Shown piece after piece: positions 1 through 64,000 of a stretch of 64,000 nucleotides of DNA. Positions within the stretch are counted from its first letter, which is position 1, and the number at the start of each line of letters is the position of its first letter. The notes under the pieces were generated by a model. It was not told the origin of the DNA. It was given only the letters and a program-made list of their open reading frames with translations, and ran no database searches. Made by a program: the position numbers and the translations under genes. The DNA comes from Escherichia phage vB_EcoM-UFV13. The DNA is taken from the sequence record NC_031103.1; one strand, given 5' to 3'.

Positions 1-692
1 TCGAAGCTACCGTCAAGCAGCACGCCGTTAAATTAGCTGAATCTCATATCGCTAAAATTGCTGAAAAAGCAGAAGAAGAAGTAGAAAAAAATAAAGAAGA
101 AGCAGAAGAAAAAGCTGAGAAGAAAATCGCTGAGCAAGCTTCTAAATTCATTGACCATCTTGCGAAAGAATGGCTCGCTGAAAATAAATTAGCAGTTGAT
201 AAAGGCATCAAAGCCGAACTGTTTGAATCCATGCTTGGTGGATTAAAAGAGCTCTTTGTTGAACACAACGTTGTTGTTCCAGAAGAATCAGTTGATGTTG
301 TAGCTGAAATGGAAGAAGAGCTGCAAGAACATAAAGAAGAATCAGCTCGTCTGTTCGAAGAACTCAATATGCGCGACGCATATATCAATTATGTGCAGCG
401 TGAAGTGGCATTGAGCGAAAGTACTAAAGATCTGACTGAGTCTCAAAAAGAAAAAGTCTCTGCTCTGGTCGAAGGTATGGATTATTCAGATGAATTCTCA
501 AGTAAATTGAGTGCCATCGTAGAAATGGTGAAGAAGTCTAATAAAGATGAAAGCACTATTACTGAGGGTATAAATACTCCTGATACTGAAGCAGCCGGAC
601 TGAATTTCGTCACTGAAGCTGTAGAAGATAAATCTGCATCTGGTGCAGAAGATATTGTAAGTGTATATGCGAAAGTCGCATCTCGTTTCTAA
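1..692 (+). CDS. 22: prohead core scaffold protein gp22, 5' end outside window
   Basis: Frame beginning at nt 3 translates EATVKQHAVKLAESHIAKIAEKAEEE... and runs into the 231..692 ORF; acidic coiled-coil scaffold sequence directly upstream of gene 23 as in T4. Confidence 0.85.
   Translation, partial: EATVKQHAVKLAESHIAKIAEKAEEEVEKNKEEAEEKAEKKIAEQASKFIDHLAKEWLAENKLAVDKGIKAELFESMLGGLKELFVEHNVVVPEESVDVVAEMEEELQEHKEESARLFEELNMRDAYINYVQREVALSESTKDLTESQKEKVSALVEGMDYSDEFSSKLSAIVEMVKKSNKDESTITEGINTPDTEAAGLNFVTEAVEDKSASGAEDIVSVYAKVASRF
569..576 (+). promoter_or_regulatory. late promoter motif TATAAATA for gene 23, inside gene 22
   Basis: Exact TATAAATA about 135 nt upstream of the gene 23 start. Confidence 0.7.
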
Positions 693-710
693 TTTTAAAG
701 GTTAACACAA

Positions 711-2276
711 ATGACTATCAAAACTAAAGCTGAACTTTTGAACAAATGGAAGCCATTACTGGAAGGTGAAGGTTTACCGGAAATTGCTAATAGCAAACAA
801 GCGATTATCGCTAAAATCTTTGAAAACCAGGAAAAAGATTTCCAGACAGCTCCGGAATATAAAGACGAAAAAATTGCTCAGGCATTCGGTTCTTTCTTAA
901 CAGAAGCTGAAATCGGTGGTGACCACGGTTACAATGCTACCAACATCGCTGCAGGTCAGACTTCTGGCGCAGTAACTCAGATTGGCCCAGCTGTTATGGG
1001 TATGGTACGTCGTGCTATTCCTAACCTGATTGCTTTCGATATTTGCGGTGTTCAGCCGATGAACAGCCCGACTGGCCAGGTATTCGCACTGCGCGCAGTA
1101 TATGGTAAAGACCCAATCGCTTCCGGTGCTAAAGAAGCATTCCACCCAATGTATGGTCCAGATGCAATGTTCTCTGGTCAGGGTGCTGCTAAGAAATTCG
1201 CTGCTTTGGCTGCTAGCACACAAACTACAGTAGGTGATATCTATACTCACTTCTTCCAGGACACTGGTACTGTGTATCTGCAAGCTTCTGTTCAAGTAAC
1301 AATCGATGCTGGTGCGACTGATGCTGCTAAATTAGATGCTGAAATTAAGAAACAAATGGAAGCTGGTGCACTGGTAGAAATCGCTGAAGGTATGGCTACT
1401 TCTATCGCTGAACTCCAGGAAAGTTTCAACGGTTCTACCGATAACCCATGGAATGAAATGGGCTTCCGTATCGATAAACAAGTTATCGAAGCTAAATCTC
1501 GCCAACTGAAAGCTGCTTACTCTATCGAATTAGCACAAGACCTCCGTGCTGTTCACGGTATGGATGCTGATGCTGAACTGTCTGGTATTCTGGCTACAGA
1601 AATCATGCTGGAAATCAACCGTGAAGTTGTTGATTGGATTAACTACTCAGCTCAGGTTGGTAAATCTGGTATGACCCTGACTCCGGGTTCTAAAGCTGGT
1701 GTATTTGACTTCCAGGACCCAATCGATATTCGTGGTGCTCGCTGGGCAGGTGAATCCTTTAAAGCTCTGTTGTTCCAGATTGACAAAGAAGCAGTTGAAA
1801 TTGCTCGTCAGACCGGTCGTGGTGAAGGTAACTTCATTATCGCTTCCCGTAACGTAGTTAACGTTCTGGCTTCAGTTGATACCGGCATTTCTTATGCTGC
1901 ACAAGGTCTGGCTACCGGCTTTAACACTGATACTACCAAGTCAGTATTTGCTGGTGTTCTGGGTGGTAAATACCGTGTATATATCGACCAGTATGCTAAA
2001 CAGGATTATTTCACTGTAGGTTATAAAGGTCCGAACGAAATGGATGCTGGTATTTACTACGCTCCATATGTAGCTCTGACTCCGCTGCGTGGTTCCGATC
2101 CGAAGAACTTCCAACCAGTAATGGGATTCAAAACTCGTTACGGTATCGGTATCAACCCATTTGCAGAATCCGCTGCTCAGGCTCCGGCTTCTCGCATCCA
2201 GAGCGGTATGCCTTCTATTCTGAATAGCCTTGGTAAAAACGCTTACTTCCGCCGTGTATATGTTAAAGGTATCTAA
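711..2276 (+). CDS. 23: major capsid protein gp23
   Basis: 521 aa, same length as T4 gp23, sequence recognised; position between 22 and 24. Confidence 0.97.
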   Translation: MTIKTKAELLNKWKPLLEGEGLPEIANSKQAIIAKIFENQEKDFQTAPEYKDEKIAQAFGSFLTEAEIGGDHGYNATNIAAGQTSGAVTQIGPAVMGMVRRAIPNLIAFDICGVQPMNSPTGQVFALRAVYGKDPIASGAKEAFHPMYGPDAMFSGQGAAKKFAALAASTQTTVGDIYTHFFQDTGTVYLQASVQVTIDAGATDAAKLDAEIKKQMEAGALVEIAEGMATSIAELQESFNGSTDNPWNEMGFRIDKQVIEAKSRQLKAAYSIELAQDLRAVHGMDADAELSGILATEIMLEINREVVDWINYSAQVGKSGMTLTPGSKAGVFDFQDPIDIRGARWAGESFKALLFQIDKEAVEIARQTGRGEGNFIIASRNVVNVLASVDTGISYAAQGLATGFNTDTTKSVFAGVLGGKYRVYIDQYAKQDYFTVGYKGPNEMDAGIYYAPYVALTPLRGSDPKNFQPVMGFKTRYGIGINPFAESAAQAPASRIQSGMPSILNSLGKNAYFRRVYVKGI

Positions 2277-2290
2277 TCTTTGACGATTTA

Positions 2291-2320
2291 AGGGACCTTC
2301 GGGTCCCTTTAGTTGTTTTT
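2291..2320 (+). terminator. hairpin GGGACC-UUCG-GGUCCC plus U-run after gene 23
   Basis: 6-bp GC stem, UUCG tetraloop, followed by TTTAGTTGTTTTT. Confidence 0.75.
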
Positions 2321-2324
2321 ATGG

Positions 2325-2332
2325 TATAAATA
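2325..2332 (+). promoter_or_regulatory. late promoter motif TATAAATA for gene 24
   Basis: Exact motif 28 nt upstream of the gene 24 ATG. Confidence 0.75.
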
Positions 2333-2359
2333 AATCATATAAACCAAAAGGAAAGCGCA

Positions 2360-3643
2360 ATGGCTAAAATCAACGAACTTCTGCGCGAATCAACCACAAC
2401 GAATAGCAACTCAATCGGTCGCCCAAATCTCGTTGCTTTGACTCGCGCTACCACTAAATTAATATATTCTGACATTGTAGCAACGCAAAGAACTAATCAA
2501 CCTGTTGCTGCTTTTTACGGTATCAAATACCTTAACCCAGATAACGAATTTACGTTTAAAACTGGTGCTACTTACGCTGGCGAAGCTGGATATGTAGACC
2601 GAGAACAAATCACAGAATTAACAGAAGAGTCTAAATTAACACTCAATAAAGGCGATTTATTCAAATATAATAATATCGTTTATAAAGTATTAGAAGATAC
2701 TCCATTTGCTGATATTGAAGAAAGCGACTTAGAGTTAGCTCTTCAGATTGCAATCGTTCTTTTAAAGGTTCGTCTATTTTCTGACGCAGCGTCAACAAGC
2801 AAATTTGAAAGCTCTGATAGCGAAATTGCGGATGCTAGATTCCAGATTAATAAATGGCAAACCGCCGTTAAATCTCGTAAACTTAAAACTGGTATCACAG
2901 TTGAATTAGCACAAGATTTAGAAGCAAACGGATTCGACGCTCCTAATTTCCTGGAAGATTTGCTTGCAACTGAAATGGCAGATGAAATCAATAAAGATAT
3001 TCTACAGTCTTTGATTACAGTATCAAAACGTTATAAAGTTACAGGAATTACTGATACTGGATTCATTGATTTGAGTTATGCATCTGCTCCTGAAGCAGGT
3101 CGTTCATTATACCGAATGGTATGTGAAATGGTTTCACATATCCAAAAAGAATCAACTTATACAGCAACGTTCTGTGTTGCTTCAGCTCGTGCCGCTGCGA
3201 TTCTTGCTGCATCAGGTTGGTTAAAACATAAACCAGAAGATGACAAATATCTTTCACAAAATGCCTACGGGTTCTTAGCTAATGGTTTACCGCTTTATTG
3301 CGATACTAACAGCCCATTAGATTATGTAATCGTTGGTGTAGTAGAAAATATCGGTGAAAAAGAAATTGTTGGATCAATTTTCTATGCTCCGTATACAGAA
3401 GGTCTCGACTTAGATGACCCTGAACATGTAGGTGCATTTAAAGTTGTGGTTGATCCAGAAAGCTTACAACCGTCTATCGGTTTATTAGTTAGATATGCTT
3501 TATCAGCAAATCCTTATACCGTAGCAAAAGATGAAAAAGAAGCAAGAATAATTGACGGTGGAGACATGGATAAAATGGCAGGTCGTTCAGATTTGTCTGT
3601 TTTATTAGGTGTTAAGCTACCAAAAATTATTGTTGATGAATAA
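2360..3643 (+). CDS. 24: capsid vertex protein gp24
   Basis: 427 aa, gp23 paralogue, recognised T4 gp24; late promoter motif upstream. Confidence 0.95.
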   Translation: MAKINELLRESTTTNSNSIGRPNLVALTRATTKLIYSDIVATQRTNQPVAAFYGIKYLNPDNEFTFKTGATYAGEAGYVDREQITELTEESKLTLNKGDLFKYNNIVYKVLEDTPFADIEESDLELALQIAIVLLKVRLFSDAASTSKFESSDSEIADARFQINKWQTAVKSRKLKTGITVELAQDLEANGFDAPNFLEDLLATEMADEINKDILQSLITVSKRYKVTGITDTGFIDLSYASAPEAGRSLYRMVCEMVSHIQKESTYTATFCVASARAAAILAASGWLKHKPEDDKYLSQNAYGFLANGLPLYCDTNSPLDYVIVGVVENIGEKEIVGSIFYAPYTEGLDLDDPEHVGAFKVVVDPESLQPSIGLLVRYALSANPYTVAKDEKEARIIDGGDMDKMAGRSDLSVLLGVKLPKIIVDE

Positions 3644-3647
3644 AACA

Positions 3648-3672
3648 AAGGGACCTTTCGGTCCCTTTTTAT
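3648..3672. terminator. bidirectional hairpin terminator between gene 24 (+) and rnlB (-)
   Basis: GGGACC-TTTC-GGTCCC flanked by T-runs on both strands. Confidence 0.7.
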
Positions 3673-4677
3673 TTAACTTACCAATTCAATCCAAGCCGGA
3701 CGAAGTACATCTTGTACCATTTTAACTAATTCCTTTTTAATCAAAGAAGGATTATCCGCTTGAGTTAGAGTAATACCTTCACGAGAAGTTTCTTCCAAAA
3801 TATCTTGAACAGTTAGTCCCATCACCTTTCCAAAATCTTTAGGACCAATTTCGCCAATTTTAGAAATAACGTTATTTACTCGGTTCAGTGTAACGTAACA
3901 AGCTAAAATTCCCACCAATTTGTTATCAGCTTCTGATAGTTCAACTTTAGCTTTAATAGGCTTATCAGACTTTTTCTTTTCACTAAATTTGGAATTCTTG
4001 CATTTAATAGCTACACGATTGCGATTAGGCAGCCAAGAAGGATAACAAGGTTTCAATACATATCCTTCAGCGGTAAATACTTCGCCTTTAGCTTCGGCAT
4101 TCCAAACGCATTTATTTGCATCAACTAATCCAGCATGGTCTACTGTAAAATTATAATCTTGGACAACAGAATCTAAATCATTTGGCAATTTAATAAGCTC
4201 TTCAAATTTACCGCGGCCTAAAAGTGGAGCCATTTTAAATTTAAATGTATTACAGAATGATTCCATCATATAATCGTCGACATAAGTCACATCACCACTT
4301 TCTGTAGTGACAATAATGTCAAATACATAAAAATCTTTATCACCATAATCAACATTCTTCTGAATGCCAGGTCCAGCGAATTCGCCAAAGACTTGATAAG
4401 ATACAACCGCTGAGGTTTCCATAATATCTTGTACTGCTTTAATGGAATCAGCGTAATTCTTTAAAATAATTTCATACCCAAAGAAATCTTCAGCAGGAAG
4501 AATCGGTCCAGTACGTTTAGCGCAAGTTACTTTATCACGCTCAATAATCAATGAGAAATTTGTACCATGAATCTTTTCACGAGCTACCCACTCCCCACCA
4601 GTCAATCCCAAGCTGTAAAGTTTTTCAATAAATTTAGAGTTGTAATGATTTTCAAGACTGCTATACTTTTTAAACAT
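3673..4677 (-). CDS. rnlB: RNA ligase 2
   Basis: 334 aa; nucleotidyltransferase lysine motif KIHGTN near N-terminus; T4 Rnl2 length and position after gene 24. Confidence 0.93.
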
Positions 4678-4686
4678 AATTAATCC

Positions 4687-4965
4687 TCAAAATGTAATTT
4701 CTAACCAATCACCATCACGCTGATCACTATTGACTTTAAAGCTGAATCCTTCTTTTCTCAGCCAATCACCAATTTCTTCAGTAATCAATTTATCGCGAGC
4801 AGTACAATAATAACTAAAATATGTTTTACCTTGTTCAGCTGCTTTATTAGCAAGTTCTGAAAAATCTTTAATAAAACACTCTAGCTTAAACTGTTTACTT
4901 TTTAATGCTTTTTCACGTAATTGATTAGCAAAAGATTCATTTTCATAAAGATCATACTGTTCCAT
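4687..4965 (-). CDS. hypothetical protein, T4 24.2 position
   Basis: 92 aa ORF in early-gene orientation between rnlB and hoc. Confidence 0.6.
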   Translation of the reverse strand: MEQYDLYENESFANQLREKALKSKQFKLECFIKDFSELANKAAEQGKTYFSYYCTARDKLITEEIGDWLRKEGFSFKVNSDQRDGDWLEITF

Positions 4966-5167
4966 TTTTCACCTTTTTATTGATATGTCTTTTTCTATAG
5001 ACAACTTTTTCTCGAGTTTCAAATTTATTCTTAGCAGTCATAGCTCGAGCCCATAATACAGCCACTTCTTTTGCCTGTAAGTTCAATTCACGAGCAATTT
5101 CAATGAATGACTTTCCAGACTCATGAAGAGTAAACACCACAACCTCAGTTCTCATAATCAATCTCAT
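4952..5167 (-). CDS. hypothetical small protein with helix-turn-helix-like segment, T4 24.3 position
   Basis: 71 aa ORF; segment GKSFIEIARELNLQAKEV resembles an HTH. Confidence 0.55.
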   Translation of the reverse strand: MRLIMRTEVVVFTLHESGKSFIEIARELNLQAKEVAVLWARAMTAKNKFETREKVVYRKRHINKKVKNGTV

Positions 5168-5232
5168 GTTATCGAGTTAGTGCCATTATATACATCATTT
5201 TCTGATTGTGTTTTGTGTGCTTTCAAAATGAA

Positions 5233-5252
5233 GAAAGGGGCCGAAGCCCCTT
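5233..5252 (-). terminator. UUCG hairpin downstream of hoc
   Basis: Minus strand GGGGC-UUCG-GCCCC followed by TTTCTTCATTTTG. Confidence 0.6.
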
Positions 5253-5256
5253 ATGA

Positions 5257-6387
5257 TTATGGATAGGTATAGATGATACCAGTTTCTAAAGCAGTTTTAT
5301 GAATGATGTATCCATTACGTGATTCTTGAACATCAACTTCTGGATAGTCTTTCATCATCTTCTGAAGAGTGTAACGATGCAGGTAATATTTACTATCTGG
5401 ATCGTCAGTTTTCCAATCTTTACCTTCTTCAGTCATTTTTTGGATTTCATCCATAACCCACCAACCGCACCAGATGTAAGCTGAAGTACGATGTGGAAGA
5501 GGATGAACATAAGGTAATTCACCTTCTGGTTCTGGAGCAACTTTATCAGTTACCTGAACTTGACCTTCTGCTGTAATAGTTTTACTATCATAATCAGTAG
5601 CAGTAACAGTTGCAGTAACTTCAATAGTTTGACTTCCAATAGATGAGGTATCAACGGTATATACATTAGTTGACCCTTCTACAGGAGAAGAATCTTTCTT
5701 CCATGAATATTCAATTTGCGCTTCTTCTGGAGCATCCGTAACATTAGCCGTAAATGTAGCCGAAGCATCTTGCTGAACGTTAATAGAAGGAGGAGTCAAT
5801 GTAACCTGTGGATTCATTGTCTTCTTATTAACAGTCAGTGATACTTCATTAGAAGTAACTTCCTTTGCATCATAATCTGCCGCGGTTACTTGAGCTACAC
5901 ACTTGATTTTTTTAACTCCGCTTGTAGTAGGAGTGTAATTGAATGTAGCAGAAGTTGCTTCGCCCACAGGAGAACCGTCAACGTGCCATTGATACGTAGC
6001 AGATGCACCTGATGGCTGCGAAGCTAAAGCAGCAGTAAATTCAACTGGGGTTCCGATTACTCCAGCGGCGGGGCTATCAGGAGTTACAGCCAATGTAGTC
6101 GTCTGTGTCTTATTTTGAACTGTGATAGTTGTAGTAGCTTCTGCTGTTTCAGGTTCAGATTCTGCAACTTGATTGGTTGCAACTACTTTAATAGTCTTTT
6201 GACCGGCAGGTCCTTTTAGTACATAACTAAAAGTTGCTGACGTTTCTTCCTGTGGAGCATCGTCTACAGTCCAAGCATATGTAATAGGTCCATCTCCAGT
6301 TTGACCACTGGGTGTAGCAGTAAACTGCTTAGTTTCATCAATAACCCCTGTCGGTGTTTTAGGAGTTATATCAACTGTAAAAGCCAT
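5257..6387 (-). CDS. hoc: highly immunogenic outer capsid protein Hoc
   Basis: 376 aa, same as T4 Hoc; repeated Ig-like T/V-rich beta modules; UUCG hairpin downstream. Confidence 0.93.
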   Translation of the reverse strand: MAFTVDITPKTPTGVIDETKQFTATPSGQTGDGPITYAWTVDDAPQEETSATFSYVLKGPAGQKTIKVVATNQVAESEPETAEATTTITVQNKTQTTTLAVTPDSPAAGVIGTPVEFTAALASQPSGASATYQWHVDGSPVGEATSATFNYTPTTSGVKKIKCVAQVTAADYDAKEVTSNEVSLTVNKKTMNPQVTLTPPSINVQQDASATFTANVTDAPEEAQIEYSWKKDSSPVEGSTNVYTVDTSSIGSQTIEVTATVTATDYDSKTITAEGQVQVTDKVAPEPEGELPYVHPLPHRTSAYIWCGWWVMDEIQKMTEEGKDWKTDDPDSKYYLHRYTLQKMMKDYPEVDVQESRNGYIIHKTALETGIIYTYP

Positions 6388-6396
6388 AAGTTATCC

Positions 6397-7077
6397 TTAT
6401 TTTAATGTTACGAAAGAAGAATTGCGTGTTTCACGAATTAAAACTGATCCGTCACGGTTAATGTAATAAATTAAGCTAAATAAAGTTTGGTGTGCTGACG
6501 CATGCTCAAAACTTGTTGGGTGAGATTTCCAATCAGGAGTTTCAGCTATCCATTGATAAATCCACCAAGGAACAGTGCAGAATCCTGGATTTTTTCCAAT
6601 CAGCTGAAGATTCGGACTAAAGTTTTCCGGAAGAGTAAATACAGACGGCTTTTCAGATTCAATAATCTCAGCTACAGCCTGTTCGAATTTTTCTTCAACA
6701 AAAGGAGTATCTTCAATCAAAACATCGGTATTTTCAGGAATTTTATCCGTTTCTACTACTTCAATTTTAATGTCAGATTTAACTGGAGAATCAATCAAAA
6801 GTGCTGCTTCTGGATTGACTTCTTCATCGTCATATTTTAATCCCTCTGCAGCATCAGCAGCATCAATTAAGTCTTTAATAGATAACCCATCAGTCTCTGG
6901 CATAGGTTCACTAGCGAGCTTCTGGAGGGCTTCTTCAATATCAACAACGATATTATCAAAAGATTTATTCTTTTTGACCTTTATACCAAACTGTTCAGCA
7001 TATTCAGCTAATTTAGCTTTAGCTTCTTTATTATCATCAAGAGCCTTCAGCTCTGCAATATAATCTTTATCTATCAT
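6397..7077 (-). CDS. inh: inhibitor of prohead protease Inh
   Basis: 226 aa, acidic, T4 inh length and position between hoc and uvsW. Confidence 0.85.
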   Translation of the reverse strand: MIDKDYIAELKALDDNKEAKAKLAEYAEQFGIKVKKNKSFDNIVVDIEEALQKLASEPMPETDGLSIKDLIDAADAAEGLKYDDEEVNPEAALLIDSPVKSDIKIEVVETDKIPENTDVLIEDTPFVEEKFEQAVAEIIESEKPSVFTLPENFSPNLQLIGKNPGFCTVPWWIYQWIAETPDWKSHPTSFEHASAHQTLFSLIYYINRDGSVLIRETRNSSFVTLK

Positions 7078-7090
7078 AATATTTCCTCAG

Positions 7091-7098
7091 TATAAATA
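7091..7098 (+). promoter_or_regulatory. late promoter motif TATAAATA for uvsW
   Basis: Exact motif 30 nt upstream of the uvsW ATG. Confidence 0.7.
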
Positions 7099-7127
7099 TA
7101 GATATATTTATTACATGGTATTTAGAC

Positions 7128-8639
7128 ATGACTGACATTAAAGTACATTTTTATGATTTTAGTCACGTGAGAATTGATTGTGAAGAAAGTACATTTCATG
7201 AACTCCGTGATTTCTTTAGCTTTGAAGCTGATGGGTATCGTTTTAATCCGAAGTACAGATATGGCCACTGGGATGGACGAATCCGTCTTTTAGATTATAA
7301 TCGTCTTCTTCCATTCGGCTTAGTCGGGCAAATTAAAAAGTTCTGTGATAACTTTGGCTATAAAGCCTGGATTGACCCACAAATTAACGAAAAAGAAGAA
7401 TTATCAAGAAAAGATTTTGATGAATGGCTTTCTAAATTAGAAATCTATTCAGGAAATAAAAGAATTGAACCACACTGGTATCAAAAAGATGCAGTGTTCG
7501 AAGGATTAGTTAATCGTCGTAGAATTCTTAATCTTCCAACATCCGCTGGTAAATCTTTAATTCAAGCTTTGCTTGCGCGATATTATTTGGAAAATTATGA
7601 AGGTAAAATTCTTATCATTGTTCCAACAACTGCTCTGACAACTCAGATGGCTGATGACTTCGTTGACTATCGTTTATTCAGTCATGCAATGATAAAGAAA
7701 ATTGGCGGCGGAGCATCAAAAGATGATAAATATAAAAATGATGCACCAGTCGTTGTTGGTACATGGCAAACTGTAGTTAAACAACCAAAAGAATGGTTCT
7801 CACAGTTTGGAATGATGATGAATGATGAATGCCATCTTGCTACAGGAAAAAGTATTTCATCTATCATATCAGGTTTAAATAACTGTATGTTTAAATTTGG
7901 TCTATCAGGTTCATTACGTGATGGCAAAGCCAATATCATGCAGTATGTTGGAATGTTTGGTGAAATATTTAAGCCAGTAACGACTTCTAAATTAATGGAA
8001 GATGGGCAAGTAACTGAGCTAAAAATTAATAGTATTTTTCTTCGCTATCCCGATGAGTTCACTACTAAATTAAAGGGGAAAACTTATCAAGAAGAAATAA
8101 AAATTATTACTGGGCTCAGTAAAAGAAATAAATGGATCGCTAAATTAGCTATTAAGCTTGCGCAAAAAGATGAAAACGCTTTTGTCATGTTTAAACATGT
8201 ATCACATGGTAAAGCTATTTTTGATTTAATTAAAAATGAATACGATAAAGTTTATTACGTATCAGGGGAAGTTGATACCGAAACCCGCAATATAATGAAA
8301 ACCTTAGCTGAAAACGGTAAAGGAATAATTATAGTAGCTAGTTATGGTGTATTTTCTACTGGTATTTCAGTTAAAAATCTACATCACGTTGTTTTAGCGC
8401 ACGGTGTTAAATCAAAAATCATTGTATTACAAACAATCGGTCGTGTATTACGTAAGCACGGTTCTAAGACAATAGCAACAGTCTGGGACCTCATAGATGA
8501 TTGTGGTGTTAAGCCAAAATCTGCTAATACGAAAAAGAAATATGTTCATTTGAACTATCTTTTAAAACACGGCATTGATCGTATTCAGCGCTACGCAGAT
8601 GAAAAATTTAATTACGTAATGAAAACAGTTAATTTATAA
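7128..8639 (+). CDS. uvsW: UvsW DNA/RNA helicase
   Basis: 503 aa; SF2 helicase Walker A (LPTSAGKS) and DECH box (NDECH); late promoter TATAAATA upstream. Confidence 0.95.
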   Translation: MTDIKVHFYDFSHVRIDCEESTFHELRDFFSFEADGYRFNPKYRYGHWDGRIRLLDYNRLLPFGLVGQIKKFCDNFGYKAWIDPQINEKEELSRKDFDEWLSKLEIYSGNKRIEPHWYQKDAVFEGLVNRRRILNLPTSAGKSLIQALLARYYLENYEGKILIIVPTTALTTQMADDFVDYRLFSHAMIKKIGGGASKDDKYKNDAPVVVGTWQTVVKQPKEWFSQFGMMMNDECHLATGKSISSIISGLNNCMFKFGLSGSLRDGKANIMQYVGMFGEIFKPVTTSKLMEDGQVTELKINSIFLRYPDEFTTKLKGKTYQEEIKIITGLSKRNKWIAKLAIKLAQKDENAFVMFKHVSHGKAIFDLIKNEYDKVYYVSGEVDTETRNIMKTLAENGKGIIIVASYGVFSTGISVKNLHHVVLAHGVKSKIIVLQTIGRVLRKHGSKTIATVWDLIDDCGVKPKSANTKKKYVHLNYLLKHGIDRIQRYADEKFNYVMKTVNL

Positions 8640-8652
8640 GGGCTTCGGCCCT

Positions 8653-8895
8653 TTGGAGAAAAAGATGTTACTAGAATTTAAACAATTTCTTTATGAAGCT
8701 TCTATTGATGAATTTATGGGTAAAATTGCCTCTTGTCAAACATTAGAAGGTTTAGAAGAACTTGAAGCTTATTATAAGAAAAGAGTTAAAGAAACTGAAT
8801 TAAAAGATACTGATGACATCTCTGTGAGAGATGCTTTGGCAGGAAAAAGAGCTGAATTAGAAGATTCAGACGATGAAGTAGAAGAAAGCTTTTAA
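8653..8895 (+). CDS. uvsW.1: UvsW.1 helicase accessory protein
   Basis: 80 aa acidic ORF immediately downstream of uvsW. Confidence 0.8.
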   Translation: MEKKMLLEFKQFLYEASIDEFMGKIASCQTLEGLEELEAYYKKRVKETELKDTDDISVRDALAGKRAELEDSDDEVEESF

Positions 8896-8950
8896 ATTAA
8901 AAAAGGCCCAACCGAAAAGGAAGGGCCAAAACTATAGACTAAAGGTCACA

Positions 8951-9118
8951 CTATAGCAAAAGTTGTGTTTCATTTAATTGTTCTTCCGAACTTTCTGAAA
9001 CTGGTAGTTCTTTAATGTAATTATAGCAAGGCCCAGGATGTACAGGACCTTTGTCTGTTTCAACAACCAATGCAGAATCGATTGGAGTTTTACAGACAAC
9101 ACAAATCTTATCTGACAT
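8951..9118 (-). CDS. small Cys-rich protein, T4 uvsY.-2 position (not in ORF track)
   Basis: Hand-translated 55 aa ORF MSDKICVVCKTPIDSALVVETDKGPVHPGPCYNY... with ATG at 9118 and GAGGAG Shine-Dalgarno 6 nt upstream; CxxC and PxxC pairs. Confidence 0.6.
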   Translation of the reverse strand: MSDKICVVCKTPIDSALVVETDKGPVHPGPCYNYIKELPVSESSEEQLNETQLLL

Positions 9119-9146
9119 GATTGTCTCCTCTGAATTATATATCTAT

Positions 9147-9371
9147 TTATACAACTCTCATATGCATATCAATGCCCATATCTTTAGAATAAAAATATTC
9201 ATCAAGATATCCGGCAAATTTTCCTTTAATATAAAGGACATCTTCACCACATGGATGATCAGCCAGGATACGAATATCCTGACGCTTAAGATTATGCTTT
9301 TTCATTAAGAATTGAATTTCCGTTTCAAATTCTTCTTCATAATTAAAAGCATCATCAATGTTATATCTCAT
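9147..9371 (-). CDS. hypothetical protein, T4 uvsY.-1 position
   Basis: 74 aa ORF directly downstream of uvsY in the same orientation. Confidence 0.7.
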   Translation of the reverse strand: MRYNIDDAFNYEEEFETEIQFLMKKHNLKRQDIRILADHPCGEDVLYIKGKFAGYLDEYFYSKDMGIDMHMRVV

Positions 9372-9784
9372 TATTTTCCAGCCTCAAATGCTCGCATGTC
9401 TTGAATATGCTTAATAGCAAATCCACGTGATTTGATAGCATCAAGAGCTCCGCTACAGAAATCTAATAAAATTCCCCAATATTGTAATGAAGTATCAACC
9501 TTTAAAACATCCTTATCAGCTGATAGAACTGTCTTCATTTCTGATTTCTCGTAACGATCCATACTAAATTCATCACCATCTCCTCGTCCCGAGTAGTAGT
9601 CTAATTTAGCTTTAAGAGCAACTTTTTTCTGTGCATCAATTCTAAGCATTTCCTTTTTAATACTTGAATGCTTATTAAGCCATTTACTATATAACATCAC
9701 ATTATTAGCTGCTTCATACTGCAATTTAGTCGAATCTATAAACACATCTTTCTTCAATTCTTCTTGAAGATCTTCTAATCTCAT
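9371..9784 (-). CDS. uvsY: recombination mediator UvsY
   Basis: 137 aa, same as T4 UvsY; MotA-box middle promoter upstream. Confidence 0.93.
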   Translation of the reverse strand: MRLEDLQEELKKDVFIDSTKLQYEAANNVMLYSKWLNKHSSIKKEMLRIDAQKKVALKAKLDYYSGRGDGDEFSMDRYEKSEMKTVLSADKDVLKVDTSLQYWGILLDFCSGALDAIKSRGFAIKHIQDMRAFEAGK

Positions 9785-9821
9785 ATTGTTCTCTATTCAA
9801 TTGTTATTGGATGGACTTAGA

Positions 9822-9852
9822 TTCATTATACCACGTTTATACGTGAAGCATT
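9822..9852 (-). promoter_or_regulatory. MotA-dependent middle promoter of uvsY
   Basis: Minus strand ATGCTTCA (MotA box) then 13 nt then TATAAT, about 40 nt upstream of uvsY. Confidence 0.7.
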
Positions 9853-10249
9853 ATACTCTATTACTGGAAGCCAGTTGCAGTTTTATCTGCTCAATATCAT
9901 CAGGATTATCGATGACCGAAAAGCGTATTTCTACTATCAGAGTATAATCATCATAAACCGGTATCACATTAACTGATAATTTATCAATACGTGGCTCATA
10001 GTTTCTTACCGCGCTTTCGATGTTACGCTCAACTGTGTCAGCAGTAAGAGGAGTCATATTTTCAAAAAGCTGGTCTGATAAATCACATCCAAATTCAGGG
10101 TCAAACGGTCTTGAACCTTTTCTTGTTGTAATAATTCCCAAAAGACTGTTTTTAATTGACCTTAATCCAAGAGATCTAGAAACGTCTTTGTCCCAGTCCA
10201 TTTTCATTTCTGGGTCAATGTCAGAATAAAGCTTATTAATATTTGCCAT
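9851..10249 (-). CDS. 25: baseplate wedge protein gp25
   Basis: 132 aa, T4 gp25 length; 1-nt TAATG overlap with gene 26; split Shine-Dalgarno with hairpin upstream. Confidence 0.93.
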   Translation of the reverse strand: MANINKLYSDIDPEMKMDWDKDVSRSLGLRSIKNSLLGIITTRKGSRPFDPEFGCDLSDQLFENMTPLTADTVERNIESAVRNYEPRIDKLSVNVIPVYDDYTLIVEIRFSVIDNPDDIEQIKLQLASSNRV

Positions 10250-10875
10250 TACAATAGCTCAAAGAATTCTTTGAGTCCTCTTATTACATGAGCGTGAGTT
10301 TTTCCACACTCTGGACACTTAATTGGAACAGCCAAATAAACAGTAGGCTTTAAAAGCATATCTTTTATAGCTACAATATCTGACTCTGTGATGATAGAAT
10401 ATAAATCTTCCAGTTCTTTTTCATTTAAGTCTTCAACTGGAATGCTTTCCCCGTTAGCATGAATCGTTTCTATACATGATACTATCATGTGGGCTATATT
10501 TTTATCATCAAAAATTTTAGGGTAATGGAACTTAATTTTAATGTCACCCAGTGTATACCAGAGGTCTTCTGGTGCATCTATTTGTGTATGTAATAGATTT
10601 ATATGGGTTGGTATTTCAGTTCCACAGGTGCACTTCCAGGAGTTTTCGTGATTAACTTCACCAAGAGAATGTGCCCATAAATGAATCAACAATAGTTCTG
10701 ATTCTTGGCGGTTTAAATCTTTTGCATTTGTGCAGTCTTTGATTAGCTTTTTAACAATTACTTCTACGGAACCATTATTTTTGGCAGTAATAAGTTCTAG
10801 ATATTCTTTAAGCGTGAATGCGCGACAATTGATTATTTTAGAACCAACTCTCACGTCAAATTTGTATTCATACAT
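10249..10875 (-). CDS. 26: baseplate hub protein gp26
   Basis: 208 aa; divergent from gene 51 with shared late-promoter region. Confidence 0.9.
10250..10280 (-). promoter_or_regulatory. split ribosome-binding site of gene 25 with intervening hairpin
   Basis: Minus strand GAGGA-CTCAAAG-AATT-CTTTGAG-CTATTGTA-ATG; Shine-Dalgarno lies 26 nt from the ATG unless the hairpin forms. Confidence 0.75.
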
Positions 10876-10896
10876 ATTTAGCTCCTTTATTTATCA

Positions 10897-10908
10897 TATT
10901 TATAAATA
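10897..10908. promoter_or_regulatory. overlapping divergent late promoters for genes 26 (-) and 51 (+)
   Basis: TATTTATAAATA contains TATAAATA on both strands, each followed by AAGGAG and the respective ATG. Confidence 0.7.
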
Positions 10909-10925
10909 GAATAAAAGGAGCATCT

Positions 10926-11675
10926 ATGGCAAACATTATTCGTTGTAAATTACCAGATGGTGTTCATCGTTTTAAACCATTTACGGTAGAAGATTATCGA
11001 GATTTTTTGTTAGTTCGAAACGATATAGAACATCGGTCACCACAAGAACAAAAAGAAGTAATTGCTGATTTAATTGCTGATTATTTTGGAGACTATCCAA
11101 AGACTTGGCAACCATTTATATTTTTGCAGGTATTTGTAGGGTCAATAGGTAAAACTAAAGTACCAGTCACATTTGTGTGTCCAAAATGTAAAAAAGAAAA
11201 GACGGTTCCATTTGAAATATATCAAAAAGAATTAAAGGAACCTGTTTTTGATGTAGCTAATGTTAAAATTAAATTAAAGTTTCCTTCTGAGTTTTATGAA
11301 AATAAAGCAAAGATGATTACTGAAAATATTCATTCTGTTCAAGTAGATGAAATATGGTATGATTGGAAGGAAATTAGCGAGTCCAGTCAAATAGAACTAG
11401 TTGACGCCATCGAGATAGAAACATTAGAAAAAATTCTCGATGCAATGAATCCTATTAATTTAACATTGCACATGTCGTGTTGTAATAAGTATGTAAAAAA
11501 ATACACTGATATAGTAGATGTGTTTAAGCTATTAGTTAACCCAGATGAAATATTTACTTTTTATCAAATTAATCACACACTCGTAAAAAGTAATTATAGC
11601 TTAAATTCAATAATGAAAATGATTCCTGCCGAGCGCGGATTCGTATTAAAACTGATTGAGAAGGATAAACAATAA
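10926..11675 (+). CDS. 51: baseplate hub assembly protein gp51
   Basis: 249 aa; late promoter TATAAATA plus AAGGAG upstream. Confidence 0.9.
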
Positions 11676-12850
11676 TGAGTATGTTGCAACGCCCCGGATA
11701 TCCAAATCTCAGCGTTAAATTATTTGATAGCTACGACGCTTGGAGTAATAATAGATTTGTTGAATTAGCTGCTACTATTACCACATTAACTATGCGGGAT
11801 TCTCTTTATGGCCGAAATGAAGGAATGCTGCAGTTTTATGATTCTAAAAATATCCACACAAAAATGGATGGGAATGAAATAATTCAGATTTCTGTAGCTA
11901 ATGCAAATGATATTAATAATGTTAAAACACGAATTTATGGATGTAAGCATTTTTCCGTGTCAGTAGATTCAAAAGGTGATAACATCATTGCTATTGAATT
12001 GGGAACTATTCATTCTATAGAAAATCTTAAATTTGGTAGACCATTTTTCCCTGATGCAGGTGAATCTATAAAAGAAATGCTTGGCGTCATTTATCAGGAT
12101 CGCACATTATTAACTCCAGCAATAAATGCCATAAATGCCTATGTTCCTGATATTCCATGGACTAGCACATTTGAAAACTATTTGTCATATGTAAGAGAAG
12201 TTGGTCTAGCTGTAGGAAGCGACAAATTTGTATTTGTGTGGCAAGACATCATGGGAGTTAACATGATGGACTATGATATGATGATAAATCAAGAACCATA
12301 TCCAATGATTGTCGGTGAGCCATCTTTAATAGGTCAATTCATCCAAGAATTAAAATACCCATTAGCATATGATTTCGTTTGGTTAACTAAATCGAATCCT
12401 CACAAACGTGACCCAATGAAAAATGCTACTATCTATGCGCATTCATTTTTAGATTCTTCATTGCCAATGATTACTACGGGAAAGGGCGAAAACTCTATTG
12501 TAGTGTCAAGGTCAGGTGCTTATTCTGAAATGACTTATAGGAACGGATATGAAGAAGCTATTCGTCTTCAAACTATGGCACAATATGACGGATATGCTAA
12601 ATGTTCTACTGTCGGCAATTTTAACTTGACTCCTGGTGTTAAAATTATTTTTAATGATAGTAAAAACCAATTTAAAACAGAATTTTACGTTGATGAAGTT
12701 ATCCATGAATTATCCAATAATAATTCAGTAACTCATCTATATATGTTCACTAATGCAACGAAACTGGAAACAATAGACCCAGTTAAGGTTAAAAATGAAT
12801 TTAAATCTGATACTACCACTGAAGAAAGTAGTTCTTCCAATAAGCAATAA
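11675..12850 (+). CDS. 27: baseplate hub protein gp27
   Basis: 391 aa, T4 gp27 length and order. Confidence 0.93.
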
Positions 12851-13328
12851 AGAAGTTTCTATTCCTAAAATGGGTCTTAAACATTATAACATTTTAAAAG
12901 ATGTTAAAGGCCCCGATGAAAATTTAAAACTTCTTATTGATTCTATTTGTCCGAATTTGTCACCGGCAGAAGTTGATTTCGTTTCTATTCATTTATTGGA
13001 ATTTAATGGAAAGATTAAATCTCGTAAAGAAATAGATGGCTATACTTATGACATTAATGATGTTTATGTGTGCCAAAGATTAGAATTTCAATACCAAGGA
13101 AATACATTTTATTTTAGACCTCCTGGAAAATTTGAACAATTTTTAACGGTGAGCGATATGTTATCTAAATGCTTGCTTAAGGTCAACGATGAAGTTAAAG
13201 AAATTAATTTTCTTGAGATGCCAGCATTCGTTTTAAAATGGGCAAATGATATTTTTACAACTTTAGCAATTCCTGGCCCTAATGGTCCAATAACCGGAAT
13301 TGGCAATATTATTGGATTATTTGAATGA
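12795..13328 (+). CDS. 28: baseplate hub distal subunit gp28
   Basis: 177 aa, overlaps gene 27 3' end as in T4. Confidence 0.9.
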
Positions 13329-15097
13329 AAAAGCCACAAGAAATGCAAACGATGCGTAGAAAAGTTATTTCAGATAATAAACCAACACAGGAAGCGGCTA
13401 AATCCGCTTCCAACACTTTATCTGGACTTAACGATATATCTACGAAATTGGATGATGCTCAAGCTGCCTCTGAATTAATAGCTCAAACTGTCGAAGAAAA
13501 ATCGAATGAAATAGTTGGAGCAATTGACAACGTTGAAAGCGCAGTGAGTGATACTACCGCAGGTTCTGAGTTAATTGCCGAGACTGTTGAAATTGGCAAT
13601 AATATCAATAAAGAAATCGGTGAATCACTCGGGAGCAAATTAGATAAATTAACGAGTTTATTAGAACAAAAAATTCAGACAGCTGGAATTCAACAGACGG
13701 GAACGAGTTTAGCCACGGTTGAAAGCGCTATTCCTGTTAAAGTCGTTGAGGATGATACTGCTGAATCTGTAGGTCCTTTATTACCGGCTCCTGAAGCAGT
13801 TAATAATGATCCTGACGCTGATTTTTTCCCTACCCCTCAGCCAGTTGAACCCAAACAAGAATCACCAGAAGAAAAACAGAAAAAAGAAGCATTTAACTTA
13901 AAATTATCTCAAGCTTTAGATAAATTAACAAAGACAGTTGATTTTGGATTTAAGAAATCTATTTCAATTACTGATAAAATATCAAGCATGCTATTTAAGT
14001 ACACCGTCAGTGCTGCTATTGAAGCTGCTAAAATGACTGCAATGATACTGGCTGTTGTTGTTGGAATAGACCTTTTGATGGTTCACTTTAAATACTGGTC
14101 AGGTAAATTTTCACAAGCCTGGGACTTGTTTAGTGCAAACTTTACTAAATTCTCTAGCGAAACCGGAACATGGGGTCCTTTATTACAGAGCATCTTTGGT
14201 TCTATTGATAAAATTCAACAATTTTGGGAAAATGGAGATTGGGGCGGATTGACGGCAGCTATCATAGAAGGACTCGGAAGTGTTCTTTTTAATTTAGGAG
14301 AGCTTATTCAATTAGGCATGGCTAAATTATCTGCTGCAATTCTTCGAGTCATTCCTGGCATGAAGGATACTGCTGATGAAGTAGAAGGAAGAGCACTGGA
14401 AAATTTCCAAAATACTACTGGAGCATCTCTCAATAAAGAAGACCAGGAAAAAGTTGCAAATTATCAGTACAAAAGAATGAATGGAGACCTTGGTCCAATA
14501 GCAAAAGGATTAGACAAAATTGCGAACTGGAAAACTCGTGCATCTAACTGGATTCGTGGTGTAGATAATAAAGAAGCACTAACATCTGATGAAGAGAGAG
14601 CAGAGGAAGAAGAAAAATTAAAGCAGCTTTCTCCAGAGGAAGCTAAAATTGCTTTAATGAAAGCTAATGAAGCTCGTGCTGCTATGAATCGTTTTGAAAA
14701 ATATGCTGATTCAGCTGATATGAGTAAAGACTCAACGGTTAAATCAGTTGAATCTGCCTATGAAGACCTTAAAAAACGGATGGATGACCCGGATTTAAAT
14801 AATTCAACGGCAGTTAAAAAGGAACTTGCTGCTAGATTTTCTAAAATTGATGCTACTTATCAAGAGCTCAAGAAAAATCAGCCTAATGCCAAACCTGAAA
14901 CTTCTGCTAAATCGCCAGAAGCGAAACAGGTCCAGGTTATTGAAAAGAACAAAGCACAGCAAGCTCCTGTTCAGCAAGCATCTCCTTCAATCAATAATAC
15001 TAATAATGTTATTAAGAAAAATACTGTCGTTCATAATATGACACCTGTCACAAGCACAACTGCTCCTGGTGTATTTGATGCGACTGGAGTTAATTAA
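13325..15097 (+). CDS. 29: baseplate hub / tail length determinator gp29
   Basis: 590 aa, T4 gp29 length; coiled-coil-rich tape-measure-like sequence. Confidence 0.93.
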   Translation: MKKPQEMQTMRRKVISDNKPTQEAAKSASNTLSGLNDISTKLDDAQAASELIAQTVEEKSNEIVGAIDNVESAVSDTTAGSELIAETVEIGNNINKEIGESLGSKLDKLTSLLEQKIQTAGIQQTGTSLATVESAIPVKVVEDDTAESVGPLLPAPEAVNNDPDADFFPTPQPVEPKQESPEEKQKKEAFNLKLSQALDKLTKTVDFGFKKSISITDKISSMLFKYTVSAAIEAAKMTAMILAVVVGIDLLMVHFKYWSGKFSQAWDLFSANFTKFSSETGTWGPLLQSIFGSIDKIQQFWENGDWGGLTAAIIEGLGSVLFNLGELIQLGMAKLSAAILRVIPGMKDTADEVEGRALENFQNTTGASLNKEDQEKVANYQYKRMNGDLGPIAKGLDKIANWKTRASNWIRGVDNKEALTSDEERAEEEEKLKQLSPEEAKIALMKANEARAAMNRFEKYADSADMSKDSTVKSVESAYEDLKKRMDDPDLNNSTAVKKELAARFSKIDATYQELKKNQPNAKPETSAKSPEAKQVQVIEKNKAQQAPVQQASPSINNTNNVIKKNTVVHNMTPVTSTTAPGVFDATGVN

Positions 15098-15105
15098 GGA
15101 ATAAT

Positions 15106-16200
15106 ATGGCAATTGTTAAAGAAATAACTACTGATTTAATTAAAAAGTCCGGTGAGAAAATTTCAGCCGGACAGAGCACTAAATCAGAAGTAGTAACTAA
15201 AACATACACTGCCCAGTTTCCAACTGGGCGTGCTAGTGGTAATGACACTACAGGGGACTTCCAGGTAACAGATCTATATAAGAATGGATTATTATTTACT
15301 GCATACAATATGTCATCTAGGGATTCTGGAAGTCTTAGATCGATGAGATCTAACTACTCTTCTTCATCTTCGAGTATTTTAAGTACAGCTAGAAACACTA
15401 TTAGTAGTACAGTATCAAAACTATCAAATGGATTAATATCAAACAATAATTCAGGAACAATAAGTAAAGCTCCTGTGGCAAATATTCTTTTGCCGAGATC
15501 TAAATCTGATGTTGATACATCATCACACCGATTTAATGATGTTCAAGAAAGTCTTATCAGCAGAGGCGGAGGTACTGCTACTGGTGTGCTAAGTAATATT
15601 GCTTCAACTGCAGTATTTGGAGCACTGGAAAGTATAACACAAGGTATAATGGCTGATAATAATGAACAGATTTATACGACAGCCAGAAGTATGTATGGCG
15701 GGGCTGAAAATAGAACTAAAGTGTTCACTTGGGATTTGACTCCACGTTCAACAGAAGATTTAATGGCTATTATTAATATCTATCAGTATTTTAACTATTT
15801 TTCTTATGGTGAAACAGGTAAATCTCAATATGCTGCTGAAATAAAGGGGTATTTAGATGATTGGTATCGTTCTACGTTAATTGAACCTTTATCTCCGGAA
15901 GACGCAGCTAAAAATAAAACACTATTTGAGAAAATGACAGCAAGTTTAACGAACGTTCTTGTAGTTTCAAACCCGACAATTTGGATGGTGAAAAACTTTG
16001 GTGCAACATCTAAGTTTGATGGAAAAACGGAAATATTTGGTCCATGCCAAATACAGAGCATTAGATTTGATAAAACGCCTAATGGTAACTTTAACGGATT
16101 AGCTATTGCTCCAAACCTCCCTAGTACATTTACTCTCGAGATTACTATGAGAGAAATTATCACGTTAAACCGTGCTTCTTTATATGCGGGGACTTTTTAA
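15106..16200 (+). CDS. 48: baseplate tail tube cap gp48
   Basis: 364 aa, T4 gp48 length and order. Confidence 0.93.
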   Translation: MAIVKEITTDLIKKSGEKISAGQSTKSEVVTKTYTAQFPTGRASGNDTTGDFQVTDLYKNGLLFTAYNMSSRDSGSLRSMRSNYSSSSSSILSTARNTISSTVSKLSNGLISNNNSGTISKAPVANILLPRSKSDVDTSSHRFNDVQESLISRGGGTATGVLSNIASTAVFGALESITQGIMADNNEQIYTTARSMYGGAENRTKVFTWDLTPRSTEDLMAIINIYQYFNYFSYGETGKSQYAAEIKGYLDDWYRSTLIEPLSPEDAAKNKTLFEKMTASLTNVLVVSNPTIWMVKNFGATSKFDGKTEIFGPCQIQSIRFDKTPNGNFNGLAIAPNLPSTFTLEITMREIITLNRASLYAGTF

Positions 16201-17165
16201 TGTATTCTTTAGAGGAATTTAATAATCAAGCAATAAACGCAGATTTCCAACGTAATAATATGTTTAGCTGCGTTTTTGCGACAACTCCATCAACTAAAAG
16301 CTCTTCGTTGATAAGTTCAATTAGCAACTTTTCTTATAATAACTTGGGCCTAAATTCAGATTGGTTAGGATTAACTCAAGGCGATATTAATCAGGGAATT
16401 ACCACGCTAATTACTGCTGGTACACAAAAACTAATAAGAAAATCAGGAGTCAGTAAATATCTTATTGGTGCCATGAGTCAACGTACTGTCCAGAGTTTAT
16501 TAGGCTCATTTACAGTCGGTACATATTTAATCGATTTCTTTAATATGGCGTATAATTCATCTGGATTGATGATATATTCTGTAAAAATGCCAGAGAATAG
16601 ATTATCCTATGAAACTGACTGGAACTATAATTCTCCTAATATTCGTATAACTGGGAGAGAATTAGACCCTTTGGTTATTTCATTTAGAATGGATTCAGAA
16701 GCTTGTAACTATCGTGCAATGCAAGACTGGGTTAACGCTGTTCAAGACCCAGTAACTGGATTACGTGCTTTGCCACAAGATGTCGAGGCAGATATTCAGG
16801 TTAATCTTCATGCTCGTAATGGATTACCTCATACTGCGGTGATGTTCACCGGATGCATTCCAATATCAGTGAGCGCTCCTGAGTTATCATATGATGGAGA
16901 TAACCAAATAACTACATTTGACGTTACTTTTGCGTATAGAGTGATGCAGGCTGGAGCAGTTGATAGGCAAGCTGCGCTTGAATGGCTTGAATCTGCTGCT
17001 ATAAATGGTATTCAAAGCGTTCTCGGAAATAGTGGAGGTGTTACTGGACTATCTAATTCGCTTTCACGACTTAGTAGATTAGGAGGAACTGCAGGAAGCA
17101 TTTCAAACATTAATACTATGACAGGGATTGTCAATTCGCAAAGTAAAATATTAGGAGCAATATAA
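16200..17165 (+). CDS. 54: baseplate tail tube initiator gp54
   Basis: 321 aa, follows gp48 with ATGA-type junction; terminator hairpin downstream. Confidence 0.93.
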   Translation: MYSLEEFNNQAINADFQRNNMFSCVFATTPSTKSSSLISSISNFSYNNLGLNSDWLGLTQGDINQGITTLITAGTQKLIRKSGVSKYLIGAMSQRTVQSLLGSFTVGTYLIDFFNMAYNSSGLMIYSVKMPENRLSYETDWNYNSPNIRITGRELDPLVISFRMDSEACNYRAMQDWVNAVQDPVTGLRALPQDVEADIQVNLHARNGLPHTAVMFTGCIPISVSAPELSYDGDNQITTFDVTFAYRVMQAGAVDRQAALEWLESAAINGIQSVLGNSGGVTGLSNSLSRLSRLGGTAGSISNINTMTGIVNSQSKILGAI

Positions 17166-17167
17166 CA

Positions 17168-17200
17168 ATGGGGACCGAAAGGTCCCCATATTTTTATTTA
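17168..17200 (+). terminator. hairpin terminator after gene 54
   Basis: GGGGACC-GAAA-GGTCCCC followed by ATATTTTTATTT. Confidence 0.75.
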
Positions 17201-17484
17201 CGGAATGAAATAAAAGCAGCAACTGAAGCAACTAAACTGTCTTCAATATAAACTTCAATTTTTACCGGAGCTTCTGACTCAAATTTACCTGTTACTACAC
17301 CTTGAAAAATACTTTCAGTCTGTTCTGGCTTTGAAAAATTTTCAGAAGGAAAAATTCCGAACTTTTTATCCGTTCCAAAAATTTTGATAAATTCATCGTA
17401 AACTGCTTCATTAAAAGCATTATCAGCAGGAATAACGCCTTCAACTACAAGTTCTTGACCTAAAAAGCGCAAAGAAGATTTCAT
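17194..17484 (-). CDS. hypothetical protein downstream of the alt genes
   Basis: 96 aa ORF preceded by early promoter-like element and GAGGA Shine-Dalgarno. Confidence 0.65.
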   Translation of the reverse strand: MKSSLRFLGQELVVEGVIPADNAFNEAVYDEFIKIFGTDKKFGIFPSENFSKPEQTESIFQGVVTGKFESEAPVKIEVYIEDSLVASVAAFISFRK

Positions 17485-17495
17485 TTTGTGTTCCT

Positions 17496-17550
17496 CATGT
17501 TATGTCAGTAAGACTACTATAACACAACATAAGGAACTTGTAAACTACAT
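17496..17550 (-). promoter_or_regulatory. early promoter-like element plus leader (copy 1 of a duplicated element)
   Basis: Minus strand GTTTAC, 17-nt spacer, TATAGT-like -10, then GAGGA; near-identical to 32486..32541. Confidence 0.6.
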
Positions 17551-19602
17551 TTTGAACTTTTTAGACATTCCGTTGATGTTAACCAAAGAAGCTAAGATTT
17601 GAGAAACTTCGTTTTCCTCTTCTTTTGATTCTTCTACAAGGAATTGATTAAATCCAGTCATTGGACGAACTTCACCAGTTTCCATCAGATGGTCGCCATC
17701 ATATACTGATTCTTCTAATTGTTCAGAAGGAGGAACGATTGTACCTTCGATTAGATACTTGTTATAAGCAGTTTCTTTCATAAAGTAAGTACTTACTTTA
17801 TTAATCTTCAGTAAAATTCCACGCGGTAGAATAACTTCAGCTTCTGATGGAAATCCTGATAAATGACCTGGAACGATAACTTTGATTCGCTCAGCTCCTT
17901 TAATTACCATACCCACGCTAGTTTCAGCATCTTCATTAGCATATGTAGAATGACTACCCATATGCATTAAATCTTCGGCATCAACGGAACCTTCTCCTTC
18001 ACCAGAAAATACTGCGCCGGAATCATCTAGAGCCATATAGTTTTTACCATGCTCACCGAAGATATTTGGTTTAAGCGATGTGGATACGAAGTTCTTGAAA
18101 TAGAACATTTTATTTTCAATGTTATGACGCAAAGTTTTAAAGGTAACTTCTTGTCCACGGTAAAGTGTAGTTCCTGGAGGAAGAACTGATCCTTTGGCAA
18201 AGGCAGAATCCAACGTCTCGATGTGCTTAATAGCTCGTTCCATGTATTCTTCACGGGTAGAATCTGGTTTACCCAAAAGGAACGAGTTCATTTCAACATA
18301 TGAATCTGCACAATAATCTTCAATTACATCAGATTCAGCTTGGGTTAGTCCTTTTGGAGTTACTTCGGTGCTTGCGTATTCATATGCCTGAGCAGCAGAT
18401 TCATTAATCAATTTATAAATGCCATTCATTACAAATTGAATAATAGCTGTCTTTTCATCTGGTGTAGCTTTAGAACCTTTAACTAAATCATTGATAATTT
18501 TCTTAATAACATCAAAGCTATTAGAAATATTAATGTCAGCAAGATCACTTAAAATTTTATCAGTTTTATAATCAAAGAATTCTTTATTCTTTAAATATTC
18601 TTGAGAACCTTGATATGTTATATCGCTCTGCAGCTTGATAGATGGATCGCGTAAACGTGCATGGGCCAATGCAATATGATTTCGGAAGCTTTCTAGTTCA
18701 TAATCGTTAGATTTAAAACGAGAAGCACTTCTCATACCACCGATAGCTCCTTTGCTGAAGTTTGAACCAATCTGAATAACGCCAGAGTTCATTGGTCCTT
18801 CTGCTTTATATACCGGAACCTTAGATTCAAACTCTTGATATTTCTTAGCAGCGAAGCTATCACCCTGAAGTGAAGCGTCAACAGTAGAATATTGAGCTTG
18901 TGCTGCTAATCGACGACTAATTTTAGTTTTCTGAATAACAGCTTGGTCAGTACGTTTATCATTTTCTAAAGCAATAGAAGCAGCAACAGCGACAGCTTTA
19001 GGAACAGCATTACCTGTTTTAACGTCTACATAAACATCACCAACCTTTGATTCAACTTTTGTGAATAACTCAGTTGAAATAGGAGGTACACCTGGAATGT
19101 CTTCTAAATTGGCATTTTTACGGTAAACCATAATATATGCATATTTCTTATCATAGTCCCAGATTTCCTTTAAGAGAACATATCGACCTGCTCCTTTAGT
19201 ACGTACTAAACGGTCAGCAATAACTTGCATTTGACGAGCAGCGCCATTTGTTTTACTTTTTAGTACGCGGAATAGGCATGCATCAATTTTATACTGCTTC
19301 ATTGTTTGAAGAGCAGTATCAAAAACAGCATTAATGACACCAATTGGATTTCCACCCAAGTTTCTAAGCTTAACCAGCGATAATTTCTCGTTGACACCTA
19401 TCATTACGATATGCATCATTTTATCGCCTGGCTTAACGTTTTTATTTGTATCACCGCCAGAGGTGTATGTACAAAATCTAAATCCAGGAAGCACACTTTC
19501 TTCACCGGCTTGAATAGCAAAAATTTGAGGTATTTTATGCTTAGGATTTAAGTTAACAACCGGCGCCGAAGCGCCGTCAAATAATTCTGTAATAAGTTCC
19601 AT
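17545..19602 (-). CDS. Alt-family ADP-ribosyltransferase paralogue (second copy)
   Basis: 685 aa; N-terminus MELITELFD and blocks LCTYTSGGDTN, KQYKIDAC, GRYVLLKEIWDYDKKYAY shared with the adjacent Alt; ART R-S-E motifs (LYRGQ, FVSTSL, EAEVILPRG). Confidence 0.85.
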   Translation of the reverse strand: MELITELFDGASAPVVNLNPKHKIPQIFAIQAGEESVLPGFRFCTYTSGGDTNKNVKPGDKMMHIVMIGVNEKLSLVKLRNLGGNPIGVINAVFDTALQTMKQYKIDACLFRVLKSKTNGAARQMQVIADRLVRTKGAGRYVLLKEIWDYDKKYAYIMVYRKNANLEDIPGVPPISTELFTKVESKVGDVYVDVKTGNAVPKAVAVAASIALENDKRTDQAVIQKTKISRRLAAQAQYSTVDASLQGDSFAAKKYQEFESKVPVYKAEGPMNSGVIQIGSNFSKGAIGGMRSASRFKSNDYELESFRNHIALAHARLRDPSIKLQSDITYQGSQEYLKNKEFFDYKTDKILSDLADINISNSFDVIKKIINDLVKGSKATPDEKTAIIQFVMNGIYKLINESAAQAYEYASTEVTPKGLTQAESDVIEDYCADSYVEMNSFLLGKPDSTREEYMERAIKHIETLDSAFAKGSVLPPGTTLYRGQEVTFKTLRHNIENKMFYFKNFVSTSLKPNIFGEHGKNYMALDDSGAVFSGEGEGSVDAEDLMHMGSHSTYANEDAETSVGMVIKGAERIKVIVPGHLSGFPSEAEVILPRGILLKINKVSTYFMKETAYNKYLIEGTIVPPSEQLEESVYDGDHLMETGEVRPMTGFNQFLVEESKEEENEVSQILASLVNINGMSKKFKM

Positions 19603-19605
19603 GAT

Positions 19606-21702
19606 TTATCCTTGAACGAACTTGTAAGGCATGTTTGTAATATCTATGCAAGACGCAATAATTCCAAGAGATGATTCTACTTTCTGTTTAACATTTGATG
19701 AAACAAATGATGCAAAGTCAACTCTGTCTTCTACTTCAATATCACCTGTCATTGCAACTACTTCACCGGTTTCCATTAAATGGTCTCCGTCATAGATTAC
19801 CGATTCGGTGAGCTCTTCCGTAGTCATAACTTCAGCTTGAATGAGTTTTGTATTATTAGATGTTGTTCCGTCATTATTAGAAGCATCAGTTATTTTATTA
19901 ACTTTGACCATCAATCCGCGCGGTAGAATAACTTCAGCTTCTGTTGCTATTCCGAGACTTCCTGGATATACAACATTAACTTTATGAGCTCCATCAATTG
20001 CCCATCCTATTTGAACTTTAACGTATTCAGGATTTTCTTTATACGCTCTTATTTCGTTTGGATTAATAGTTATTCCTTCTTCATTTTTATCAACTGTTAA
20101 TTCATTGCGAGCTTCTGGTTCTAAAAGACCAATACCAGCATGTGTAATTCCAAAACGTCCAAAAATGATAGGAGTTAAAGAAGTAGATACAAAATTTCTG
20201 AAATAGAACACTTTATTTTTAACTAGTGCTTCGTATATAGGAGCAGTCATACTTTGAGCACGATAAACTGTAATGCCTTCCGGTATGCGGTCACCATTTT
20301 CAAAAGCTGAATCTAAATTATTTATAGCAGATTCAATTTCTTTTTCACTCATTACATCATATCGTTCTGGATTGTAACGACCTAAAAGAAGATTATTAAT
20401 GTCTGTATATCCTGAACCACAATATTCTCTAATACCTCGCTTTTGTGATGGAGTATATTTAGAACCATCACGGGCGATAGTAATATCAATCATTGGACCA
20501 GCGCCAATTCCGGAAAAGCTATAAATCATTCGTTTGAGGAATTTAGTTTTTGCCGCATTCCAGGCATTTTTAGTTATTTCTCCCCAGACTTCATCTGACT
20601 GCCCTTTACGAGTTTTATTATGTTTATCAAGCCAATTATCTTTGTATTCTTCAAAGAATTTATTAACAGCTGCTGCGTATTTCTCTAAACATTTTATTGA
20701 AGTAGTTGGTTCATTTTTGATTGCGTTAAAAATTACATCTTTAATTTTTTCTGAAACTTCATCAACCTCACTTTTTGAAAAGAATTTATAGTCATAGTGA
20801 AGTTCATTCGCAGTTCCTTCGGCAATAATTTTTGCTGCCTTAGTTTTAGAAGCTAATGAATTAATTCCAAGCTTCATTTCTTCTGCTTCGGGAATTAAAG
20901 GAGCGGTAGCAGGTTTATTGAAATTAGCTGCGGTAGATTCATACTTCTGGAATAATTCACTTTCAAATCTAGAAGATTCCAATGATTGACTTTGCGCAAT
21001 TGCTCTACGGGAAATTTTAACTTTAACGATTACAGCTTGGTCAGAACGCTTATCATTTTCTTGCGCAATAGATGCTGCAATTGCCTCATTTTTAGTTACT
21101 TGGGCTCCAGTATCTTTATTGATATAAACATCACCGACCTTCGATTCAACTTTAGTAAAGAGCTCGGTACTAATTTCCGGAACTCCTGGAATGTCTTCTA
21201 GCGATACATTTTTGCGATGTATAAGAATATATGCATACTTTTTATCGTAATCCCAGAGTTCCTTAAGAAGGACGTATCTGCCACCTGAACGACTACGGAT
21301 AAGTCTATCAGCAATAACTTGAATTTGTCGAGCTTGACCAGCAGTTTTAGACTTAAGAATACGAAGCATACAAGCATCAATTTTATATTGACGCATAGTT
21401 TGCATTGCAACAGTAAAAACTGAATTGATATAATTAATTGGGCTTGGACCAAGACCTTTTAATTTAGCAATTGAACCTTTAGCAGTTAATGTAAAAGGAA
21501 CAATATGCATCATTTTATCGCCCATCTTTAAATCGCGATTAGTATCACCTCCAGATGTATAGGTACATAAACGAAAGCCTGGTTGTTCAATTGCATCATC
21601 AACATGAACTGAAAAAATTTGTGGTATTTTCTTCTTTGGATTTAAGTTTGTAATCGGAAGAGTAGTATCTTCGTCAAATAATTCTGTAATAAGTTCCATC
21701 AT
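19606..21702 (-). CDS. alt: Alt ADP-ribosyltransferase (packaged, modifies host RNA polymerase)
   Basis: 698 aa matching recalled T4 Alt sequence; ART motifs VYRAQ, FVSTSL, EAEVILPRG; late promoter motif upstream. Confidence 0.9.
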   Translation of the reverse strand: MMELITELFDEDTTLPITNLNPKKKIPQIFSVHVDDAIEQPGFRLCTYTSGGDTNRDLKMGDKMMHIVPFTLTAKGSIAKLKGLGPSPINYINSVFTVAMQTMRQYKIDACMLRILKSKTAGQARQIQVIADRLIRSRSGGRYVLLKELWDYDKKYAYILIHRKNVSLEDIPGVPEISTELFTKVESKVGDVYINKDTGAQVTKNEAIAASIAQENDKRSDQAVIVKVKISRRAIAQSQSLESSRFESELFQKYESTAANFNKPATAPLIPEAEEMKLGINSLASKTKAAKIIAEGTANELHYDYKFFSKSEVDEVSEKIKDVIFNAIKNEPTTSIKCLEKYAAAVNKFFEEYKDNWLDKHNKTRKGQSDEVWGEITKNAWNAAKTKFLKRMIYSFSGIGAGPMIDITIARDGSKYTPSQKRGIREYCGSGYTDINNLLLGRYNPERYDVMSEKEIESAINNLDSAFENGDRIPEGITVYRAQSMTAPIYEALVKNKVFYFRNFVSTSLTPIIFGRFGITHAGIGLLEPEARNELTVDKNEEGITINPNEIRAYKENPEYVKVQIGWAIDGAHKVNVVYPGSLGIATEAEVILPRGLMVKVNKITDASNNDGTTSNNTKLIQAEVMTTEELTESVIYDGDHLMETGEVVAMTGDIEVEDRVDFASFVSSNVKQKVESSLGIIASCIDITNMPYKFVQG

Positions 21703-21722
21703 AGCCTCTCTAGTGTTTATTC

Positions 21723-21730
21723 TATTTATA
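21723..21730 (-). promoter_or_regulatory. late promoter motif TATAAATA upstream of alt
   Basis: Minus strand TATAAATA about 20 nt upstream of the alt ATG. Confidence 0.6.
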
Positions 21731-21735
21731 AAATT

Positions 21736-21753
21736 AAAGGCCCGAAGGCCTTT
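21736..21753 (-). other. UUCG hairpin at the 3' end of the 62-aa ORF
   Basis: Minus strand AAAGGCC-UUCG-GGCCUUU. Confidence 0.55.
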
Positions 21754-21940
21754 AGTAATCTAGTGGTAAGAGAGTACGATATATTTCAAACTTTGGTCCT
21801 TTTTCATAGGCATCAAATGTTTCTGTAAATTTATTATAAGCGTATGCATCTACAAATTCGAGAATGACTTGTGATACAGAAGTAGAAACATCTCCACCTT
21901 CTTTTTGAGCAATGACAATTGTTTCTAAGTAAGCTTTCAT
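21752..21940 (-). CDS. hypothetical small protein between gene 30 and alt
   Basis: 62 aa ORF overlapping the 3' end of gene 30 by 4 nt. Confidence 0.6.
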   Translation of the reverse strand: MKAYLETIVIAQKEGGDVSTSVSQVILEFVDAYAYNKFTETFDAYEKGPKFEIYRTLLPLDY

Positions 21941-23400
21941 AGACCAGTTACCTCATGAAAATCGCCAAATACATCTTCGAACGTATTAGCTTTAGTTTTA
22001 TCTTCGCGTAAACGAATCGCAATTGGAAGAAATAATTTAACGTAATCAGTGCGGCCATCAGATTTTAACCAACCGTTGCATTCGCACTCTAGAATTTTTC
22101 CAATATAATAATTTTGGTTTTCCATAATGCGAGTACGGTCAAGTTCATGCGATTTTACGCCGGCTTTATCTTTTAAGCCTGAACCAGCATTTACTTTAAT
22201 TTTTCCACACTCTGACTCAAGAATAAATCCACCTGCTTTAGTAGGGTCTTTACGGTGAGGATAAATTCCTACAATTTTTAAATCAACATCAATTACTTCT
22301 TTAAATTTATAAAGATTTTTTGAACGAGCATTTTCCCATAATCCATCGATATTTTTGAGAATAATACCTTCAAGACCTTGGTCAATATACTTTTTATAAA
22401 TTACCTTAGCTTCATCTAGGTTATTTACTACCTGGTTTTCAATTAAAATTACTTTATCATAACCTGATGTCATTTGTTCTAGTTTAGAAAAACGTACATC
22501 ATATTTCAAACGAAATGCAGGAAGACCGTATATTTCTACCAACGGGACATAATCCCAGACCTGAAACTTCATGCATTGAGCTTCTTTTTCAGAAATGGTT
22601 CCCTTTAAAGATTTATTAGCGATTCCATTAGAAGCAGTACGTGATTCAGCTACTTCGGCGAATTCTTTAGCTTTACTAATTTCAGGATAAGCATCAAAAA
22701 GAAAATCTAGGCCTTCTGGCTCCTTTTTAACTTGCTCATGGTATACCAATTCGCCATCAATTAACACACCTTCTGGATGAATCTGGCGGGCTTCAGCGGT
22801 CATTTTGATTAACTCTTCTTTGAGAAGGTCTAATCCTAGATATTCATTACCAGCTCGTGATAAAAGACGAACATCATCTAATTCATCACCTCTGACTTCA
22901 GCAAAGCACCGAGCCCCATCAGCTTTTAACTGGGCAAAGGCTGGAAATTTGATATTCTTATTAATGCCTTTTTCATCATAAGAACTTGCCAGCATTTGAG
23001 GTTGTTCAGGAATTAAACCTGGCCAAACTTTGTTTGCAATAGATACTGAAGCACCGCATTCAAGGTCTCGCATCATCACCCGACGCAAAACTTCAACATC
23101 ATCTTTTTTACCGTCAGTAATATATCCAGTTAATTCCTCAATTGCCGCATTTCCAGTCAATTTCCGAGTAGCTAACGTGAATTCAATGAAGTCGAGCATA
23201 TCGGTAAGAGTCAACATTCCAAAACTCTGGGTAGCAATACCCGGTTTAGGCCATTTCTTGATATAATACTGTAACCCACGAGAATAAGTCAGACGATATA
23301 CTCGTTTAAGCAATTCATTATCTTTATTCTTTTCAAGAATTGCTTGCTTCTGCTTAGTTGAACCAATAGATGCTATTTCGTTCAGAATTTTAAGAATCAT
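21937..23400 (-). CDS. 30: ATP-dependent DNA ligase gp30
   Basis: 487 aa, same as T4 DNA ligase; adenylation motif KADGARC present. Confidence 0.97.
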   Translation of the reverse strand: MILKILNEIASIGSTKQKQAILEKNKDNELLKRVYRLTYSRGLQYYIKKWPKPGIATQSFGMLTLTDMLDFIEFTLATRKLTGNAAIEELTGYITDGKKDDVEVLRRVMMRDLECGASVSIANKVWPGLIPEQPQMLASSYDEKGINKNIKFPAFAQLKADGARCFAEVRGDELDDVRLLSRAGNEYLGLDLLKEELIKMTAEARQIHPEGVLIDGELVYHEQVKKEPEGLDFLFDAYPEISKAKEFAEVAESRTASNGIANKSLKGTISEKEAQCMKFQVWDYVPLVEIYGLPAFRLKYDVRFSKLEQMTSGYDKVILIENQVVNNLDEAKVIYKKYIDQGLEGIILKNIDGLWENARSKNLYKFKEVIDVDLKIVGIYPHRKDPTKAGGFILESECGKIKVNAGSGLKDKAGVKSHELDRTRIMENQNYYIGKILECECNGWLKSDGRTDYVKLFLPIAIRLREDKTKANTFEDVFGDFHEVTGL

Positions 23401-23666
23401 TGTTCATCCTTTAGAGTTTGGTTTACAGCTCTATTATAAATCAATTCATCATTAAGCTCAGTCAAAGACCTGTGGTATGTGGTTCTAACTTTATTTCCTT
23501 GCATCCAGTGCTTGACGTAAATGAAACCTTGCTCTACACATTTTTTAAAAATTCGTTCGTCTTTTTGAGCTCGGAATTCTGGATTGCATCTAAAAAATTG
23601 ATTTACGTGACCGTAATCACGTGTAGTATTACCTTCATTTTCATAAATAGTGTGAACGACAAACAT
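23397..23666 (-). CDS. hypothetical protein, T4 30.1 position
   Basis: 89 aa ORF, translationally coupled to neighbours. Confidence 0.7.
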   Translation of the reverse strand: MFVVHTIYENEGNTTRDYGHVNQFFRCNPEFRAQKDERIFKKCVEQGFIYVKHWMQGNKVRTTYHRSLTELNDELIYNRAVNQTLKDEQ

Positions 23667-24505
23667 TAGAATGCTCCTTGGAAAATATTATCACCACTAG
23701 TAGGTCTATTATACAAATACTCTATGCCACCAGGTTTAATATAGTTCCATGTCTGAAACGGATGTGTCTGATATGGATGATATAGATGATTATAAGGATT
23801 AAATCCAGGAGTTCTCCAGGTAGTGTTCCAAGGAAAAGAATCGTTTTTGATCATCTTCTCAATTACATCTTTTATAACTTTTTCACTATCAAAACTTTCT
23901 TTATTTTCCTTCGATGGAAAAAGCTTATTCTCTACATCATTCCATGTATAAACTCGCTGTGCAGTTTTTGGAATACTGTCACGCTCTCCTCGAGCCATCC
24001 AATAAACAGGAACACTTAATATTTCACTCGCATGATCGCAGTGGTGAGCGAGATCGTCAATATAACAAATTACGTTATATTTCTCTTTTGCCTTTTTGAA
24101 CAACTCTTCTTTTGAAGAATCATGACCACACATCAATACTTCTGAGAAGGCACCAGGAAAAAGAGCATTCAAATTAAATTGACGATTCAGCAGAGCGTCA
24201 ATAGAATCACCCAGTGCTGTAACAGCTACAAAATTATAATCTTCTTTTAATTTGTTAATTACACACAGGGCATCTTTATATGGCGACAAGTAACGAATAA
24301 AATCTGAACGATTGTATTTTTCAATTAGCTTAACGCCAAGTTCTTCATCACAATTAAAAAGTTTACCAGGAGAAATAAATTTCTCATCCTGGATCATTTT
24401 TAAAATATGTTCTAACGGAAGATTATATTTCTGAGCAAAATAAGGAAGGCCTGATTGCCAGCTTAAACATACACCATCAATATCAGTCAAAATAGTAGGC
24501 TTCAT
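23666..24505 (-). CDS. hypothetical protein with HAD/5'-nucleotidase-like N-terminal motif, T4 30.2 position
   Basis: 279 aa; N-terminal LTDIDGV resembles HAD-superfamily motif I (DxDG). Confidence 0.7.
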   Translation of the reverse strand: MKPTILTDIDGVCLSWQSGLPYFAQKYNLPLEHILKMIQDEKFISPGKLFNCDEELGVKLIEKYNRSDFIRYLSPYKDALCVINKLKEDYNFVAVTALGDSIDALLNRQFNLNALFPGAFSEVLMCGHDSSKEELFKKAKEKYNVICYIDDLAHHCDHASEILSVPVYWMARGERDSIPKTAQRVYTWNDVENKLFPSKENKESFDSEKVIKDVIEKMIKNDSFPWNTTWRTPGFNPYNHLYHPYQTHPFQTWNYIKPGGIEYLYNRPTSGDNIFQGAF

Positions 24506-24960
24506 AGAGAGTCTCTTAATAGGTTTAACACATCAATAAATTCAGCTTCGGTTAGTATTGTATCATCTTTTGTTAGACCACTAGCCATGCTGTGCTTCAA
24601 AACTTTTCCTTTCGAGGCTAGTAATGCATCACGAAAGCCCTTGTTTTGGATCGCTGCTTCAAAATATGCATTTGTGTATAATTCTTTCCACGCTGGGGAG
24701 TATCTTGAAAACGGAACTCCCAGCCAGAAGAGGGTCCCACGGTCCTGAGCTCTTGCATAAGACCTTCCAGCTTGTTGGGCGGCCAATCCGGAGAGCCTAA
24801 ATATACGTTTTTGTTGTTCAACATTTTTCACCTTGCATCCTTGGAGGAATCCTTCAAGACCTCCAAATTGGATACCATCCATAACAAAAGGCCATTGGGC
24901 GAAATTACTTAATGCGCATGATGGCCATCTAAAATTACTTCTTATCTCTAACTCAGACAT
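24502..24960 (-). CDS. NADAR (YbiA-like) domain candidate, T4 30.3 position
   Basis: 152 aa; N-terminal block SNFAQWPFVMDGIQFGGLEGFLQGCK matches the YbiA/NADAR signature SNFA-WP---DG--F---E-F-Q--K as recalled. Confidence 0.6.
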   Translation of the reverse strand: MSELEIRSNFRWPSCALSNFAQWPFVMDGIQFGGLEGFLQGCKVKNVEQQKRIFRLSGLAAQQAGRSYARAQDRGTLFWLGVPFSRYSPAWKELYTNAYFEAAIQNKGFRDALLASKGKVLKHSMASGLTKDDTILTEAEFIDVLNLLRDSL

Positions 24961-25168
24961 CTTTAATACTTATAATTTCAACATCAGCCCAATGACCATA
25001 ACTTGGCAGACGGTCTTCAATAGATAATCCGCCATCATATTTAAGCATTTTAATTGTCATAATATATGGCTCTAAATGGTCTTCTGTGAGCGGAGAAACG
25101 TCAGTCACACGATAAGTAACTTCAACCATTTCCGTACCTAATAATTTCTGAATTAATTTCTTAAACAT
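24953..25168 (-). CDS. hypothetical protein
   Basis: 71 aa ORF in 30.x early cluster. Confidence 0.6.
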   Translation of the reverse strand: MFKKLIQKLLGTEMVEVTYRVTDVSPLTEDHLEPYIMTIKMLKYDGGLSIEDRLPSYGHWADVEIISIKDV

Positions 25169-25172
25169 ATTA

Positions 25173-25460
25173 TCAGAACCTCATCTGAAAACCGTGTGAT
25201 TTAACATTACCGCCACCAATATCAGAGATATTAATTTCGCGCGCAATTGAAGGGTCAATGTCAATTTCATGATTAAGTTTAGTGATAGCTAAAGTATCAC
25301 GCCCATTTACTGTACGGAATTCTAAAGGACAAACCACATCAACGTAATTTTTAATCGATTCACTTGTAGGTTGCAAATGTACAGGAAGGTCTTTGGGCGC
25401 CTTTGAGAAAACAACTTCACAGAAATTTTTGCGGGTGTCAAAATAAGTAGTCATAAACAT
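25173..25460 (-). CDS. hypothetical protein
   Basis: 95 aa ORF; UUCG hairpin and GAGGAAAA Shine-Dalgarno immediately upstream. Confidence 0.65.
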   Translation of the reverse strand: MFMTTYFDTRKNFCEVVFSKAPKDLPVHLQPTSESIKNYVDVVCPLEFRTVNGRDTLAITKLNHEIDIDPSIAREINISDIGGGNVKSHGFQMRF

Positions 25461-25477
25461 AATGTTTTCCTCAGTAA

Positions 25478-25491
25478 GGGGCCGAAGCCCC
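25478..25491 (-). other. intercistronic UUCG hairpin preceding a Shine-Dalgarno
   Basis: Minus strand GGGGC-UUCG-GCCCC immediately 5' of GAGGAAAA and the ATG at 25460. Confidence 0.6.
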
Positions 25492-25501
25492 TCATTTTAT
25501 T

Positions 25502-25879
25502 TTAAATATCAAATTCGTTAAGAACTACATCAAAGATTGCTTCAAGATGCTCAGGTTTAGCTCTGTTACTCAGAATATGACGAATCCAAGTTTTAACAAG
25601 AAGCTTGCGATTAACGCCATTCCAGCAAGGATGAGTACCTAAATCACGTTGACGAAAATCATCATCCAGAGCGATTTTAAAGTTGGAACCTTCCATCGTG
25701 ATTGAAACCGTGATACCGTTTTCAAATCGCATATAAACGTAGTTAGGAGTCATATACTGCTCAATTTCGCATACTGATCCATTTTGATGTTTCCAAAGGC
25801 AAATAGTATCAATAGAACCTGCAATACCATTAGAAACATATTTACGTTCAAAGTTAATGTAGTTCATTTTATTCTCCAA
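25502..25879 (-). CDS. hypothetical protein
   Basis: 125 aa ORF preceded by early promoter-like sequence and GGAGAA. Confidence 0.65.
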   Translation of the reverse strand: MENKMNYINFERKYVSNGIAGSIDTICLWKHQNGSVCEIEQYMTPNYVYMRFENGITVSITMEGSNFKIALDDDFRQRDLGTHPCWNGVNRKLLVKTWIRHILSNRAKPEHLEAIFDVVLNEFDI

Positions 25880-25892
25880 GATGTTTAATTGT

Positions 25893-25932
25893 GGTACAGG
25901 TGTATAATATCATATCCTGTACCAAAGTAAAC
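25893..25932 (-). promoter_or_regulatory. early promoter-like sequence
   Basis: Minus strand GTTTAC then TATTAT -10; inverted repeat GGTACAGG/CCTGTACC flanks the -10. Confidence 0.55.
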
Positions 25933-25934
25933 AA

Positions 25935-26267
25935 TTATTTTACTACTTTCCAATGCTTCATGTCAAGTTTACCAACTTTTTTCATCTTCTCAATTAAGCG
26001 TTCGGCACGTTGGCGAGCTGTAACATAATACCATTCACCTAATTCATTTTGTTCAATTTTTCCAACGATTACTGTATTCAATTCATAAATCCAACCAGTA
26101 AAGAAATTATGAACTTGAATTGTAAAGGTGAAATCTGTTCCCATACCTTCTGTTGTTTCTACTTCAATAATATCACCTTCAACTGCCATTAAGAACCACA
26201 TAGTTTCATCATATGCACCGTTGAAGCATTTAGTTTTAACAGCAGCGTTCAGATTAATCGTTTTCAT
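25935..26267 (-). CDS. hypothetical protein
   Basis: 110 aa ORF preceded by early promoter-like sequence and AAGGAG. Confidence 0.65.
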   Translation of the reverse strand: MKTINLNAAVKTKCFNGAYDETMWFLMAVEGDIIEVETTEGMGTDFTFTIQVHNFFTGWIYELNTVIVGKIEQNELGEWYYVTARQRAERLIEKMKKVGKLDMKHWKVVK

Positions 26268-26287
26268 TTTATTCTCCTTTGTTTGTG

Positions 26288-26324
26288 TAAGATAATACTA
26301 TCACAAAGGAACCATACTGTAAAC
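26288..26324 (-). promoter_or_regulatory. early promoter-like sequence
   Basis: Minus strand GTTTAC, 17 nt, TAGTATTAT. Confidence 0.55.
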
Positions 26325-26354
26325 AACTTTATGCAATCTTTGGAAAATAAAAAA

Positions 26355-26372
26355 GGACTCCCGAAGGAGTCC
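26355..26372 (-). terminator. rho-independent terminator
   Basis: Minus strand GGACUCC-UUCG-GGAGUCC followed by TTTTTTATTTT. Confidence 0.75.
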
Positions 26373-26377
26373 TCAAC

Positions 26378-26554
26378 TTATGCTTTCTGCTTACCAAAAC
26401 GAGAAGCATCATCTCGAAGAACCGCACGTGCTCGGCGCATGATCTTCTCAACAGTTTGATTGATACGAGAGTTCGACCCACGCTTGTAGCCAGCGCGTTT
26501 AGAATCACCAACTTTCTTTTCAACTGCTTTCTTTGCTTTAACTTGTTTTGCCAT
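26378..26554 (-). CDS. small basic protein (start trimmed to internal ATG)
   Basis: Lys/Arg-rich MAKQVKAKKAVEKK...; ORF-track start at 26596 appears to be a non-ATG extension; rho-independent terminator downstream. Confidence 0.5.
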   Translation of the reverse strand: MAKQVKAKKAVEKKVGDSKRAGYKRGSNSRINQTVEKIMRRARAVLRDDASRFGKQKA

Positions 26555-26674
26555 TATAAATTCTCTTTTAAATGAAAATGCAGGACTTATTGGCATTGCC
26601 TGCGCAAGCCCTCAAAGGGGTACTTAGGTTTTGAATATTTACCGACAGGATAACCATAAACCTCGTCAACATAA

Positions 26675-26923
26675 TTACTTCAATGTTACCACAAAGTGAC
26701 GAACTGCTTTTCGTGCAGCAGAAGCCAGAGGCTTAGCATATTTAAGTTCATCTTTTTCCTGAAGCTCAGCAGCTAATGCAGTTTGAGCAGGATTTAGATG
26801 TTTGAAATAACGCAGGATTTCAAGAGCTTCGGCTTCAACATCAATAGATGCGCCATAGTTTTCGTGACCATTATTCCATGCGTTTCGTTGCAGTTCAAGA
26901 GCGTGTTGTAATTGTTTAATCAT
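26675..26923 (-). CDS. rIII: lysis inhibition accessory protein rIII
   Basis: 82 aa, T4 rIII length, position between the 30.x cluster and gene 31. Confidence 0.85.
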   Translation of the reverse strand: MIKQLQHALELQRNAWNNGHENYGASIDVEAEALEILRYFKHLNPAQTALAAELQEKDELKYAKPLASAARKAVRHFVVTLK

Positions 26924-27070
26924 TTAAAAATTCTCGTTAGAGATTAAAACTCGGTAGTCACGTTCTTCTGAATTTCATCTTCTTTCGACAGATCTCTCAG
27001 TTGTAGACTACCACATAGAATTGTTCGGTTAACTTATTATTCCGACACCCAATTCATATTATTATTTATA

Positions 27071-27406
27071 TCACTTATAAAGACACGGAATAGCTTTATA
27101 GTGACAAGTAACGAATTTTTGTTTAATTTCTTTTGGTTGCTTAAGACCCAGAGCTACAAAAGGATGCGGAACATTTCGAATTTGACCAACTGGAAGAGAA
27201 GTCAAATCACCAACTTCGCAGAAACCTTCAGGAACATCAGGACCAACAGAGTGAACTACACACAGTTCAGGAACTTCACCTTGAACACGTTTACCGATAA
27301 TAAGTCCTGATTCTGTAACTTCTTCATCACCGGCTTGTGCAGGTTCAGAAACTAAAATAACATATTCACCGACAGCACGAATTGGTAGCTGTTGTACTTC
27401 AGACAT
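27071..27406 (-). CDS. 31: co-chaperonin gp31 (GroES analogue)
   Basis: 111 aa, recognised T4 gp31 sequence. Confidence 0.95.
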
Positions 27407-27462
27407 CGTTTTTCCTTTTTGTTAACAGATGAATTAATAATAACAAATAATTCTTAAAGCAT

Positions 27463-27771
27463 TTATTTACCAATAAATTGGAGTAAATGCTCAACTTTCA
27501 TACCATTAACAGAAATCAATTTGTCAATAGAAAAACCTCGCCACGCACCAAGTTCAACATCAAATACTGGAATCATGTCAGTAGATTCTTTCCGAGTAGA
27601 TTCAGTCAATTTACCGGTTTGCATAGTTGGCATAAAGTCTGCATCACGAGTACCTTTCATGGTACGAATAGTACCATCAGACTTTTCAAAAACTACGTTT
27701 GAAACACCCATGGACAATTTAGTTTTCAAAATTTCACGAATTGCTACTTTCTGCTCAGTTGTCAGTTTCAT
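27463..27771 (-). CDS. hypothetical protein, T4 31.1 position
   Basis: 102 aa ORF upstream of gene 31. Confidence 0.7.
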   Translation of the reverse strand: MKLTTEQKVAIREILKTKLSMGVSNVVFEKSDGTIRTMKGTRDADFMPTMQTGKLTESTRKESTDMIPVFDVELGAWRGFSIDKLISVNGMKVEHLLQFIGK

Positions 27772-28008
27772 TTATTTACCTATCACAGTTTTAATATGAG
27801 TTGTTCCACGTTCTTTAAGGGTGGAAAGTAATTTTTGGCATTTTTCTAAATCAGATTTCCAACTATATGGTCTATCAATACTAGTCCAATCAGTTTTATA
27901 ATACTGTTTCCATTTAGAGAAAAAATATTTCTTATACTCTACAGCAAATGAGATGTTCTCGTTAGAATAAGAACTAATTGCTGTGAGCTTTACCAAACGA
28001 AATTTCAT
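27772..28008 (-). CDS. hypothetical protein, T4 31.2 position
   Basis: 78 aa ORF. Confidence 0.65.
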   Translation of the reverse strand: MKFRLVKLTAISSYSNENISFAVEYKKYFFSKWKQYYKTDWTSIDRPYSWKSDLEKCQKLLSTLKERGTTHIKTVIGK

Positions 28009-28589
28009 TATTCACCACAGAATTCGTTGATATTTTCCCAGTTTAACTTATTCAAGTTTTTCTTAGGAACATTAAACACTTCAATACCTGCATTTCGCAG
28101 AATATCATCCCAACCAGGTTTATTTTTGTCGTATGTTTCACAATAAACCAGCTTTTTAATACCAGATTGAGCTATTGCTTTTGCACAATCTGGACAGGGA
28201 GAAAGTGTTACATACATAGTAGCACCTTCAATAGAAGAACCATTTCGTGCAGCAAACAAAATTGCATTTAGTTCAGCATGAATTTCATTTTTAGACGACC
28301 ATTCAGAGTGAGCGCTGCGGTGTTCTTTCGCCAAGACAAAACGATCAGTTGAACCAAATGATACGCATTCAGGCTTATGACCTTGAATGATAGTATGTTT
28401 AGGCTTATTCAACAACCAACCTTGCTCAGCAGCATAATCACAGCAGTTCACACCCCCTGCGGGTGAACCATTATACCCAGTAGAAATAATACGTCCATTC
28501 TTTTCAATTACTGCTCCTACCTTCCAGGAGCAACATTTTGATTCTTGTGATACTAAATATGCAATTTGAAGTACTGTACTCGCTTTCAT
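28008..28589 (-). CDS. cd: dCMP deaminase
   Basis: 193 aa, T4 Cd length; zinc-binding deaminase motifs HAELNA and CPDC. Confidence 0.95.
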   Translation of the reverse strand: MKASTVLQIAYLVSQESKCCSWKVGAVIEKNGRIISTGYNGSPAGGVNCCDYAAEQGWLLNKPKHTIIQGHKPECVSFGSTDRFVLAKEHRSAHSEWSSKNEIHAELNAILFAARNGSSIEGATMYVTLSPCPDCAKAIAQSGIKKLVYCETYDKNKPGWDDILRNAGIEVFNVPKKNLNKLNWENINEFCGE

Positions 28590-28924
28590 TTCATAATCAC
28601 CAGATAAGCAGATTTAGCAGTTTCAACACGATAAATTTCGTGACGAAGTTTAGTTATACTTTTAATAACAGAACTAATTATATTCTGCCCATCTTTAAAG
28701 CGGTTTTTCTTATCAATAAAAACTGCGCCAACCATCTTTTTGTGAAGCTCAACTGGATACTTCGTCACAATAATAGCATCATACACAGAAGGATGAATAC
28801 TATTCACTAGAGTATCATTCATTAAAGTTATTCTAATGAACTGTGCTGTTTCAGAGTCAAGCGCTCTATGATCGCCAGTATCATTTTCAAGACAATTATC
28901 AATTATATCAGTTAAATTCATCAT
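28586..28924 (-). CDS. hypothetical protein, cd.1 position
   Basis: 112 aa ORF, 4-nt overlap coupling. Confidence 0.65.
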   Translation of the reverse strand: MMNLTDIIDNCLENDTGDHRALDSETAQFIRITLMNDTLVNSIHPSVYDAIIVTKYPVELHKKMVGAVFIDKKNRFKDGQNIISSVIKSITKLRHEIYRVETAKSAYLVIMK

Positions 28925-29160
28925 AGTACGCCATACACCCTTTGTGCTTCAACTAATCCATCAAAATCTAATTTAAGATGCGATATTTGGTCACCATCAC
29001 CTGGATTCACAATTACTAATACTGAACGAGGAGTTTCGGTAATAACACGAACCGATGTTTCAGGAAATCGTTCAGAAACCTTATTTACCAATTCCTGAGC
29101 AAATAGTTTAACTTTTTCTTGGAATTCTTTAACAGTAATTGGTTTTTCACTTAGCAGCAT
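28921..29160 (-). CDS. hypothetical protein, cd.2 position
   Basis: 79 aa ORF preceded by early promoter-like element. Confidence 0.65.
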   Translation of the reverse strand: MLLSEKPITVKEFQEKVKLFAQELVNKVSERFPETSVRVITETPRSVLVIVNPGDGDQISHLKLDFDGLVEAQRVYGVL

Positions 29161-29181
29161 TTTGTTTTCCTCATTTGTTTG

Positions 29182-29219
29182 GTAGAGCTATAATATCACA
29201 ACTCTACCGTAAAGTAAAC
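29182..29219 (-). promoter_or_regulatory. early promoter-like sequence
   Basis: Minus strand GTTTAC, spacer, TATTAT; inverted repeat GGTAGAG/CTCTACC flanks the -10. Confidence 0.55.
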
Positions 29220-29221
29220 TA

Positions 29222-29497
29222 TTAAATCGCTTTGAATTCCGCAGTTTGAGATTCAAAGCGAATGTCGCCTTTGATGACTAGCTCAGCATCAAGACCGAAT
29301 ACAACAATGATATGCGCGGAACCTGGATACAGCGTAATGGCAACAGAATCCACCTGGTCTGGAAGCAAAGTGTTCAATACATGAGTCACTTGAGCATGGA
29401 TTCGAAGTTCAGCTGCATTATCAAGCTTTTCAAACATATTATTAGCGATAATTTGACTAAACACTACTTCTACGATTTTAGAATAAGTCGGAAACAT
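29222..29497 (-). CDS. hypothetical protein, cd.3 position
   Basis: 91 aa ORF. Confidence 0.6.
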   Translation of the reverse strand: MFPTYSKIVEVVFSQIIANNMFEKLDNAAELRIHAQVTHVLNTLLPDQVDSVAITLYPGSAHIIVVFGLDAELVIKGDIRFESQTAEFKAI

Positions 29498-29499
29498 AT

Positions 29500-29692
29500 T
29501 TACCTCACATAATTTTCTTCAAGCCAATCAATAACATCCAAAGCGTTATCAAAAATTGAACCATCTACTTTGTCTTCTGTTTCATAATCAAGAACATCTA
29601 AGCCTACTCTTCCGTCAACAATAGGCCATAGACAAAATAGATATTTCTTTTCTTTTTCAATTTTATCACAAAGACGATAAATCTTTTCTAGA

Positions 29693-29700
<8 letters not shown>
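29500..29700 (-). CDS. hypothetical protein, cd.4 position
   Basis: 66 aa ORF. Confidence 0.6.
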
Positions 29701-31111
<1,411 letters not shown>

Positions 31112-31115
<4 letters not shown>

Positions 31116-31348
31116 TTATTTTTCTCAACTAATGATTGAATATAATCATGCAGCTCTTTAGATGCTTTACCCCACTTATTTTGATATTCATTTTTAAGAT
31201 TAGCACGTGATTGAGCTAATAAAACATCATTAGTTGGAGGTAAAGATTCTAACCGTTGAATCTGGCGTCCATAAATCATTGCAGCCATCTCGGATTCATA
31301 AATCAATCCTTTGAGATGTTCAAATTGATGCCATGAAATCATTTGCAT
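31112..31348 (-). CDS. hypothetical protein, pseT.2 position
   Basis: 78 aa ORF. Confidence 0.6.
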
Positions 31349-31638
31349 TTATCCTCTTTTAACTCTTGACGATAATAACATATCATAGTTTTCTGATCAT
31401 GTACATATCGTTTTACATCATTAAGCCAAATGCGAAATTCCTGGGAATCTTCAAATGGCATACCGACCCAAGCTTTACCATCAATAACTTTAACTTGCCA
31501 AGATAGTTTAGCTTCATCATATGACTTTATTTGTACAGGCCAATTAGGATGAACTGTTTCTTTCTTTACTTCTAGAGGCTTTGTCGAACAACCAACTAGA
31601 AGACCAATAGATAATATTACTGCTGATAGTTTAATCAT
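31339..31638 (-). CDS. putative lipoprotein
   Basis: 99 aa; N-terminal signal peptide with lipobox LLVGC. Confidence 0.65.
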   Translation of the reverse strand: MIKLSAVILSIGLLVGCSTKPLEVKKETVHPNWPVQIKSYDEAKLSWQVKVIDGKAWVGMPFEDSQEFRIWLNDVKRYVHDQKTMICYYRQELKEDKCK

Positions 31639-31988
31639 TTAGAAAGGTCCTGGATGTCTTCTGCGAACTTGTTGAAGGAGTTGTTGATTTGTTTTTCAAC
31701 CAATCCTGGCTTATGAGCCACCACATCCGCCTTCTTTGCGTCTTTGCGCAGTTTTTCATTTTCACGCTCAATAGCAGCAATTGCCTCACGATTTTTATTA
31801 TTCATCGCATCAATATAATTATACTGAATTCGCAAATTATTTAATGCTAAAGCGTTTTCATTGGCCGTTTTTGTAATTTCTACAACAGACGTTTCTAATC
31901 TTTCAATTTTATTTTTTAAAATTAAAGAAGTTCCGCCCAATGCAATTACAATTAATAGCAAGCCTGCTGTCGTATTACTTAATTGCAT
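31635..31988 (-). CDS. putative membrane-anchored coiled-coil protein
   Basis: 117 aa; N-terminal hydrophobic helix LLLIVIALGGTSLIL followed by charged coiled-coil-like region. Confidence 0.6.
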   Translation of the reverse strand: MQLSNTTAGLLLIVIALGGTSLILKNKIERLETSVVEITKTANENALALNNLRIQYNYIDAMNNKNREAIAAIERENEKLRKDAKKADVVAHKPGLVEKQINNSFNKFAEDIQDLSK

Positions 31989-32485
31989 AAAGTTTTAATA
32001 ACCTCTATAATATCGTCTTGAGAAAGACCGTTAATTAAAATATGATGTTCAGCAGGAGATTTAGAAATTTTAAAGCATGCCTCAACATCTTCTGCCATAT
32101 CTGATGCGCTACGATTTGGATTACTAATTCCAAGACGATGTTTTCCCGTCAAAGGATTAACGATGATATAGCATTTACAGTTGTTAATATGAACATTAGG
32201 TTGAGTCTGATTAATGAACACATCACAATCATATTTCGCAAGCTGATTTTCTAAAAAGACTTTCATCTCCTCAACTGCATCAGGAAGCATATCACGGGCT
32301 TGCTCAAGACGACGATTTCGATATTCTTTAATGGTCGTTTTCCGCTTGACTTGCTTAGCTAAATCTTTCTTAAGATCGGTGATATATCCAACTCGACGAT
32401 TTCCTTTAAATACAGAAATCCCATCTGTAGTATCACCGTATGCTTCAACGACCATTTCAGTAGTAATAAGCTGTAAATCCATCAT
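31979..32485 (-). CDS. alc: probable Alc (host transcription unfolding/termination protein)
   Basis: 168 aa ORF immediately downstream of rnlA, as for T4 alc (167 aa); assignment by position and size only. Confidence 0.6.
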   Translation of the reverse strand: MMDLQLITTEMVVEAYGDTTDGISVFKGNRRVGYITDLKKDLAKQVKRKTTIKEYRNRRLEQARDMLPDAVEEMKVFLENQLAKYDCDVFINQTQPNVHINNCKCYIIVNPLTGKHRLGISNPNRSASDMAEDVEACFKISKSPAEHHILINGLSQDDIIEVIKTLCN

Positions 32486-32541
32486 AAAGTCCTCATGTTA
32501 TGTCAGTAAGACTACTGTAACACAACACGAGGGACTTGTAA
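32486..32541 (-). promoter_or_regulatory. early promoter-like element plus leader upstream of alc (copy 2 of a duplicated element)
   Basis: Near-identical to 17496..17550, including GTTTAC, the -10 region and the GAGGA leader. Confidence 0.6.
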
Positions 32542-32546
32542 ACAGC

Positions 32547-34134
<1,588 letters not shown>

Positions 34135-34166
34135 AATAAAATGGGCCTTGCGGCCCACTCCTTAAA
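34135..34166 (-). promoter_or_regulatory. structured ribosome-binding site of denA
   Basis: Minus strand UAAGGAG-U-GGGCC-GCAA-GGCCC-AUUUUAUU-AUG; Shine-Dalgarno overlaps the nrdB stop and is 23 nt from the AUG unless the GNRA hairpin forms. Confidence 0.6.
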
Positions 34167-35331
34167 AATATTTTTTAAAACTCATCATAACTTTATCATC
34201 AACATCATTATCAATCTGCGCAACAAGGTAAGATGACAGTTCTACTTCTTGCGGTGCAGATTGAACATTATCAGAATTAAGATATTCACGAATCCAAGGA
34301 TACGGATGTTTAACCGGAGCATCAGTAATTGGGCATGGAAGACCGCACTGTTTCATACGAGATACAGTTAAGTAATCAATAAAGCTCCACATGCTATTTG
34401 TATTTAATCCAGGAACATCGCCATCTTTAAATAAATGAACTGCCCAGTCTTTTTCTTGACGGTTAACTTCCATGAAAATATCAACTGCTTCTTGTTCACA
34501 TTCTTGGGCAATTTTAACCCATTCATCACCATCAGTGCCAAGTTGAAGTTGACGAATAATATATTGGGTGCCTTTAAGGTGAAGCTGCTCATCACGTGCA
34601 ATGAACTTCATAATCTTGGCATTACCTTCCATAATTTCCATGTTCTTATGGAAGTTAAAGGTACATGCGAAAGATACATAAAAACGAATAGCTTCCAATG
34701 CGTTGATTACGTGCAGGCAGAGGTAAAGAGATTTCATTAGTGCTCGTTTAGTACATTCAACAACTTTGCCTAACTCTTCTTTACGAAATCCTTCTGATAA
34801 AATTCCTTCATAATCTTCAACCGCATTCTGATATTCACGAGTCTTAACTAGAACATCATCGTAATAGCGACCAATGGACTCGGCACGTTTCATAATAGCT
34901 TTATCTAATACAATCTCGTCAAATACTTTTGACGGATCAGTATAAAGATTTCGCATAATATGAGTATATGAACGGCTGTGAATAGTTTCGCTAAAAGTCC
35001 ATGTAGCAACCCATGTATCAAGACTTGGGTCTGAAATTAACGACATAAGTACAGCAGACGGCGCACGACCCTGAATGCTATCCAAAAGTGATTGATACTT
35101 CAGGTTATTAGTAAAAATATCTTGCTGATATTGAGGAAGCTTGTTAAATTGTGCAGCATCCATCATCAAGTTTACTTCTTCAGGACGCCAGAAAAATGAT
35201 AATTGCTTTTCGGTTAAATCTTCAAAAACTTTATGACGTTGAATATCGTAACGCGCAATACCGAGACCTGAACCGAAGAACATAGGTTCTTTTAAAACAT
35301 CAACTGGATTTGTATTAAAAACTGTGCTCAT
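34162..35331 (-). CDS. nrdB: ribonucleotide reductase small subunit, uninterrupted
   Basis: 389 aa continuous ORF, class I RNR beta subunit. Confidence 0.95.
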   Translation of the reverse strand: MSTVFNTNPVDVLKEPMFFGSGLGIARYDIQRHKVFEDLTEKQLSFFWRPEEVNLMMDAAQFNKLPQYQQDIFTNNLKYQSLLDSIQGRAPSAVLMSLISDPSLDTWVATWTFSETIHSRSYTHIMRNLYTDPSKVFDEIVLDKAIMKRAESIGRYYDDVLVKTREYQNAVEDYEGILSEGFRKEELGKVVECTKRALMKSLYLCLHVINALEAIRFYVSFACTFNFHKNMEIMEGNAKIMKFIARDEQLHLKGTQYIIRQLQLGTDGDEWVKIAQECEQEAVDIFMEVNRQEKDWAVHLFKDGDVPGLNTNSMWSFIDYLTVSRMKQCGLPCPITDAPVKHPYPWIREYLNSDNVQSAPQEVELSSYLVAQIDNDVDDKVMMSFKKYF

Positions 35332-35382
35332 AAATTTTCCGCTTAGTTAATAGATAGTGACTCGTCCGTGAGTCAAATTATA

Positions 35383-37647
35383 TCATAATTTACAGGATGA
35401 ACAATCTTCAGCTTTTGGAGTTTCTATTTCATAATCATCAGTACCAGAACCATCGCGGGTATTATGATAATAGAAATTTTTTCCGCCAAAATACCAAAAA
35501 TACAAAAGGTCATCAATCATTATTGACATTGGAACCTTTCCTTTTGGAAAAATCTGCGGGTCATAATATGTATTTGCTGAAGCTGATTGACATACCCATT
35601 TAAGCATAATAGCTACCTGCGTAAGATAAGGTTTATTACCTTTCTTAGCTAATTTCCACGTATAATCATAGAGGTCTATGTTATGCTCAATATTGGGCAC
35701 GACTTGATTAAAGGAACCCTCTTTTGATTCTTTAACAGAGACTGGTCCACGTGGAGGCTCGATACCGTTTGTACTGTTAGAAACTTGGGAAGATGACTCA
35801 CATGGCATAAGTGCTGATAATGTGCTATTACGGATGCCAAAGAGCTTAAGGTCTTCCCGCAGCGACGACCAGTCACAAACGTATTTTGGAGCTGCGATTT
35901 GGTCAATCTTTTTATTGTACCAGTCGATAGGTAATTCGCCTCGAGACCAACGAGTGTCTGAATAATATTCGCAAGGTCCTTTTTCTTTGGCGAGCTTAAT
36001 GGATGCTTTAATGAGTCCATACTGTAATCTCTCAAATAGCTCATGTGTTAAATCGTTAGCGTCTTCATAAGAAGCAAAATTACTTGCCAGCCAAGCTGCA
36101 TAGTTAGTAACACCTACACCGAGATTTCGACGCTTTTTAGCTTTTTCTGCTTCAGGAACTGGATATCCTTGGTAGTCCAAAAGATTATCAAGAGCACGAA
36201 CTTGAACTTCTGCCAATTCATTAATTTTATCTTGGTCTTGCCAATCAAAGTTATCTAACACAAATGCAGATAACGTACACAATCCAATTTCAGCATCAGG
36301 ACTATTCACGTCATTTGTTGGAATAGCAATTTCACAACACAAGTTGCTCTGACGAATAGGTGCCTTTTCACGAATAAATGGAGTATAGTTATTCGTATTA
36401 TCAATGAACTGTACATAAATCCTTGCTGTTCCTGAGCGTTCAGTCATTAGCAATTCAAACAGTTCACGGGCTTTAATACGCTTTTTACGAATATTAGGGT
36501 CTTTTTCTGCGGCTTCATATAATTCACGGAAACGGTCTTGGTCTTTAAAATAAGAATAATAAAGCTCACCACCCATTTCATGTGGACTGAACAAAGTAAT
36601 GTAGTCGTTCTTTCCAAAACGTTCCATCATTAGGTCATTCAGTTGAACGCCATAATCCATATGACGAATACGGTTTTCTTCTACGCCTTTGTTATTTTTC
36701 AAAACGAGAAGATTTTCAACTTCCAAATGCCAAATAGGATAATAAGCAGTAGCAGCGCCGCCACGAATTCCACCCTGTGAGCATGATTTAACAGCAGTCT
36801 GAAAATGTTTCCAAAAAGGAATAACACCAGTATGACGTACTTCACCTGTACCAATCTTAGAACCTTCGGCACGAATCATACCAACGTTAATACCAATTCC
36901 AGCGCGTTTGGAGATATATTCAACAATTGAAGCAGAAGCTTTGTTAATAGACTTCAGCGAATCACCTGCTTCAATAACAACGCATGAACTAAACTGCCGA
37001 GTTGGAGTACGACAACCAGCCATAATAGGAGTTGGTAATGAAATCTGTCGAGTAGATACCGCTTCATAAAAACGAATAACGTGTTTTAATCTATCAACAG
37101 GTTCATCTTGATGCAATGCCATTCCAATAGTCATAAATGCAAACTGTGGAGTTTCATAAATTTGACCAGTGGTTTTATCTTTAACGAGATATTTTTCTTT
37201 TAATTGCATCGCCCCGGAATAAGTAAATTCCATATCCCGCTCGTGCTTAATTTTTGATTCTAAAAATGTAATTTCTTCTGCTGAATATTTTGACAGCAGT
37301 TCAGGGTCATATTTACCTTCATTTACACAGTAAGAAATATGGTCAATAAATGAACGTGGTTCATATTGTCCGTAAACATGCTTACGAAGAGCAAACATTA
37401 AACAGCGAGCGGCTACGTATTGATAATCAGGCTCTTCAACTGAAATAGAATTCGCAGCAGCCTTAATTACAATGGTTTGAATGTCATCAGTGGTCATTCC
37501 ATCACGGAGATATGATTTAATATTTTCATATAATTCATAAGGATCTACAGATGTTCCTTCGGCTGCCCAAGATAAAACTTTAATAATTTTTTGCGGGTCA
37601 AAGCTCTGAGAAACACCACTACTTTTGATAACATTAATTAATTGCAT
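35383..37647 (-). CDS. nrdA: ribonucleotide reductase large subunit
   Basis: 754 aa, same as T4 NrdA. Confidence 0.97.
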   Translation of the reverse strand: MQLINVIKSSGVSQSFDPQKIIKVLSWAAEGTSVDPYELYENIKSYLRDGMTTDDIQTIVIKAAANSISVEEPDYQYVAARCLMFALRKHVYGQYEPRSFIDHISYCVNEGKYDPELLSKYSAEEITFLESKIKHERDMEFTYSGAMQLKEKYLVKDKTTGQIYETPQFAFMTIGMALHQDEPVDRLKHVIRFYEAVSTRQISLPTPIMAGCRTPTRQFSSCVVIEAGDSLKSINKASASIVEYISKRAGIGINVGMIRAEGSKIGTGEVRHTGVIPFWKHFQTAVKSCSQGGIRGGAATAYYPIWHLEVENLLVLKNNKGVEENRIRHMDYGVQLNDLMMERFGKNDYITLFSPHEMGGELYYSYFKDQDRFRELYEAAEKDPNIRKKRIKARELFELLMTERSGTARIYVQFIDNTNNYTPFIREKAPIRQSNLCCEIAIPTNDVNSPDAEIGLCTLSAFVLDNFDWQDQDKINELAEVQVRALDNLLDYQGYPVPEAEKAKKRRNLGVGVTNYAAWLASNFASYEDANDLTHELFERLQYGLIKASIKLAKEKGPCEYYSDTRWSRGELPIDWYNKKIDQIAAPKYVCDWSSLREDLKLFGIRNSTLSALMPCESSSQVSNSTNGIEPPRGPVSVKESKEGSFNQVVPNIEHNIDLYDYTWKLAKKGNKPYLTQVAIMLKWVCQSASANTYYDPQIFPKGKVPMSIMIDDLLYFWYFGGKNFYYHNTRDGSGTDDYEIETPKAEDCSSCKL

Positions 37648-37964
37648 AAGTCCTCAACTTGAAAATCGTCTTTAAACAATCGGTTAACTATATGAGCTAT
37701 TATATCACCATGACACGGCTTTGGTTTACATGTGCATCCTAGCCTCATTCCACGTAAAGGCTCTAAATGTGCTTTAGTTATTTCTCCGGATTTAATTCGA
37801 CGTATAAAATCTTTTTTGAATAATTCAATGGCAGCCTCCCGGCTGCCAGCATCTTTACCGACGTAATTTCCCCAAAATGTACCACGGTGAATATTAACAT
37901 CAAAGTCGGATTTATATTTATTCACTACCTGGCATAGACGGCCCGCGCGGTGATAATTCGTCAT
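37638..37964 (-). CDS. hypothetical protein, nrdA.1 position
   Basis: 108 aa ORF. Confidence 0.65.
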
Positions 37965-38193
37965 ATTGTTTTTCCGTTAAAACAGTAATATCATAGTAAC
38001 AATCTGAAGAAGTTTTAACTGTAGAAATTTTATTATCAAAATACTCACGAGTCATTTTATGAGTATAGTATTTTTTACCATAAATGGTAATAGGCTGTTC
38101 TGGTCCTGGAACTTCTAACTCGCTTGGGTTAGGAAGTGTAAAAAGAACGGCGCCAGAAGTATCTTTAAATCGTAAAATCATATATCCTCGCAA
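37918..38193 (-). CDS. hypothetical protein, nrdA.2 position
   Basis: 91 aa ORF. Confidence 0.6.
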
Positions 38194-38204
38194 TTAAATT
38201 AAAA

Positions 38205-39065
38205 TTATACCGCCATTTTTCCTTTCAAGACGCCGTGGGACTGATAATCTTTGAGAACGAAATCTTTAGGCCTGAGTTTAAGAATGTATTCCAATTGTTC
38301 TTTAGTAGAAAGATATCGGAATTTATAAGGCAATCCGCCTATTATCAGTTCACAAAGCTCTTTAGGTTCACGACACAAAATTTCTTTACATTGTTCTACG
38401 TGATTCATATAGATATGAGTATTACCGCCAGAAAATATCAAATCTCCAGGAATAAGATTACACATCTTAGCTACAATATGAACTAACGCAGCATATGATG
38501 CAATGTTGAATGGCAAGCCCAAGAACACGTCAACACTTCTTTGATACCACTGCAAATCTAAATAGCCATTACGCACATTAAACTGATAGAACATATGACA
38601 AGGTGGTAATGCCATATATTTAAGTTCAGCTGGATTCCACGCAGAAACAATTTGACGCCTATCACTTGGTAGTTTTTTAATACGATCAATAACTTTTACA
38701 ATTTGGTCTACACCGCCAAAATCACGCCATTGTTTTCCATAAATTGGACCAAGTTCACCGCTATGGTATCCTAAATCTTTTGCTTGATTTTCGTAATTTT
38801 CATCCCAGACTGTTTTGCCTTGAATTAATGAATCATGCTGAATTAATCGTAAATCATTGACATTTGTGCTTCCTGATAAAAACCAAAGCAGCTCAGCAAT
38901 GCAAGCTTTCCAGGCGAGCTTCTTGGTTGTTACCGCAGGAAAACCTTTAGTTAAATCCCAACGTAATTTAGTACCGAACAAAGCAATTGTTCCTGTGCCT
39001 GTTCGATCATCGGTTTCATAGCCATTTTCAAAAATATCTTTAATTAAATCTTGGTATTGTTTCAT
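38205..39065 (-). CDS. td: thymidylate synthase, uninterrupted
   Basis: 286 aa continuous ORF matching recalled T4 Td sequence. Confidence 0.97.
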   Translation of the reverse strand: MKQYQDLIKDIFENGYETDDRTGTGTIALFGTKLRWDLTKGFPAVTTKKLAWKACIAELLWFLSGSTNVNDLRLIQHDSLIQGKTVWDENYENQAKDLGYHSGELGPIYGKQWRDFGGVDQIVKVIDRIKKLPSDRRQIVSAWNPAELKYMALPPCHMFYQFNVRNGYLDLQWYQRSVDVFLGLPFNIASYAALVHIVAKMCNLIPGDLIFSGGNTHIYMNHVEQCKEILCREPKELCELIIGGLPYKFRYLSTKEQLEYILKLRPKDFVLKDYQSHGVLKGKMAV

Positions 39066-39110
39066 TTAGTACCTTATATAAATTATAATACATTTTATGA
39101 AGCTAAATAA

Positions 39111-39458
39111 TCAATACGGTTTAGCATCAAATTTTCTCTCAATTTCAGGTGTGAAATATAATTCTTTACCACGTTTGGAAAAGCGACCAATAATATGATA
39201 ATTATTCTCATCAAACGTGATATTACCAATATCCATAGCTTTCAACCAAATATCGATATTTCTATCCAGCTTTATGTCAAAATTCCAATACAGAGAACTA
39301 TTACCGAAAATACTGCAAGCGGATTCAGTGAAACAACTGCTATAAATCTTGTCTTTAGGAACTACTAATTGATAGACACCTTTAATAAACTGAGGACCCT
39401 GCCACTTTGGCTGTTTCTCATCTTTTTCTAATAGAATAGGGTAATAATTAAAATTCAT
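39111..39458 (-). CDS. hypothetical protein inserted between frd and td
   Basis: 115 aa ORF; no recognisable motif. Confidence 0.6.
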   Translation of the reverse strand: MNFNYYPILLEKDEKQPKWQGPQFIKGVYQLVVPKDKIYSSCFTESACSIFGNSSLYWNFDIKLDRNIDIWLKAMDIGNITFDENNYHIIGRFSKRGKELYFTPEIERKFDAKPY

Positions 39459-39477
39459 ATTTCCGCCACGCGTTATT

Positions 39478-40304
<827 letters not shown>

Positions 40305-40314
40305 ATTATTTTCC

Positions 40315-40557
40315 TTAAACAGACTTTTTCACAATTTTCCAATCAGCTTTAAACTGATTGACGTCAGAATGGTAAATCCAGAATCCTGCGCTTTCTCCAT
40401 CCTCATAAAGAGGGCATCCATCGCATTCATCTTCCCATCCCATATCACGTAAAAGTTGTTCAGCTTTTTCAACAAGTTCAGAATCTTTACCGATGATATT
40501 AAAATACCATTTACCTCTAACTTCCGAATCTTTGATGCTCTGGCGTTGTAATCTCAT
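40315..40557 (-). CDS. hypothetical protein, frd.2 position
   Basis: 80 aa ORF preceded by early promoter-like element. Confidence 0.65.
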   Translation of the reverse strand: MRLQRQSIKDSEVRGKWYFNIIGKDSELVEKAEQLLRDMGWEDECDGCPLYEDGESAGFWIYHSDVNQFKADWKIVKKSV

Positions 40558-40570
40558 TTTATTCTCCTTA

Positions 40571-40612
40571 GTTGATAGGGTAATAGTATCACACTACTAC
40601 CCTACTGTAAAC
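40571..40612 (-). promoter_or_regulatory. early promoter-like sequence
   Basis: Minus strand GTTTAC then TACTATTAC; inverted repeat TAGGGTA/TACCCTA. Confidence 0.55.
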
Positions 40613-40977
40613 TACTTTTTGAAAGTTTTTCGCAAAAGTTCAATGATTTCGTCTACATTGTTTTCATCTACAATGCAGTGAATTTTTGTTACGCCAGAAA
40701 CCTTGTCTTCGACTTCATCTTCTTCAAAAGTCGGTTCTTTATACTCACGAAAACAATGAAATTCGTCTTCGCAAACGTTAAAATAAAAATGCTTTCCATT
40801 TGTGCATTCAATGTGTTTTATTACTCTAAATCCATCAACAAAGAAAGCTTCTTTAACTTCAAACCATCCGCCATTTTCTTGAATAATTTTAACTATTGCT
40901 GAATTAGAACGTGGACGATAATTAATAAATGTATCAATAAGTCTTGGAACAAGTTCATACTTTTTACCGATATACAT
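40612..40977 (-). CDS. hypothetical protein, frd.3 position
   Basis: 121 aa ORF; hairpin plus GAGGAAAA upstream. Confidence 0.65.
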   Translation of the reverse strand: MYIGKKYELVPRLIDTFINYRPRSNSAIVKIIQENGGWFEVKEAFFVDGFRVIKHIECTNGKHFYFNVCEDEFHCFREYKEPTFEEDEVEDKVSGVTKIHCIVDENNVDEIIELLRKTFKK

Positions 40978-41021
40978 TTTCTTTTCCTCATTTTAATAGG
41001 GGCTTGATAGCCCCTTGATAA

Positions 41022-41249
41022 TTACTGTTCAATAAATCCTGTGTAAAATTCTACATCTTCAGCATCCATACCGTCGCAGTATTCATTAACCATAAACTGT
41101 TTAAGACGATCTAAAGGACCTTCAATAACAACTGAAACATTACAATTAGGATCATCTAATGCGCTTATGATACTAAGTTCAGGATAACGATTACGAATAA
41201 TTTCTTCAATATATTCAAAATCAACAACATCAATATCAATTTTAGCCAT
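41022..41249 (-). CDS. hypothetical protein
   Basis: 75 aa acidic ORF preceded by early promoter-like element. Confidence 0.6.
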
Positions 41250-41284
41250 ATTATTTTCCTCTTTAATTATCAGCAGTATTGCCG

Positions 41285-41322
41285 ATAGTTGTATAGTACT
41301 ATAAAGCTTTGTGCTTGTAAAC
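41285..41322 (-). promoter_or_regulatory. early promoter-like sequence
   Basis: Minus strand GTTTAC, 17 nt, GTACTATAC. Confidence 0.55.
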
Positions 41323-41344
41323 CACTTTGTGAAAAATTTTTGAA

Positions 41345-41372
41345 ATAAAAAAGGGGACCCTAGAGGTCCCCA
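41345..41372 (-). terminator. rho-independent terminator after gene 32
   Basis: Minus strand GGGGACC-UCUAG-GGUCCCC followed by TTTTTTATTT. Confidence 0.8.
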
Positions 41373-41393
41373 ATTAATTAATAATATAATCTA

Positions 41394-42302
41394 TTAAAGG
41401 TCATTCAAAAGGTCATCCAGGTCCGTGTCATCAGCACTAGATGAACTGCCAGAGCTTGAGCTCATAAAATCATCTTCAGTTTTTGTTTTGAAGTCATCAA
41501 CATTGAATGCATCCAAATCATCAGCAACTTTATCAGCTTTCTTAGCAGCAATTGCAGCGGCACCACCCATCACAGCAGTTCCCATGACTTGACTGAACTT
41601 AGTGCTCAGTTCTTCAAATGATTTGAATTTATCTTTAGAAGTCATTTCAGAAAGGTCAACCATTTGTTCGAACAGTTCTTTCTGGAAAGATTCATCATCA
41701 ATGTTTGGAATCGCAGATTGATTCAGGAATTTAGATTCATCGTAGTTACTAAATCCAGAAACTTGTTTAACTTTCAGTACAAAGTTAGCACCTTCCCACG
41801 GACAAGTTACATCAACCGGAGTTTCACCCATTTCAACATCAACTGCAATCATTGCGTTGATTTTATCCCAGATTTTCTTACCGAAACGGTATTTAAATAC
41901 TTTACCTTCATTTTCTGGAGCAGCCGGGTCTTTTACAACAAGAATGTTAGCCCAGTAAGAAGTTTTACGTTTAACAAGACTGTACTCTTTATTGTCAGTG
42001 TTGTACAAATCATTTTTACTGATGTACTGACATACTGGGCAAGAATCGTAATCACCGTGGGTAGATGAGCAATTTTCGATATACCATTTACCGTTTTTCT
42101 TGAAACCGTGATTTACAAGAATTGCGAATGGTGCTTGTTCATCATTTTTAGACGGAAGAAAACGAATTACTGCTTGACCGTTACCCGCATTGTCGAGTTT
42201 CAGTTTCCACTCGCCTTTATCTTCAGAAGAAAAACCACCTTTATTTCCAGCCAGTTTAGCCATTTGTGCAGCGAGTTCAGCAGTAGATTTACGTTTAAAC
42301 AT
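41394..42302 (-). CDS. 32: single-stranded DNA-binding protein gp32
   Basis: 302 aa, recognised gp32 sequence with Ser/Asp-rich acidic C-terminus; pseudoknot operator in leader. Confidence 0.97.
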
Positions 42303-42368
42303 TTTTATTTCCTTTTTAATTTAATTAACAGTTGGTGCTATGACGATGTATGACCTCATAGCTGGTCA
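42303..42368 (-). promoter_or_regulatory. gene 32 autoregulatory translational operator (pseudoknot plus unstructured AU-rich leader)
   Basis: Minus strand UGACC-A-GCUAUGA-GGUCA-UACAUCG-UCAUAGC (interleaved stems) followed by UUAAUUAAAUUAAAAAGGAAAUAAAA-AUG. Confidence 0.8.
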
Positions 42369-42385
42369 GTGAGATAATTATAATC

Positions 42386-42393
42386 TATTTATA
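42386..42393 (-). promoter_or_regulatory. late promoter motif TATAAATA upstream of gene 32
   Basis: Minus strand exact motif about 85 nt upstream of the gene 32 ATG. Confidence 0.6.
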
Positions 42394-42401
42394 ATAAGCA
42401 A

Positions 42402-43055
42402 TTAATACTTACAAGATTTCACAGTTTCAATGAAAACATTTTTAGCTTTCTGTGAATCAATATTTAAAATTTTTCTATAAGCCTTTAACTTTATAGAATA
42501 ATTATTCCAGACTAAATTATCAGTCTGTTCATCATGTTTATCAATTATATTTAAAAATGAATCAAGCAAGATAAACGTCTCAAACGAAATTATGTTCGAC
42601 TGAAGCAGTTTAAAAATATAACTCGATTGAACCTTTGGATTATATTCAAAGATTTCTTTAAAAGCAGAAACTTCAACTTTTTTACTAAAATAATAAATGT
42701 TGCGAATATCTTCTTCAAACTTAAATTTAATTTGCTTTAAGCGTCCGATATATTCACGATAAAACACAAGTGCATCAGCGTCAGAGATGTCACCAATCCA
42801 AGCATCTTGGTTAGCAACCAGATTGCTTATAAAGATTAAAGCAAGTTCCTTTAATTTATATTTTTCTGATAACTTCTGGAAAAAATACTTATCCCTTCGC
42901 TTTTGATAAGCGGCATCAGACACCCGCATGCACCAATTATACTTAATTACATCATACTTTCCGTTCATATGTTGTTTTATCATTAAGTATAATTTATAAA
43001 CTGATTTACCATCAATGTATCTTTCACCACAAGCAGGCATGCGGAGTTTAATCAT
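42402..43055 (-). CDS. 59: helicase loader gp59
   Basis: 217 aa, T4 gp59 length and position. Confidence 0.93.
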   Translation of the reverse strand: MIKLRMPACGERYIDGKSVYKLYLMIKQHMNGKYDVIKYNWCMRVSDAAYQKRRDKYFFQKLSEKYKLKELALIFISNLVANQDAWIGDISDADALVFYREYIGRLKQIKFKFEEDIRNIYYFSKKVEVSAFKEIFEYNPKVQSSYIFKLLQSNIISFETFILLDSFLNIIDKHDEQTDNLVWNNYSIKLKAYRKILNIDSQKAKNVFIETVKSCKY

Positions 43056-43390
43056 AGCAGAAAATCTAATGTATTAGTTTTTTCACAACGAACAACAGAA
43101 GGACGTAAAAGATTTTCGTCAATGGCTTCTGACTGAATTTTTTCAATTATACCCGAAGGAATAAATTTAGCAAATTGAGTTTCAGGAATAGAATTTTCTT
43201 CTAAGAATGCTGTTGTAGCTTCAAGATAACTCATTCCAAACTCTTCTACCATTTTTTCAATAATAAATCCATTTTCTTGACGATCAAGAAGCTTTGCGAT
43301 TTCATCTTTTTCCTTTTTAAGGGAAAGTTCTTTTTCTGAAAGCCCGGCCTCATCGACCGGGCGAATATCATTTAGAGAAAACTGTGTCAT
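43052..43390 (-). CDS. 33: late transcription co-activator gp33
   Basis: 112 aa from ATG at 43390 (MTQFSLNDIRPV...). Confidence 0.9.
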   Translation of the reverse strand: MTQFSLNDIRPVDEAGLSEKELSLKKEKDEIAKLLDRQENGFIIEKMVEEFGMSYLEATTAFLEENSIPETQFAKFIPSGIIEKIQSEAIDENLLRPSVVRCEKTNTLDFLL

Positions 43391-43637
43391 AAAGTTCAAC
43401 TACCTCTTCAGTTTCAGCTTCAAACACATCACGATTATCTTTATGATACAAAGCTAATAGACGATTAAACATCTTACCATCAACGCCAAGTTCATCTTTA
43501 GCACGAATTCGAATATCTTTAATCAGTTCATTATAACCGGAAATTTTCAGTTTATGATCAGATGCTTCTTTAATAAATTTAGCCAAGTCTTCGCCGTGGA
43601 TAGCTTCATCAAATTCAACCATTTCTTTTTTAGCCAT
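43368..43637 (-). CDS. dsbA: double-stranded DNA-binding protein DsbA
   Basis: 89 aa, T4 DsbA length. Confidence 0.9.
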   Translation of the reverse strand: MAKKEMVEFDEAIHGEDLAKFIKEASDHKLKISGYNELIKDIRIRAKDELGVDGKMFNRLLALYHKDNRDVFEAETEEVVELYDTVFSK

Positions 43638-43645
43638 TATTCACC

Positions 43646-44563
43646 TCAAAATTCATTAATGCTATTAGTTAATTTAGAAAGACCCGCTTTTACAAAATAT
43701 GAATAAATTTTGCCACGCGGTGGTAATTTATATGAATTATAGTAATTCACAATGTTTGAAGCAATATTATCAGGAATATAATCAAAATCAATTAGAACTA
43801 AATTTTCTTTATAACGATTATATTCAGATTCTGTGAGAAGCACCTTAGCTTGCTCACGGTCATTAGCAATAGCTTCAACGATTGAAGTTTTCATTGAAGG
43901 AGTTCGTTCACCTTCAACTTTGGTAAACCAAAAGTCAGATCGTACTTTAACTGAAGCAACGTTATCCTTTTTGTCACCTTTAAGGATTTTAGTCATACAG
44001 TCAATTTCAGCAGAACCGCTTTTAATTTTAACCCATTTCTTATGCATCGGTGACCATTGCTTAACATTTGGGTATTTGTGAAGCTGTGTAAAGTCACCAT
44101 CCGACGAAATGATTAAAATCTTATGTCCTTCTAAAGAGAACTTTTTAACAAGAACAGCAATGTGGTCATCTGCTTCATACTTATCAATATCCATAACAAT
44201 GTATGGCATATAAGCTTTCAATTCATCTATAACTTTATGGCTGGATTCAAAATAACCTTCCCAGTCCCAAGTAGATTCTTCTCGTGCTTTTCCACGGTTT
44301 TTCTTATAATAATAAGCGAAATCACGACGCCAGTATCCAGATTTCGCGTTATCAATACACAGTACAATTTTAGTGTATCCAAGCGTTTTTGCTTTTTTGA
44401 CATTAAACTTAATTGAGTTCAATATCAAATGACGAACCATTGATAAATTAATTTTTTCTTTATCTGGGAAGTTTACTAAAGCAGTTGAAAGCGCAATTTG
44501 ACTAAAGTCAATTAAGCAAATTCCTTCTTTGTAATCTTCATCCAGCATCATTTCTAAATCCAT
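43646..44563 (-). CDS. rnh: RNase H / 5'-3' exonuclease
   Basis: 305 aa from ATG at 44563 (MDLEMMLDEDYKEG...) with GAGG Shine-Dalgarno; ORF-track start is a TTG extension. Confidence 0.93.
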   Translation of the reverse strand: MDLEMMLDEDYKEGICLIDFSQIALSTALVNFPDKEKINLSMVRHLILNSIKFNVKKAKTLGYTKIVLCIDNAKSGYWRRDFAYYYKKNRGKAREESTWDWEGYFESSHKVIDELKAYMPYIVMDIDKYEADDHIAVLVKKFSLEGHKILIISSDGDFTQLHKYPNVKQWSPMHKKWVKIKSGSAEIDCMTKILKGDKKDNVASVKVRSDFWFTKVEGERTPSMKTSIVEAIANDREQAKVLLTESEYNRYKENLVLIDFDYIPDNIASNIVNYYNSYKLPPRGKIYSYFVKAGLSKLTNSINEF

Positions 44564-44589
44564 ATGAACCTCGTTCAATTAGTGAGATT

Positions 44590-44622
44590 TCTATTATATA
44601 CTATCCAAATCTTAAAGTAAAC
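44590..44622 (-). promoter_or_regulatory. early promoter-like sequence for rnh
   Basis: Minus strand GTTTAC, spacer, TATATAAT. Confidence 0.55.
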
Positions 44623-44625
44623 AAG

Positions 44626-44633
44626 TATAAATA
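44626..44633 (+). promoter_or_regulatory. late promoter motif TATAAATA for gene 34
   Basis: Exact motif 35 nt upstream of the gene 34 ATG. Confidence 0.75.
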
Positions 44634-44667
44634 CTTATTATTGAAAACACAATAGGAGCCCGGGAGA

Positions 44668-47600
44668 ATGGCCGAGATTAAAAGAAAGTTCAGAGCAGAA
44701 GATGGTCTGGACGCAGGTGGTGATAAAATAATCAACGTAGCTTTAGCTGATCGTACCGTAGGAACTGACGGTGTTAACGTTGATTATCTAATTCAAGAAA
44801 ACACAGTTCAACAATATGATCCAACTCGTGGATATTTAAAAGATTTTGTAATCATTTATGATAACCGCTTTTGGGCTGCTATAAATGATATTCCAAAACC
44901 AGCAGGAGCTTTTAATAGCGGACGCTGGAGAGCATTACGTACCGATGCTAACTGGATTACGGTTTCATCTGGTTCATATCAATTAAAATCCGGTGAAGCA
45001 ATTTCGGTTAACACTGCAGCTGGTAATGATATTACATTTACTTTACCATCTACCCCAATTGATGGTGATACTATCGTTCTCCAAGATATTGGAGGAAAAC
45101 CTGGAGTTAACCAAGTTTTAATTGTAGCTCCGGTGCAAAGTATTGTAAACTTCAGAGGTCAACAAGTACGTTCAGTACTAATGACTCATCCAAAGTCACA
45201 GCTAGTTTTAATTTTTAGTAATCGTCTGTGGCAAATGTATGTTGCTGATTATAGTAGAGAAGCTGTAGTTGTAACACCAGCGAATACTTATCAAGCACAG
45301 TCTAACGATTTTATCGTACGTAGATTTACTTCTGCTGCACCAATTAATATTAAACTTCCGAGATTTGCTAATCACGGAGATATTATTAATTTCGTTGATT
45401 TGGATAAATTAAATCCACTTTATCATACAATTGTTACTACATACGATGAAACTACTTCAATACAAGAAGATGGAACTCATTCTATTGAAGGCCGTACATC
45501 GATTGACGGTTTCTTGATGTTTGATGATAATGAGAAATTGTGGAGATTGTTTGACGGAGACAGTAAAGCACGTTTACGTATCATAACGACTAATTCAAAC
45601 ATTCGTCCAAATGAAGAAGTTATGGTATTTGGTGCGAATAACGGAACAACTCAAACAATTGAGCTTCAGCTTCCAACTAATATTTCTGTTGGTGATACTG
45701 TTAAAATTTCCATGAATTACATGAGAAAAGGACAAACAGTTAAAATCAAAGCTGCCGGTGAAGATAAAATTGCTTCTTCAGTTCAATTGCTGCAATTCCC
45801 AAAACGCTCAGAATATCCGCCTGAAGCTGAATGGGTTACAGTTCAAGAATTAGTTTTTAATGGTGAAACTAATTATGTTCCAGTTTTAGAGCTTGCTTAT
45901 ATAGAAGATTCTGATGGAAAATACTGGGTTGTACAGCAAAACGTTCCAACTGTAGAAAGAGTTGATTCTTTAAATGATTCTACTAGAGCAAGATTAGGCG
46001 TAATTGCTTTAGCTACACAAGCTCAAGCTAATGTCGATTTAGAAAATTCTCCACAAAAAGAATTAGCAATTACTCCAGAAACGTTAGCTAATCGTACTGC
46101 TACAGAAACTCGTAGAGGTATCGCAAGAATAGCAACTACTGCTCAAGTGAATCAGAACTCCACATTCTCTTTTGCTGATGATATTATCATCACTCCTAAA
46201 AAGCTGAATGAAAGAACTGCTACAGAAACTCGTAGAGGCGTTGCTGAAATTGCTACGCAACAGGAAACTAATGCAGGTACTGATGACACTACAATCATCA
46301 CTCCTAAAAAGCTTCAAGCTCGTCAAGGTTCTGAATCATTATCTGGTATTGTAACTTTTGTATCTACTGCAGGTGCTACTCCAGCTTCTAGCCGTGAATT
46401 AAATGGTACCAACGTTTATAATAAAAACACTAATAATTTAGTTGTTTCACCTAAAGCTTTGGATCAGTATAAAGCTACGCCTACTCAACAGGGTGCAGTA
46501 ATTTTAGCAGTTGAAAGTGAAGTAATTGCTGGACAAAGTCAGCAAGGATGGGCAAATGCTGTTGTAACTCCAGAAACGTTACACAAAAAGACATCAACTG
46601 ATGGAAGAATTGGTTTAATTGAAATTGCTACGCAAAGTGAAGTTAATACAGGAACTGATTATACTCGTGCAGTCACTCCTAAAACTTTAAATGACCGTAG
46701 AGCAACTGAAAGTTTAAGTGGTATAGCTGAAATTGCTACACAAGTTGAATTCGACGCAGGCGTCGACGATACTCGTATCTCTACACCATTAAAAATTAAA
46801 ACCAGATTTAATAGTACTGATCGTACTTCTGTTGTTGCTCTATCTGGATTAGTTGAATCAGGAACTCTCTGGGACCATTATACCCTTAATATTCTTGAAG
46901 CAAATGAGACACAGCGTGGTACACTTCGTGTAGCTACACAAGTTGAAGCTGCTGCAGGAAAATTAGATAATGTTTTAATAACTCCTAAAAAGCTTTTAGG
47001 TACTAAATCTACCGAATCGCAAGAAGGTGTTATTAAAGTTGCAACTCAGTCTGAAACTGTGGCTGGAACGTCAGCAAATACTGCTGTATCTCCAAAAAAT
47101 TTAAAATGGATTGTGCAGAGTGAACCTACCTGGGCAGCTACTACTGCGATAAGAGGTTTTGTTAAAACTTCATCTGGTTCAATTACATTCGTTGGTAATG
47201 ATACAGTCGGTTCTACCCAAGATTTAGAACTGTATGAGAAAAATAGCTATGCGGTATCACCATATGAATTAAACCGTGTATTAGCAAATTATTTGCCGTT
47301 AAAAGCAAAAGCTGCTGATACAAATTTATTAGATGGTCTAGATTCATCTCAGTTCATTCGTAGGGATATTGCACAGACGGTTAATGGTTCACTAACCTTA
47401 GCCCAACAAACGAATCTGAGTGCCCCTCTTGTATCATCTAGTACTGCTACGTTTGGTGGTTCAGTTTCGGCAAATAGTACATTAACTATTTCTAATACTG
47501 GAACGGCAACTCGTCTGATTTTTGAGAAAGGACCTCAGACTGGAACTAACCCAGCACAGACGATGACTATCAGAGTTTGGGGAAATCAGTTTGGCGGCGG

Positions 47601-48537
47601 ATCAGATACAACGCGTTCTACTGTATTTGAAGTTGGTGATGAAACATCTAATCACTTTTATTCTCAACGTAATAAAGCTGGGAATATAACGTTTAGTATC
47701 AATGGTACTGTGATGCCAATAAATGTTAACGCTTCAGGCACGTTAAATGCGAATGGCGTTGCAACATTTGGTCGTTCAGTTACAGCCAATGGTGAATTCA
47801 TTAGCAAGTCTGCAAATGCTTTCAGAGCAATTAGTGGTGATTACGGATTCTTTATTCGTAATGATGGCGGCAGCACATATTTTATGCTCACTGCATCCGG
47901 TGATCAGACTGGCGGATTTAATGGATTACGTCCTTTGGCTATTAATAATGCATCTGGCCAAGTAACGATTGGTGAAGGCTTAATCATTGCCAAAGGTGCT
48001 ACTATAAATTCAGGTGGTTTGACTGTTAACTCGAGAATTCGTTCTCAGGGCAATAAAACATCTGATTTATATACTCGTGCTCCTACTGCTGATACAGTCG
48101 GATTCTGGTCAATTGATATTAATGATTCAGCCACTTATAACCAGTTCCCGGGTTATTTTAAAATGGTTGAAAAAACTAATGAAGTGACTGGGCTTCCATA
48201 CTTAGAACGTGGCGAAGAAGTTAAATCTCCTGGTACACTGACACAGTTTGGTAACACACTTGATTCGCTTTACCAAGATTGGATTACTTATCCAACAACT
48301 CCAGAAGCGCGTACCACTCGTTGGACCCGCACATGGCAGAAAACCAAAAACTCTTGGTCAAGTTTTGTTCAGGTATTTGACGGAGGTAACCCTCCTCAGC
48401 CGTCTGATATCGGTGCTTTACCATCTGATAATGCTACAATGGGGAATCTTACTATTCGTGATTTCTTACGAATTGGTAATGTTCGCATTATTCCTGACCC
48501 AGTGAATAAAACGGTTAAATTTGAATGGGTTGAATAA
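44668..48537 (+). CDS. 34: long tail fibre proximal subunit gp34
   Basis: 1289 aa, same as T4 gp34; internal fibre repeat motifs. Confidence 0.95.
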   Translation: MAEIKRKFRAEDGLDAGGDKIINVALADRTVGTDGVNVDYLIQENTVQQYDPTRGYLKDFVIIYDNRFWAAINDIPKPAGAFNSGRWRALRTDANWITVSSGSYQLKSGEAISVNTAAGNDITFTLPSTPIDGDTIVLQDIGGKPGVNQVLIVAPVQSIVNFRGQQVRSVLMTHPKSQLVLIFSNRLWQMYVADYSREAVVVTPANTYQAQSNDFIVRRFTSAAPINIKLPRFANHGDIINFVDLDKLNPLYHTIVTTYDETTSIQEDGTHSIEGRTSIDGFLMFDDNEKLWRLFDGDSKARLRIITTNSNIRPNEEVMVFGANNGTTQTIELQLPTNISVGDTVKISMNYMRKGQTVKIKAAGEDKIASSVQLLQFPKRSEYPPEAEWVTVQELVFNGETNYVPVLELAYIEDSDGKYWVVQQNVPTVERVDSLNDSTRARLGVIALATQAQANVDLENSPQKELAITPETLANRTATETRRGIARIATTAQVNQNSTFSFADDIIITPKKLNERTATETRRGVAEIATQQETNAGTDDTTIITPKKLQARQGSESLSGIVTFVSTAGATPASSRELNGTNVYNKNTNNLVVSPKALDQYKATPTQQGAVILAVESEVIAGQSQQGWANAVVTPETLHKKTSTDGRIGLIEIATQSEVNTGTDYTRAVTPKTLNDRRATESLSGIAEIATQVEFDAGVDDTRISTPLKIKTRFNSTDRTSVVALSGLVESGTLWDHYTLNILEANETQRGTLRVATQVEAAAGKLDNVLITPKKLLGTKSTESQEGVIKVATQSETVAGTSANTAVSPKNLKWIVQSEPTWAATTAIRGFVKTSSGSITFVGNDTVGSTQDLELYEKNSYAVSPYELNRVLANYLPLKAKAADTNLLDGLDSSQFIRRDIAQTVNGSLTLAQQTNLSAPLVSSSTATFGGSVSANSTLTISNTGTATRLIFEKGPQTGTNPAQTMTIRVWGNQFGGGSDTTRSTVFEVGDETSNHFYSQRNKAGNITFSINGTVMPINVNASGTLNANGVATFGRSVTANGEFISKSANAFRAISGDYGFFIRNDGGSTYFMLTASGDQTGGFNGLRPLAINNASGQVTIGEGLIIAKGATINSGGLTVNSRIRSQGNKTSDLYTRAPTADTVGFWSIDINDSATYNQFPGYFKMVEKTNEVTGLPYLERGEEVKSPGTLTQFGNTLDSLYQDWITYPTTPEARTTRWTRTWQKTKNSWSSFVQVFDGGNPPQPSDIGALPSDNATMGNLTIRDFLRIGNVRIIPDPVNKTVKFEWVE
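45970..47040 (+). repeat. degenerate in-frame repeat units inside gene 34
   Basis: Protein motif T-E-x-x-G-x-x-x-I-A-T-Q-x-E-x-x-x-G-T-D-x-T-x-x-x-T-P-K-x-L recurs about seven times. Confidence 0.7.
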
Positions 48538-48545
48538 GAGGTATT

Positions 48546-49661
48546 ATGGAAAAATTTATGGCAGAGTTTGGACAAGGATATGTCCAAACGCCATTTTTAT
48601 CGGAAAGCAATTCAGTAAGATATAAAATAAGCATAGCGGGTTCTTGCCAGCTTTCTACAGCAGGACCATACGTTAAATTTCAGGATAATCCTATCGGAAA
48701 TCAAACATTTAGCGCAGGCCTTCATTTAAGAGTTTTTGACCCTTCCACCGGAGCATTAGTTGATAGTAAGTCATATGCTTTTTCTACTTCAAATGATACT
48801 ACATCAGCTGCTTTTGTTAGTTTCATGAATTCTTTGGCGAATAATAGACTTGTTGCTATATTAACTAACGGAAAGGTTAATTTTCCTCCTGAAGTAGTAT
48901 CTTGGTTAAGAACCGCAGGAACGTCTGCTTTTCCATCTGATTCTATATTGTCAAGATTCGACGTATCATATGCTGCTTTTTATACTTCTTCTAAAAGAGC
49001 TATTGCATTAGAGCATGTTAAACTGAGTAATAGAAAAAGCACAGATGATTATCAAACTATTTTAGATGTAGTATTTGACAGTTTAGAAGATGTAGGAGCT
49101 ACCGGGTTTCCAAGAAGAACGTATGAAAGCGTTGAGCAATTCATGTCAGCGGTTGGTGGAACTAATAATGAAATTGCGAGATTGCCAACTTCAGCTGCTA
49201 TAAGTAAACTCTCTGATTATAATTTAATTCCTGGTGATGTTCTTTATCTTAAAGCTCAGTTATATGCTGATGCTGATTTACTTGCGCTTGGAACTACAAA
49301 TATATCTATCCGTTTTTATAATGCATCAAATGGATATATTTCTTCAACACAAGCTGAGTTCACCGGACAAGCTGGGTCTTGGGAATTAAAGGAAGACTAT
49401 GTAGTTGTTCCAGAAAACGCTGTCGGATTTACGATATATGCACAAAGAACTGCACAAGCCGGTCAAGGCGGCATGAGAAATTTAAGCTTTTCTGAAGTGT
49501 CAAGAAATGGAGGTATTTCGAAACCTGCTGAATTTGGCGTCAACGGCATTCGTGTTAATTATATCTGTGAATCTGCTTCACCTCCGGATATAATGGTACT
49601 TCCTACGCAAGCATCGTCTAAAACTGGTAAAGTGTTTGGGCAAGAATTTAGAGAAGTATAA
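48546..49661 (+). CDS. 35: long tail fibre hinge protein gp35
   Basis: 371 aa. Confidence 0.9.
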   Translation: MEKFMAEFGQGYVQTPFLSESNSVRYKISIAGSCQLSTAGPYVKFQDNPIGNQTFSAGLHLRVFDPSTGALVDSKSYAFSTSNDTTSAAFVSFMNSLANNRLVAILTNGKVNFPPEVVSWLRTAGTSAFPSDSILSRFDVSYAAFYTSSKRAIALEHVKLSNRKSTDDYQTILDVVFDSLEDVGATGFPRRTYESVEQFMSAVGGTNNEIARLPTSAAISKLSDYNLIPGDVLYLKAQLYADADLLALGTTNISIRFYNASNGYISSTQAEFTGQAGSWELKEDYVVVPENAVGFTIYAQRTAQAGQGGMRNLSFSEVSRNGGISKPAEFGVNGIRVNYICESASPPDIMVLPTQASSKTGKVFGQEFREV

Positions 49662-49666
49662 ATTGA

Positions 49667-49690
49667 GGGAGCCTTCGGGTTCCCTTTTTC
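49667..49690 (+). terminator. hairpin terminator after gene 35
   Basis: GGGAGCC-UUCG-GGUUCCC followed by TTTTTCTTT. Confidence 0.7.
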
Positions 49691-49692
49691 TT

Positions 49693-49700
49693 TATAAATA
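49693..49700 (+). promoter_or_regulatory. late promoter motif TATAAATA for gene 36
   Basis: Exact motif 24 nt upstream of the gene 36 ATG. Confidence 0.75.
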
Positions 49701-49723
49701 CTATTAAAATAAAGGGGCATACA

Positions 49724-50386
49724 ATGGCTGATTTAAAAGTAGGTTCAACAACTGGAGGCTCTGTCATTTGGCATCAAGGAAATTTTCCATTGAATCCAGC
49801 CGGTGACGATGTACTCTATAAATCATTTAAAATATATTCAGAATACAATAAACCACAAGCTGCTGATAACGATTTCGTTTCTAAAGCTAATGGTGGTACT
49901 TACGCCGCGACTGTTCGATTTAATGGAGGAGTACATGTTCCTACTATAGGTAGTAGTCAACAGTGTGGTGTTTATCCAGGTAACGGTGATGCAGCTACTT
50001 TTGCTATGGCAAATATTGACATCGTTTCGTGGAATGGTATTGGTTTTAAATCATCACAAGGTTCAGCAGACCGAACTGTTGTAATTAATGCACGTAATGG
50101 TGATATTAGTACAAAAGGCGTTGTGACAGCAGTAGGTCAAATAAGAAGTAATGCAGTTACTCCTATAGCAGCGAATGACCTTACTAGAAAGGACTATGTT
50201 GATGGAGCAATAAATACTGTTACAGCAAATGCGAACTCTAGAGTGTTGCGTTCTGGCGATACTATGACAGGGAACTTAACCGCACCAAACTTTTTTTCGC
50301 AGAATCCTGCATCTCAACCTTCACATGTTCCACGATTTGACCAAATCGTAATTAAGGATTCTGTTCAAGATTTCGGCTATTATTAA
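49724..50386 (+). CDS. 36: long tail fibre distal subunit (small) gp36
   Basis: 220 aa; late promoter upstream. Confidence 0.9.
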   Translation: MADLKVGSTTGGSVIWHQGNFPLNPAGDDVLYKSFKIYSEYNKPQAADNDFVSKANGGTYAATVRFNGGVHVPTIGSSQQCGVYPGNGDAATFAMANIDIVSWNGIGFKSSQGSADRTVVINARNGDISTKGVVTAVGQIRSNAVTPIAANDLTRKDYVDGAINTVTANANSRVLRSGDTMTGNLTAPNFFSQNPASQPSHVPRFDQIVIKDSVQDFGYY

Positions 50387-50394
50387 GAGGACTT

Positions 50395-53300
50395 ATGGCT
50401 ACTTTAAAACAGATACAATTTAAAAGAAGCAAAACCGCAGGTGCACGTCCTGCTGCTTCAGTATTAGCCGAAGGTGAATTGGCTATAAACTTAAAAGATA
50501 GAACAATTTTTACTAAAGATGATTCGGGAAATATCATTGATCTAGGTATTGCTAAAGGCGGTCAAATTGATGGAAATGTGACTATCAATGGTCTTTTAAG
50601 ATTAAATGGGGATTATACACAAACTGGTGGAATGACCGTAAATGGACCTATTGGTTCTACTGAAGGCGTATCCGCCTTAGTTTTTAGATCTATGCGAGGG
50701 TCATTTTACGCAAGAGCAACAAATGATACTTCCAATGCCCATCTTTGGTTTGAAAATACAAATGGATCAGAGAGAGGTGTTTTATATTCAAAACCGCAGT
50801 CTGAAAATGAAGGCGTAATTACAATGCGCGTTCGTCAAGGAACCGCAGCAGGGGCTCAAAATTCAGAATTTCATTTCATTTCTACTGATGGCGGTATCTT
50901 CCAGGCACGCAAATTAACTGCTTTAACTTCTATTAGTACACCAACTATTAGTGTTAATTTAATTAATCACGATTCTAAAGCCTTTGGACAATATGATTCA
51001 CAGTCATTAGTTCAGTATGTTTATCCTGGAACAGGTGAAACAAATGGCGTAAACTATCTTCGTAAAGTTCGTGCTAAATCAGGTGGTACAATTTATCATG
51101 AAATTTGTACAGCTCAGACTGGGCTGGCAGATGAAATGTCATGGTGGACTGGTAATACACCGTTATTTAAACTATACGGTATTCGTAACGACGGTAGAAT
51201 GATTATCCGCAATAGCTTGGCCATTGGTACTGTGACTGAAGGATACCCGTCAAGCGATTATGGAAATACCGGGGTAATGGGAGATAGGTATTTAGCTCTT
51301 GGCGATAATGCTTCTGGACTTAAATGGGTTCGTACTGGCGTTATTGACTTAATGGCTAACGGTATTTCTGCGGCGACTATTATTAATAATGGTATTAATA
51401 GTACTAAAAAATTGATGGTCGGTTATAGCCGCGATTCTGGTACTACATGGGATTTTCCAAATAACAACCAAGCAATGTTTACTGCGCGTACCGATATTGA
51501 TGGTAATAATAACGGTGATGGGCAAACTCATATCGGTTATAACAGTAATTCTAAAATGTATCACTATTTCCGTGGTACAGGTCGTATGGCTGTTGGTATG
51601 TCCCAAGGTCTCCTTGTTGAACCAGGAATTTTAGATATTAACACTGGTTCTAACAGAGTTGCTATTAGAGCAGATGGTACATTTGACTCAACCCAACGTA
51701 TTTCTATGCGTACGGGCTTGTTTTTAAGCGGTGATGATAATACTAATGCTTTATTGTTTAAAGCGCCTTCCGGCGTAGATGGTACTAAACCCATTAGCTG
51801 GGCCGCAGGTACTCGTAACGGTCAGAATAAAAATGACATTTCAATTAAAGTATGGGGTAATGCCTTTAACTCAGTTCCGGGTATTAGAGAAACTGTATTT
51901 GAAGTATATGATTCACAAGGTTATTATTTTTATTCACAACGCCAGCGCCCAGAAGGTTCTGAAACTGTTGGGCCTGTTGTAACTCAGTTCAGTGGTCAAG
52001 TTAATGCTAACGGCTCTATTAGCACTGCAGGAAATCTTAAAGTTGATGGTTTGAGTACTTTAAACGGTAATGTTACAATGAAGAACGGTTTGTTTGTTCA
52101 AGGTGGTTCTTCTATTACTGGACAAGTTAAAATCGGCGGAACAGCTGACGCATTAAGAATTTGGAATGCTGAATATGGTGCTATTTTCCGCCGTTCGGAA
52201 AGTAATCTTTATATTATCCCGACTCCTAAAGGTGCCGGAGAATCGGGCGGTATAAGTAATCTTAGACCATTGATAATAGAACTGAACACTGGTACAGTTA
52301 AAATGTCGCATGATGTTCATTTAGGAGATTCTGGATCTGGTACAGGATTATTACAAGTAAGTAATAGTCTTAAAACTATTAAAATGATATGTCCAGTAAC
52401 TATTAATGAACGCAATGCAGCGCTTACTTTAGATTCTCCTTCATCTTCTTCTGCTAATTATTTACAGGGTTCTAAAGCTGGAACTAGATCATGGTATGTT
52501 GGTCTTGGTGGCGCTGGAAATGATTTATCGCTTTATAGCCAATCTTATGGACATGGTCTTGTTATAAGCGATAATTTCGTGTCAATCAGTAAACCTCTTA
52601 AAGTCGGAAATGCCCAATTAGGAACTGACGGTAATATTACCAATGGTTCAGGAAACTTTGCCAACTTAAACACCACGTTAAATCGTAAAGTTAATTCTGG
52701 ATTTATTACTTATGGAGCAACTGCTGGCTGGTATAAGTTTGCAACAGTAACAATGCCACAATCCACTTCTACGGTCTTCTTTAAAATAGCCGGTGGTTCT
52801 GGATTTAATAGCGGATTATTCACACAATGCAATATTGCTGAAATTGTTTTACGTACTAGTAATGAAAGACCTGCTGACTTAAATGCTGTATTATATACAA
52901 GAACATCTGGACTGTATAGCGCAGCATTTAGAAATATTGCAGTTAACAATGTCTCTGGAAATACATATGACATTTATGTTTATGCCGGAACATATTGTAA
53001 TCAACTAGCGTGTGAATGGTCATGTACCGAAAATGCTACTGTTAGCGTTATTGGTATTAACTCATCTACACAATCACCTGTAGATGCTCTTCCAGATACA
53101 GCAGTTAACGGTCAAGTTGCTAATGTTCTTAATAACTTGGTTGATCGTGGTAAAGCAAAACGTTATGTAGCAGAGTCGGAAATTGCTATTAATAACCAAA
53201 CTGGTATTCGTATTACGAGTAATTCTGATAGATCAGGTTCTAATTCCGTTTTATTTCGAAATGACGGTGGAAACTTCTATATTTTACTGACCGACAAAAA

Positions 53301-54255
53301 CTCTTCGGACGGCGATAATAAAGCGACTGAAGGCGATTGGAATGGAAAACGACCGTTTTCCATTGATATGACTGCTGGTACTGTTCGTCTTGGCGAAAAT
53401 ACTTCTTTTGATAAAGATATTACTATTAATGGAAACATTAATTCACGAGTTAAAGCTGCCGGACAATGGAGTGTTAGCTTTTCTGCTATTTCAGATGTGA
53501 CTCGCGACAATTCTGCATTCTTAGCGAATACGGGTGGCATTTCCAAGACAAGTCAAGCTTATTACCCGCTATTTTCTGGATACAGTTTTTTAACTGACGC
53601 GGGTTATCGACAATCGTTTGAATTTGGATGGTTAGGTGTTTCTGGTACTTGGCGCCAAGGCATTATTCGCATGCGTGGTGACAACGCATCGGGGCAACAG
53701 GCTCGTTGGACTTTTGATATGGATGGAACATTTTATGCTCCTATACTATCATGCGGATCTGCGAGAGCATTCGGTGTCAATACATCAAATGGTCTCGGTG
53801 GAAACAGTATAACATTTGGTGATAGCGATACCGGTATTAAGCAAAATGGTGATGGATTATTAGACATATATGCGAACAACGCACAAGTATTCCGTTTCCA
53901 AAACGGCGATTTGTACTCATACAAAAATATAAATGCTCCAAACGTTTATATTCGTTCTGATATTCGTTTAAAATCCAACTTCAAACCTATCGAAAATGCA
54001 CTTGATAAAGTTGAAAAACTTAACGGTGTCATTTACGATAAAGCTGAATACATCGGTGGAGAGGCAATTGAAACTGAAGCGGGTATTGTGGCTCAAACGT
54101 TGCAAGACGTTTTACCAGAAGCTGTCCGTGAAACAGAAGACAGTAAGGGTAATAAAATACTCACTGTTTCTTCTCAAGCCCAGATTGCTCTTCTAGTTGA
54201 AGCTGTGAAAACACTTTCTTCTCGTGTAAAAGAACTTGAATCTAAACTTATGTAA
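50395..54255 (+). CDS. 37: long tail fibre distal subunit gp37, T2-type with C-terminal chaperone-like domain
   Basis: 1286 aa; C-terminal about 110 aa (…NGVIYDKAEYIGGEAIETEAGIVAQTLQDVLPEAV…LESKLM) resembles a cleaved intramolecular chaperone domain. Confidence 0.9.
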   Translation: MATLKQIQFKRSKTAGARPAASVLAEGELAINLKDRTIFTKDDSGNIIDLGIAKGGQIDGNVTINGLLRLNGDYTQTGGMTVNGPIGSTEGVSALVFRSMRGSFYARATNDTSNAHLWFENTNGSERGVLYSKPQSENEGVITMRVRQGTAAGAQNSEFHFISTDGGIFQARKLTALTSISTPTISVNLINHDSKAFGQYDSQSLVQYVYPGTGETNGVNYLRKVRAKSGGTIYHEICTAQTGLADEMSWWTGNTPLFKLYGIRNDGRMIIRNSLAIGTVTEGYPSSDYGNTGVMGDRYLALGDNASGLKWVRTGVIDLMANGISAATIINNGINSTKKLMVGYSRDSGTTWDFPNNNQAMFTARTDIDGNNNGDGQTHIGYNSNSKMYHYFRGTGRMAVGMSQGLLVEPGILDINTGSNRVAIRADGTFDSTQRISMRTGLFLSGDDNTNALLFKAPSGVDGTKPISWAAGTRNGQNKNDISIKVWGNAFNSVPGIRETVFEVYDSQGYYFYSQRQRPEGSETVGPVVTQFSGQVNANGSISTAGNLKVDGLSTLNGNVTMKNGLFVQGGSSITGQVKIGGTADALRIWNAEYGAIFRRSESNLYIIPTPKGAGESGGISNLRPLIIELNTGTVKMSHDVHLGDSGSGTGLLQVSNSLKTIKMICPVTINERNAALTLDSPSSSSANYLQGSKAGTRSWYVGLGGAGNDLSLYSQSYGHGLVISDNFVSISKPLKVGNAQLGTDGNITNGSGNFANLNTTLNRKVNSGFITYGATAGWYKFATVTMPQSTSTVFFKIAGGSGFNSGLFTQCNIAEIVLRTSNERPADLNAVLYTRTSGLYSAAFRNIAVNNVSGNTYDIYVYAGTYCNQLACEWSCTENATVSVIGINSSTQSPVDALPDTAVNGQVANVLNNLVDRGKAKRYVAESEIAINNQTGIRITSNSDRSGSNSVLFRNDGGNFYILLTDKNSSDGDNKATEGDWNGKRPFSIDMTAGTVRLGENTSFDKDITINGNINSRVKAAGQWSVSFSAISDVTRDNSAFLANTGGISKTSQAYYPLFSGYSFLTDAGYRQSFEFGWLGVSGTWRQGIIRMRGDNASGQQARWTFDMDGTFYAPILSCGSARAFGVNTSNGLGGNSITFGDSDTGIKQNGDGLLDIYANNAQVFRFQNGDLYSYKNINAPNVYIRSDIRLKSNFKPIENALDKVEKLNGVIYDKAEYIGGEAIETEAGIVAQTLQDVLPEAVRETEDSKGNKILTVSSQAQIALLVEAVKTLSSRVKELESKLM

Positions 54256-54257
54256 AA

Positions 54258-54273
54258 GAGGGCTTCGGCCCTC
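54258..54273 (+). other. UUCG hairpin between genes 37 and 38, preceding the gene 38 Shine-Dalgarno
   Basis: GAGGGC-UUCG-GCCCUC then UAAGGAUUUUUA-AUG. Confidence 0.6.
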
Positions 54274-54285
54274 TAAGGATTTTTA

Positions 54286-55077
54286 ATGGCAATTGTAGGT
54301 GTTCCTGGCTGGATTGGCGAATCTGCCGTGAATGAAACTGGACAACGTTGGATGGATGCTGCGATGAAAGCTGTTCGTGTTTCAGTTCCCGGTTGGATGA
54401 GTTCAATGGCTGGGCAATCTAAAGAAGTATATTATAGTGTTGGTGCTAGTAATTCTTATAATAAAGACACACTAATAAATTGGATAAAAGCTCAAGGAAG
54501 TACTCCTGTTGTTATTACTATTACAGGAAATATTGTTTCTCAATCTACTGGTGTTCCATGCTTAGATTTTCCTAGCTCATTAACTAATGCGTATGTTACC
54601 TTAAATATTAATAGCGGGGTTCATGTATTAGGTCGGGGAGGAAATGGCGGAAGTAACTCTGCTGGTGGAGCAGGAGGAACTGCAATAAATAACGGAATTG
54701 GAACTCGTTTAAGAATAAACAATAATGGTATTATTGGTGGCGGTGGCGGTGGCGGCGCAGGTGCTAGATACAATCCTTTCCCTCAAATGGATATGAAATT
54801 TGGCGGCGGAGGAGGTCGTCCATTTGGTGCTGCCGGTGCAGCCGGTGGCGGCGCAGCGGCTGCATCTGCCGGTACAATTTCTGCTCCTGGTAAAGGCACT
54901 GTTTCTGGGGTTCACCATGGAGGAGATGGTGGAGATTTGGGAGCTGCTGGCAAATCTTCATATATTCAAGGTGGTACTGGAGGAACTGTTCACTCGGGTG
55001 GTGCTGCGGGTAAAGCTGTTACTGGTAATGCTCCAACTTGGACTAAAGTTGGTACAATATATGGTGCAAGAGTATAA
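54286..55077 (+). CDS. 38: tail fibre tip adhesin gp38, T2-type with glycine-rich motifs
   Basis: 263 aa with several poly-Gly motifs (GGGGGGAGA, GGGGGRPFGAAGAAGGGAAAA); differs from the 183-aa T4 gp38. Confidence 0.88.
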   Translation: MAIVGVPGWIGESAVNETGQRWMDAAMKAVRVSVPGWMSSMAGQSKEVYYSVGASNSYNKDTLINWIKAQGSTPVVITITGNIVSQSTGVPCLDFPSSLTNAYVTLNINSGVHVLGRGGNGGSNSAGGAGGTAINNGIGTRLRINNNGIIGGGGGGGAGARYNPFPQMDMKFGGGGGRPFGAAGAAGGGAAAASAGTISAPGKGTVSGVHHGGDGGDLGAAGKSSYIQGGTGGTVHSGGAAGKAVTGNAPTWTKVGTIYGARV

Positions 55078-55108
55078 TTTTGAATAAATATCCTTAAAAG
55101 GAGGGTCT

Positions 55109-55765
55109 ATGGCAGCACCTAGAATATCATTTTCGCCCTCTGATATTCTGTTGGGTGTTCTAGATCGCTTGTTCAAAGATAACGCTACCGGGAAAGTTCT
55201 TGCTTCCCGGGTAGCTGTCGTAATTCTTTTGTTTATAATGGCGATTGTTTGGTATAGGGGAGATAGTTTCTTTGAGTACTATAAGCAATCAAAGTATGAA
55301 ACATACAGTGAAATTATTGAAAAGGAAAGAAATGCACGCTTTGAATCTGTCGCCCTGGAACAACTCCAGATAGTTCATATATCATCTGAGGCAGACTTTA
55401 GTGCGGTGTATTCTTTCCGCCCTAAAAACTTAAACTATTTTGTTGATATTATAGCATATGAAGGAAAATTACCTTCAACAATAAGTGAAAAATCACTTGG
55501 AGGATATCCTGTTGATAAAACTATGGATGAATATACAGTTCATTTAAATGGACGTCATTATTATTCCAACTCAAAATTTGCTTTTTTACCAACTAAAAAG
55601 CCTACTCCCGAAATAAACTACATGTACAGTTGTCCATATTTTAATTTGGATAATATCTATGCTGGAACGATAACCATGTACTGGTATAGAAATGATCATA
55701 TAAGTAATGACCGCCTTGAATCAATATGTGCTCAGGCGGCCAGAATATTAGGAAGGGCTAAATAA
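55109..55765 (+). CDS. t: holin T
   Basis: 218 aa, recognised T4 holin with single N-terminal TMD. Confidence 0.95.
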   Translation: MAAPRISFSPSDILLGVLDRLFKDNATGKVLASRVAVVILLFIMAIVWYRGDSFFEYYKQSKYETYSEIIEKERNARFESVALEQLQIVHISSEADFSAVYSFRPKNLNYFVDIIAYEGKLPSTISEKSLGGYPVDKTMDEYTVHLNGRHYYSNSKFAFLPTKKPTPEINYMYSCPYFNLDNIYAGTITMYWYRNDHISNDRLESICAQAARILGRAK

Positions 55766-56038
55766 TTATTTGTTCGTATACATCTCTAGATATCGATATA
55801 CACCCTCAAAACCCTCGTTGAATTCGTCGATGAGGGTTTTCTTATCTTCCTGGGTTAATTCAGAAACAATTTTACGGAATGAATTCTGATTTAATTTTCT
55901 ACCTTCATGCGTTACTCCAATCTCATTCAGAAATGCAATAAAATTAGCACGATTCTCAACAATATCTTCTCTGGAAAATTTAATCAAAATAGACGCAACA
56001 GTAATAATTTCACGAATTGTATCAATGTTTTTATTCAT
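55766..56038 (-). CDS. asiA: anti-sigma70 protein AsiA
   Basis: 90 aa, recognised AsiA sequence. Confidence 0.95.
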   Translation of the reverse strand: MNKNIDTIREIITVASILIKFSREDIVENRANFIAFLNEIGVTHEGRKLNQNSFRKIVSELTQEDKKTLIDEFNEGFEGVYRYLEMYTNK

Positions 56039-56050
56039 TAACTATACCAC

Positions 56051-56203
56051 TCAATTAGTTGACTTTATTATAATATCATCAGACGCTTGATTTGTAAACT
56101 GGTCTGTGTTATTTTCTTCAAAAATTTTTTCTACGAATTCCTTGAACGACTTACGTTCCTGAGCTACATTATGCTCGATTACTTTTTCAAGATTATGACT
56201 CAT
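56051..56203 (-). CDS. small acidic protein (not in ORF track)
   Basis: Hand-translated 50 aa ORF MSHNLEKVIEHNVAQERKSFKEF...; ATG overlaps arn stop (ATGA); 3' end contains the asiA promoter-like sequence. Confidence 0.5.
   Translation of the reverse strand: MSHNLEKVIEHNVAQERKSFKEFVEKIFEENNTDQFTNQASDDIIIKSTN
56064..56099 (-). promoter_or_regulatory. early promoter-like sequence for asiA
   Basis: Minus strand GTTTAC, 17 nt, ATATTATAAT. Confidence 0.6.
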
Positions 56204-56478
56204 TCGAAATAATCTTCAATTTCATAATCATGGACATAAATCATTATAGTTTTTAATACATCATCAATACTTTTTCCTGGAGCTGGAATTACGTAAAAAT
56301 ATCCTGCTTTTGAGAGGTCTTTATAAGTTCCAATCAAGAAATCATTATTCTCAAGATGTAGTTCTTCAACTAATTCATTAACAATTGAATGGTATAAATT
56401 TGGTAGAAACTTATATAGCTTTTCTAGAATATCAATTTTGATTGTGTATTGAACCACGGACTGAGAATCAATAATCAT
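56200..56478 (-). CDS. arn: anti-restriction nuclease Arn
   Basis: 92 aa, T4 Arn length and position next to asiA. Confidence 0.85.
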   Translation of the reverse strand: MIIDSQSVVQYTIKIDILEKLYKFLPNLYHSIVNELVEELHLENNDFLIGTYKDLSKAGYFYVIPAPGKSIDDVLKTIMIYVHDYEIEDYFE

Positions 56479-56561
56479 AGACCTTCCCCTTATGTTTCTG
56501 TTTGCGATTAGATTCTTTAAACGCTTTCTTCTTATCTTTATGGACAGAAGCTTTATTAAAA

Positions 56562-56780
56562 TTATGTTTTGCGACTAAATTGTTCATAGTGCTGAATTAC
56601 CTCTCTCAAACATTTGCATGTGAATGAAAACTTTTTAGCTACACCACATTCAAATATATGTTCTCTTAAATCGCGTGTATCGGTATATCCCATCTCAACA
56701 ATAAAATGCCGTATTAGATTTTTATCTTTATCATTGAGAGAATTAAAATAGTCAGATTTTGAATTAATTTCCCTGGCCAA
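56562..56780 (-). CDS. hypothetical protein, arn.1 position
   Basis: 72 aa ORF. Confidence 0.6.
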   Translation of the reverse strand: MAREINSKSDYFNSLNDKDKNLIRHFIVEMGYTDTRDLREHIFECGVAKKFSFTCKCLREVIQHYEQFSRKT

Positions 56781-57060
56781 ATTGAATCACCTTCAGTTGA
56801 CGTTTTAACTCTTTTATCATTTCTTCGTTCATCGCAATATAAAGATCACGTAAAGCAGGTTTTAGCATTCCATTTACTGGAGAACTAAATGGACATACAT
56901 AATCTTTTCCTACGAGCTTTTTAGTGAATTCAATATTACAGAACTGAAATGCCGGCTCATTGGTATAAATTCCCCAATTAGTTGACATCATTTTATTAGC
57001 ATATTCCAGTGCCTGGATTTGATTCATAATTCCATCAATTTGAAACTTTTTAATATTCAT
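56764..57060 (-). CDS. hypothetical protein
   Basis: 98 aa ORF. Confidence 0.6.
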   Translation of the reverse strand: MNIKKFQIDGIMNQIQALEYANKMMSTNWGIYTNEPAFQFCNIEFTKKLVGKDYVCPFSSPVNGMLKPALRDLYIAMNEEMIKELKRQLKVIQFGQGN

Positions 57061-57521
57061 TAGTAAAGGTCCTCAGAGTAAAGTTCTTTTTCACTACCAC
57101 CGCGTTCAATACGCACCTGCCCAGCGTAAGTTGCAATAATCATTGCTTCTTCACGTGTCCAATAATTACTATATTGGTCAATAAACCCTTGGTCATCATC
57201 ACAAACTTGTTGAGTAACTAATTGAGGTTTAACTACATCTAAAACTTCTGCCATATCTTTAGAATAATGACGAGCACCTGGAATAATAAGAGTTCGTCCA
57301 TCTTTTAATTTAAAACGGTTGGCTGCGCAGACAATTCGTCGTTGATACTTTTGGTTTTCATCCCAATACGCAGTCTGCCAACAGATTTCAGGAACTTCTT
57401 TCAGAATATCTTCTTCTGCGCATTTATAACCATGCGCTTTAAATTTTTCAACAAGACTTTCTGGAGTTTCACGAGATAAAGGAACATTTAACATTTTTAA
57501 ACGATTAATAAATGGGTTCAT
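57060..57521 (-). CDS. hypothetical protein
   Basis: 153 aa ORF. Confidence 0.65.
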
Positions 57522-57847
57522 TTAAACCATCCTTTAATACGTTGCCACAAAGTTTTCTGCTGAGCTTTGTTAACACCAATTGAACGAATAACTGGTTGAG
57601 ATTCCTGGAATTCTTTATAATCAGCAAGGTAAATTTCGTAAGCTGCATCCGTAAATGAACTTATCGCTGCCATAAAATTATTGCGAATACCTACTGGAGC
57701 ATCTTTACTTTCACGAATAATCATGTATTTACCAGTCTTAATCTTTACGATAGTTCCAAGATAAGCTCCATGATACCAGATGTCCCAACCCTCTTGAGTG
57801 GGTTCTGCGCAACGACGAAGTTCATTGATAATTTCTAACTTGTTCAT
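57518..57847 (-). CDS. hypothetical protein
   Basis: 109 aa ORF. Confidence 0.65.
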
Positions 57848-57857
57848 TATTTATTCC

Positions 57858-58493
57858 TCACAGTTCAGATGCTACAGTGATTACAGCTTCAATGTTTTCT
57901 ACCGAACGTTTAATGTCAAGATACACATTACCGTTTTTAGCGATTTTACATGACATTCCGATGTCAGTAAATTTCTGAATATGATGTTCCATCATTTTGT
58001 ATCCAAAAATTCGCATGTTTCCATTGTTGTTAATTTCAAAATTGCGAATTCCGTGAGTGCGTTTTTCTAAAATAGCGAGATAGTTACTGCGATAAGTTTC
58101 GACCTTTTTAAGAACAAATCCATTTTCATCTAAAAGTTTTAACATGAGGTCTTTATCTTCTTCCATATCAGAAGTAATCTCACGAGCTTTACGAGTTGCT
58201 CGTTTTTTCAGCAGTTCAGGAGCATTTTCCTGTGCATATAAAGTTGCTGCATTTGAAATAATATCCTGAGCTTCACCAGTAATTATTAATCCATCACCAG
58301 ATTTCTCCACCAGGCCTTTTTTAATCAATACCCCAATATTACTATTAACTACTGCGTTACCTAAATCTGGATGCACCTCACGAACTTCTGCAGCTGTAAT
58401 GAAATCTTTCTTAGCAATAGTAATTAAAATCGCAGCAGTTTTTTCATTCAGAACATCGTTAGAAGCTTTGATGATGTAAGTTACTTTAGACAT
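57858..58493 (-). CDS. motA: middle transcription activator MotA
   Basis: 211 aa, recognised MotA sequence. Confidence 0.95.
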   Translation of the reverse strand: MSKVTYIIKASNDVLNEKTAAILITIAKKDFITAAEVREVHPDLGNAVVNSNIGVLIKKGLVEKSGDGLIITGEAQDIISNAATLYAQENAPELLKKRATRKAREITSDMEEDKDLMLKLLDENGFVLKKVETYRSNYLAILEKRTHGIRNFEINNNGNMRIFGYKMMEHHIQKFTDIGMSCKIAKNGNVYLDIKRSVENIEAVITVASEL

Positions 58494-58519
58494 TTTCTAA
58501 TCTCCGTAATTCTGTATCA

Positions 58520-58564
58520 GTAGTTGATAGTTGTATAGTACCACAGTATGCTTTGGTTGTAAAC
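58520..58564 (-). promoter_or_regulatory. early promoter-like sequence upstream of motA
   Basis: Minus strand GTTTAC, 17 nt, GGTACTATAC, shared downstream block ACAACTATCAACT. Confidence 0.6.
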
Positions 58565-58585
58565 CGTTTTGTGAAAAAATTTTAA

Positions 58586-58616
58586 AATAAAAAAGGGAGA
58601 GCCGAAGCTCTCCCTA
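58586..58616 (-). terminator. rho-independent terminator
   Basis: Minus strand GGGAGAGC-UUCG-GCUCUCCC followed by TTTTTTATTTT. Confidence 0.8.
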
Positions 58617-58619
58617 AAA

Positions 58620-58769
58620 TTACTGCATGACTGTGATAACTGTCATGATAACACGTTGAATTCCGAACGCAAGAAGACCTCCTGCTACGGCTGGAACAAC
58701 GCCTAAACCCGCCAGTAAAATGCTACCAGATACTAATGCAGCGCTTGTAATACCTATAAATGGACTCAT
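58620..58769 (-). CDS. small hydrophobic membrane peptide (not in ORF track)
   Basis: Hand-translated 49 aa MSPFIGITSAALVSGSILLAGLGVVPAVAGGLLAFGIQRVIMTVITVMQ; ATG overlaps gene 52 stop; rho-independent terminator follows. Confidence 0.55.
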   Translation of the reverse strand: MSPFIGITSAALVSGSILLAGLGVVPAVAGGLLAFGIQRVIMTVITVMQ

Positions 58770-60094
58770 TTGATTTCCTCTAAATCTTTGGTGTATTCGG
58801 TAACTACATCAGTAGTTTTCCAATATTCGTTTTCTTCTTTCTTAGCTTTAGCTTCTTCAGCAAGTTTCTTTGCTTCATCGGAAGTCATATGAAAAATATT
58901 CATTCCGACTAGTTTATCAACATAAGAAGAATACATATCAATTTTAGAAAGTTCTTCGGTCAGTTCTTTGCGAGTTTTACCCTGCACAACGATTTCACCT
59001 GAAATTACTTTCTTAATGAAATGCGCCTTGGCAAAGGCTAAACGAAAAGCTGATTCAGTTTCTTTGATTTTGTTATCAATTCGTTTTTGGACATAAGTTT
59101 TACGAACTTCAACGAAGTCTTTAATTAAATCGACTACGTTATCGTAAACTTGTAGCTTTCCTTTCTCATTAATAACGGTAATATTTTGGGAACGACGCTC
59201 AATCAACCCGAAGTCTTTCATAATTTTCGCGTGACGTTCTTCTTCATTATCGCTCAAAGCGTATTCTTTGCGGAATTTAACTTTAAAGCCAAAACCATGC
59301 TCACCGCAAGCATCATCCCATGTAATGAAGCCTTTATCTTCAAGTGGGTCTAAGATTTTACTCACATAAGTTTCACGATCATACTTATACGGAATCTCAG
59401 TGATATTCATTTGAGTTCGTGAAGTAAACTTATATGTTCCACGAATTTCATATTGTCCATCAATTTCAACGACTTCACCACGAAATTCTGGGAATTCTAC
59501 CTTCGGTTTAGTTACTTTCTTTCCTTGAAGAGCTTGCAGTACAGCTTTCTTAACAGAAGAAACACTATGAGGAAGAATGTAAGTTGCATAACCAGTTGCA
59601 ATACCGGAAACACCATTAAGAAGAACAGTAGGAATAATAGGCAAATAGAAAGCAGGAGGAATGTGTTCTTTATCTTGATGTACCGGAGCATATTCAGTAT
59701 CTTTATATACGTTATAGAAATTTTTACTTACACGAGCAAAAATATAACGACTTGCTGCTGCTTTTTGGACAGTACGAGAACCAAAGTTTCCTTGACCATC
59801 TAACAGAGGAAAGTTATTATTCCAAGTATTAGCCATCAAAGCACCTGCATCTTGTGCAGAGTTTTCGCCATGGTGATATCCAAGGTCCGCTACACCACCT
59901 GCAATAGAAGCGAGTTTGTGAAACTTATCTTTATTTCCTCGTGCCAAATCAAGAGCTCGAGCAATAACAAATCGTTGAACTGGCTTAAATCCGTCAATCA
60001 TATTTGGGATAGCACGATTTTCAACCGTGTACATAGCATAAGCCAATGCTTCATTATCAATGATACTTTTTAAATCGCGATTATTCAGTTGCAT
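58766..60094 (-). CDS. 52: DNA topoisomerase II medium subunit gp52
   Basis: 442 aa, same as T4 gp52. Confidence 0.95.
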   Translation of the reverse strand: MQLNNRDLKSIIDNEALAYAMYTVENRAIPNMIDGFKPVQRFVIARALDLARGNKDKFHKLASIAGGVADLGYHHGENSAQDAGALMANTWNNNFPLLDGQGNFGSRTVQKAAASRYIFARVSKNFYNVYKDTEYAPVHQDKEHIPPAFYLPIIPTVLLNGVSGIATGYATYILPHSVSSVKKAVLQALQGKKVTKPKVEFPEFRGEVVEIDGQYEIRGTYKFTSRTQMNITEIPYKYDRETYVSKILDPLEDKGFITWDDACGEHGFGFKVKFRKEYALSDNEEERHAKIMKDFGLIERRSQNITVINEKGKLQVYDNVVDLIKDFVEVRKTYVQKRIDNKIKETESAFRLAFAKAHFIKKVISGEIVVQGKTRKELTEELSKIDMYSSYVDKLVGMNIFHMTSDEAKKLAEEAKAKKEENEYWKTTDVVTEYTKDLEEIK

Positions 60095-60098
60095 AAAT

Positions 60099-60239
60099 TT
60101 ACCATACTAGTGAATGTAGTGCCATAATAACATCAGAAATGAAAAGCACGACTTGAATTAATCCGAACATTACTCCATAATATAGTGCTACCAATAAAGT
60201 AGCAAGGGCTAGTGAATAGCCCAAAATTTTCTTAATCAT
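60099..60239 (-). CDS. small hydrophobic membrane peptide (not in ORF track)
   Basis: Hand-translated 46 aa MIKKILGYSLALATLLVALYYGVMFGLIQVVLF... Confidence 0.45.
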   Translation of the reverse strand: MIKKILGYSLALATLLVALYYGVMFGLIQVVLFISDVIMALHSLVW

Positions 60240-60390
60240 TAGTAGATAACAACACAAATGTTAAATATGCACACATACCCTGGGCTAAAGCTTGTGAAAA
60301 CACACTGCTAGCATCGATACAGATAGTTAAAACACATGCTACTATCCAACAAATAAATGAAATAACTCCTAATAATTTTGCGATATTCAT
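60232..60390 (-). CDS. ac: small membrane protein, probable Ac (acridine sensitivity)
   Basis: Hand-translated 52 aa MNIAKLLGVISFICWIVACVLTICIDASS...; position between stp and 52 as in T4. Confidence 0.55.
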   Translation of the reverse strand: MNIAKLLGVISFICWIVACVLTICIDASSVFSQALAQGMCAYLTFVLLSTND

Positions 60391-60397
60391 ATTTTCC

Positions 60398-60478
60398 TCA
60401 CTGGCGTCCGAAGACGCCTTTAATTTTAAGATTATTACGATAGAACTGCATCACATGTTCGTTATGGAAATTACTCAT
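60398..60478 (-). CDS. stp: Stp peptide (modulator of host EcoprrI/PrrC system)
   Basis: Hand-translated 26 aa [26 protein letters not shown], one residue different from recalled T4 Stp; directly downstream of ndd. Confidence 0.8.
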
Positions 60479-60936
60479 TAATACGCCTGTAAAACAAATT
60501 TAAAGTTATCAGCCAACATACGGTTCATTTCTTCAAGTGTTTGATACTCAGAATGATGATTACGAGTAAATGCTAAAGCTAACTGTCCTTTTCCAAATCC
60601 CGTCGTCAGAGGTTTCATCTTAGAAGCAGGCAGATAAAATACTGTGTATACCATATTGTTATTTGCAATAGTACGTGCAAGCTGAGACCGACGTTGACGA
60701 ATATGACTTAGAACTGCACTGAATCCTTGCTTAGAACGCTGATTACCTACATAAAATCGTGCAGACACACATGGATTACTAAATGGACGACCATCTAATT
60801 TACTTACTAAAAAGTAAAATCCAGGTTTAGATAAAATATCTTTATGCGGAGTTCCCAAAAACCACTCACCACCCTTGATTGTACCAATAACAGTTGCGCC
60901 TGCATTGTTCAGATCAGTAACAGTCATATATTTCAT
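60478..60936 (-). CDS. ndd: nucleoid disruption protein Ndd
   Basis: 152 aa from ATG at 60936 with GAGGAAA Shine-Dalgarno. Confidence 0.85.
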
Positions 60937-60996
60937 ATTAATTTCCTCTAAATTATTTTCTACTCCAAGGCCGCATGAATACACACGGCCATTAAA

Positions 60997-61212
60997 TTAA
61001 TCGTCGCAGTCGACGCTCAATTCCCAAAACTCTTCTACAGTATAAGTTTCAGTATCATTTTCAATACAGAAACGTTCATTACTGTTATTTGCTAAAGTAG
61101 CATTAACTGTCGGTTTCTCGCTAGTGCTCTTAAGAGGTGAAATACGAATTAACTGATCACCGTTATCTAAACAGAAAATTTCACCAACTTTTACATCTTT
61201 AAAGATTTTCAT
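60997..61212 (-). CDS. hypothetical protein, ndd.1 position
   Basis: 71 aa ORF. Confidence 0.6.
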   Translation of the reverse strand: MKIFKDVKVGEIFCLDNGDQLIRISPLKSTSEKPTVNATLANNSNERFCIENDTETYTVEEFWELSVDCDD

Positions 61213-61327
61213 AATTCACCTCAAGGAGTATAAAATCCGAATGCAGTTGTTGACCATCCCATCCAATATGGGAAATTTGCACCAATGTAAAACATGAGAA
61301 TATAAAACCAACCGCTCAGCAAATTCA

Positions 61328-61546
61328 TCATTTTACACCATTCCAAATTGTTTCAACTACAGATTTTAAACCATTTTGATGAATATCAATTCCGACTACT
61401 GTCATCAAATAGATTCCAACTACAACTGAACCTAAGGCAAAAATCAGCATGAAAATGAATAAAGCCGGAAAAATATTATCGAAAAACCATTCAATAAATG
61501 TAAAAGCACTGCGTTTACGCTTCATATTTTCCTCACATAAATCCAA
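61328..61546 (-). CDS. small membrane protein
   Basis: 72 aa with two hydrophobic helices. Confidence 0.6.
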   Translation of the reverse strand: MDLCEENMKRKRSAFTFIEWFFDNIFPALFIFMLIFALGSVVVGIYLMTVVGIDIHQNGLKSVVETIWNGVK

Positions 61547-61646
61547 AGTAAACGTTTAATACATCAATCATTAAAACGATTGGGAATATACTCAAAACTA
61601 TTAGTATTATAACTACATTCCATATAGCTTTAACAATCTTTTTCAT
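61533..61646 (-). CDS. small membrane peptide (trimmed start)
   Basis: 37 aa MKKIVKAIWNVVIILIVLSIFPIVLMIDVL... with GGAGG Shine-Dalgarno; the 69-aa ORF-track version reads through the promoter. Confidence 0.55.
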   Translation of the reverse strand: MKKIVKAIWNVVIILIVLSIFPIVLMIDVLNVYFGFM

Positions 61647-61659
61647 TTTCTGTTCCTCC

Positions 61660-61704
61660 GTAGTTGATAGAGTAATAATACCACAGAGGAACAGTCTTGT
61701 AAAC
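61660..61704 (-). promoter_or_regulatory. early promoter-like sequence
   Basis: Minus strand GTTTAC, spacer, GGTATTATTAC. Confidence 0.5.
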
Positions 61705-61920
61705 AACTTTTTAAAAATATTCGTAATAAATGTGAATACCAACTACTACCGCTGAAACCTGTGCAACCCACCACGCACAAGCAATAAGTACAGAATTAAA
61801 AATTTTCATAATAACCTCATCACAAAAGTAAATGTTAAACAAATTACTGGAATACTAATTAACCAAACAAAACACCACCATAATGAACTCATAGTTCAAT
61901 CTCAACGATTTTCATTTTAC

Positions 61921-62127
61921 TCAATAATCCGCTAAAAGATCAACGATTGCATCACGAAGACACTTATTCGCAATACGTTTAAGAGCAATTTCAGTTTCTG
62001 GAGCATTTTGAATAATCATTGAATTCAATTCAGCCTCAGCAAACTGAAGTTCTTTAACTAATTCAGCTTTATATTTTCCTTGCCCTTTCTTAGCTTTTGC
62101 TCGTTTTAGTTCAGCTGTAGTAAACAT
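61921..62127 (-). CDS. hypothetical protein (trimmed start)
   Basis: 68 aa from ATG at 62127 with GGAGAA Shine-Dalgarno; the ORF-track N-terminus covers a promoter-like element. Confidence 0.55.
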   Translation of the reverse strand: MFTTAELKRAKAKKGQGKYKAELVKELQFAEAELNSMIIQNAPETEIALKRIANKCLRDAIVDLLADY

Positions 62128-62149
62128 TTCATTCTCCAAATCCGTATCA

Positions 62150-62191
62150 GTTGATAGTTGTATAGTACCACGGTCCTTGTGGTATGTAAAC
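62150..62191 (-). promoter_or_regulatory. early promoter-like sequence
   Basis: Minus strand GTTTAC, spacer, GGTACTATAC, shared downstream block. Confidence 0.5.
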
Positions 62192-62207
62192 CGTTTTGTG
62201 AAAATTT

Positions 62208-62765
62208 TTAAATGGAAAGATACCATCCATTGTAGTTGCTTTTTCTTACAACCTTACGAAGGTCTTCTCTATCACCGATGAACTTCGGAGTGTACTGGAT
62301 GACACCTGGATGAATTTCTTTAGTGTTGAATATAATTATACAGTCAGCGACTTGATGATTTAGAATGGGCCCTAGATTTATTCCAGAACCATATGGATAC
62401 TCTCCGCTGCATCCCGTTGTTACCGAAATCCAACGCGAGTCAGTTTGATGTGTCTTAACTTCTACACGGAGCCCACAATATTTTGGATGTGCCAAAACAT
62501 CCCATGCATATGTGTACGGATCATCGACATCTTCTTGGCCTTTATTGACATATCCGCTTAGCCAATCTGCCACAAAAAACTCTGCGTACACAGCGATACG
62601 GCATCTTTCGATAACTTCTGCCTTATCCTGATTTGGATTTTGTTTTAAAGAGTATCTTGCAGTATCAGCAATTTTGGCCTTCATTTCACTAGTCAAGTCA
62701 CTGTTAGATAGGGTAAATGACGGAATCTGAAATAGTCTCTGCAAACCCGGATTCGTTTTCTGCAT
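62208..62765 (-). CDS. denB: endonuclease IV
   Basis: 185 aa, T4 DenB length and position between ndd region and rIIB. Confidence 0.8.
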   Translation of the reverse strand: MQKTNPGLQRLFQIPSFTLSNSDLTSEMKAKIADTARYSLKQNPNQDKAEVIERCRIAVYAEFFVADWLSGYVNKGQEDVDDPYTYAWDVLAHPKYCGLRVEVKTHQTDSRWISVTTGCSGEYPYGSGINLGPILNHQVADCIIIFNTKEIHPGVIQYTPKFIGDREDLRKVVRKSNYNGWYLSI

Positions 62766-62810
62766 TTAAACTTTCCTTTATGTCGGAATCATAATTTCTC
62801 TTAAAACAAA

Positions 62811-62826
62811 AGGGCCGAAGCCCTTA
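62811..62826 (-). terminator. UUCG hairpin with downstream U-run
   Basis: Minus strand AAGGGC-UUCG-GCCCUU followed by TTGTTTT. Confidence 0.55.
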
Positions 62827-62827
62827 T

Positions 62828-63022
62828 TTATTTGAATTGCGCAATTCTTTTCTCTAGACATTCGGCATAAGATTTCATTGAGATGAACTGTGAAAGCAGC
62901 AGTTCTTGCTCAACTTCATTAACCGTTAGAAACTTTGTGCTTTCTAAAAATTTGCTCAGTGCATTAATTTTAAGCATTAATTGATCGTATTCTTCTTTTA
63001 CTCGTGCTTGATAACCTAACAT
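62828..63022 (-). CDS. hypothetical protein, denB.1 position
   Basis: 64 aa ORF flanked by near-identical UUCG hairpins. Confidence 0.6.
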   Translation of the reverse strand: MLGYQARVKEEYDQLMLKINALSKFLESTKFLTVNEVEQELLLSQFISMKSYAECLEKRIAQFK

Positions 63023-63036
63023 AATTTTCCTTAGTT

Positions 63037-63052
63037 AAGGGCCGAAGCCCTT
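63037..63052 (-). other. UUCG hairpin overlapping the rIIB stop, preceding the next Shine-Dalgarno
   Basis: Identical AAGGGC-UUCG-GCCCUU to the hairpin at 62811..62826. Confidence 0.55.
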
Positions 63053-63989
63053 ATTTAAATTGCTCAGTAACGTCTTCAACTACTTCGTATTGGCAGGTAC
63101 GCATTTTAGCATCGTTGTAATCAATCGGAATTGATACTACATCACGAGGATGCACTTTAACTTTTACAACTCGGCTGGTTGAACTGCCAAAGTGACGAAT
63201 ATAAGATTTAGAACACACATGCAGACCACGAGAACAAGTTTGTGTATCATCGTCGTTCACACGAGTACGTGGCATTTTAACTACTTTACCAGGACTGTTA
63301 TCAAAGGTATTTGAGTGACAGTCAAAGTAATTACTACGAACTACTTTCCAAGCATAGAAGTAACCATCTTCTGTAATTTCAATATCATTTGCTACCAAGA
63401 AATCAAAGAGTCGAGATACCGCTTTTTGGCTTGGGTTTTCCAACAGATTTTCCAAGAACGGAAAATAAAATTCAAAGTTTTCGCCTTTTTCCATCGAATC
63501 AAGAATACGATCAACCAAACCAGACCGCAATTCAATATTTTGATAGAACAAGCTTCCACCTTCAATTCGAACATCGCCGGAAATATATTTTTCAACAGCA
63601 CGGCGAACATTAATTTTTTGTGCCGCTTCTTCCAACTTGTCCGCTACAAGCAGATTAAGAATTTCCTGGAAGTTTGAATGAGTATTAGGTGTTGCATTAT
63701 AAGTTACACCATCAACAGTAATCGAAATGAATTTTTTAGATGCATTCCAAATAATGTCAGATTTAGCAACTGGAGCAATAACTGCATCGCTATTAACTTT
63801 AACTGTAATATCACCGCTAATAGTAACTTTAGAGCGTTTAGCTTCTTCAGCATTTTTCAAAACACGACGGATTGTGTCAACCGATACATCCTTCCAATAA
63901 GCCAATTCCTGCTGGGTGTAATTACCACTTGAATACAATTTAACAATTTCAGCTTGTTCGTTTTTGGTCAGGCATTTAATATTGTACAT
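63051..63989 (-). CDS. rIIB: rIIB protein
   Basis: 312 aa, recognised rIIB sequence (MYNIKCLTKNEQAEIVKLYSSGNYTQQELA...). Confidence 0.95.
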   Translation of the reverse strand: MYNIKCLTKNEQAEIVKLYSSGNYTQQELAYWKDVSVDTIRRVLKNAEEAKRSKVTISGDITVKVNSDAVIAPVAKSDIIWNASKKFISITVDGVTYNATPNTHSNFQEILNLLVADKLEEAAQKINVRRAVEKYISGDVRIEGGSLFYQNIELRSGLVDRILDSMEKGENFEFYFPFLENLLENPSQKAVSRLFDFLVANDIEITEDGYFYAWKVVRSNYFDCHSNTFDNSPGKVVKMPRTRVNDDDTQTCSRGLHVCSKSYIRHFGSSTSRVVKVKVHPRDVVSIPIDYNDAKMRTCQYEVVEDVTEQFK

Positions 63990-64000
63990 AATTTTCCTTA

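Follow-up and report, generated by a model that had tools for sequence, protein, structure and literature searches.

Quasi-repeats of the long tail fibre proximal subunit gp34 in Escherichia phage vB_EcoM-UFV13 and their overlap with a putative replication origin

The window analysed here is the whole 64,000 nucleotide stretch of DNA from Escherichia phage vB_EcoM-UFV13 (NC_031103.1), numbered from its first letter. Evidence from the list of open reading frames (ORFs), homology to T4, Pfam and matches to the PDB identified the following gene:

44,668–48,537, plus strand: gene 34, long tail fibre proximal subunit, 1,289 aa

The encoded protein aligned to T4 gp34 without gaps, 1232 of 1289 residues (96%) being identical with 57 differences, and homology was present over the full length of the protein (PDB 9x3r_M, E = 0, residues 1–1289). 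A sequence search of the PDB matched gp34 to entries 9x3r, 5nxh, 5nxf and 4uxe at E = 0 or close to it, the crystallised T4 sequence 5nxh corresponding to residues 726–1289 of the window protein (E = 0). Its C-terminal part carries the Pfam domains Gp34_trimer (PF21446, E = 1.8e-33) and Gp34_2nd (PF21560, E = 3.4e-38). Gene 34 matched 714 phage records and, among the matches listed, all annotations were long tail fibre proximal subunit. The gene order rnh (minus strand), 34, 35, 36, 37, 38 and t is as in the T4 record, with plus strand ORFs of 1289, 371, 220, 1286, 263 and 218 aa in succession, and Pfam identified Phage_T4_gp36, gp37_trimer, GP38 and Phage_holin_T on the neighbouring ORFs.

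A self dot-plot of the gp34 protein (BLOSUM62, 20-residue windows, score of at least 35) yielded 410 high-scoring windows, whereas 30 shuffled versions averaged 1.6 and never exceeded 6. Matches were confined to residues 421–800, save a few at approximately 901–1040, and the chief offsets were 36, 40, 125, 161, 227 and 263. A first-pass annotation, made from the sequence alone, had described degenerate tandem repeats inside gene 34 and had proposed this plot as a check; the periodicity bears out the description, with units of approximately 36 to 50 residues. Two repeat profiles were built, the first from six hand-cut units and the second from eight. The six-unit profile recovered both of the units that had been left out of it (residues 437–476 and 602–641) and the eight-unit profile detected every clear unit at E values of 2e-14 to 3e-19. 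The motif quoted in the annotation matches units 2 and 3, whose consensus is TATETRRG.A.IAT...AGTDDT.IITPKKL. Among the eight clear units Gly8, Ala13 and Pro34 are invariant, while Thr3, Thr14, Thr33 and Leu37 are nearly so; Gly8, Thr/Ser33 and Pro34, each present in 8 of 8 units, correspond in position to the Gly, Ser/Thr and Pro that Granell 2017 (PMC5537660) reports as conserved. Pfam holds no model for the repeat, the sole match being a sub-threshold one to gp12-short_mid at residues 469–498 (13.7 bits, E = 0.074).

In the DNA, for which a comparison had likewise been proposed, the repeat hardly shows. Tandem Repeats Finder reported no repeats in gene 34, even at a minimum score of 30, and the array displayed only short families at 60–80% identity. 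Pairwise nucleotide identity among units was 42–62% (35–67% at third positions), and the longest exact run inside the array measured 23 nt, between units 2 and 3 (46,096 versus 46,216). The components of the array are as follows:

45,976–46,095, plus strand: repeat unit 1, aa 437–476, 40 aa (left-out recovery E = 1.6e-5; eight-unit profile E = 2e-14)
46,096–46,215, plus strand: repeat unit 2, aa 477–516, 40 aa (profile E = 1.8e-17)
46,216–46,323, plus strand: repeat unit 3, aa 517–552, 36 aa (profile E = 2.6e-19)
46,324–46,470, plus strand: repeat unit 4, degenerate, with a long loop, aa 553–601 (weak profile signal; published structure-based alignment)
46,471–46,590, plus strand: repeat unit 5, aa 602–641, 40 aa (left-out recovery E = 2e-5; eight-unit profile E = 1.9e-15)
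46,591–46,698, plus strand: repeat unit 6, aa 642–677, 36 aa (profile E = 9.8e-19)
46,699–46,806, plus strand: repeat unit 7, aa 678–713, 36 aa (profile E = 3.6e-17)
46,807–46,896, plus strand: non-repeat spacer of 30 residues between units 7 and 8, aa 714–743 (profile-negative)
46,897–47,004, plus strand: repeat unit 8, aa 744–779 (profile E = 7.5e-17; T4 crystal residues 744–776, PMC5537660)
47,005–47,112, plus strand: repeat unit 9, aa 780–815 (profile E = 1.7e-18; T4 crystal residues 780–812, PMC5537660)
47,131–47,280, plus strand: repeat unit 10, with a long beta-hairpin insertion, aa 822–871 (T4 crystal repeat fold, residues 822/823–868, PMC5537660)

The array thus comprises eight clear units and two degenerate long-loop units over residues 437–871 (nucleotides 45,976–47,280), its 3' end lying at 47,112 if taken at unit 9 or at 47,280 if taken at unit 10. 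The span of 45,970–47,040 given in the annotation ends 70 to 240 nt too early, and its figure of about seven copies falls short of the eight clear and two degenerate units found. The arrangement is tandem, as had been claimed, but not continuous, being broken by the spacer at residues 714–743, which matched neither the six- nor the eight-unit profile. Units 7 and 8 are likewise separated by approximately 30 residues in phages RB43, KpV477, Acj61, PX29 and D483. Within unit 4 the profile saw only the C-terminal half (..NLVVSPKALDQ), and this weakly (E = 0.1–0.3); the same position scored weakly in RB43, PX29, Acj61 and KpV477, and the structure-based alignment of Granell 2017 (PMC5537660) places an additional repeat at residues 552–598. 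Unit 10 was missed by the repeat profile in the window protein, and its orthologue was detected in RB43 (E = 0.0098) and Vibrio phage D483 (E = 0.0038). For units 4 and 10 of the window protein, which fall short of significance with the sequence profile, the assignment relies on the structure-based alignment in the literature.

There is little doubt that the array represents the known quasi-repeats of the T4-type long tail fibre proximal subunit gp34. Protein, numbering and unit boundaries are the same as in T4, where the classical seven repeats extend from residue 437/438 to 797 and those at 744–776, 780–812 and 822/823–868 have been solved. The two proteins share the conserved Gly and (S/T)-Pro as well, and approximately six substitutions separate them within residues 437–871, with no difference in structure or organisation. 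Reviews citing Cerritelli 1996 give seven quasi-repeats at residues 438–797 (PMC3004832), and a rod of approximately 400 Å has been correlated with this cluster (Leiman et al. 2010, PMC3004832), in keeping with the assignment of the repeats in the annotation to the proximal half-fibre. Granell 2017 aligned ten gp34 units, three of them solved (PMC5537660; PDB 5NXH/5NXF). The repeats, the unit number, the fold and the relation to gp12 have all been published and a full-length gp34 structure is in the PDB; as a discovery the repeat array carries little weight.

The annotation had also supposed that the units form a repeating beta-structure, a suggestion at odds with the T4 structure, where each unit within residues 744–877 contains two helices and the triple beta-helix occupies residues 900–1127, beyond the array (PMC5537660). 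The triple beta-helix and beta-prism segments of gp34 (900–1127), gp37, gp5C and the C-terminal part of gp12 are also trimeric fibrous repeats, and it is this part of gp34 that shares the Gp34_trimer domain with gp37; these segments are all-beta, intertwined and, in gp34, located after residue 900, whereas the array has helices and a central three-helix bundle (PMC5537660). Single-sequence prediction of residues 430–881 using AlphaFold2 with no alignment gave an unusable model (mean pLDDT of 30, pTM of 0.24). The fold of units 8–10 is taken from the literature as that of the T4 crystal structure of a near-identical protein, while the fold proposed for units 1–7 rests on homology to units 8–10 and to gp12. 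Each unit of the homotrimer would fold as a mixed alpha/beta fibrous module in which the chain turns through 90 degrees at the invariant Gly and enters a beta-strand that points outwards. A short helix and a variable surface loop would come next, and then a helix capped by (S/T)-Pro. This last helix would pack with its two symmetry mates as a central three-helix bundle. End-on stacking of the modules builds the thin, stiff rod that links the C-terminal beta-helix and prism domains to the N-terminal globular domain, which attaches to the baseplate protein gp9 (Leiman 2010 review, PMC3004832).

Outside gp34, related repeats occur in the N-terminal shaft of the T4 short tail fibre protein gp12 (PDB 5IV5), with the same motif of approximately 36 residues. 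In gp12 of the related phage vB_Eco_Some six motif units were found at residues 50–270 (E = 2e-23), and the PDB gp12 chains 5iv5_O, 9f4b_FG and 5lye_A matched the array at E values of 3e-16 to 4e-12. Residues 182–215 of gp12 superpose on the gp34 units with the same mixed alpha/beta fold (Granell 2017, PMC5537660). The two proteins differ in that gp12 has six units rather than ten and a receptor-binding C-terminus of its own.

The ten-unit layout, with its spacer and with long loops in units 4 and 10, was retained in RB43, KpV477, Acj61, Aeromonas phage PX29 and Vibrio phage D483 at identities of 34–57%. When units were compared between phages, the best match was the same-numbered unit for 9 of 10 units in RB43, 9 of 10 in Acj61 and 7 of 10 in KpV477. 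At least 80% of the array was held by 1480 of 1501 phage records. These comparisons mark the ten-unit layout as ancient and fixed in the proximal fibres of Straboviridae. Across six divergent phages with the same layout and position-wise orthology, nothing pointed to exchange between units or to their homogenisation; there is no sign of repeat shuffling, because the layout is conserved position for position as far as Vibrio and Aeromonas phages. The array may have arisen through ancient duplications and would now change by point substitution rather than by recombination among its units or with other fibre genes, the number of units presumably being fixed by functional constraint on fibre length. 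A fixed ten-unit layout is of relevance to the engineering of fibre length.

The coding DNA of the array is overlapped on the opposite strand by a putative replication origin, assigned by homology to T4 and comprised of two features:

46,877–46,905, minus strand: middle-mode (MotA-type) promoter of oriG, or ori(34), antisense to gene 34 (ATTTGCTTCA + 13 nt + TATAAT)
46,790–46,870, minus strand: presumed DNA unwinding element, downstream of the oriG promoter (boundaries inferred)

A dedicated pattern search identified the middle-mode arrangement, a MotA box at -30 and a sigma-70 -10 element, on the minus strand at 46,877–46,905 (TTTGCTTCA, 13 nt, TATAAT). The promoter was absent from the output of a generic sigma-70 scan, since a -35 hexamer is missing from promoters of the MotA class. 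The replication origin annotated in T4 (rep_origin at 152947, minus strand) corresponds to nucleotide 2139 of gene 34 and to window position 46,806, and the segment concerned is 99% identical to that of T4, which has the same arrangement of a MotA-box/-10 promoter and a downstream A+T-rich segment at the homologous minus strand site. The G+C content drops to 0.30 at 46,790–46,849. In the array, oriG spans approximately 46,790–46,905 in antisense orientation, and reaches from the end of unit 7 across the spacer into unit 8; the A+T-rich stretch downstream of the promoter overlaps the 3' end of unit 7. It is a DNA element that overlaps the array and no part of the protein repeat. OriG has been described as a middle-mode promoter plus DNA unwinding element, with a minimal size of approximately 100 bp (Kreuzer & Brister 2010, PMC3016281). 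As a separate observation, an 'ori type 2 repeat' annotated in phage Kha5h, the 10-mer CTTTAAATGA (gene strand), occurs twice in gene 34.

Among seven aligned Tequatrovirus sequences, the diversity minimum of the whole of gene 34 fell at 46,762–46,881 (pi of 0.004 versus a mean of 0.080), within a trough of low diversity of approximately 350 nt (46,580–46,940). In synonymous diversity no other trough of the gene is as deep, and oriG coincides with it. Third-position segregating sites numbered 6 of 90 in the trough and 107 of 345 in the remaining array (Fisher p = 4e-7, although the sites are non-independent). In 454 of 823 records the identity of a 131-nt oriG core was 99% or higher, a level that none attained over the whole gene. 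The promoter motif was kept in seven Tequatrovirus and three Mosigvirus, persisting in the latter through synonymous changes. One explanation, which complements that of the quasi-repeats, is that oriG constrains the synonymous sites from unit 7 through the spacer to the start of unit 8; we judge the chances of this to be evenly balanced. The trough exceeds the minimal origin in length, its statistics derive from just seven sequences, and, even with no selection on origin function, a shared recombination block or homogenisation at the origin-linked hot spot would leave a trough of this kind. With slightly less assurance still, this segment may be regarded as dual-use DNA, in which oriG imposes strong synonymous conservation on a structural gene across Tequatrovirus. 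Alternatively, the segment may be homogenised among co-infecting T-even phages by the recombination hot spot linked to the origin. The origin looks to have settled secondarily in a pre-existing spacer of the fibre shaft, because the spacer is also present in phages without the promoter motif. If so, a secondarily settled oriG may now shape the possible evolution of that part of gp34. Since oriG lies in coding DNA of the array, synonymous recoding or repeat engineering over it could disturb replication.

The remaining proposal of the annotation was that the repeats, as well as forming beta-structure, provide patches of DNA homology for recombination with other fibre genes such as 12 and 37, or for shuffling of units through unequal crossing-over. 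In its favour are the 23-nt run and the short DNA families noted above, the protein motif common to gp12 and gp34, a single repeat-like stretch of gp37 mentioned in reviews (aa 88–104, PMC3004832), and a classical hot spot of recombination within gene 34, although the title of Kreuzer & Alberts 1985, as cited in PMC3016281, ties this to the replication origin oriG and not to the repeats. The longest exact match of array DNA was nevertheless 11 nt to gene 12 of the related phage, gene 12 lying outside the window, and 12 nt to genes 35–38, and the best blastn alignments to other fibre genes were 37 nt at 81% (gene 12) and 23 nt at 91%. With exact matches of at most 11–12 nt to other fibre genes and 23 nt inside the array, the stretches of DNA homology are too short to support recombination. 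The comparison of motifs that had been suggested with gp12 and gp37 holds for the first of these at the protein level but not for the second, where no unit was detectable. No other ORF in the window was matched by the repeat profile and, in a permissive search limited to gp35, gp36 and gp37, the last gave no match and the others only fragments with scores below zero; the stretch at aa 88–104 went undetected by the profile in gp37 of both the window phage and T4. True similarity between gp34 and gp37 lies outside the array, in the Gp34_trimer domain, which also matches gp37 residues 498–628, and in DNA at 47,620–47,669 versus 51,892–51,941 (74%). Together with the mixed alpha/beta fold, the divergence of the units in nucleotide sequence and the orthology of their order and number across genera, these results largely refute the combined beta-structure and recombination proposal, which we consider very improbable. 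Reading the units as beta-structure and as recombination substrates are two tempting misinterpretations that are corrected here.

An antisense ORF at 46,084–46,326 (80 aa, TTG start) lies within this well-conserved coding region and was set aside.

The repeat array lies within an ORF of 1289 codons (44668-48537, + strand), whose product agrees without gaps at 1232 of 1289 residues (96%) with gp34 of T4, the proximal subunit of the long tail fibre. T4 residue numbers can therefore be applied directly, and the interval first assigned to the repeats (45970-47040) corresponds to gp34 residues of about 435-791. Gene 34 DNA matched 714 phage records, and the annotations listed under the match all name this subunit. 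The highest identity was 96.7%, which indicates a Tequatrovirus related to T4 but distinct from it. Neighbouring ORFs of 371, 220, 1286, 263 and 218 amino acids correspond to gp35, gp36, gp37, gp38 and holin t. PDB sequence matches to gp34 were 5nxh, 5nxf and 4uxe, with a full-length T4-type gp34 (9x3r) and a 1281-residue relative (9f4a). The T4 late-promoter consensus TATAAATA occurs directly upstream of gene 34 (44626-44633) and gene 36 (49693-49700); its 13 occurrences in the window are not significantly above shuffles (mean 8.6).

A self dot-plot of gp34 (BLOSUM62, 20-residue windows, score at least 35) yielded 410 matches, whereas 30 shuffles averaged 1.6 and never exceeded 6. All fell within residues 421-800, bar a small cluster at about 901-1040, with offsets of 36, 40, 125, 161, 227 and 263. 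When six units were cut by hand to make a profile, it also picked up two that had been left out, at 437-476 (E 1.6e-5) and 602-641 (E 2e-5), and an eight-unit profile gave E values of 2e-14 to 3e-19 for each of its units. The presence of tandem repeats inside gene 34 is thus borne out.

Shaft repeat units of gp34 (residues, + strand)
437-476, unit 1, clear
477-516, unit 2, clear
517-552, unit 3, clear
553-601, unit 4, degenerate with a long loop; C-terminal half alone matched, weakly
602-641, unit 5, clear
642-677, unit 6, clear
678-713, unit 7, clear
714-743, non-repeat spacer
744-779, unit 8, clear
780-815, unit 9, clear
822-871, unit 10, long insertion; not significant by profile in the window, orthologue detected in RB43 and Vibrio phage D483

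Gly8, Ala13 and Pro34 are invariant across the eight clear units, and Thr3, Thr14, Thr/Ser33 and Leu37 nearly so. The motif given in the first-pass annotation is the consensus of units 2 and 3; its count of about seven copies and its end at 47040 were both slightly low, the array ending at nucleotide 47112 (unit 9) or 47280 (unit 10). The repeat is faint in DNA. Tandem Repeats Finder reported no repeat in gene 34, nucleotide identity between units was 42-62%, and the longest exact run inside the array was 23 nt (units 2 and 3); the only DNA repeat families seen within the array were short, at 60-80% identity.

The repeats are already known: Leiman et al. 2010 (PMC3004832) describe them in a passage that cites Cerritelli et al. 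Granell et al. 2017 (PMC5537660) solved the structure of T4 gp34(744-1289), resolving three repeats (744-776, 780-812 and 823-868), and extended the repeat definition, adding a repeat at 552-598. Each unit comprises a tight turn, beta-strand, alpha-helix, variable loop, short beta-strand and alpha-helix, the last helix joining a three-helix bundle along the threefold axis; the units were superposed on gp12 (short tail fibre protein) 182-215, and the triple beta-helix begins only after residue 900 (PMC5537660). The gene was identified correctly, and so was the role of the repeats in forming the proximal half-fibre rod; the label of repeating beta-structure is wrong, the solved units being mixed alpha/beta. 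By homology to units 8-10 and gp12, units 1-7 would share this fold. A single-sequence structure prediction for residues 430-881 reached a mean pLDDT of 30, too low to use.

The repeats had also been proposed to provide homology for recombination with other fibre genes, which these data do not support. The profile matched gp34 and no other ORF when the window was translated in all six frames. Searched on their own with permissive settings, gp35, gp36, gp37 and T4 gp37 yielded no unit, and the repeat stretch reported at gp37 residues 88-104 was not recovered either. As gene 12 falls outside the window, gp12 was taken from the closest relative (phage vB_Eco_Some); it contains six units at the protein level (E 2e-23). 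At the DNA level, gene 12 shared at most 11 consecutive identical bases with the array (best alignment 37 nt at 81%), and the longest exact match in genes 35-38 was 12 nt. The real similarity between gp34 and gp37 resides in the C-terminal Gp34_trimer domain (PF21446), matching gp37 residues 498-628. Within this shared domain is a 50-nt direct repeat of 74% identity (gene 34, 47620-47669; gene 37, 51892-51941), equivalent to the known similarity of gp34 971-998 to gp37 486-513 (PMC3004832).

The array region was full-length in 1480 of 1501 matching phage records, with identities down to 34-40% in Vibrio and Aeromonas phages. The profile found the same layout in the divergent phages RB43, KpV477, Acj61, Aeromonas PX29 and Vibrio D483, including long-loop units 4 and 10 and the ~30-residue spacer that follows unit 7. 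The best cross-phage match was the same-numbered unit for 9/10 units in RB43, 9/10 in Acj61 and 7/10 in KpV477. Together with the common layout, this indicates that the duplications are older than these genera. No concerted evolution was seen between the window and RB43, Acj61 or KpV477, and no copy-number flux among the five phages; we infer a constraint on fibre length.

The counterpart of the T4 replication origin oriG lies inside the array. The T4 RefSeq record annotates oriG (ori34) at 152947 in the minus-strand direction, equivalent to gene 34 nucleotide 2139 and window position of about 46806.

Putative origin within the array
46790-46905, minus strand, oriG/ori(34), antisense in the array; putative MotA-box promoter (TTTGCTTCA + 13 nt + TATAAT) and downstream A+T-rich segment

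On the minus strand at 46905-46877, ATTTGCTTCA followed after 13 nt by TATAAT constitutes a putative MotA-box middle promoter. The surrounding 261-nt segment is 99% identical to T4, and G+C falls to 0.30 just downstream. This arrangement agrees with what has been published on oriG (PMC3016281), in which a middle-mode promoter is paired with an unwinding element, A+T-rich and about 100 bp long. The element takes in the spacer, reaching back into the end of unit 7 and on into the opening codons of unit 8.

When gene 34 was aligned from seven Tequatrovirus, the lowest nucleotide diversity of the whole gene coincided with oriG, pi dropping to 0.004 at 46762-46881 (mean 0.080). Third codon positions were segregating at 6 of 90 sites in 46640-46910 versus 107 of 345 elsewhere in the array (Fisher p 4e-7, the sites being non-independent). 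Of 823 records, 454 matched the 131-nt core at 99% identity or more, a level reached by the whole gene in none. Three Mosigvirus relatives retain the promoter motif through synonymous changes (TTTGCTTTA ... TATAAT). The motif was not found at this position in RB43, KpV477, Acj61, PX29 or D483, though the spacer is present, and the origin thus looks secondary to the spacer. The trough in synonymous diversity over oriG, the only element that is even mildly new, may reflect, in these seven sequences, selection on origin function or homogenisation at the origin-linked recombination hot spot to which the title of Kreuzer & Alberts 1985 (a reference in PMC3016281) refers. The GenBank record of phage Kha5h annotates a 10-mer, CTTTAAATGA, twice in gene 34 as 'ori type 2 repeat'.

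Kha5h 'ori type 2 repeat' copies (gene strand)
Kha5h 1301-1310, about window 45968
Kha5h 2018-2027, about window 46685

Divergence within gene 34 is concentrated at 47420-47960 (gp34 residues ~920-1100), with 22-36 mismatches to T4 per 150 nt against 0-12 in other parts. Diversity among Tequatrovirus here was pi 0.16-0.22, with a second, smaller peak at 44850-45200. The pattern points to the beta-helix/prism part of gp34, rather than the repeats, as a site of mosaic exchange. The weaker second internal similarity in the dot-plot (residues ~901-940 and ~1001-1040; 47368-47490 and 47668-47790) matches the segments 901-944 and 1014-1047 that Granell et al. 2017 (PMC5537660) assign to the triple beta-helix.

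The distal fibre (50395-55077) is of T2/T6 type and not T4 type. Whereas T4 has a gp37 of 1026 amino acids and a gp38 chaperone of 183, here gp37 has 1286 amino acids, its C-terminus being a Peptidase_S74 intramolecular-chaperone domain, and the next gene encodes a GP38 adhesin (PF05268) of 263; the phage therefore joins a T4-like proximal fibre to a different distal fibre. Residues 58-127 of gp35, the hinge or 'knee' protein (48546-49661), score 35 bits (E 2e-8) with the Pfam family ILEI (Interleukin-like EMT inducer, PF15711), for which the curated cut-off is 27.

Follow-up and report, generated by a model that had tools for sequence, protein, structure and literature searches.

Which kind of distal long tail fiber does Escherichia phage vB_EcoM-UFV13 carry: one in which gp37 itself holds the receptor-binding tip and gp38 is an assembly chaperone absent from the virion, as in T4, or one capped by a gp38 adhesin, as in T2? 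We addressed this in a window of 64,000 nucleotides of sequence record NC_031103.1 (the whole stretch of DNA analyzed). An earlier note, made from the sequence alone, had claimed the T2 type for this locus, with a gp37 of 1286 aa and a gp38 of 263 aa, and both open reading frames lie exactly as it placed them:

44668..48537, gp34
48546..49661, gp35
49724..50386, gp36
50395..54255, + strand, gene 37, long tail fiber distal subunit (ORF with ATG start, 1286 aa; identical to YP_009290511.1)
54286..55077, + strand, gene 38, predicted T2-type tail-fiber tip adhesin (ORF with ATG start, 263 aa; identical to YP_009290512.1)
55109..55765, holin t

Open reading frames and Pfam matches give the canonical T-even order gp34, gp35, gp36, gp37, gp38, and holin t, with gene 38 directly 3' of gene 37 and 5' of holin t. 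An exact-sequence look-up returned YP_009290511.1 and YP_009290512.1 as vB_EcoM-UFV13 proteins; both genes are already annotated in this phage, and the arrangement of a distal fiber with a tip adhesin is well known. Over its full length, gp37 matches PHROG 1699, "long tail fiber protein distal subunit" (E=0). Taken as a whole, the locus is best explained, with high confidence, as the distal long-tail-fiber module of a T2-type Tequatrovirus. The T2 reference (AP018813) matches it in gene order and in the Pfam domains of gp37 and gp38.

The family of gp38 is clear from its matches to Pfam PF05268 GP38 (231.6 bits, E 1.2e-68, aa 47-263, profile 1-218/218) and PF21721 Gp38_N (64.7 bits, E 7.3e-18, aa 1-42), each with a cut-off of 25 bits, and to PHROG 2056, "tail fiber protein; host specificity" (E 2.9e-101). 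The UFV13 protein shares 62% identity with T2 gp38 and 55% with T6 gp38, and the crystal-structure chain of S16 gp38, 6F45_D, matches it full length (aa 8-261, E 1.5e-47). These similarities support the assignment of gp38 as a T2/S16-type tip adhesin, with the following parts:

54286..54411, + strand, N-terminal attachment domain of gp38, aa 1-42 (Pfam Gp38_N; Trp9, Trp22, Trp37)
54631..55005, + strand, specificity domain of gp38, aa 116-240 (T2/T6/FJ1/Sf22 alignment, glycine runs, column-conservation map)
gp38 glycine-rich motifs (GRMs): GRGGNGG at aa 116-122, G7 at 151-157, GGGGGRPFG at 173-181, GGDGG at 212-216, GGAAG at 238-242
gp38 variable segments: HVS1 at aa 122-126, HVS2 at 159-172, HVS3 at 183-213, HVS4 at 221-238

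The expected alternation of poly-glycine motifs and variable segments was borne out: in the alignment with T2, T6, FJ1, and Sf22, four variable blocks alternate with conserved glycine-rich blocks. Glycine makes up 23% of gp38 overall, 33% of aa 110-263 versus 9% of aa 1-109, and occurs in runs of seven (151-157) and five (173-177) besides several GG and GGG. T2 and UFV13 share the conserved N-terminal domain and GRMs but differ in all four HVS. AlphaFold2, run on the single sequence of gp38, gave no usable model (pLDDT 34, pTM 0.23), and the polyglycine-II sandwich on a beta-helix that gp38 would form is suggested solely by its full-length homology to 6F45_D.

In gp37, the C-terminal region is the informative part:

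53956..54252, + strand, C-terminal intramolecular chaperone domain (Peptidase_S74), gp37 aa 1188-1286 (Pfam, motif position, alignments)

Pfam PF13884 Peptidase_S74 matches gp37 at aa 1188-1245 of 1286 (E 3.6e-15, 56.4 bits against a gathering cut-off of 22 bits, profile 1-58/58); gp37 also matches gp37_trimer (aa 677-749) and Gp34_trimer. A Ser1188/Lys1193 catalytic dyad (S-x4-K) lies at the domain start, in SDIRLK from aa 1188, and this motif aligns with SDRRIK of S16 gp37, with the MYRF ICA domain, and with SDERLK of the phage fiber 8JOV. A profile built from four gp37 C termini matches 6F45_A (S16 gp37), 7DC3 (MYRF ICA), and 8JOV. The VYIRSDxRLK block, including the Ser and the Lys, is invariant in all four divergent gp37s compared. 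T2 and T6 gp37 carry Peptidase_S74 too, and the last ~136 aa of UFV13 gp37 are 96-100% identical to T2 gp37. In S16, the intramolecular chaperone (IMC), which comprises the last 113 aa, cuts itself off at DLNVS^SDRRIKK, thereby exposing the gp38 docking surface, and fPS phages have DVYIR^SDGRLKI at the corresponding site (PMC7917993). By analogy, autocleavage of gp37 by Ser1188/Lys1193 is predicted between Arg1187 and Ser1188 in NVYIR^SDIRLK. The chaperone-like domain that had been proposed for the last ~110 residues, as a self-cleaving one, is supported, but the predicted fragment is shorter, 99 aa (1188-1286). The endosialidase CIMCD and the MYRF ICA share PF13884 and the Ser-x4-Lys at the domain start with UFV13 gp37 but carry a different passenger, an endosialidase or a transcription factor instead of a T-even fiber tip; the direct similarity of MYRF to gp37 is weak (E 1e-3 to 5e-6).

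Could the locus nevertheless be of the T4 type, or could the Peptidase_S74 domain be a non-cleaving remnant kept on the mature fiber? T4 shares the position of the locus and a related N-terminal part of gp37 (50-96% identical over aa 1-300), and several public records label homologs of gene 38 as "tail assembly protein" or "distal long tail fiber assembly catalyst." These labels, however, are a legacy of name transfer from T4. In T4 gp37, the C terminus is a Collar/Phage_fiber receptor-binding tip and Peptidase_S74 is missing, whereas Pfam finds neither Collar nor Phage_fiber in UFV13 gp37; its alignment with T4 gp37 ends with 0% identity past aa ~1050. T4 gp38, an unrelated chaperone of 183 aa, has no Pfam match, in contrast to the GP38 and Gp38_N domains of UFV13 gp38, and gave no BLASTP alignment with it even at E<=10. 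The absence of a T4 gp38 alignment and the chaperone-domain homology at the gp37 C terminus are in line with the T2-type architecture that the earlier note favored. With the domains of both proteins and the BLASTP result against it, a T4-type distal fiber is refuted, its residual probability being negligible. A non-cleaving remnant is very improbable, if somewhat less so. Cleavage of gp37 is argued from homology, and its domain, at 99 aa, is shorter than the 113 aa of S16. Against a remnant stand the invariance of the catalytic Ser and Lys and of the entire VYIRSDxRLK block across divergent gp37s, the near identity of the last 136 aa to T2 gp37, which is reported, as is that of T6, to be proteolytically processed, and the need for an exposed tip in gp38 docking.

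For a self-cleaving T2-type fiber, experimentally studied relatives suggest how the tip might be assembled. The C-terminal intramolecular chaperone domain would help gp37 fold into a trimeric beta-helical fiber; after trimerization, the dyad would cut the chain and the chaperone would depart, leaving an exposed gp37 tip that ends in NVYIR, the predicted docking surface for gp38 (6F45_A alignment; PMC7917993). The (gp37)3-gp38 architecture, the polyglycine-II sandwich, and the role of the docking Trp have been described (PMC6851490), and Trp9, Trp22, and Trp37 of gp38 align with Trp residues of S16 gp38 in 6F45_D. One gp38 monomer would then cap the gp37 trimer by inserting these three residues into three equivalent pockets, while its C-terminal domain would present the variable loops on a polyglycine-helix scaffold. 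In the comparison with the S16 tip complex (PDB 6F45), gp38 aligns full length with conserved docking Trp and GRMs, and the gp37 tip and IMC align with the S^SDRRIK cleavage motif included, but at a much lower level of identity, with unrelated HVS loops and with Ser in S16 rather than Arg preceding the scissile bond. S16 also differs in its host, Salmonella, and in its receptor, OmpC.

The assignment of the receptor is weaker than that of the architecture, which nothing contradicts. The gp38 of UFV13 is 99.2% identical to that of Shfl2 and to that of RB18 (two substitutions each) and, over all 263 aa, 97.7% identical to that of Bas43 and 97.0% to the AV115 adhesin. Bas43, the BASEL phage TadeuszReichstein, depends on Tsx experimentally, both in EOP on receptor mutants (PMC8594841 supplement) and in RB-TnSeq (10.64898/2026.04.02.716166 supplement). 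AV114 and AV115, which carry a UFV13-like adhesin cassette in another genus, Mosigvirus, use Tsx as well (PMC10844046). For UFV13, Shfl2, and RB18 themselves, we found no receptor typing in the literature. Because gp38 is 97-98% identical to these adhesins shown to use Tsx, it would be present on the virion and bind an E. coli outer-membrane protein through its variable loops, with the nucleoside channel Tsx as the probable receptor, in contrast to the FadL reported for T2.

There is, however, a minor but real chance that, within the same architecture, the gp38 sub-variant with N163, K171, H211, and D214, common to UFV13, Shfl2, RB18, and REP4, binds a non-Tsx receptor such as OmpA, or Tsx plus a second one. 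Relative to the Tsx-typed adhesins, the differences are N163H and K171I (HVS2) and H211Y and D214N (HVS3/GRM4), all four in or adjoining HVS2 and HVS3, as well as Q228K (Bas43 only) and A261S. Single HVS substitutions can change porin specificity, as reported for RB51, where Q206L in HVS3 switches OmpF to OmpW. Phage PST, which differs from T6 by few HVS2/3 residues, is reported to gain OmpA recognition, and one OmpA-binding gp38 class (Type 1) is reported to lie phylogenetically near the Tsx class. The Shfl2 record labels its gp38 "similar to Bacteriophage K3," and K3 is an OmpA phage. In favor of Tsx, the overall identity is to three experimentally Tsx-dependent phages, all remaining HVS residues match Bas43 and AV115, PFPQM in HVS2 is common to T6, a Tsx phage, and published surveys pair closely related gp38 proteins with the same receptor.

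Two short elements accompany these genes:

49693..49700, + strand, TATAAATA, T4 late-promoter consensus, 24 nt 5' of the gp36 ATG
54257..54274, + strand, hairpin with a C(UUCG)G tetraloop, within the 30 nt between gp37 and gp38 (sequence, fold, terminator-like scan)

The promoter role of TATAAATA, which we take from established T4 knowledge, would make this site the probable start of a 36-37-38 late transcript; across the window the motif is not significantly enriched (13 found, 8.6 expected). The hairpin folds at -13.4 kcal/mol, its C(UUCG)G motif occurs six times in the window against 0 expected, and it is followed by AAGGA, which precedes the gp38 ATG by 8 nt and is probably the ribosome-binding site.

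The earlier note had also named this region as the one most likely to be mosaic, and blastn and windowed identities agree, dividing gp37 upstream of its chaperone domain into three blocks:

50395..52223, + strand, gp37 mosaic block 1, aa 1-610, FJ1-like shaft (blastn, 50-aa and 100-nt windows)
52224..52620, + strand, gp37 mosaic block 2, aa ~611-742, Phaginator/Sf22/RB18-like (blastn, windows)
52621..53955, + strand, gp37 mosaic block 3, aa ~743-1187, Shfl2-like, covering the distal shaft and the tip with the NVYIR strand at its end (blastn, windows, 6F45_A alignment)

Most 50-aa windows of block 1 show 96-100% identity to FJ1, with 84% at aa 451-500, and the block lies within an FJ1 blastn piece at 48895-52223 of 94.7% nt identity. 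In block 2, which overlaps gp37_trimer, Phaginator, Sf22, and RB18 reach 96-100% nt identity whereas FJ1 and Shfl2 drop to 14-55%. Block 3 belongs to a Shfl2 blastn piece at 52621-56100 (97.5% nt). Although the genome backbones of Shfl2 and RB18 are ~96-97% identical to that of UFV13, and Shfl2 gp37 is close at aa 1-50 and 101-250 (92-100%) and at aa 751-1286 (96-100%), it diverges at aa 51-100 (58%) and aa 251-750 (14-76%), where FJ1 and Phaginator/Sf22/RB18 match instead. The gp37 shaft is mostly only 18-60% identical to that of T2, whose gp37 has 1341 aa versus 1286 aa. A GC shift, suggested as a check on mosaicism, does occur, with a rise to 0.47-0.48 at 54500-55250, but it stems from Gly/Ala codons. 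With GC3 flat at 0.20, the rise reflects amino-acid composition and does not mark foreign DNA.

In conclusion, gp37 and gp38 make up the outer half of the long tail fiber of a T4-like phage and its small glycine-rich cap, which would bind the host. By these comparisons the locus is a patchwork of pieces present in other sequenced phages, built by recombination among related phages: the shaft is FJ1-like, the middle resembles Phaginator, Sf22, and RB18, and the tip and the adhesin are like those of Shfl2.

The distal end of the long tail fiber of UFV13 is encoded by two adjacent ORFs within a cluster whose gene order, gp34-gp35-gp36-gp37-gp38-holin t, is the canonical one for late tail-fiber genes of T-even phages. 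Both ORFs lie exactly where the earlier note had placed them.

Tail-fiber cluster of UFV13, assigned by Pfam and PHROG matches
44668..48537, gp34
48546..49661, gp35, hinge protein
49724..50386, gp36
50395..54255, plus strand, gp37, distal subunit of the long tail fiber (ORF of 1286 aa)
54286..55077, plus strand, gp38, glycine-rich T2-type tip adhesin (ORF of 263 aa)
55109..55765, holin t

An exact-sequence look-up returned both proteins as RefSeq entries of vB_EcoM-UFV13: gp37 is YP_009290511.1, annotated "long tail fiber protein distal subunit", and gp38 is YP_009290512.1, annotated "tail fiber protein; host specificity". The reading of the pair as a T2-type fiber tip is correct, already annotated, and already explained.

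The chaperone-like C terminus that had been suspected in gp37 is present. All 58 profile positions of Pfam Peptidase_S74 ("chaperone of endosialidase") align, to aa 1188-1245 (56.4 bits; cutoff, 22), and the domain starts with SDIRLK (aa 1188-1193), directly preceded by NVYIR. Two queries against the PDB, one the C-terminal 151 aa and the other a profile built from four gp37 C termini, matched the gp37 chain of Salmonella phage S16 in 6F45 (E 1e-12 and 3e-14), the ICA domain of MYRF (7DC3; E 1e-3 and 5e-6), and a phage fiber (8JOV; E 5.5e-5). In all three, the position of the S-x4-K motif aligned (SDRRIK for S16, SDERLK for 8JOV, and ADLRAK for the MYRF chain as deposited), and VYIRSDxRLK is invariant among gp37 proteins that are otherwise just 39% identical. 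The last 136 aa are 96 to 100% identical to T2 gp37. The S16 chaperone, comprising the last 113 aa, cleaves itself off at DLNVS^SDRRIKK, which exposes the docking surface for gp38, and the fPS phages have DVYIR^SDGRLKI (PMC7917993). On the basis of the domain match, the aligned motif, these reports on close homologues, and the identity with T2, we predict that gp37 is cut between Arg1187 and Ser1188. The released fragment would be 99 aa, slightly shorter than the approximately 110 residues first estimated. This Pfam domain is shared with the gp37 of T2 and of T6, whereas T4 gp37 lacks it and has Collar and Phage_fiber tip domains in its place.

Likewise, gp38 belongs to the T2-type adhesins. 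Pfam GP38 covers aa 47-263 over the full profile (E 1.2e-68) and Gp38_N covers aa 1-42 (E 7.3e-18). Among solved structures, crystal chain 6F45_D of S16 gp38 aligns to aa 8-261 (E 1.5e-47), and the GFP-gp38 fusion structure 9V85 also aligns (E 1.3e-30). The fold is probably that of these homologues; a single-sequence AlphaFold2 model was unusable (pLDDT 34) and adds nothing. Trp9, Trp22, and Trp37 line up with the three S16 tryptophans that anchor one gp38 monomer in the gp37 trimer, which offers three equivalent pockets for them (PMC6851490), and by this analogy UFV13 gp38 would be present as a single copy per fiber tip. We rejected a reading of gp38 as a T4-type assembly chaperone, since BLASTP against the 183-aa T4 gp38 gave no similarity even at E<=10 and the T4 protein matches no Pfam family. 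Many GenBank records nevertheless label this T2-type adhesin "tail assembly protein" or "distal long tail fiber assembly catalyst"; such labels are a name transfer from the unrelated T4 gp38 and are wrong for this family.

The C-terminal half of gp38 is 33% glycine, and alignment with T2, T6, FJ1, and Sf22 resolved variable segments (HVS) between conserved glycine-rich motifs (GRM), a layout described by Trojet et al. and Lutz et al. The adhesin comparison covered T2, T6, S16, and six modern phages, which stood in for the Ox2/K3 proteins; for K3, the sequence found was that of gp37 (X04747).

Blocks of the gp38 C-terminal domain
aa 116-122, glycine rich, GRGGNGG
aa 122-126, variable
aa 151-157, glycine rich, G7
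aa 159-172, variable
aa 173-181, glycine rich, GGGGGRPFG
aa 183-213, variable
aa 212-216, glycine rich, GGDGG
aa 221-238, variable
aa 238-242, glycine rich, GGAAG

The receptor can be approached through close relatives. UFV13 gp38 is two residues apart from that of Shfl2 and likewise from that of RB18 (99.2% identity each), six from that of Bas43 (TadeuszReichstein), and eight from that of AV115. Bas43 depends on the nucleoside channel Tsx as judged by efficiency of plating (PMC8594841 supplement) and RB-TnSeq (10.64898/2026.04.02.716166 supplement), and use of Tsx was likewise demonstrated for AV114 and AV115 (PMC10844046). Furthermore, PFPQM in HVS2 is common to T6, the archetypal Tsx phage. 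Together, these relationships make Tsx the probable receptor; since our search turned up no receptor determined directly for UFV13, Shfl2, or RB18, we consider this assignment likely but short of certain. Four of the gp38 differences from the Tsx-typed adhesins (N163H, K171I, H211Y, and D214N) map to HVS2 and HVS3 or next to them, and porin specificity can switch by a single HVS change. Conceivably, the sub-variant with N163, K171, H211, and D214 found in UFV13, Shfl2, and RB18 changes or broadens specificity and, combined with the unique gp37 shaft, confers a distinct host range on UFV13. The target may then be, for example, OmpA, or an allele of Tsx, from Shigella or E. coli, unavailable to the Tsx-typed adhesins. 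We regard this as rather improbable given the Tsx dependence of such similar adhesins. Nearly the same gp38 cassette (97 to 98% amino acid identity) occurs in AV115, a Mosigvirus, and Bas43, a Tequatrovirus, which indicates that the adhesin has been exchanged between genera.

The mosaicism expected of this module is evident in gp37 and is of the ordinary T-even kind. No full-length relative above ~80% identity was found among 50,697 phage records, and gp37 is a singleton at 90% clustering among ~15 billion public proteins. Despite this, each of its three blocks is 96 to 100% identical to a block of another sequenced phage. Residues 1-610 (nt 50395-52223) match FJ1 at 96 to 100% in most 50-aa windows (84% at aa 451-500). 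From aa ~611 to 742 (nt 52224-52620), Phaginator and Sf22 match at 98 to 100% and RB18 at 86 to 98%, while FJ1 and Shfl2 drop to 14 to 55%. From aa ~743 through the end of gp38, identity with Shfl2 is 96 to 100%. Nearly every piece of gp37 has a near-identical, donor-like relative. Only one stretch, nt 51695-51894, resembled the seven comparators poorly (80 to 89% identity), and it is not novel, as BYEP01, AV122, and N2 match it at 92 to 93%. Residues 677-796 (52423-52782), overlapping the short Phaginator/Sf22/RB18-like block, match the T7 tail-fiber gp17 structures 4A0T/4A0U (E about 4e-6) and Pfam gp37_trimer. Over its remaining length, the window shares ~96% nucleotide identity with numerous Tequatrovirus genomes, among them Shfl2, CM8, and PP01.

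A shift in GC or codon usage at the module borders had also been proposed as a check, and only the former was seen. GC rises to 0.47-0.48 at 54500-55250, the glycine/alanine-rich domain (GC1, 0.63; GC2, 0.69; GC3, 0.20). GC3 is equally flat at ~0.20 in all neighboring genes, and without Gly and Ala codons GC falls to 0.28, against 0.30 in gp37. We therefore reject foreign DNA as the origin of the rise; codon usage gave no sign of it.

The motif TATAAATA, the T4 late-promoter consensus, occurs at 49693 (24 nt upstream of gp36) and 44626 (35 nt upstream of gp34). Since its enrichment in the window is not statistically significant (13 found, 8.6 expected), the promoter role is putative, taken from what is established for T4. 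Between gp37 and gp38 lies a 30-nt spacer with a C(UUCG)G tetraloop hairpin (54257-54274; -13.4 kcal/mol); AAGGA and then the gp38 ATG come after it. The 12-mer of this hairpin, GGGCTTCGGCCC, has six copies in the window, with none expected from shuffles.

Copies of GGGCTTCGGCCC, C(UUCG)G tetraloop hairpin
5238-5249, minus strand
8640-8651, plus strand
25479-25490, minus strand
54260-54271, plus strand
62812-62823, minus strand
63039-63050, minus strand

The copies inspected, including the one in the gp37-gp38 spacer, are intergenic. A related hairpin lies between gp35 and gp36 (49665-49686, plus strand), shortly before a TATAAATA motif. These hairpins probably correspond to the highly stable RNA hairpins that T4 has long been known to carry between genes. 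Residues 58-127 of gp35 match Pfam PF15711 ILEI (interleukin-like EMT inducer/PANDER-like domain; 35 bits; cutoff, 27), a family whose name is surprising in the fiber hinge protein of a phage.

In the best-supported mechanism, gp37 would trimerize with the help of its own intramolecular chaperone and then undergo Ser/Lys autocleavage at R1187^S1188. One gp38 would cap the trimer through its three tryptophans, and the HVS loops, carried on the polyglycine scaffold, would bind the receptor, probably Tsx. The sequence analysis demonstrates the family assignments, the catalytic and docking residues, the GRM/HVS layout, and the mosaic, whereas cleavage, stoichiometry, fold, and receptor are predicted by homology with close relatives. 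These results raise no new question. Biocontrol of mastitis E. coli is a use for which UFV13 has been considered, and the gp37-gp38 module sets its host range; the probable Tsx receptor predicts a route to resistance, loss of tsx, and is of help in designing cocktails. In its three-way mosaic, gp37 offers a textbook case of tail-fiber recombination among T-even phages.

Follow-up and report, generated by a model that had tools for sequence, protein, structure and literature searches.

The run of very small ORFs lying between motA and denB is most probably (we put this at roughly 0.8) an early accessory gene block of the T4 type, which spans denB to motA on the minus strand of the window, i.e. 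the whole stretch of 64,000 nucleotides of Escherichia phage vB_EcoM-UFV13 (NC_031103.1) analysed here. Judging from sequence comparison, the small ORFs are the orthologues of T4 motA.1, 52.1, ac, stp, ndd.2, ndd.2a, ndd.4, ndd.5 and ndd.6, and are genuinely protein-coding, with purifying selection acting on them. The run is already known rather than new, as it consists of long-annotated T4-type early genes, and the public records of T4 and RB14 hold a gene name for every ORF in it; a 2025 preprint on Ac (10.1101/2025.06.30.662393) follows Miller et al. 2003 in assigning ac to one of three clusters of genes for predicted membrane proteins in T4. Within the set, the known phenotypes are only those of two members, acridine sensitivity for Ac and activation of PrrC for Stp.

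Identity and layout of the block

The window derives from a close relative of T4 and not from T4 itself (best public match 97.5%). The counterparts in T4 (NC_000866) and RB14 show the same order, strand, overlaps and lengths, with amino acid identities of 89–100%, the range also obtained with the proteins of the close relatives. End-to-end PHROG family matches were found for all ten peptides tested (E from 1e-17 to 1e-38), and Pfam matches for three of them, namely DUF7396 (52.1), DUF7248 (ndd.2a) and Nuclease_act (Stp); moreover, PF26886 is precomputed on homologues of motA.1. The features are collected in Table 1.

Table 1. Genes and signals of the block, by position in the window
Feature	Position	Strand	Description
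Early promoter of motA, T4-type	58535..58563	-	
Intrinsic terminator	58594..58615	-	stem of 9 bp, UUCG loop and U-run; closes the unit after motA.1
motA.1	58620..58769	-	49 aa, glycine-rich, hydrophobic; PHROG 3487, E 2.2e-31
gene 52, topoisomerase II medium subunit	58766..60094	-	large gene between 52.1 and motA.1
52.1	60099..60239	-	46 aa; Pfam DUF7396, 81.9 bits (cut-off 27)
ac	60232..60390	-	52 aa, two hydrophobic segments; PHROG 2501, E 3.7e-25
stp	60398..60478	-	26 aa, soluble basic peptide; PHROG 6763
GGCGUC-UUCG-GACGCC hairpin	60403..60418	-	stp 3' end, immediately before the ac ribosome-binding site
ndd, nucleoid disruption protein	60478..60936	-	152 aa
ndd.1	60997..61212	-	71 aa, soluble, acidic; not a membrane peptide
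ndd.2	61221..61331	-	36 aa, aromatic-rich, moderately hydrophobic; PHROG 4135, E 1.7e-24
ndd.2a	61328..61525	-	65 aa; Pfam DUF7248, 68.1 bits (cut-off 27)
ndd.4	61533..61646	-	37 aa, Lys-rich N-terminus, then one helix; PHROG 3098, E 2.9e-21
15-bp hairpin	61650..61694	-	-23.2 kcal/mol, z -4.9
Internal T4-type early promoter	61675..61703	-	TTTACA-17-TATTAT with TG; ahead of ndd.4
ndd.5	61711..61809	-	32 aa, single hydrophobic helix; PHROG 5011, E 8.6e-26
ndd.6	61806..61892	-	28 aa, single hydrophobic helix; PHROG 8851, E 1.6e-17
68-aa ORF, RB32ORF266c type	61921..62127	-	soluble; variable passenger gene, not a membrane peptide
T4-type early promoter	62162..62190	-	TTTACA-17-TACTAT with TG; ahead of 68-aa ORF, ndd.6, ndd.5

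The eight small ORFs of the original prediction all run from an ATG to a stop on the minus strand, and this includes ndd.5, which had been read but not re-checked and is a genuine frame; the list had omitted the hydrophobic, 65-codon ndd.2a. The stop-start overlaps are likewise as described: the ATG overlaps the preceding stop as ATGA in motA.1/gene 52, ndd.2/ndd.2a and ndd.5/ndd.6, and as TAATG in stp/ndd, while the first 8 nt of 52.1 are also the last 8 of ac (ATGATTAA). Ribosome-binding sites of the GAGG type precede five ORFs, motA.1 and ndd.5 among them; the others, such as 52.1, which has no Shine-Dalgarno of its own, begin inside or beside the preceding stop codon and are, thus, presumably translated by coupling.

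The gene taken as probable ac encodes a protein with 96–100% amino acid identity to T4 and RB14 Ac, and differs from the 51-aa T4 protein by one extra Thr, which has been reported for some phages, e.g. PP01 (10.1101/2025.06.30.662393). Similarly, stp was correctly named, since it matches Nuclease_act (PF08133) with 71.8 bits (cut-off 25) and T4 Stp is 96% identical. In ndd.2a, a KRKR N-terminus is followed by one long helix and by a conserved C-terminal tail, GLKSvvet.WnG; the gene is intact here, whereas in the T4 reference a 1-nt deletion splits it into 'ndd.3' and a 40-aa 'ndd.2a', so that at least ndd.2a is dispensable in the T4 laboratory strain. Two further genes complete the layout. The first, ndd.1, belongs to the same transcription unit as the small membrane-peptide genes, and its T4 protein has been detected by mass spectrometry and classed as early (PMC9697503). 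The second is the 68-aa ORF between ndd.6 and denB, annotated in RB14 and RB3, which was found in only 8 of the 20 close relatives, and neither in the T4 stretch examined nor in 11 other close relatives.

Conservation and coding character

The small ORFs are intact in 18–20 of 20 close Tequatrovirus loci (19/19 for motA.1). In particular, 52.1, ndd.4 and ndd.5 are intact in all 20, ndd.6 in 19 and ndd.2a in 18, and the ndd.2 frame is open in all 20, with the second Met used as start in seven relatives. Frameshift or absence in close relatives was observed in isolated cases only: the T4 reference and ELT1 carry a broken ndd.2a, one contig has ndd.6 fused to a longer frame, and KIT03 has another ORF in place of ac. 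Pooled dN/dS values were 0.09–0.21 in eight of nine ORFs (stp 0.09, ndd.2a 0.09, ndd.5 0.11, ndd.2 0.12, motA.1 0.13, ac 0.16, 52.1 0.17 and ndd.6 0.21), the exception being ndd.4, whose value of about 1 comes from six variable sites, too few changes for a verdict. Third codon positions accounted for 93 of 157 variable sites (p = 3e-11), but the excess was not significant for ndd.6 and 52.1 taken singly.

For ndd.4, ndd.6 and 52.1, the coding support comes from homologues in other genera. Profile searches recovered such homologues, including JS98, Enterobacter phage PG7, Kosakonia-305-type and Klebsiella-phage-type loci, at 23 loci for 52.1, 15 for ndd.4, 10 for ndd.6, 8 for ndd.2a, 6 each for ndd.2 and ac and 4 for motA.1; the same searches of other-genus loci found none for ndd.5 outside Tequatrovirus. 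All peptides but ndd.5 share conserved motifs with homologues from other T4-like genera, as in ndd.2 (FY.G.N..YW.G), ndd.4 (KK..KAIWN...FP...DV) and ndd.6 (MSS..WC..W...IP.IC..F); the alignment of 52.1 gave an invariant YYGV.F.L.QVVLFISD.I. In the between-genus comparisons made, ndd.4 included, synonymous sites are at or near saturation. By tblastn, 52.1 matched 811 phage records, and ndd.4 and ndd.6 gave full-length matches in 594 and 492, respectively; among 1.84 billion proteins, 52.1 has only 9 cluster representatives. Intactness, coding-like substitutions and motif-bearing homologues in other genera together bear out the earlier claim that these are genuine small-peptide genes.

The membrane character of the products was evaluated by the Kyte-Doolittle scale (maximum over 17 residues, cut-off 1.7). 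Seven ORFs have clearly membrane-type helices, one or two each, so that the expectation of mostly single transmembrane helices is correct in finding membrane helices in most of them; it does not apply to ndd.2, only moderately hydrophobic and borderline (1.41), nor to the soluble Stp, and in motA.1, 52.1 and ac the 32–46 hydrophobic residues exceed a minimal single span and would form one long helix or else a helical hairpin. The AlphaFold2 model of 52.1 is one 44-residue helix (pLDDT 96). Hydrophobicity by itself is no evidence for these genes, as in this AT-rich window the same cut-off is passed by 21–28% of all ATG ORFs of 26–70 aa, including a clearly spurious, out-of-frame one inside gene 52 (59512..59691); what raises the run above chance is the tiling of the gaps between larger genes, together with the conservation reported above.

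In the T4 proteome study (PMC9697503 Table S2) the transcripts of the genes of the run are all classed as early and their small products are all 'NA', that is not detected, a result to be expected of hydrophobic peptides so short and with so few tryptic sites, though it still counts as absence of proof. The reading as chance open frames in an AT-rich spacer between real genes, hydrophobic as a by-product of base composition, could appeal to this non-detection, to the frequency of hydrophobic ORFs in the window and to the dN/dS of ndd.4, but it is effectively refuted by the retained starts and stops, the low dN/dS and third-position excess, the residues kept by other-genus homologues despite synonymous saturation, the five GAGG sites and the genetic proof of ac and stp in T4.

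Possible functions of the peptides

We tentatively propose, at odds that we consider slightly short of even, that each hydrophobic peptide inserts in the inner membrane and binds one particular host envelope protein. The peptides would enter the membrane within minutes of infection and would contact the host protein at conserved residues (polar, aromatic, Pro or Cys), switching it off or re-tuning it; candidate targets may be efflux pumps, transporters, enzymes of lipid synthesis or defence effectors bound to the membrane, and the worked example would be Ac, acting on acridine efflux or permeability. A bacterial parallel is AcrZ, the 49-aa small inner-membrane partner of the AcrB efflux pump. 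The likeness to AcrZ-type regulators (~30–50 aa, one or two helices, altering a large membrane machine) concerns only the way of working, as the sequences are unrelated (Pfam and NCBIfam gave no match) and the peptides here are phage-encoded and expressed early in infection. Among characterised small regulators of the membrane, toxins and exclusion proteins, searches of Pfam and other families gave no homologue.

Ac confers acridine sensitivity on the infected or expressing cell, its expression also sensitises to ampicillin, and the single substitution G38R abolishes its effect (10.1101/2025.06.30.662393). From the phenotype and a predicted fold, the same preprint proposes that Ac may block AcrAB-TolC, an action that would be AcrZ-like, although the effect of Ac on the pump would be inhibition and not tuning. 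Stp, in turn, activates the host PrrC anticodon nuclease (T4 record note). T4 with the deletion sa-delta-9, which takes out the genes from 52.1 to denB inclusive, is still viable, at roughly half the usual yield, but the phage-induced stimulation of phospholipid synthesis is lost (PMC6071114). Of the three functional classes first suggested, transport sensitivity and defence modulation hold for Ac and Stp, respectively, but motA.1, 52.1, ndd.2, ndd.2a, ndd.4, ndd.5 and ndd.6 yielded no evidence for any of the three.

The third class, superinfection exclusion, seems to us unlikely: some peptides would block injection, sitting in the envelope and stopping the DNA entry of later phages. T4 Imm and Sp are early, small, envelope-located and non-essential accessory proteins, like those of this block, and the early expression, small size and inner-membrane location of the peptides fit this general pattern, while the variable gene content is as expected in phage-phage conflict genes. 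On the other hand, the exclusion genes of T4 are imm and sp, located in a different genome region and without homology to the peptides, none of which matches an exclusion family in PHROG or Pfam, and no exclusion phenotype is known for this block. Neither the literature on ac (10.1101/2025.06.30.662393) nor that on sa-delta-9 (PMC6071114) attributes one to the region.

Slightly less probable still, in our view, is that the peptides act as non-specific membrane perturbers, similar to type I toxins or holins, which depolarise or permeabilise the host during shut-off, acridine sensitivity being then a general permeability effect. Early-made, short hydrophobic helices would suit this role, as would the ampicillin sensitisation and the older work, cited in the preprint (10.1101/2025.06.30.662393), which put the ac effect down to altered permeability. 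However, specific contacts are suggested by the conservation of polar and aromatic residues, of Pro and of Cys, and by the conserved non-membrane C-terminal tail of ndd.2a. G38R alone abolishes the Ac effect, toxin and holin families were unmatched even at E up to 5, and an early loss of membrane potential would presumably be harmful to a phage dependent on host energy for about 25 minutes.

We consider it improbable that the peptides on either side of gene 52 (52.1 and whichever one fills the motA.1 slot), translationally coupled with it, tether or regulate the topoisomerase or the replisome at the inner membrane. A 52.1-family ORF lies directly upstream of gene 52 in 20/20 close and 23/35 distant loci, and the gene 52 stop is overlapped by a small membrane ORF in at least 15 of 34 distant loci, despite a sequence that changes among at least five unrelated families; the invariant 52.1 stretch QVVLFISD contains polar residues and, according to the introduction of the preprint (10.1101/2025.06.30.662393), acridine-resistance mutations also fall in topoisomerase genes 39 and 60. 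Yet the phage is viable with sa-delta-9, which deletes 52.1, one or both flanking peptides are missing in many distant loci, and adjacency is commonplace in tightly packed genomes. Furthermore, 52.1 and its JS98 homologue, highly identical, show a pS of 0.39 against 0.70 for gp52, and such low synonymous divergence suggests that the gene was exchanged recently, not that it is under extra constraint.

Expression signals and gene exchange

The block is one early-transcribed stretch, with two sigma-70-type early promoters upstream (~62.19 and ~61.70 kb) and a strong terminator downstream (58.6 kb), all three annotated at equivalent places in phage SA21RB. SA21RB also annotates a terminator at the hairpin of the stp 3' end, where the coding strand has no run of U after the hairpin.

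These signals recall the PeSL cassettes (early promoter plus stem-loop) described from the hyperplastic regions of T4-like phages (Arbiol 2010; Comeau, Arbiol and Krisch 2014, PMC4122927). The three promoters of Table 1 fit the PST/T4 consensus TTTACW-N17-TAYWAT (PMC4122927), the motA promoter with the terminator stem-loop directly before it is a PeSL-type element, and gene content between elements varies among close relatives. Unlike in PeSL cassettes, the stem-loop of ndd.4 is not upstream of its promoter but straddles the -10, with the 5' arm between -35 and -10 and the 3' arm formed by the ndd.4 Shine-Dalgarno, an architecture that recurs, with different arm sequences, in JS98-type and Kosakonia-305-type loci. 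A strong stem-loop was looked for at the 62.19 kb promoter and not found.

The ac slot of KIT03 holds a different 53-aa membrane ORF, vB_SsoM_113 carries two ac paralogues there, and the slot at the gene 52 stop is filled by unrelated small membrane ORFs in distant loci, as described above; PeSL exchange of ndd.4/.5 between T4 and PST has been published (PMC4122927 Fig. 6A). In line with this published exchange, the set appears to be an exchangeable palette, in which a slot keeps a small membrane ORF and its sequence family changes between phages.

Gene order and identity of the small ORFs

The stretch from 58.5 to 62.8 kb is gene-dense, with every gene on the minus strand, and the comparison of feature tables with the ORF map of the window gave the same gene order and strand, from denB to motA, as in RB14, T4, PP01 and RB3. 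The original prediction had listed a run of small hydrophobic ORFs between motA and denB, several of them starting inside the preceding stop codon; each of its coordinate pairs proved to be an ATG-to-stop ORF, and the overlaps were found as claimed (ATGA three times, TAATG once, and 8 nt shared by ac and 52.1). One hydrophobic ORF, ndd.2a, longer than the size range of that prediction, had been overlooked.

Table. Features of the denB-motA region and related ORFs in comparison loci; dN/dS is the pooled Nei-Gojobori estimate.
Feature	Locus	Position	Strand	Description	dN/dS
denB	window	62208..62765	minus		0.03 (comparison)
early-promoter-like site	window	62190	minus		
68-aa ORF	window	61921..62127	minus	soluble, GGAG ribosome-binding site	
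ndd.6	window	61806..61892	minus	28 aa	0.21
ndd.5	window	61711..61809	minus	32 aa	0.11
early-promoter-like site	window	61675..61703	minus		
15-bp hairpin	window	61650..61694	minus	-23.2 kcal/mol, z -4.9	
ndd.4	window	61533..61646	minus	37 aa	~1.0 (six variable sites only)
ndd.2a	window	61328..61525	minus	65 aa	0.09
ndd.2	window	61221..61331	minus	36 aa	0.12
ndd.1	window	60997..61212	minus	71 aa, soluble	
ndd	window	60478..60936	minus		0.07 (comparison)
stp	window	60398..60478	minus	26 aa	0.09
ac	window	60232..60390	minus	52 aa	0.16
52.1	window	60099..60239	minus	46 aa	0.17
gene 52	window	58766..60094	minus		0.014 (comparison)
motA.1	window	58620..58769	minus	49 aa	0.13
terminator-type hairpin	window	58615..58594	minus	9 bp, UUCG, then a run of U; just past motA.1	
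early-promoter-like site	window	58563	minus		
motA	window	57858..58493	minus		0.027 (comparison)
ndd.4	T4 (L002)	166636..166764		annotated as 42 aa from MEEQK	
ndd.3 + ndd.2a	T4 (L002)	166432..166628		annotated as 26 aa and 40 aa	
52.1	JS98 (L007)	4356..4496			
ORFs in the ac slot	JS98 (L007)	3653..4363		ac type, 'VFIELI' type and 57-aa membrane ORF	
ORF in place of ac	KIT03 (L053)	2530..2691		53-aa membrane ORF, JS98 'VFIELI' type, unrelated to ac	
ac-family paralogues	vB_SsoM_113 (L046)	2742..2897; 2908..3066		tandem	
ORF on gene 52 stop	JS98 (L007)	5826..5930			
ORF on gene 52 stop	L009	5808..5957			
ORF on gene 52 stop	L020	5820..5891			
ORF on gene 52 stop	L027	5200..5433			

The region was matched in 934 phage records, with at least 80% of it covered in 485. 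The closest record was RB14 (97.5% identity), and T4, also in the collection, was less similar, so that the window belongs to a relative of T4 and not to T4 itself. All these ORFs are named in the RB14 and T4 feature tables and, to varying extent, in the records of PP01, RB3, ime09 and KIT03; motA.1, 52.1, ac, stp, ndd.2, ndd.2a, ndd.4, ndd.5 and ndd.6 showed 89-100% amino acid identity over 93-100% of each peptide to T4, RB14 and other close Tequatrovirus loci. Each of the ten small products tested matched a PHROG family end to end (E 1.6e-17 to 1.9e-38). In Pfam, 52.1 corresponded to DUF7396 (81.9 bits against a gathering cut-off of 27, positions 1-46 of 46; PF24129 in 14/14 homologue clusters), ndd.2a to DUF7248 (68.1 bits, cut-off 27, residues 6-63) and Stp to PF08133, Nuclease_act (71.8 bits, cut-off 25, model positions 1-26 of 26), while the motA.1 homologues were assigned to a newer entry, PF26886. 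Ac, located between stp and 52.1, fell in PHROG 2501 (E 3.7e-25, residues 1-51) and is of the 51-52-aa two-segment hydrophobic type; it is 100% identical to RB14 Ac and 96% to T4 Ac, and Stp differs from the T4 protein at one residue. Thus, the names in T4 and RB14, together with the PHROG and Pfam matches, indicate that genes already annotated have been found again. The feature is known: annotations of the ORFs exist for T4, RB14 and hundreds of relatives, and reviews have dealt with the cluster. Three T4 clusters of predicted membrane-protein genes, one of them with ac, are described in a passage of a preprint (10.1101/2025.06.30.662393) citing Miller et al. 2003 (PMC150520). In a literature search by gene name, for which the ndd and 52.1 names retrieve just noise, the results listed contained no phage paper on ndd.2a, ndd.4, ndd.5 or ndd.6, and a single mention of motA.1, in a phage genome paper.

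The ORFs are real, early-transcribed, conserved microgenes, most encoding membrane helices

By the Kyte-Doolittle scale, ndd.4, ndd.5, ndd.6 and ndd.2a have one membrane-length segment each, motA.1, 52.1 and ac contain 32-46 hydrophobic residues, ndd.2 is borderline, and stp and ndd.1 are without a membrane segment. The AlphaFold2 model of 52.1 is a single 44-residue helix (pLDDT 96), which favours neither one span nor a hairpin. Hydrophobicity was dropped as evidence for genes after a background test, since in this AT-rich genome 21-28% of all the 26-70-aa ATG ORFs of the window pass the same cut-off. A strongly hydrophobic 59-aa ORF, clearly spurious, lies out of frame within gene 52 (59512..59691, minus strand).

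That background would favour reading the small ORFs as chance open frames, an explanation excluded by their intactness, substitution pattern and depth of homology, which are the decisive evidence. Intactness was scored in 20 close Tequatrovirus loci, given as the window, eight loci and twelve records. Start, frame and stop were kept in 20/20 for 52.1, ndd.4, ndd.5 and ndd.2 (the second Met being the start in seven of the ndd.2 genes), in 19/19 for motA.1 and ac, in 19/20 for ndd.6 and stp, and in 18/20 for ndd.2a. The dN/dS values are reported in the table, and across the hydrophobic ORFs 93 of the 157 variable sites were third codon positions (p = 3e-11).

Iterated profile searches of all plus-strand ORFs of 55 loci revealed homologues beyond Tequatrovirus for every family but ndd.5. 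Loci with such homologues numbered 23 for 52.1, 15 for ndd.4, 10 for ndd.6, 8 for ndd.2a, 6 each for ndd.2 and ac, 5 for stp and 4 for motA.1; among them are loci of JS98, of Enterobacter phage PG7 and of phages related to Kosakonia phage 305 or to Klebsiella phages. By tblastn against all phage records, 52.1 matched 811, ndd.4 594 and ndd.6 492; ndd.5 gave no match in this collection, probably due to the low-complexity filter rather than to absence, and was found in 20/20 close loci by unfiltered tblastn. The closest homologues of 52.1 share the invariant motif YYGV.F.L.QVVLFISD.I, which becomes looser across all 27 sequences (yGv..g....vLF.s.Vi....sl.W), and conserved positions were also observed in ndd.6 (MSS..WC..W...IP.IC..F), ndd.4 (KK..KAIWN...FP...DV), ndd.2 (FY.G.N..YW.G), ac (cW...T...sVfsQa..Qg) and the C-terminal tail of ndd.2a (GLKSvvet.WnG). 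Deep searches with 52.1 gave 14 clusters in a collection of 5.8 billion protein sequences and 9 representatives among 1.84 billion proteins, all of 52.1 size or probable start miscalls; neither search returned a bacterial homologue or a functional clue, and 52.1 is confined to T4-like phages.

As for expression, from the three early-promoter-like sites (TTTACA-17-TAyTAT with an upstream TG) and the terminator-type hairpin the block reads as a single early unit that has a promoter inside it and stops after motA.1, and the curated record of SA21RB has early promoters and terminators annotated at equivalent places. In T4, the transcripts of all these genes are of the early class, and shotgun proteomics detected Ndd and Ndd.1 but not the small products (PMC9697503 Table S2); no T4 ribosome-profiling study was found in the literature. 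Ribosome-binding sites of the GAGG type precede motA.1, ac, ndd.2a, ndd.4 and ndd.5, and are weak or absent in 52.1, stp, ndd.2 and ndd.6. Since the starts of 52.1, stp and ndd.2 overlap or adjoin the stop codon of the gene before, their translation is likely coupled to that of the upstream gene. An Rfam search gave no match above noise.

Exchange of small ORFs and rearrangements around ndd.4

The block behaves as a palette of exchangeable small ORFs. All three promoter sites fit the early-promoter type TTTACW-N17-TAYWAT, the consensus published for PST and T4, of the PeSL (promoter-early stem-loop) cassettes of T4-like phages, and the swap of ndd.4/.5 between Yersinia phage PST and T4 has been published as a case of PeSL cassette shuffling (PMC4122927). 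The stem-loop directly upstream of the promoter, typical of these cassettes, is present at the motA promoter (the terminator-type hairpin); at 61703, instead, a hairpin straddles the -10 element, and at 62190 no strong hairpin was observed. The gene content linked to the cassettes also varies among close relatives: the 68-aa ORF occurs in just 8/20, RB14-type phages have an additional 87-aa ORF inserted at its position, ime09-type Tequatrovirus phages have a 57-aa membrane ORF, the same found in JS98, added after ndd, and KIT03 has an unrelated ORF in place of ac. The 68-aa ORF is annotated as 101 aa in PP01 and F25, from an ATG further upstream (to 62226) that would overlap denB and the early promoter; of the two, the 68-aa form is the more plausible.

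Different ORFs can occupy the slot between stp and 52.1: ac fills it in most phages, and KIT03, vB_SsoM_113 and JS98 carry the arrangements listed in the table. Moreover, a small membrane ORF of 22-77 aa begins on the stop codon (ATGA) of gene 52 in at least 15 of 34 distant T4-like loci. These ORFs fall into five or more unrelated sequence types, a case of conserved position without conserved sequence.

When compared with JS98, 52.1 and stp are 91-96% identical, gp52 just 81%. Synonymous divergence (pS) to JS98 was 0.39 for 52.1, 0.55 for stp and 0.70 for gp52; most between-genera comparisons gave pS of about 0.5-0.85, with synonymous sites saturated or nearly so. The lower values of 52.1 and stp relative to gp52 suggest that a small segment with these two genes has been exchanged recently between genera. 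A stronger constraint on 52.1 than on gp52 was considered and dropped, since the high identity of 52.1 to JS98 partly reflects this exchange.

In the hairpin beside the 61703 promoter, the 5' arm falls between the -35 and -10 elements, and the 3' arm lies on the Shine-Dalgarno sequence of ndd.4. Read-through RNA would thus mask the ndd.4 ribosome-binding site, whereas RNA begun at the 61703 promoter would be without the 5' arm. The same architecture was observed in JS98-type and Kosakonia-305-type loci with different arm sequences (compensatory changes). All three early promoters were checked; a hairpin hiding a ribosome-binding site was present at the ndd.4 promoter only, which ruled it out as a general feature of these promoters. 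The start codon annotated for T4 ndd.4 is ACG in the window and lies within the hairpin; across genera, the conserved start is the ATG that follows GGAGG (window 61646), which gives 37 aa.

Among the 20 close relatives, nucleotide diversity dips to about 0.015 at 61440..61660 (ndd.4 and the 5' part of ndd.2a), compared to 0.03-0.09 on either side, and synonymous divergence of ndd.4 is just 0.02; this dip may be due to a recent sweep or exchange, or to overlapping constraint. In T4 (NC_000866), 'ndd.3' and 'ndd.2a' correspond to one 65-aa gene split by a 1-nt deletion just after ATGAA. The window and 18/20 close relatives have this gene unbroken (in ELT1 it carries an internal stop), which makes a frameshift artefact or a lesion of the laboratory strain the probable origin of 'ndd.3'.

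Functions of the peptides

The interpretation given in the original prediction finds partial support: it had correctly identified ac and stp, and two of the function classes it proposed were already known for these two genes. In T4, loss of Ac gives acriflavine resistance, and Ac expressed from a plasmid sensitises E. coli to acriflavine and ampicillin, an effect abolished by the change G38R; interference with AcrAB-TolC has been proposed, and a PP01 stock with a Thr insertion in Ac was still susceptible to acriflavine (10.1101/2025.06.30.662393). The Thr insertion is also present in the window Ac, which by homology to T4 Ac is a putative acridine-sensitivity protein. According to a note in the T4 record, T4 Stp switches on PrrC, the lysyl-tRNA anticodon nuclease of the host, and the window Stp, a member of the same family, is a predicted activator of this nuclease. 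In T4, the sa-delta-9 deletion takes out 52.1, ac, stp, ndd, ndd.1-ndd.6 and denB; its yield is about 50% of wild type and the phage-induced stimulation of phospholipid synthesis is lost (PMC6071114).

Each peptide could enter the inner membrane early in infection and bind a specific host envelope protein, the sole worked case being Ac, which would act on acridine efflux or permeability. The conservation of polar, Pro, Cys and aromatic residues and of the non-membrane tail of ndd.2a, together with the loss of the Ac effect by a single residue change, supports specific contacts rather than bulk membrane damage.

Nothing beyond a general resemblance supports superinfection-exclusion factors among the peptides, a function class that the original prediction had also proposed; none of the ten matched an exclusion-annotated PHROG or Pfam family (Imm or Sp type). 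Nor did the searches place any hydrophobic peptide among type I toxins, holins or AcrZ-type small membrane regulators: Pfam gave no match at all at E up to 5 for motA.1, ac, ndd.2, ndd.4, ndd.5 and ndd.6, NCBIfam gave none at E up to 0.01, and 52.1 and ndd.2a retrieved only their own DUF families from Pfam at E up to 0.01. From their position flanking gene 52, 52.1 and motA.1 might be regarded as a topoisomerase tether, an idea weakened by the viability of sa-delta-9 and by the likely recent exchange of 52.1 with JS98. Non-specific perturbation of the membrane fits older permeability ideas for Ac, but is at odds with the residue-level specificity.

The block could be a set of microproteins, shuffled as cassettes, that inhibit host inner-membrane machines in a sequence-specific manner. 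In this reading, one ndd.x or 52.1 peptide would be the factor behind the phage-induced phosphatidylglycerol synthesis lost in T4 sa-delta-9, and the two peptides coupled on either side of gene 52 would connect the membrane with topoisomerase II or the replisome. We consider this joint reading unlikely, with a probability of roughly 0.15.

The finding is not important as a discovery; its value is a defined set of eight conserved phage membrane microproteins, among which Ac alone has a phenotype. For the assignment of functions, the cross-genus conservation, the invariant residues, the conserved starts and the 65-aa gene broken in T4 as ndd.3/ndd.2a are useful comparative data. If the joint reading were true, a map of the peptides to their targets would make natural probes for envelope proteins out of what has been a list of 'hypothetical membrane proteins' for 20 years.
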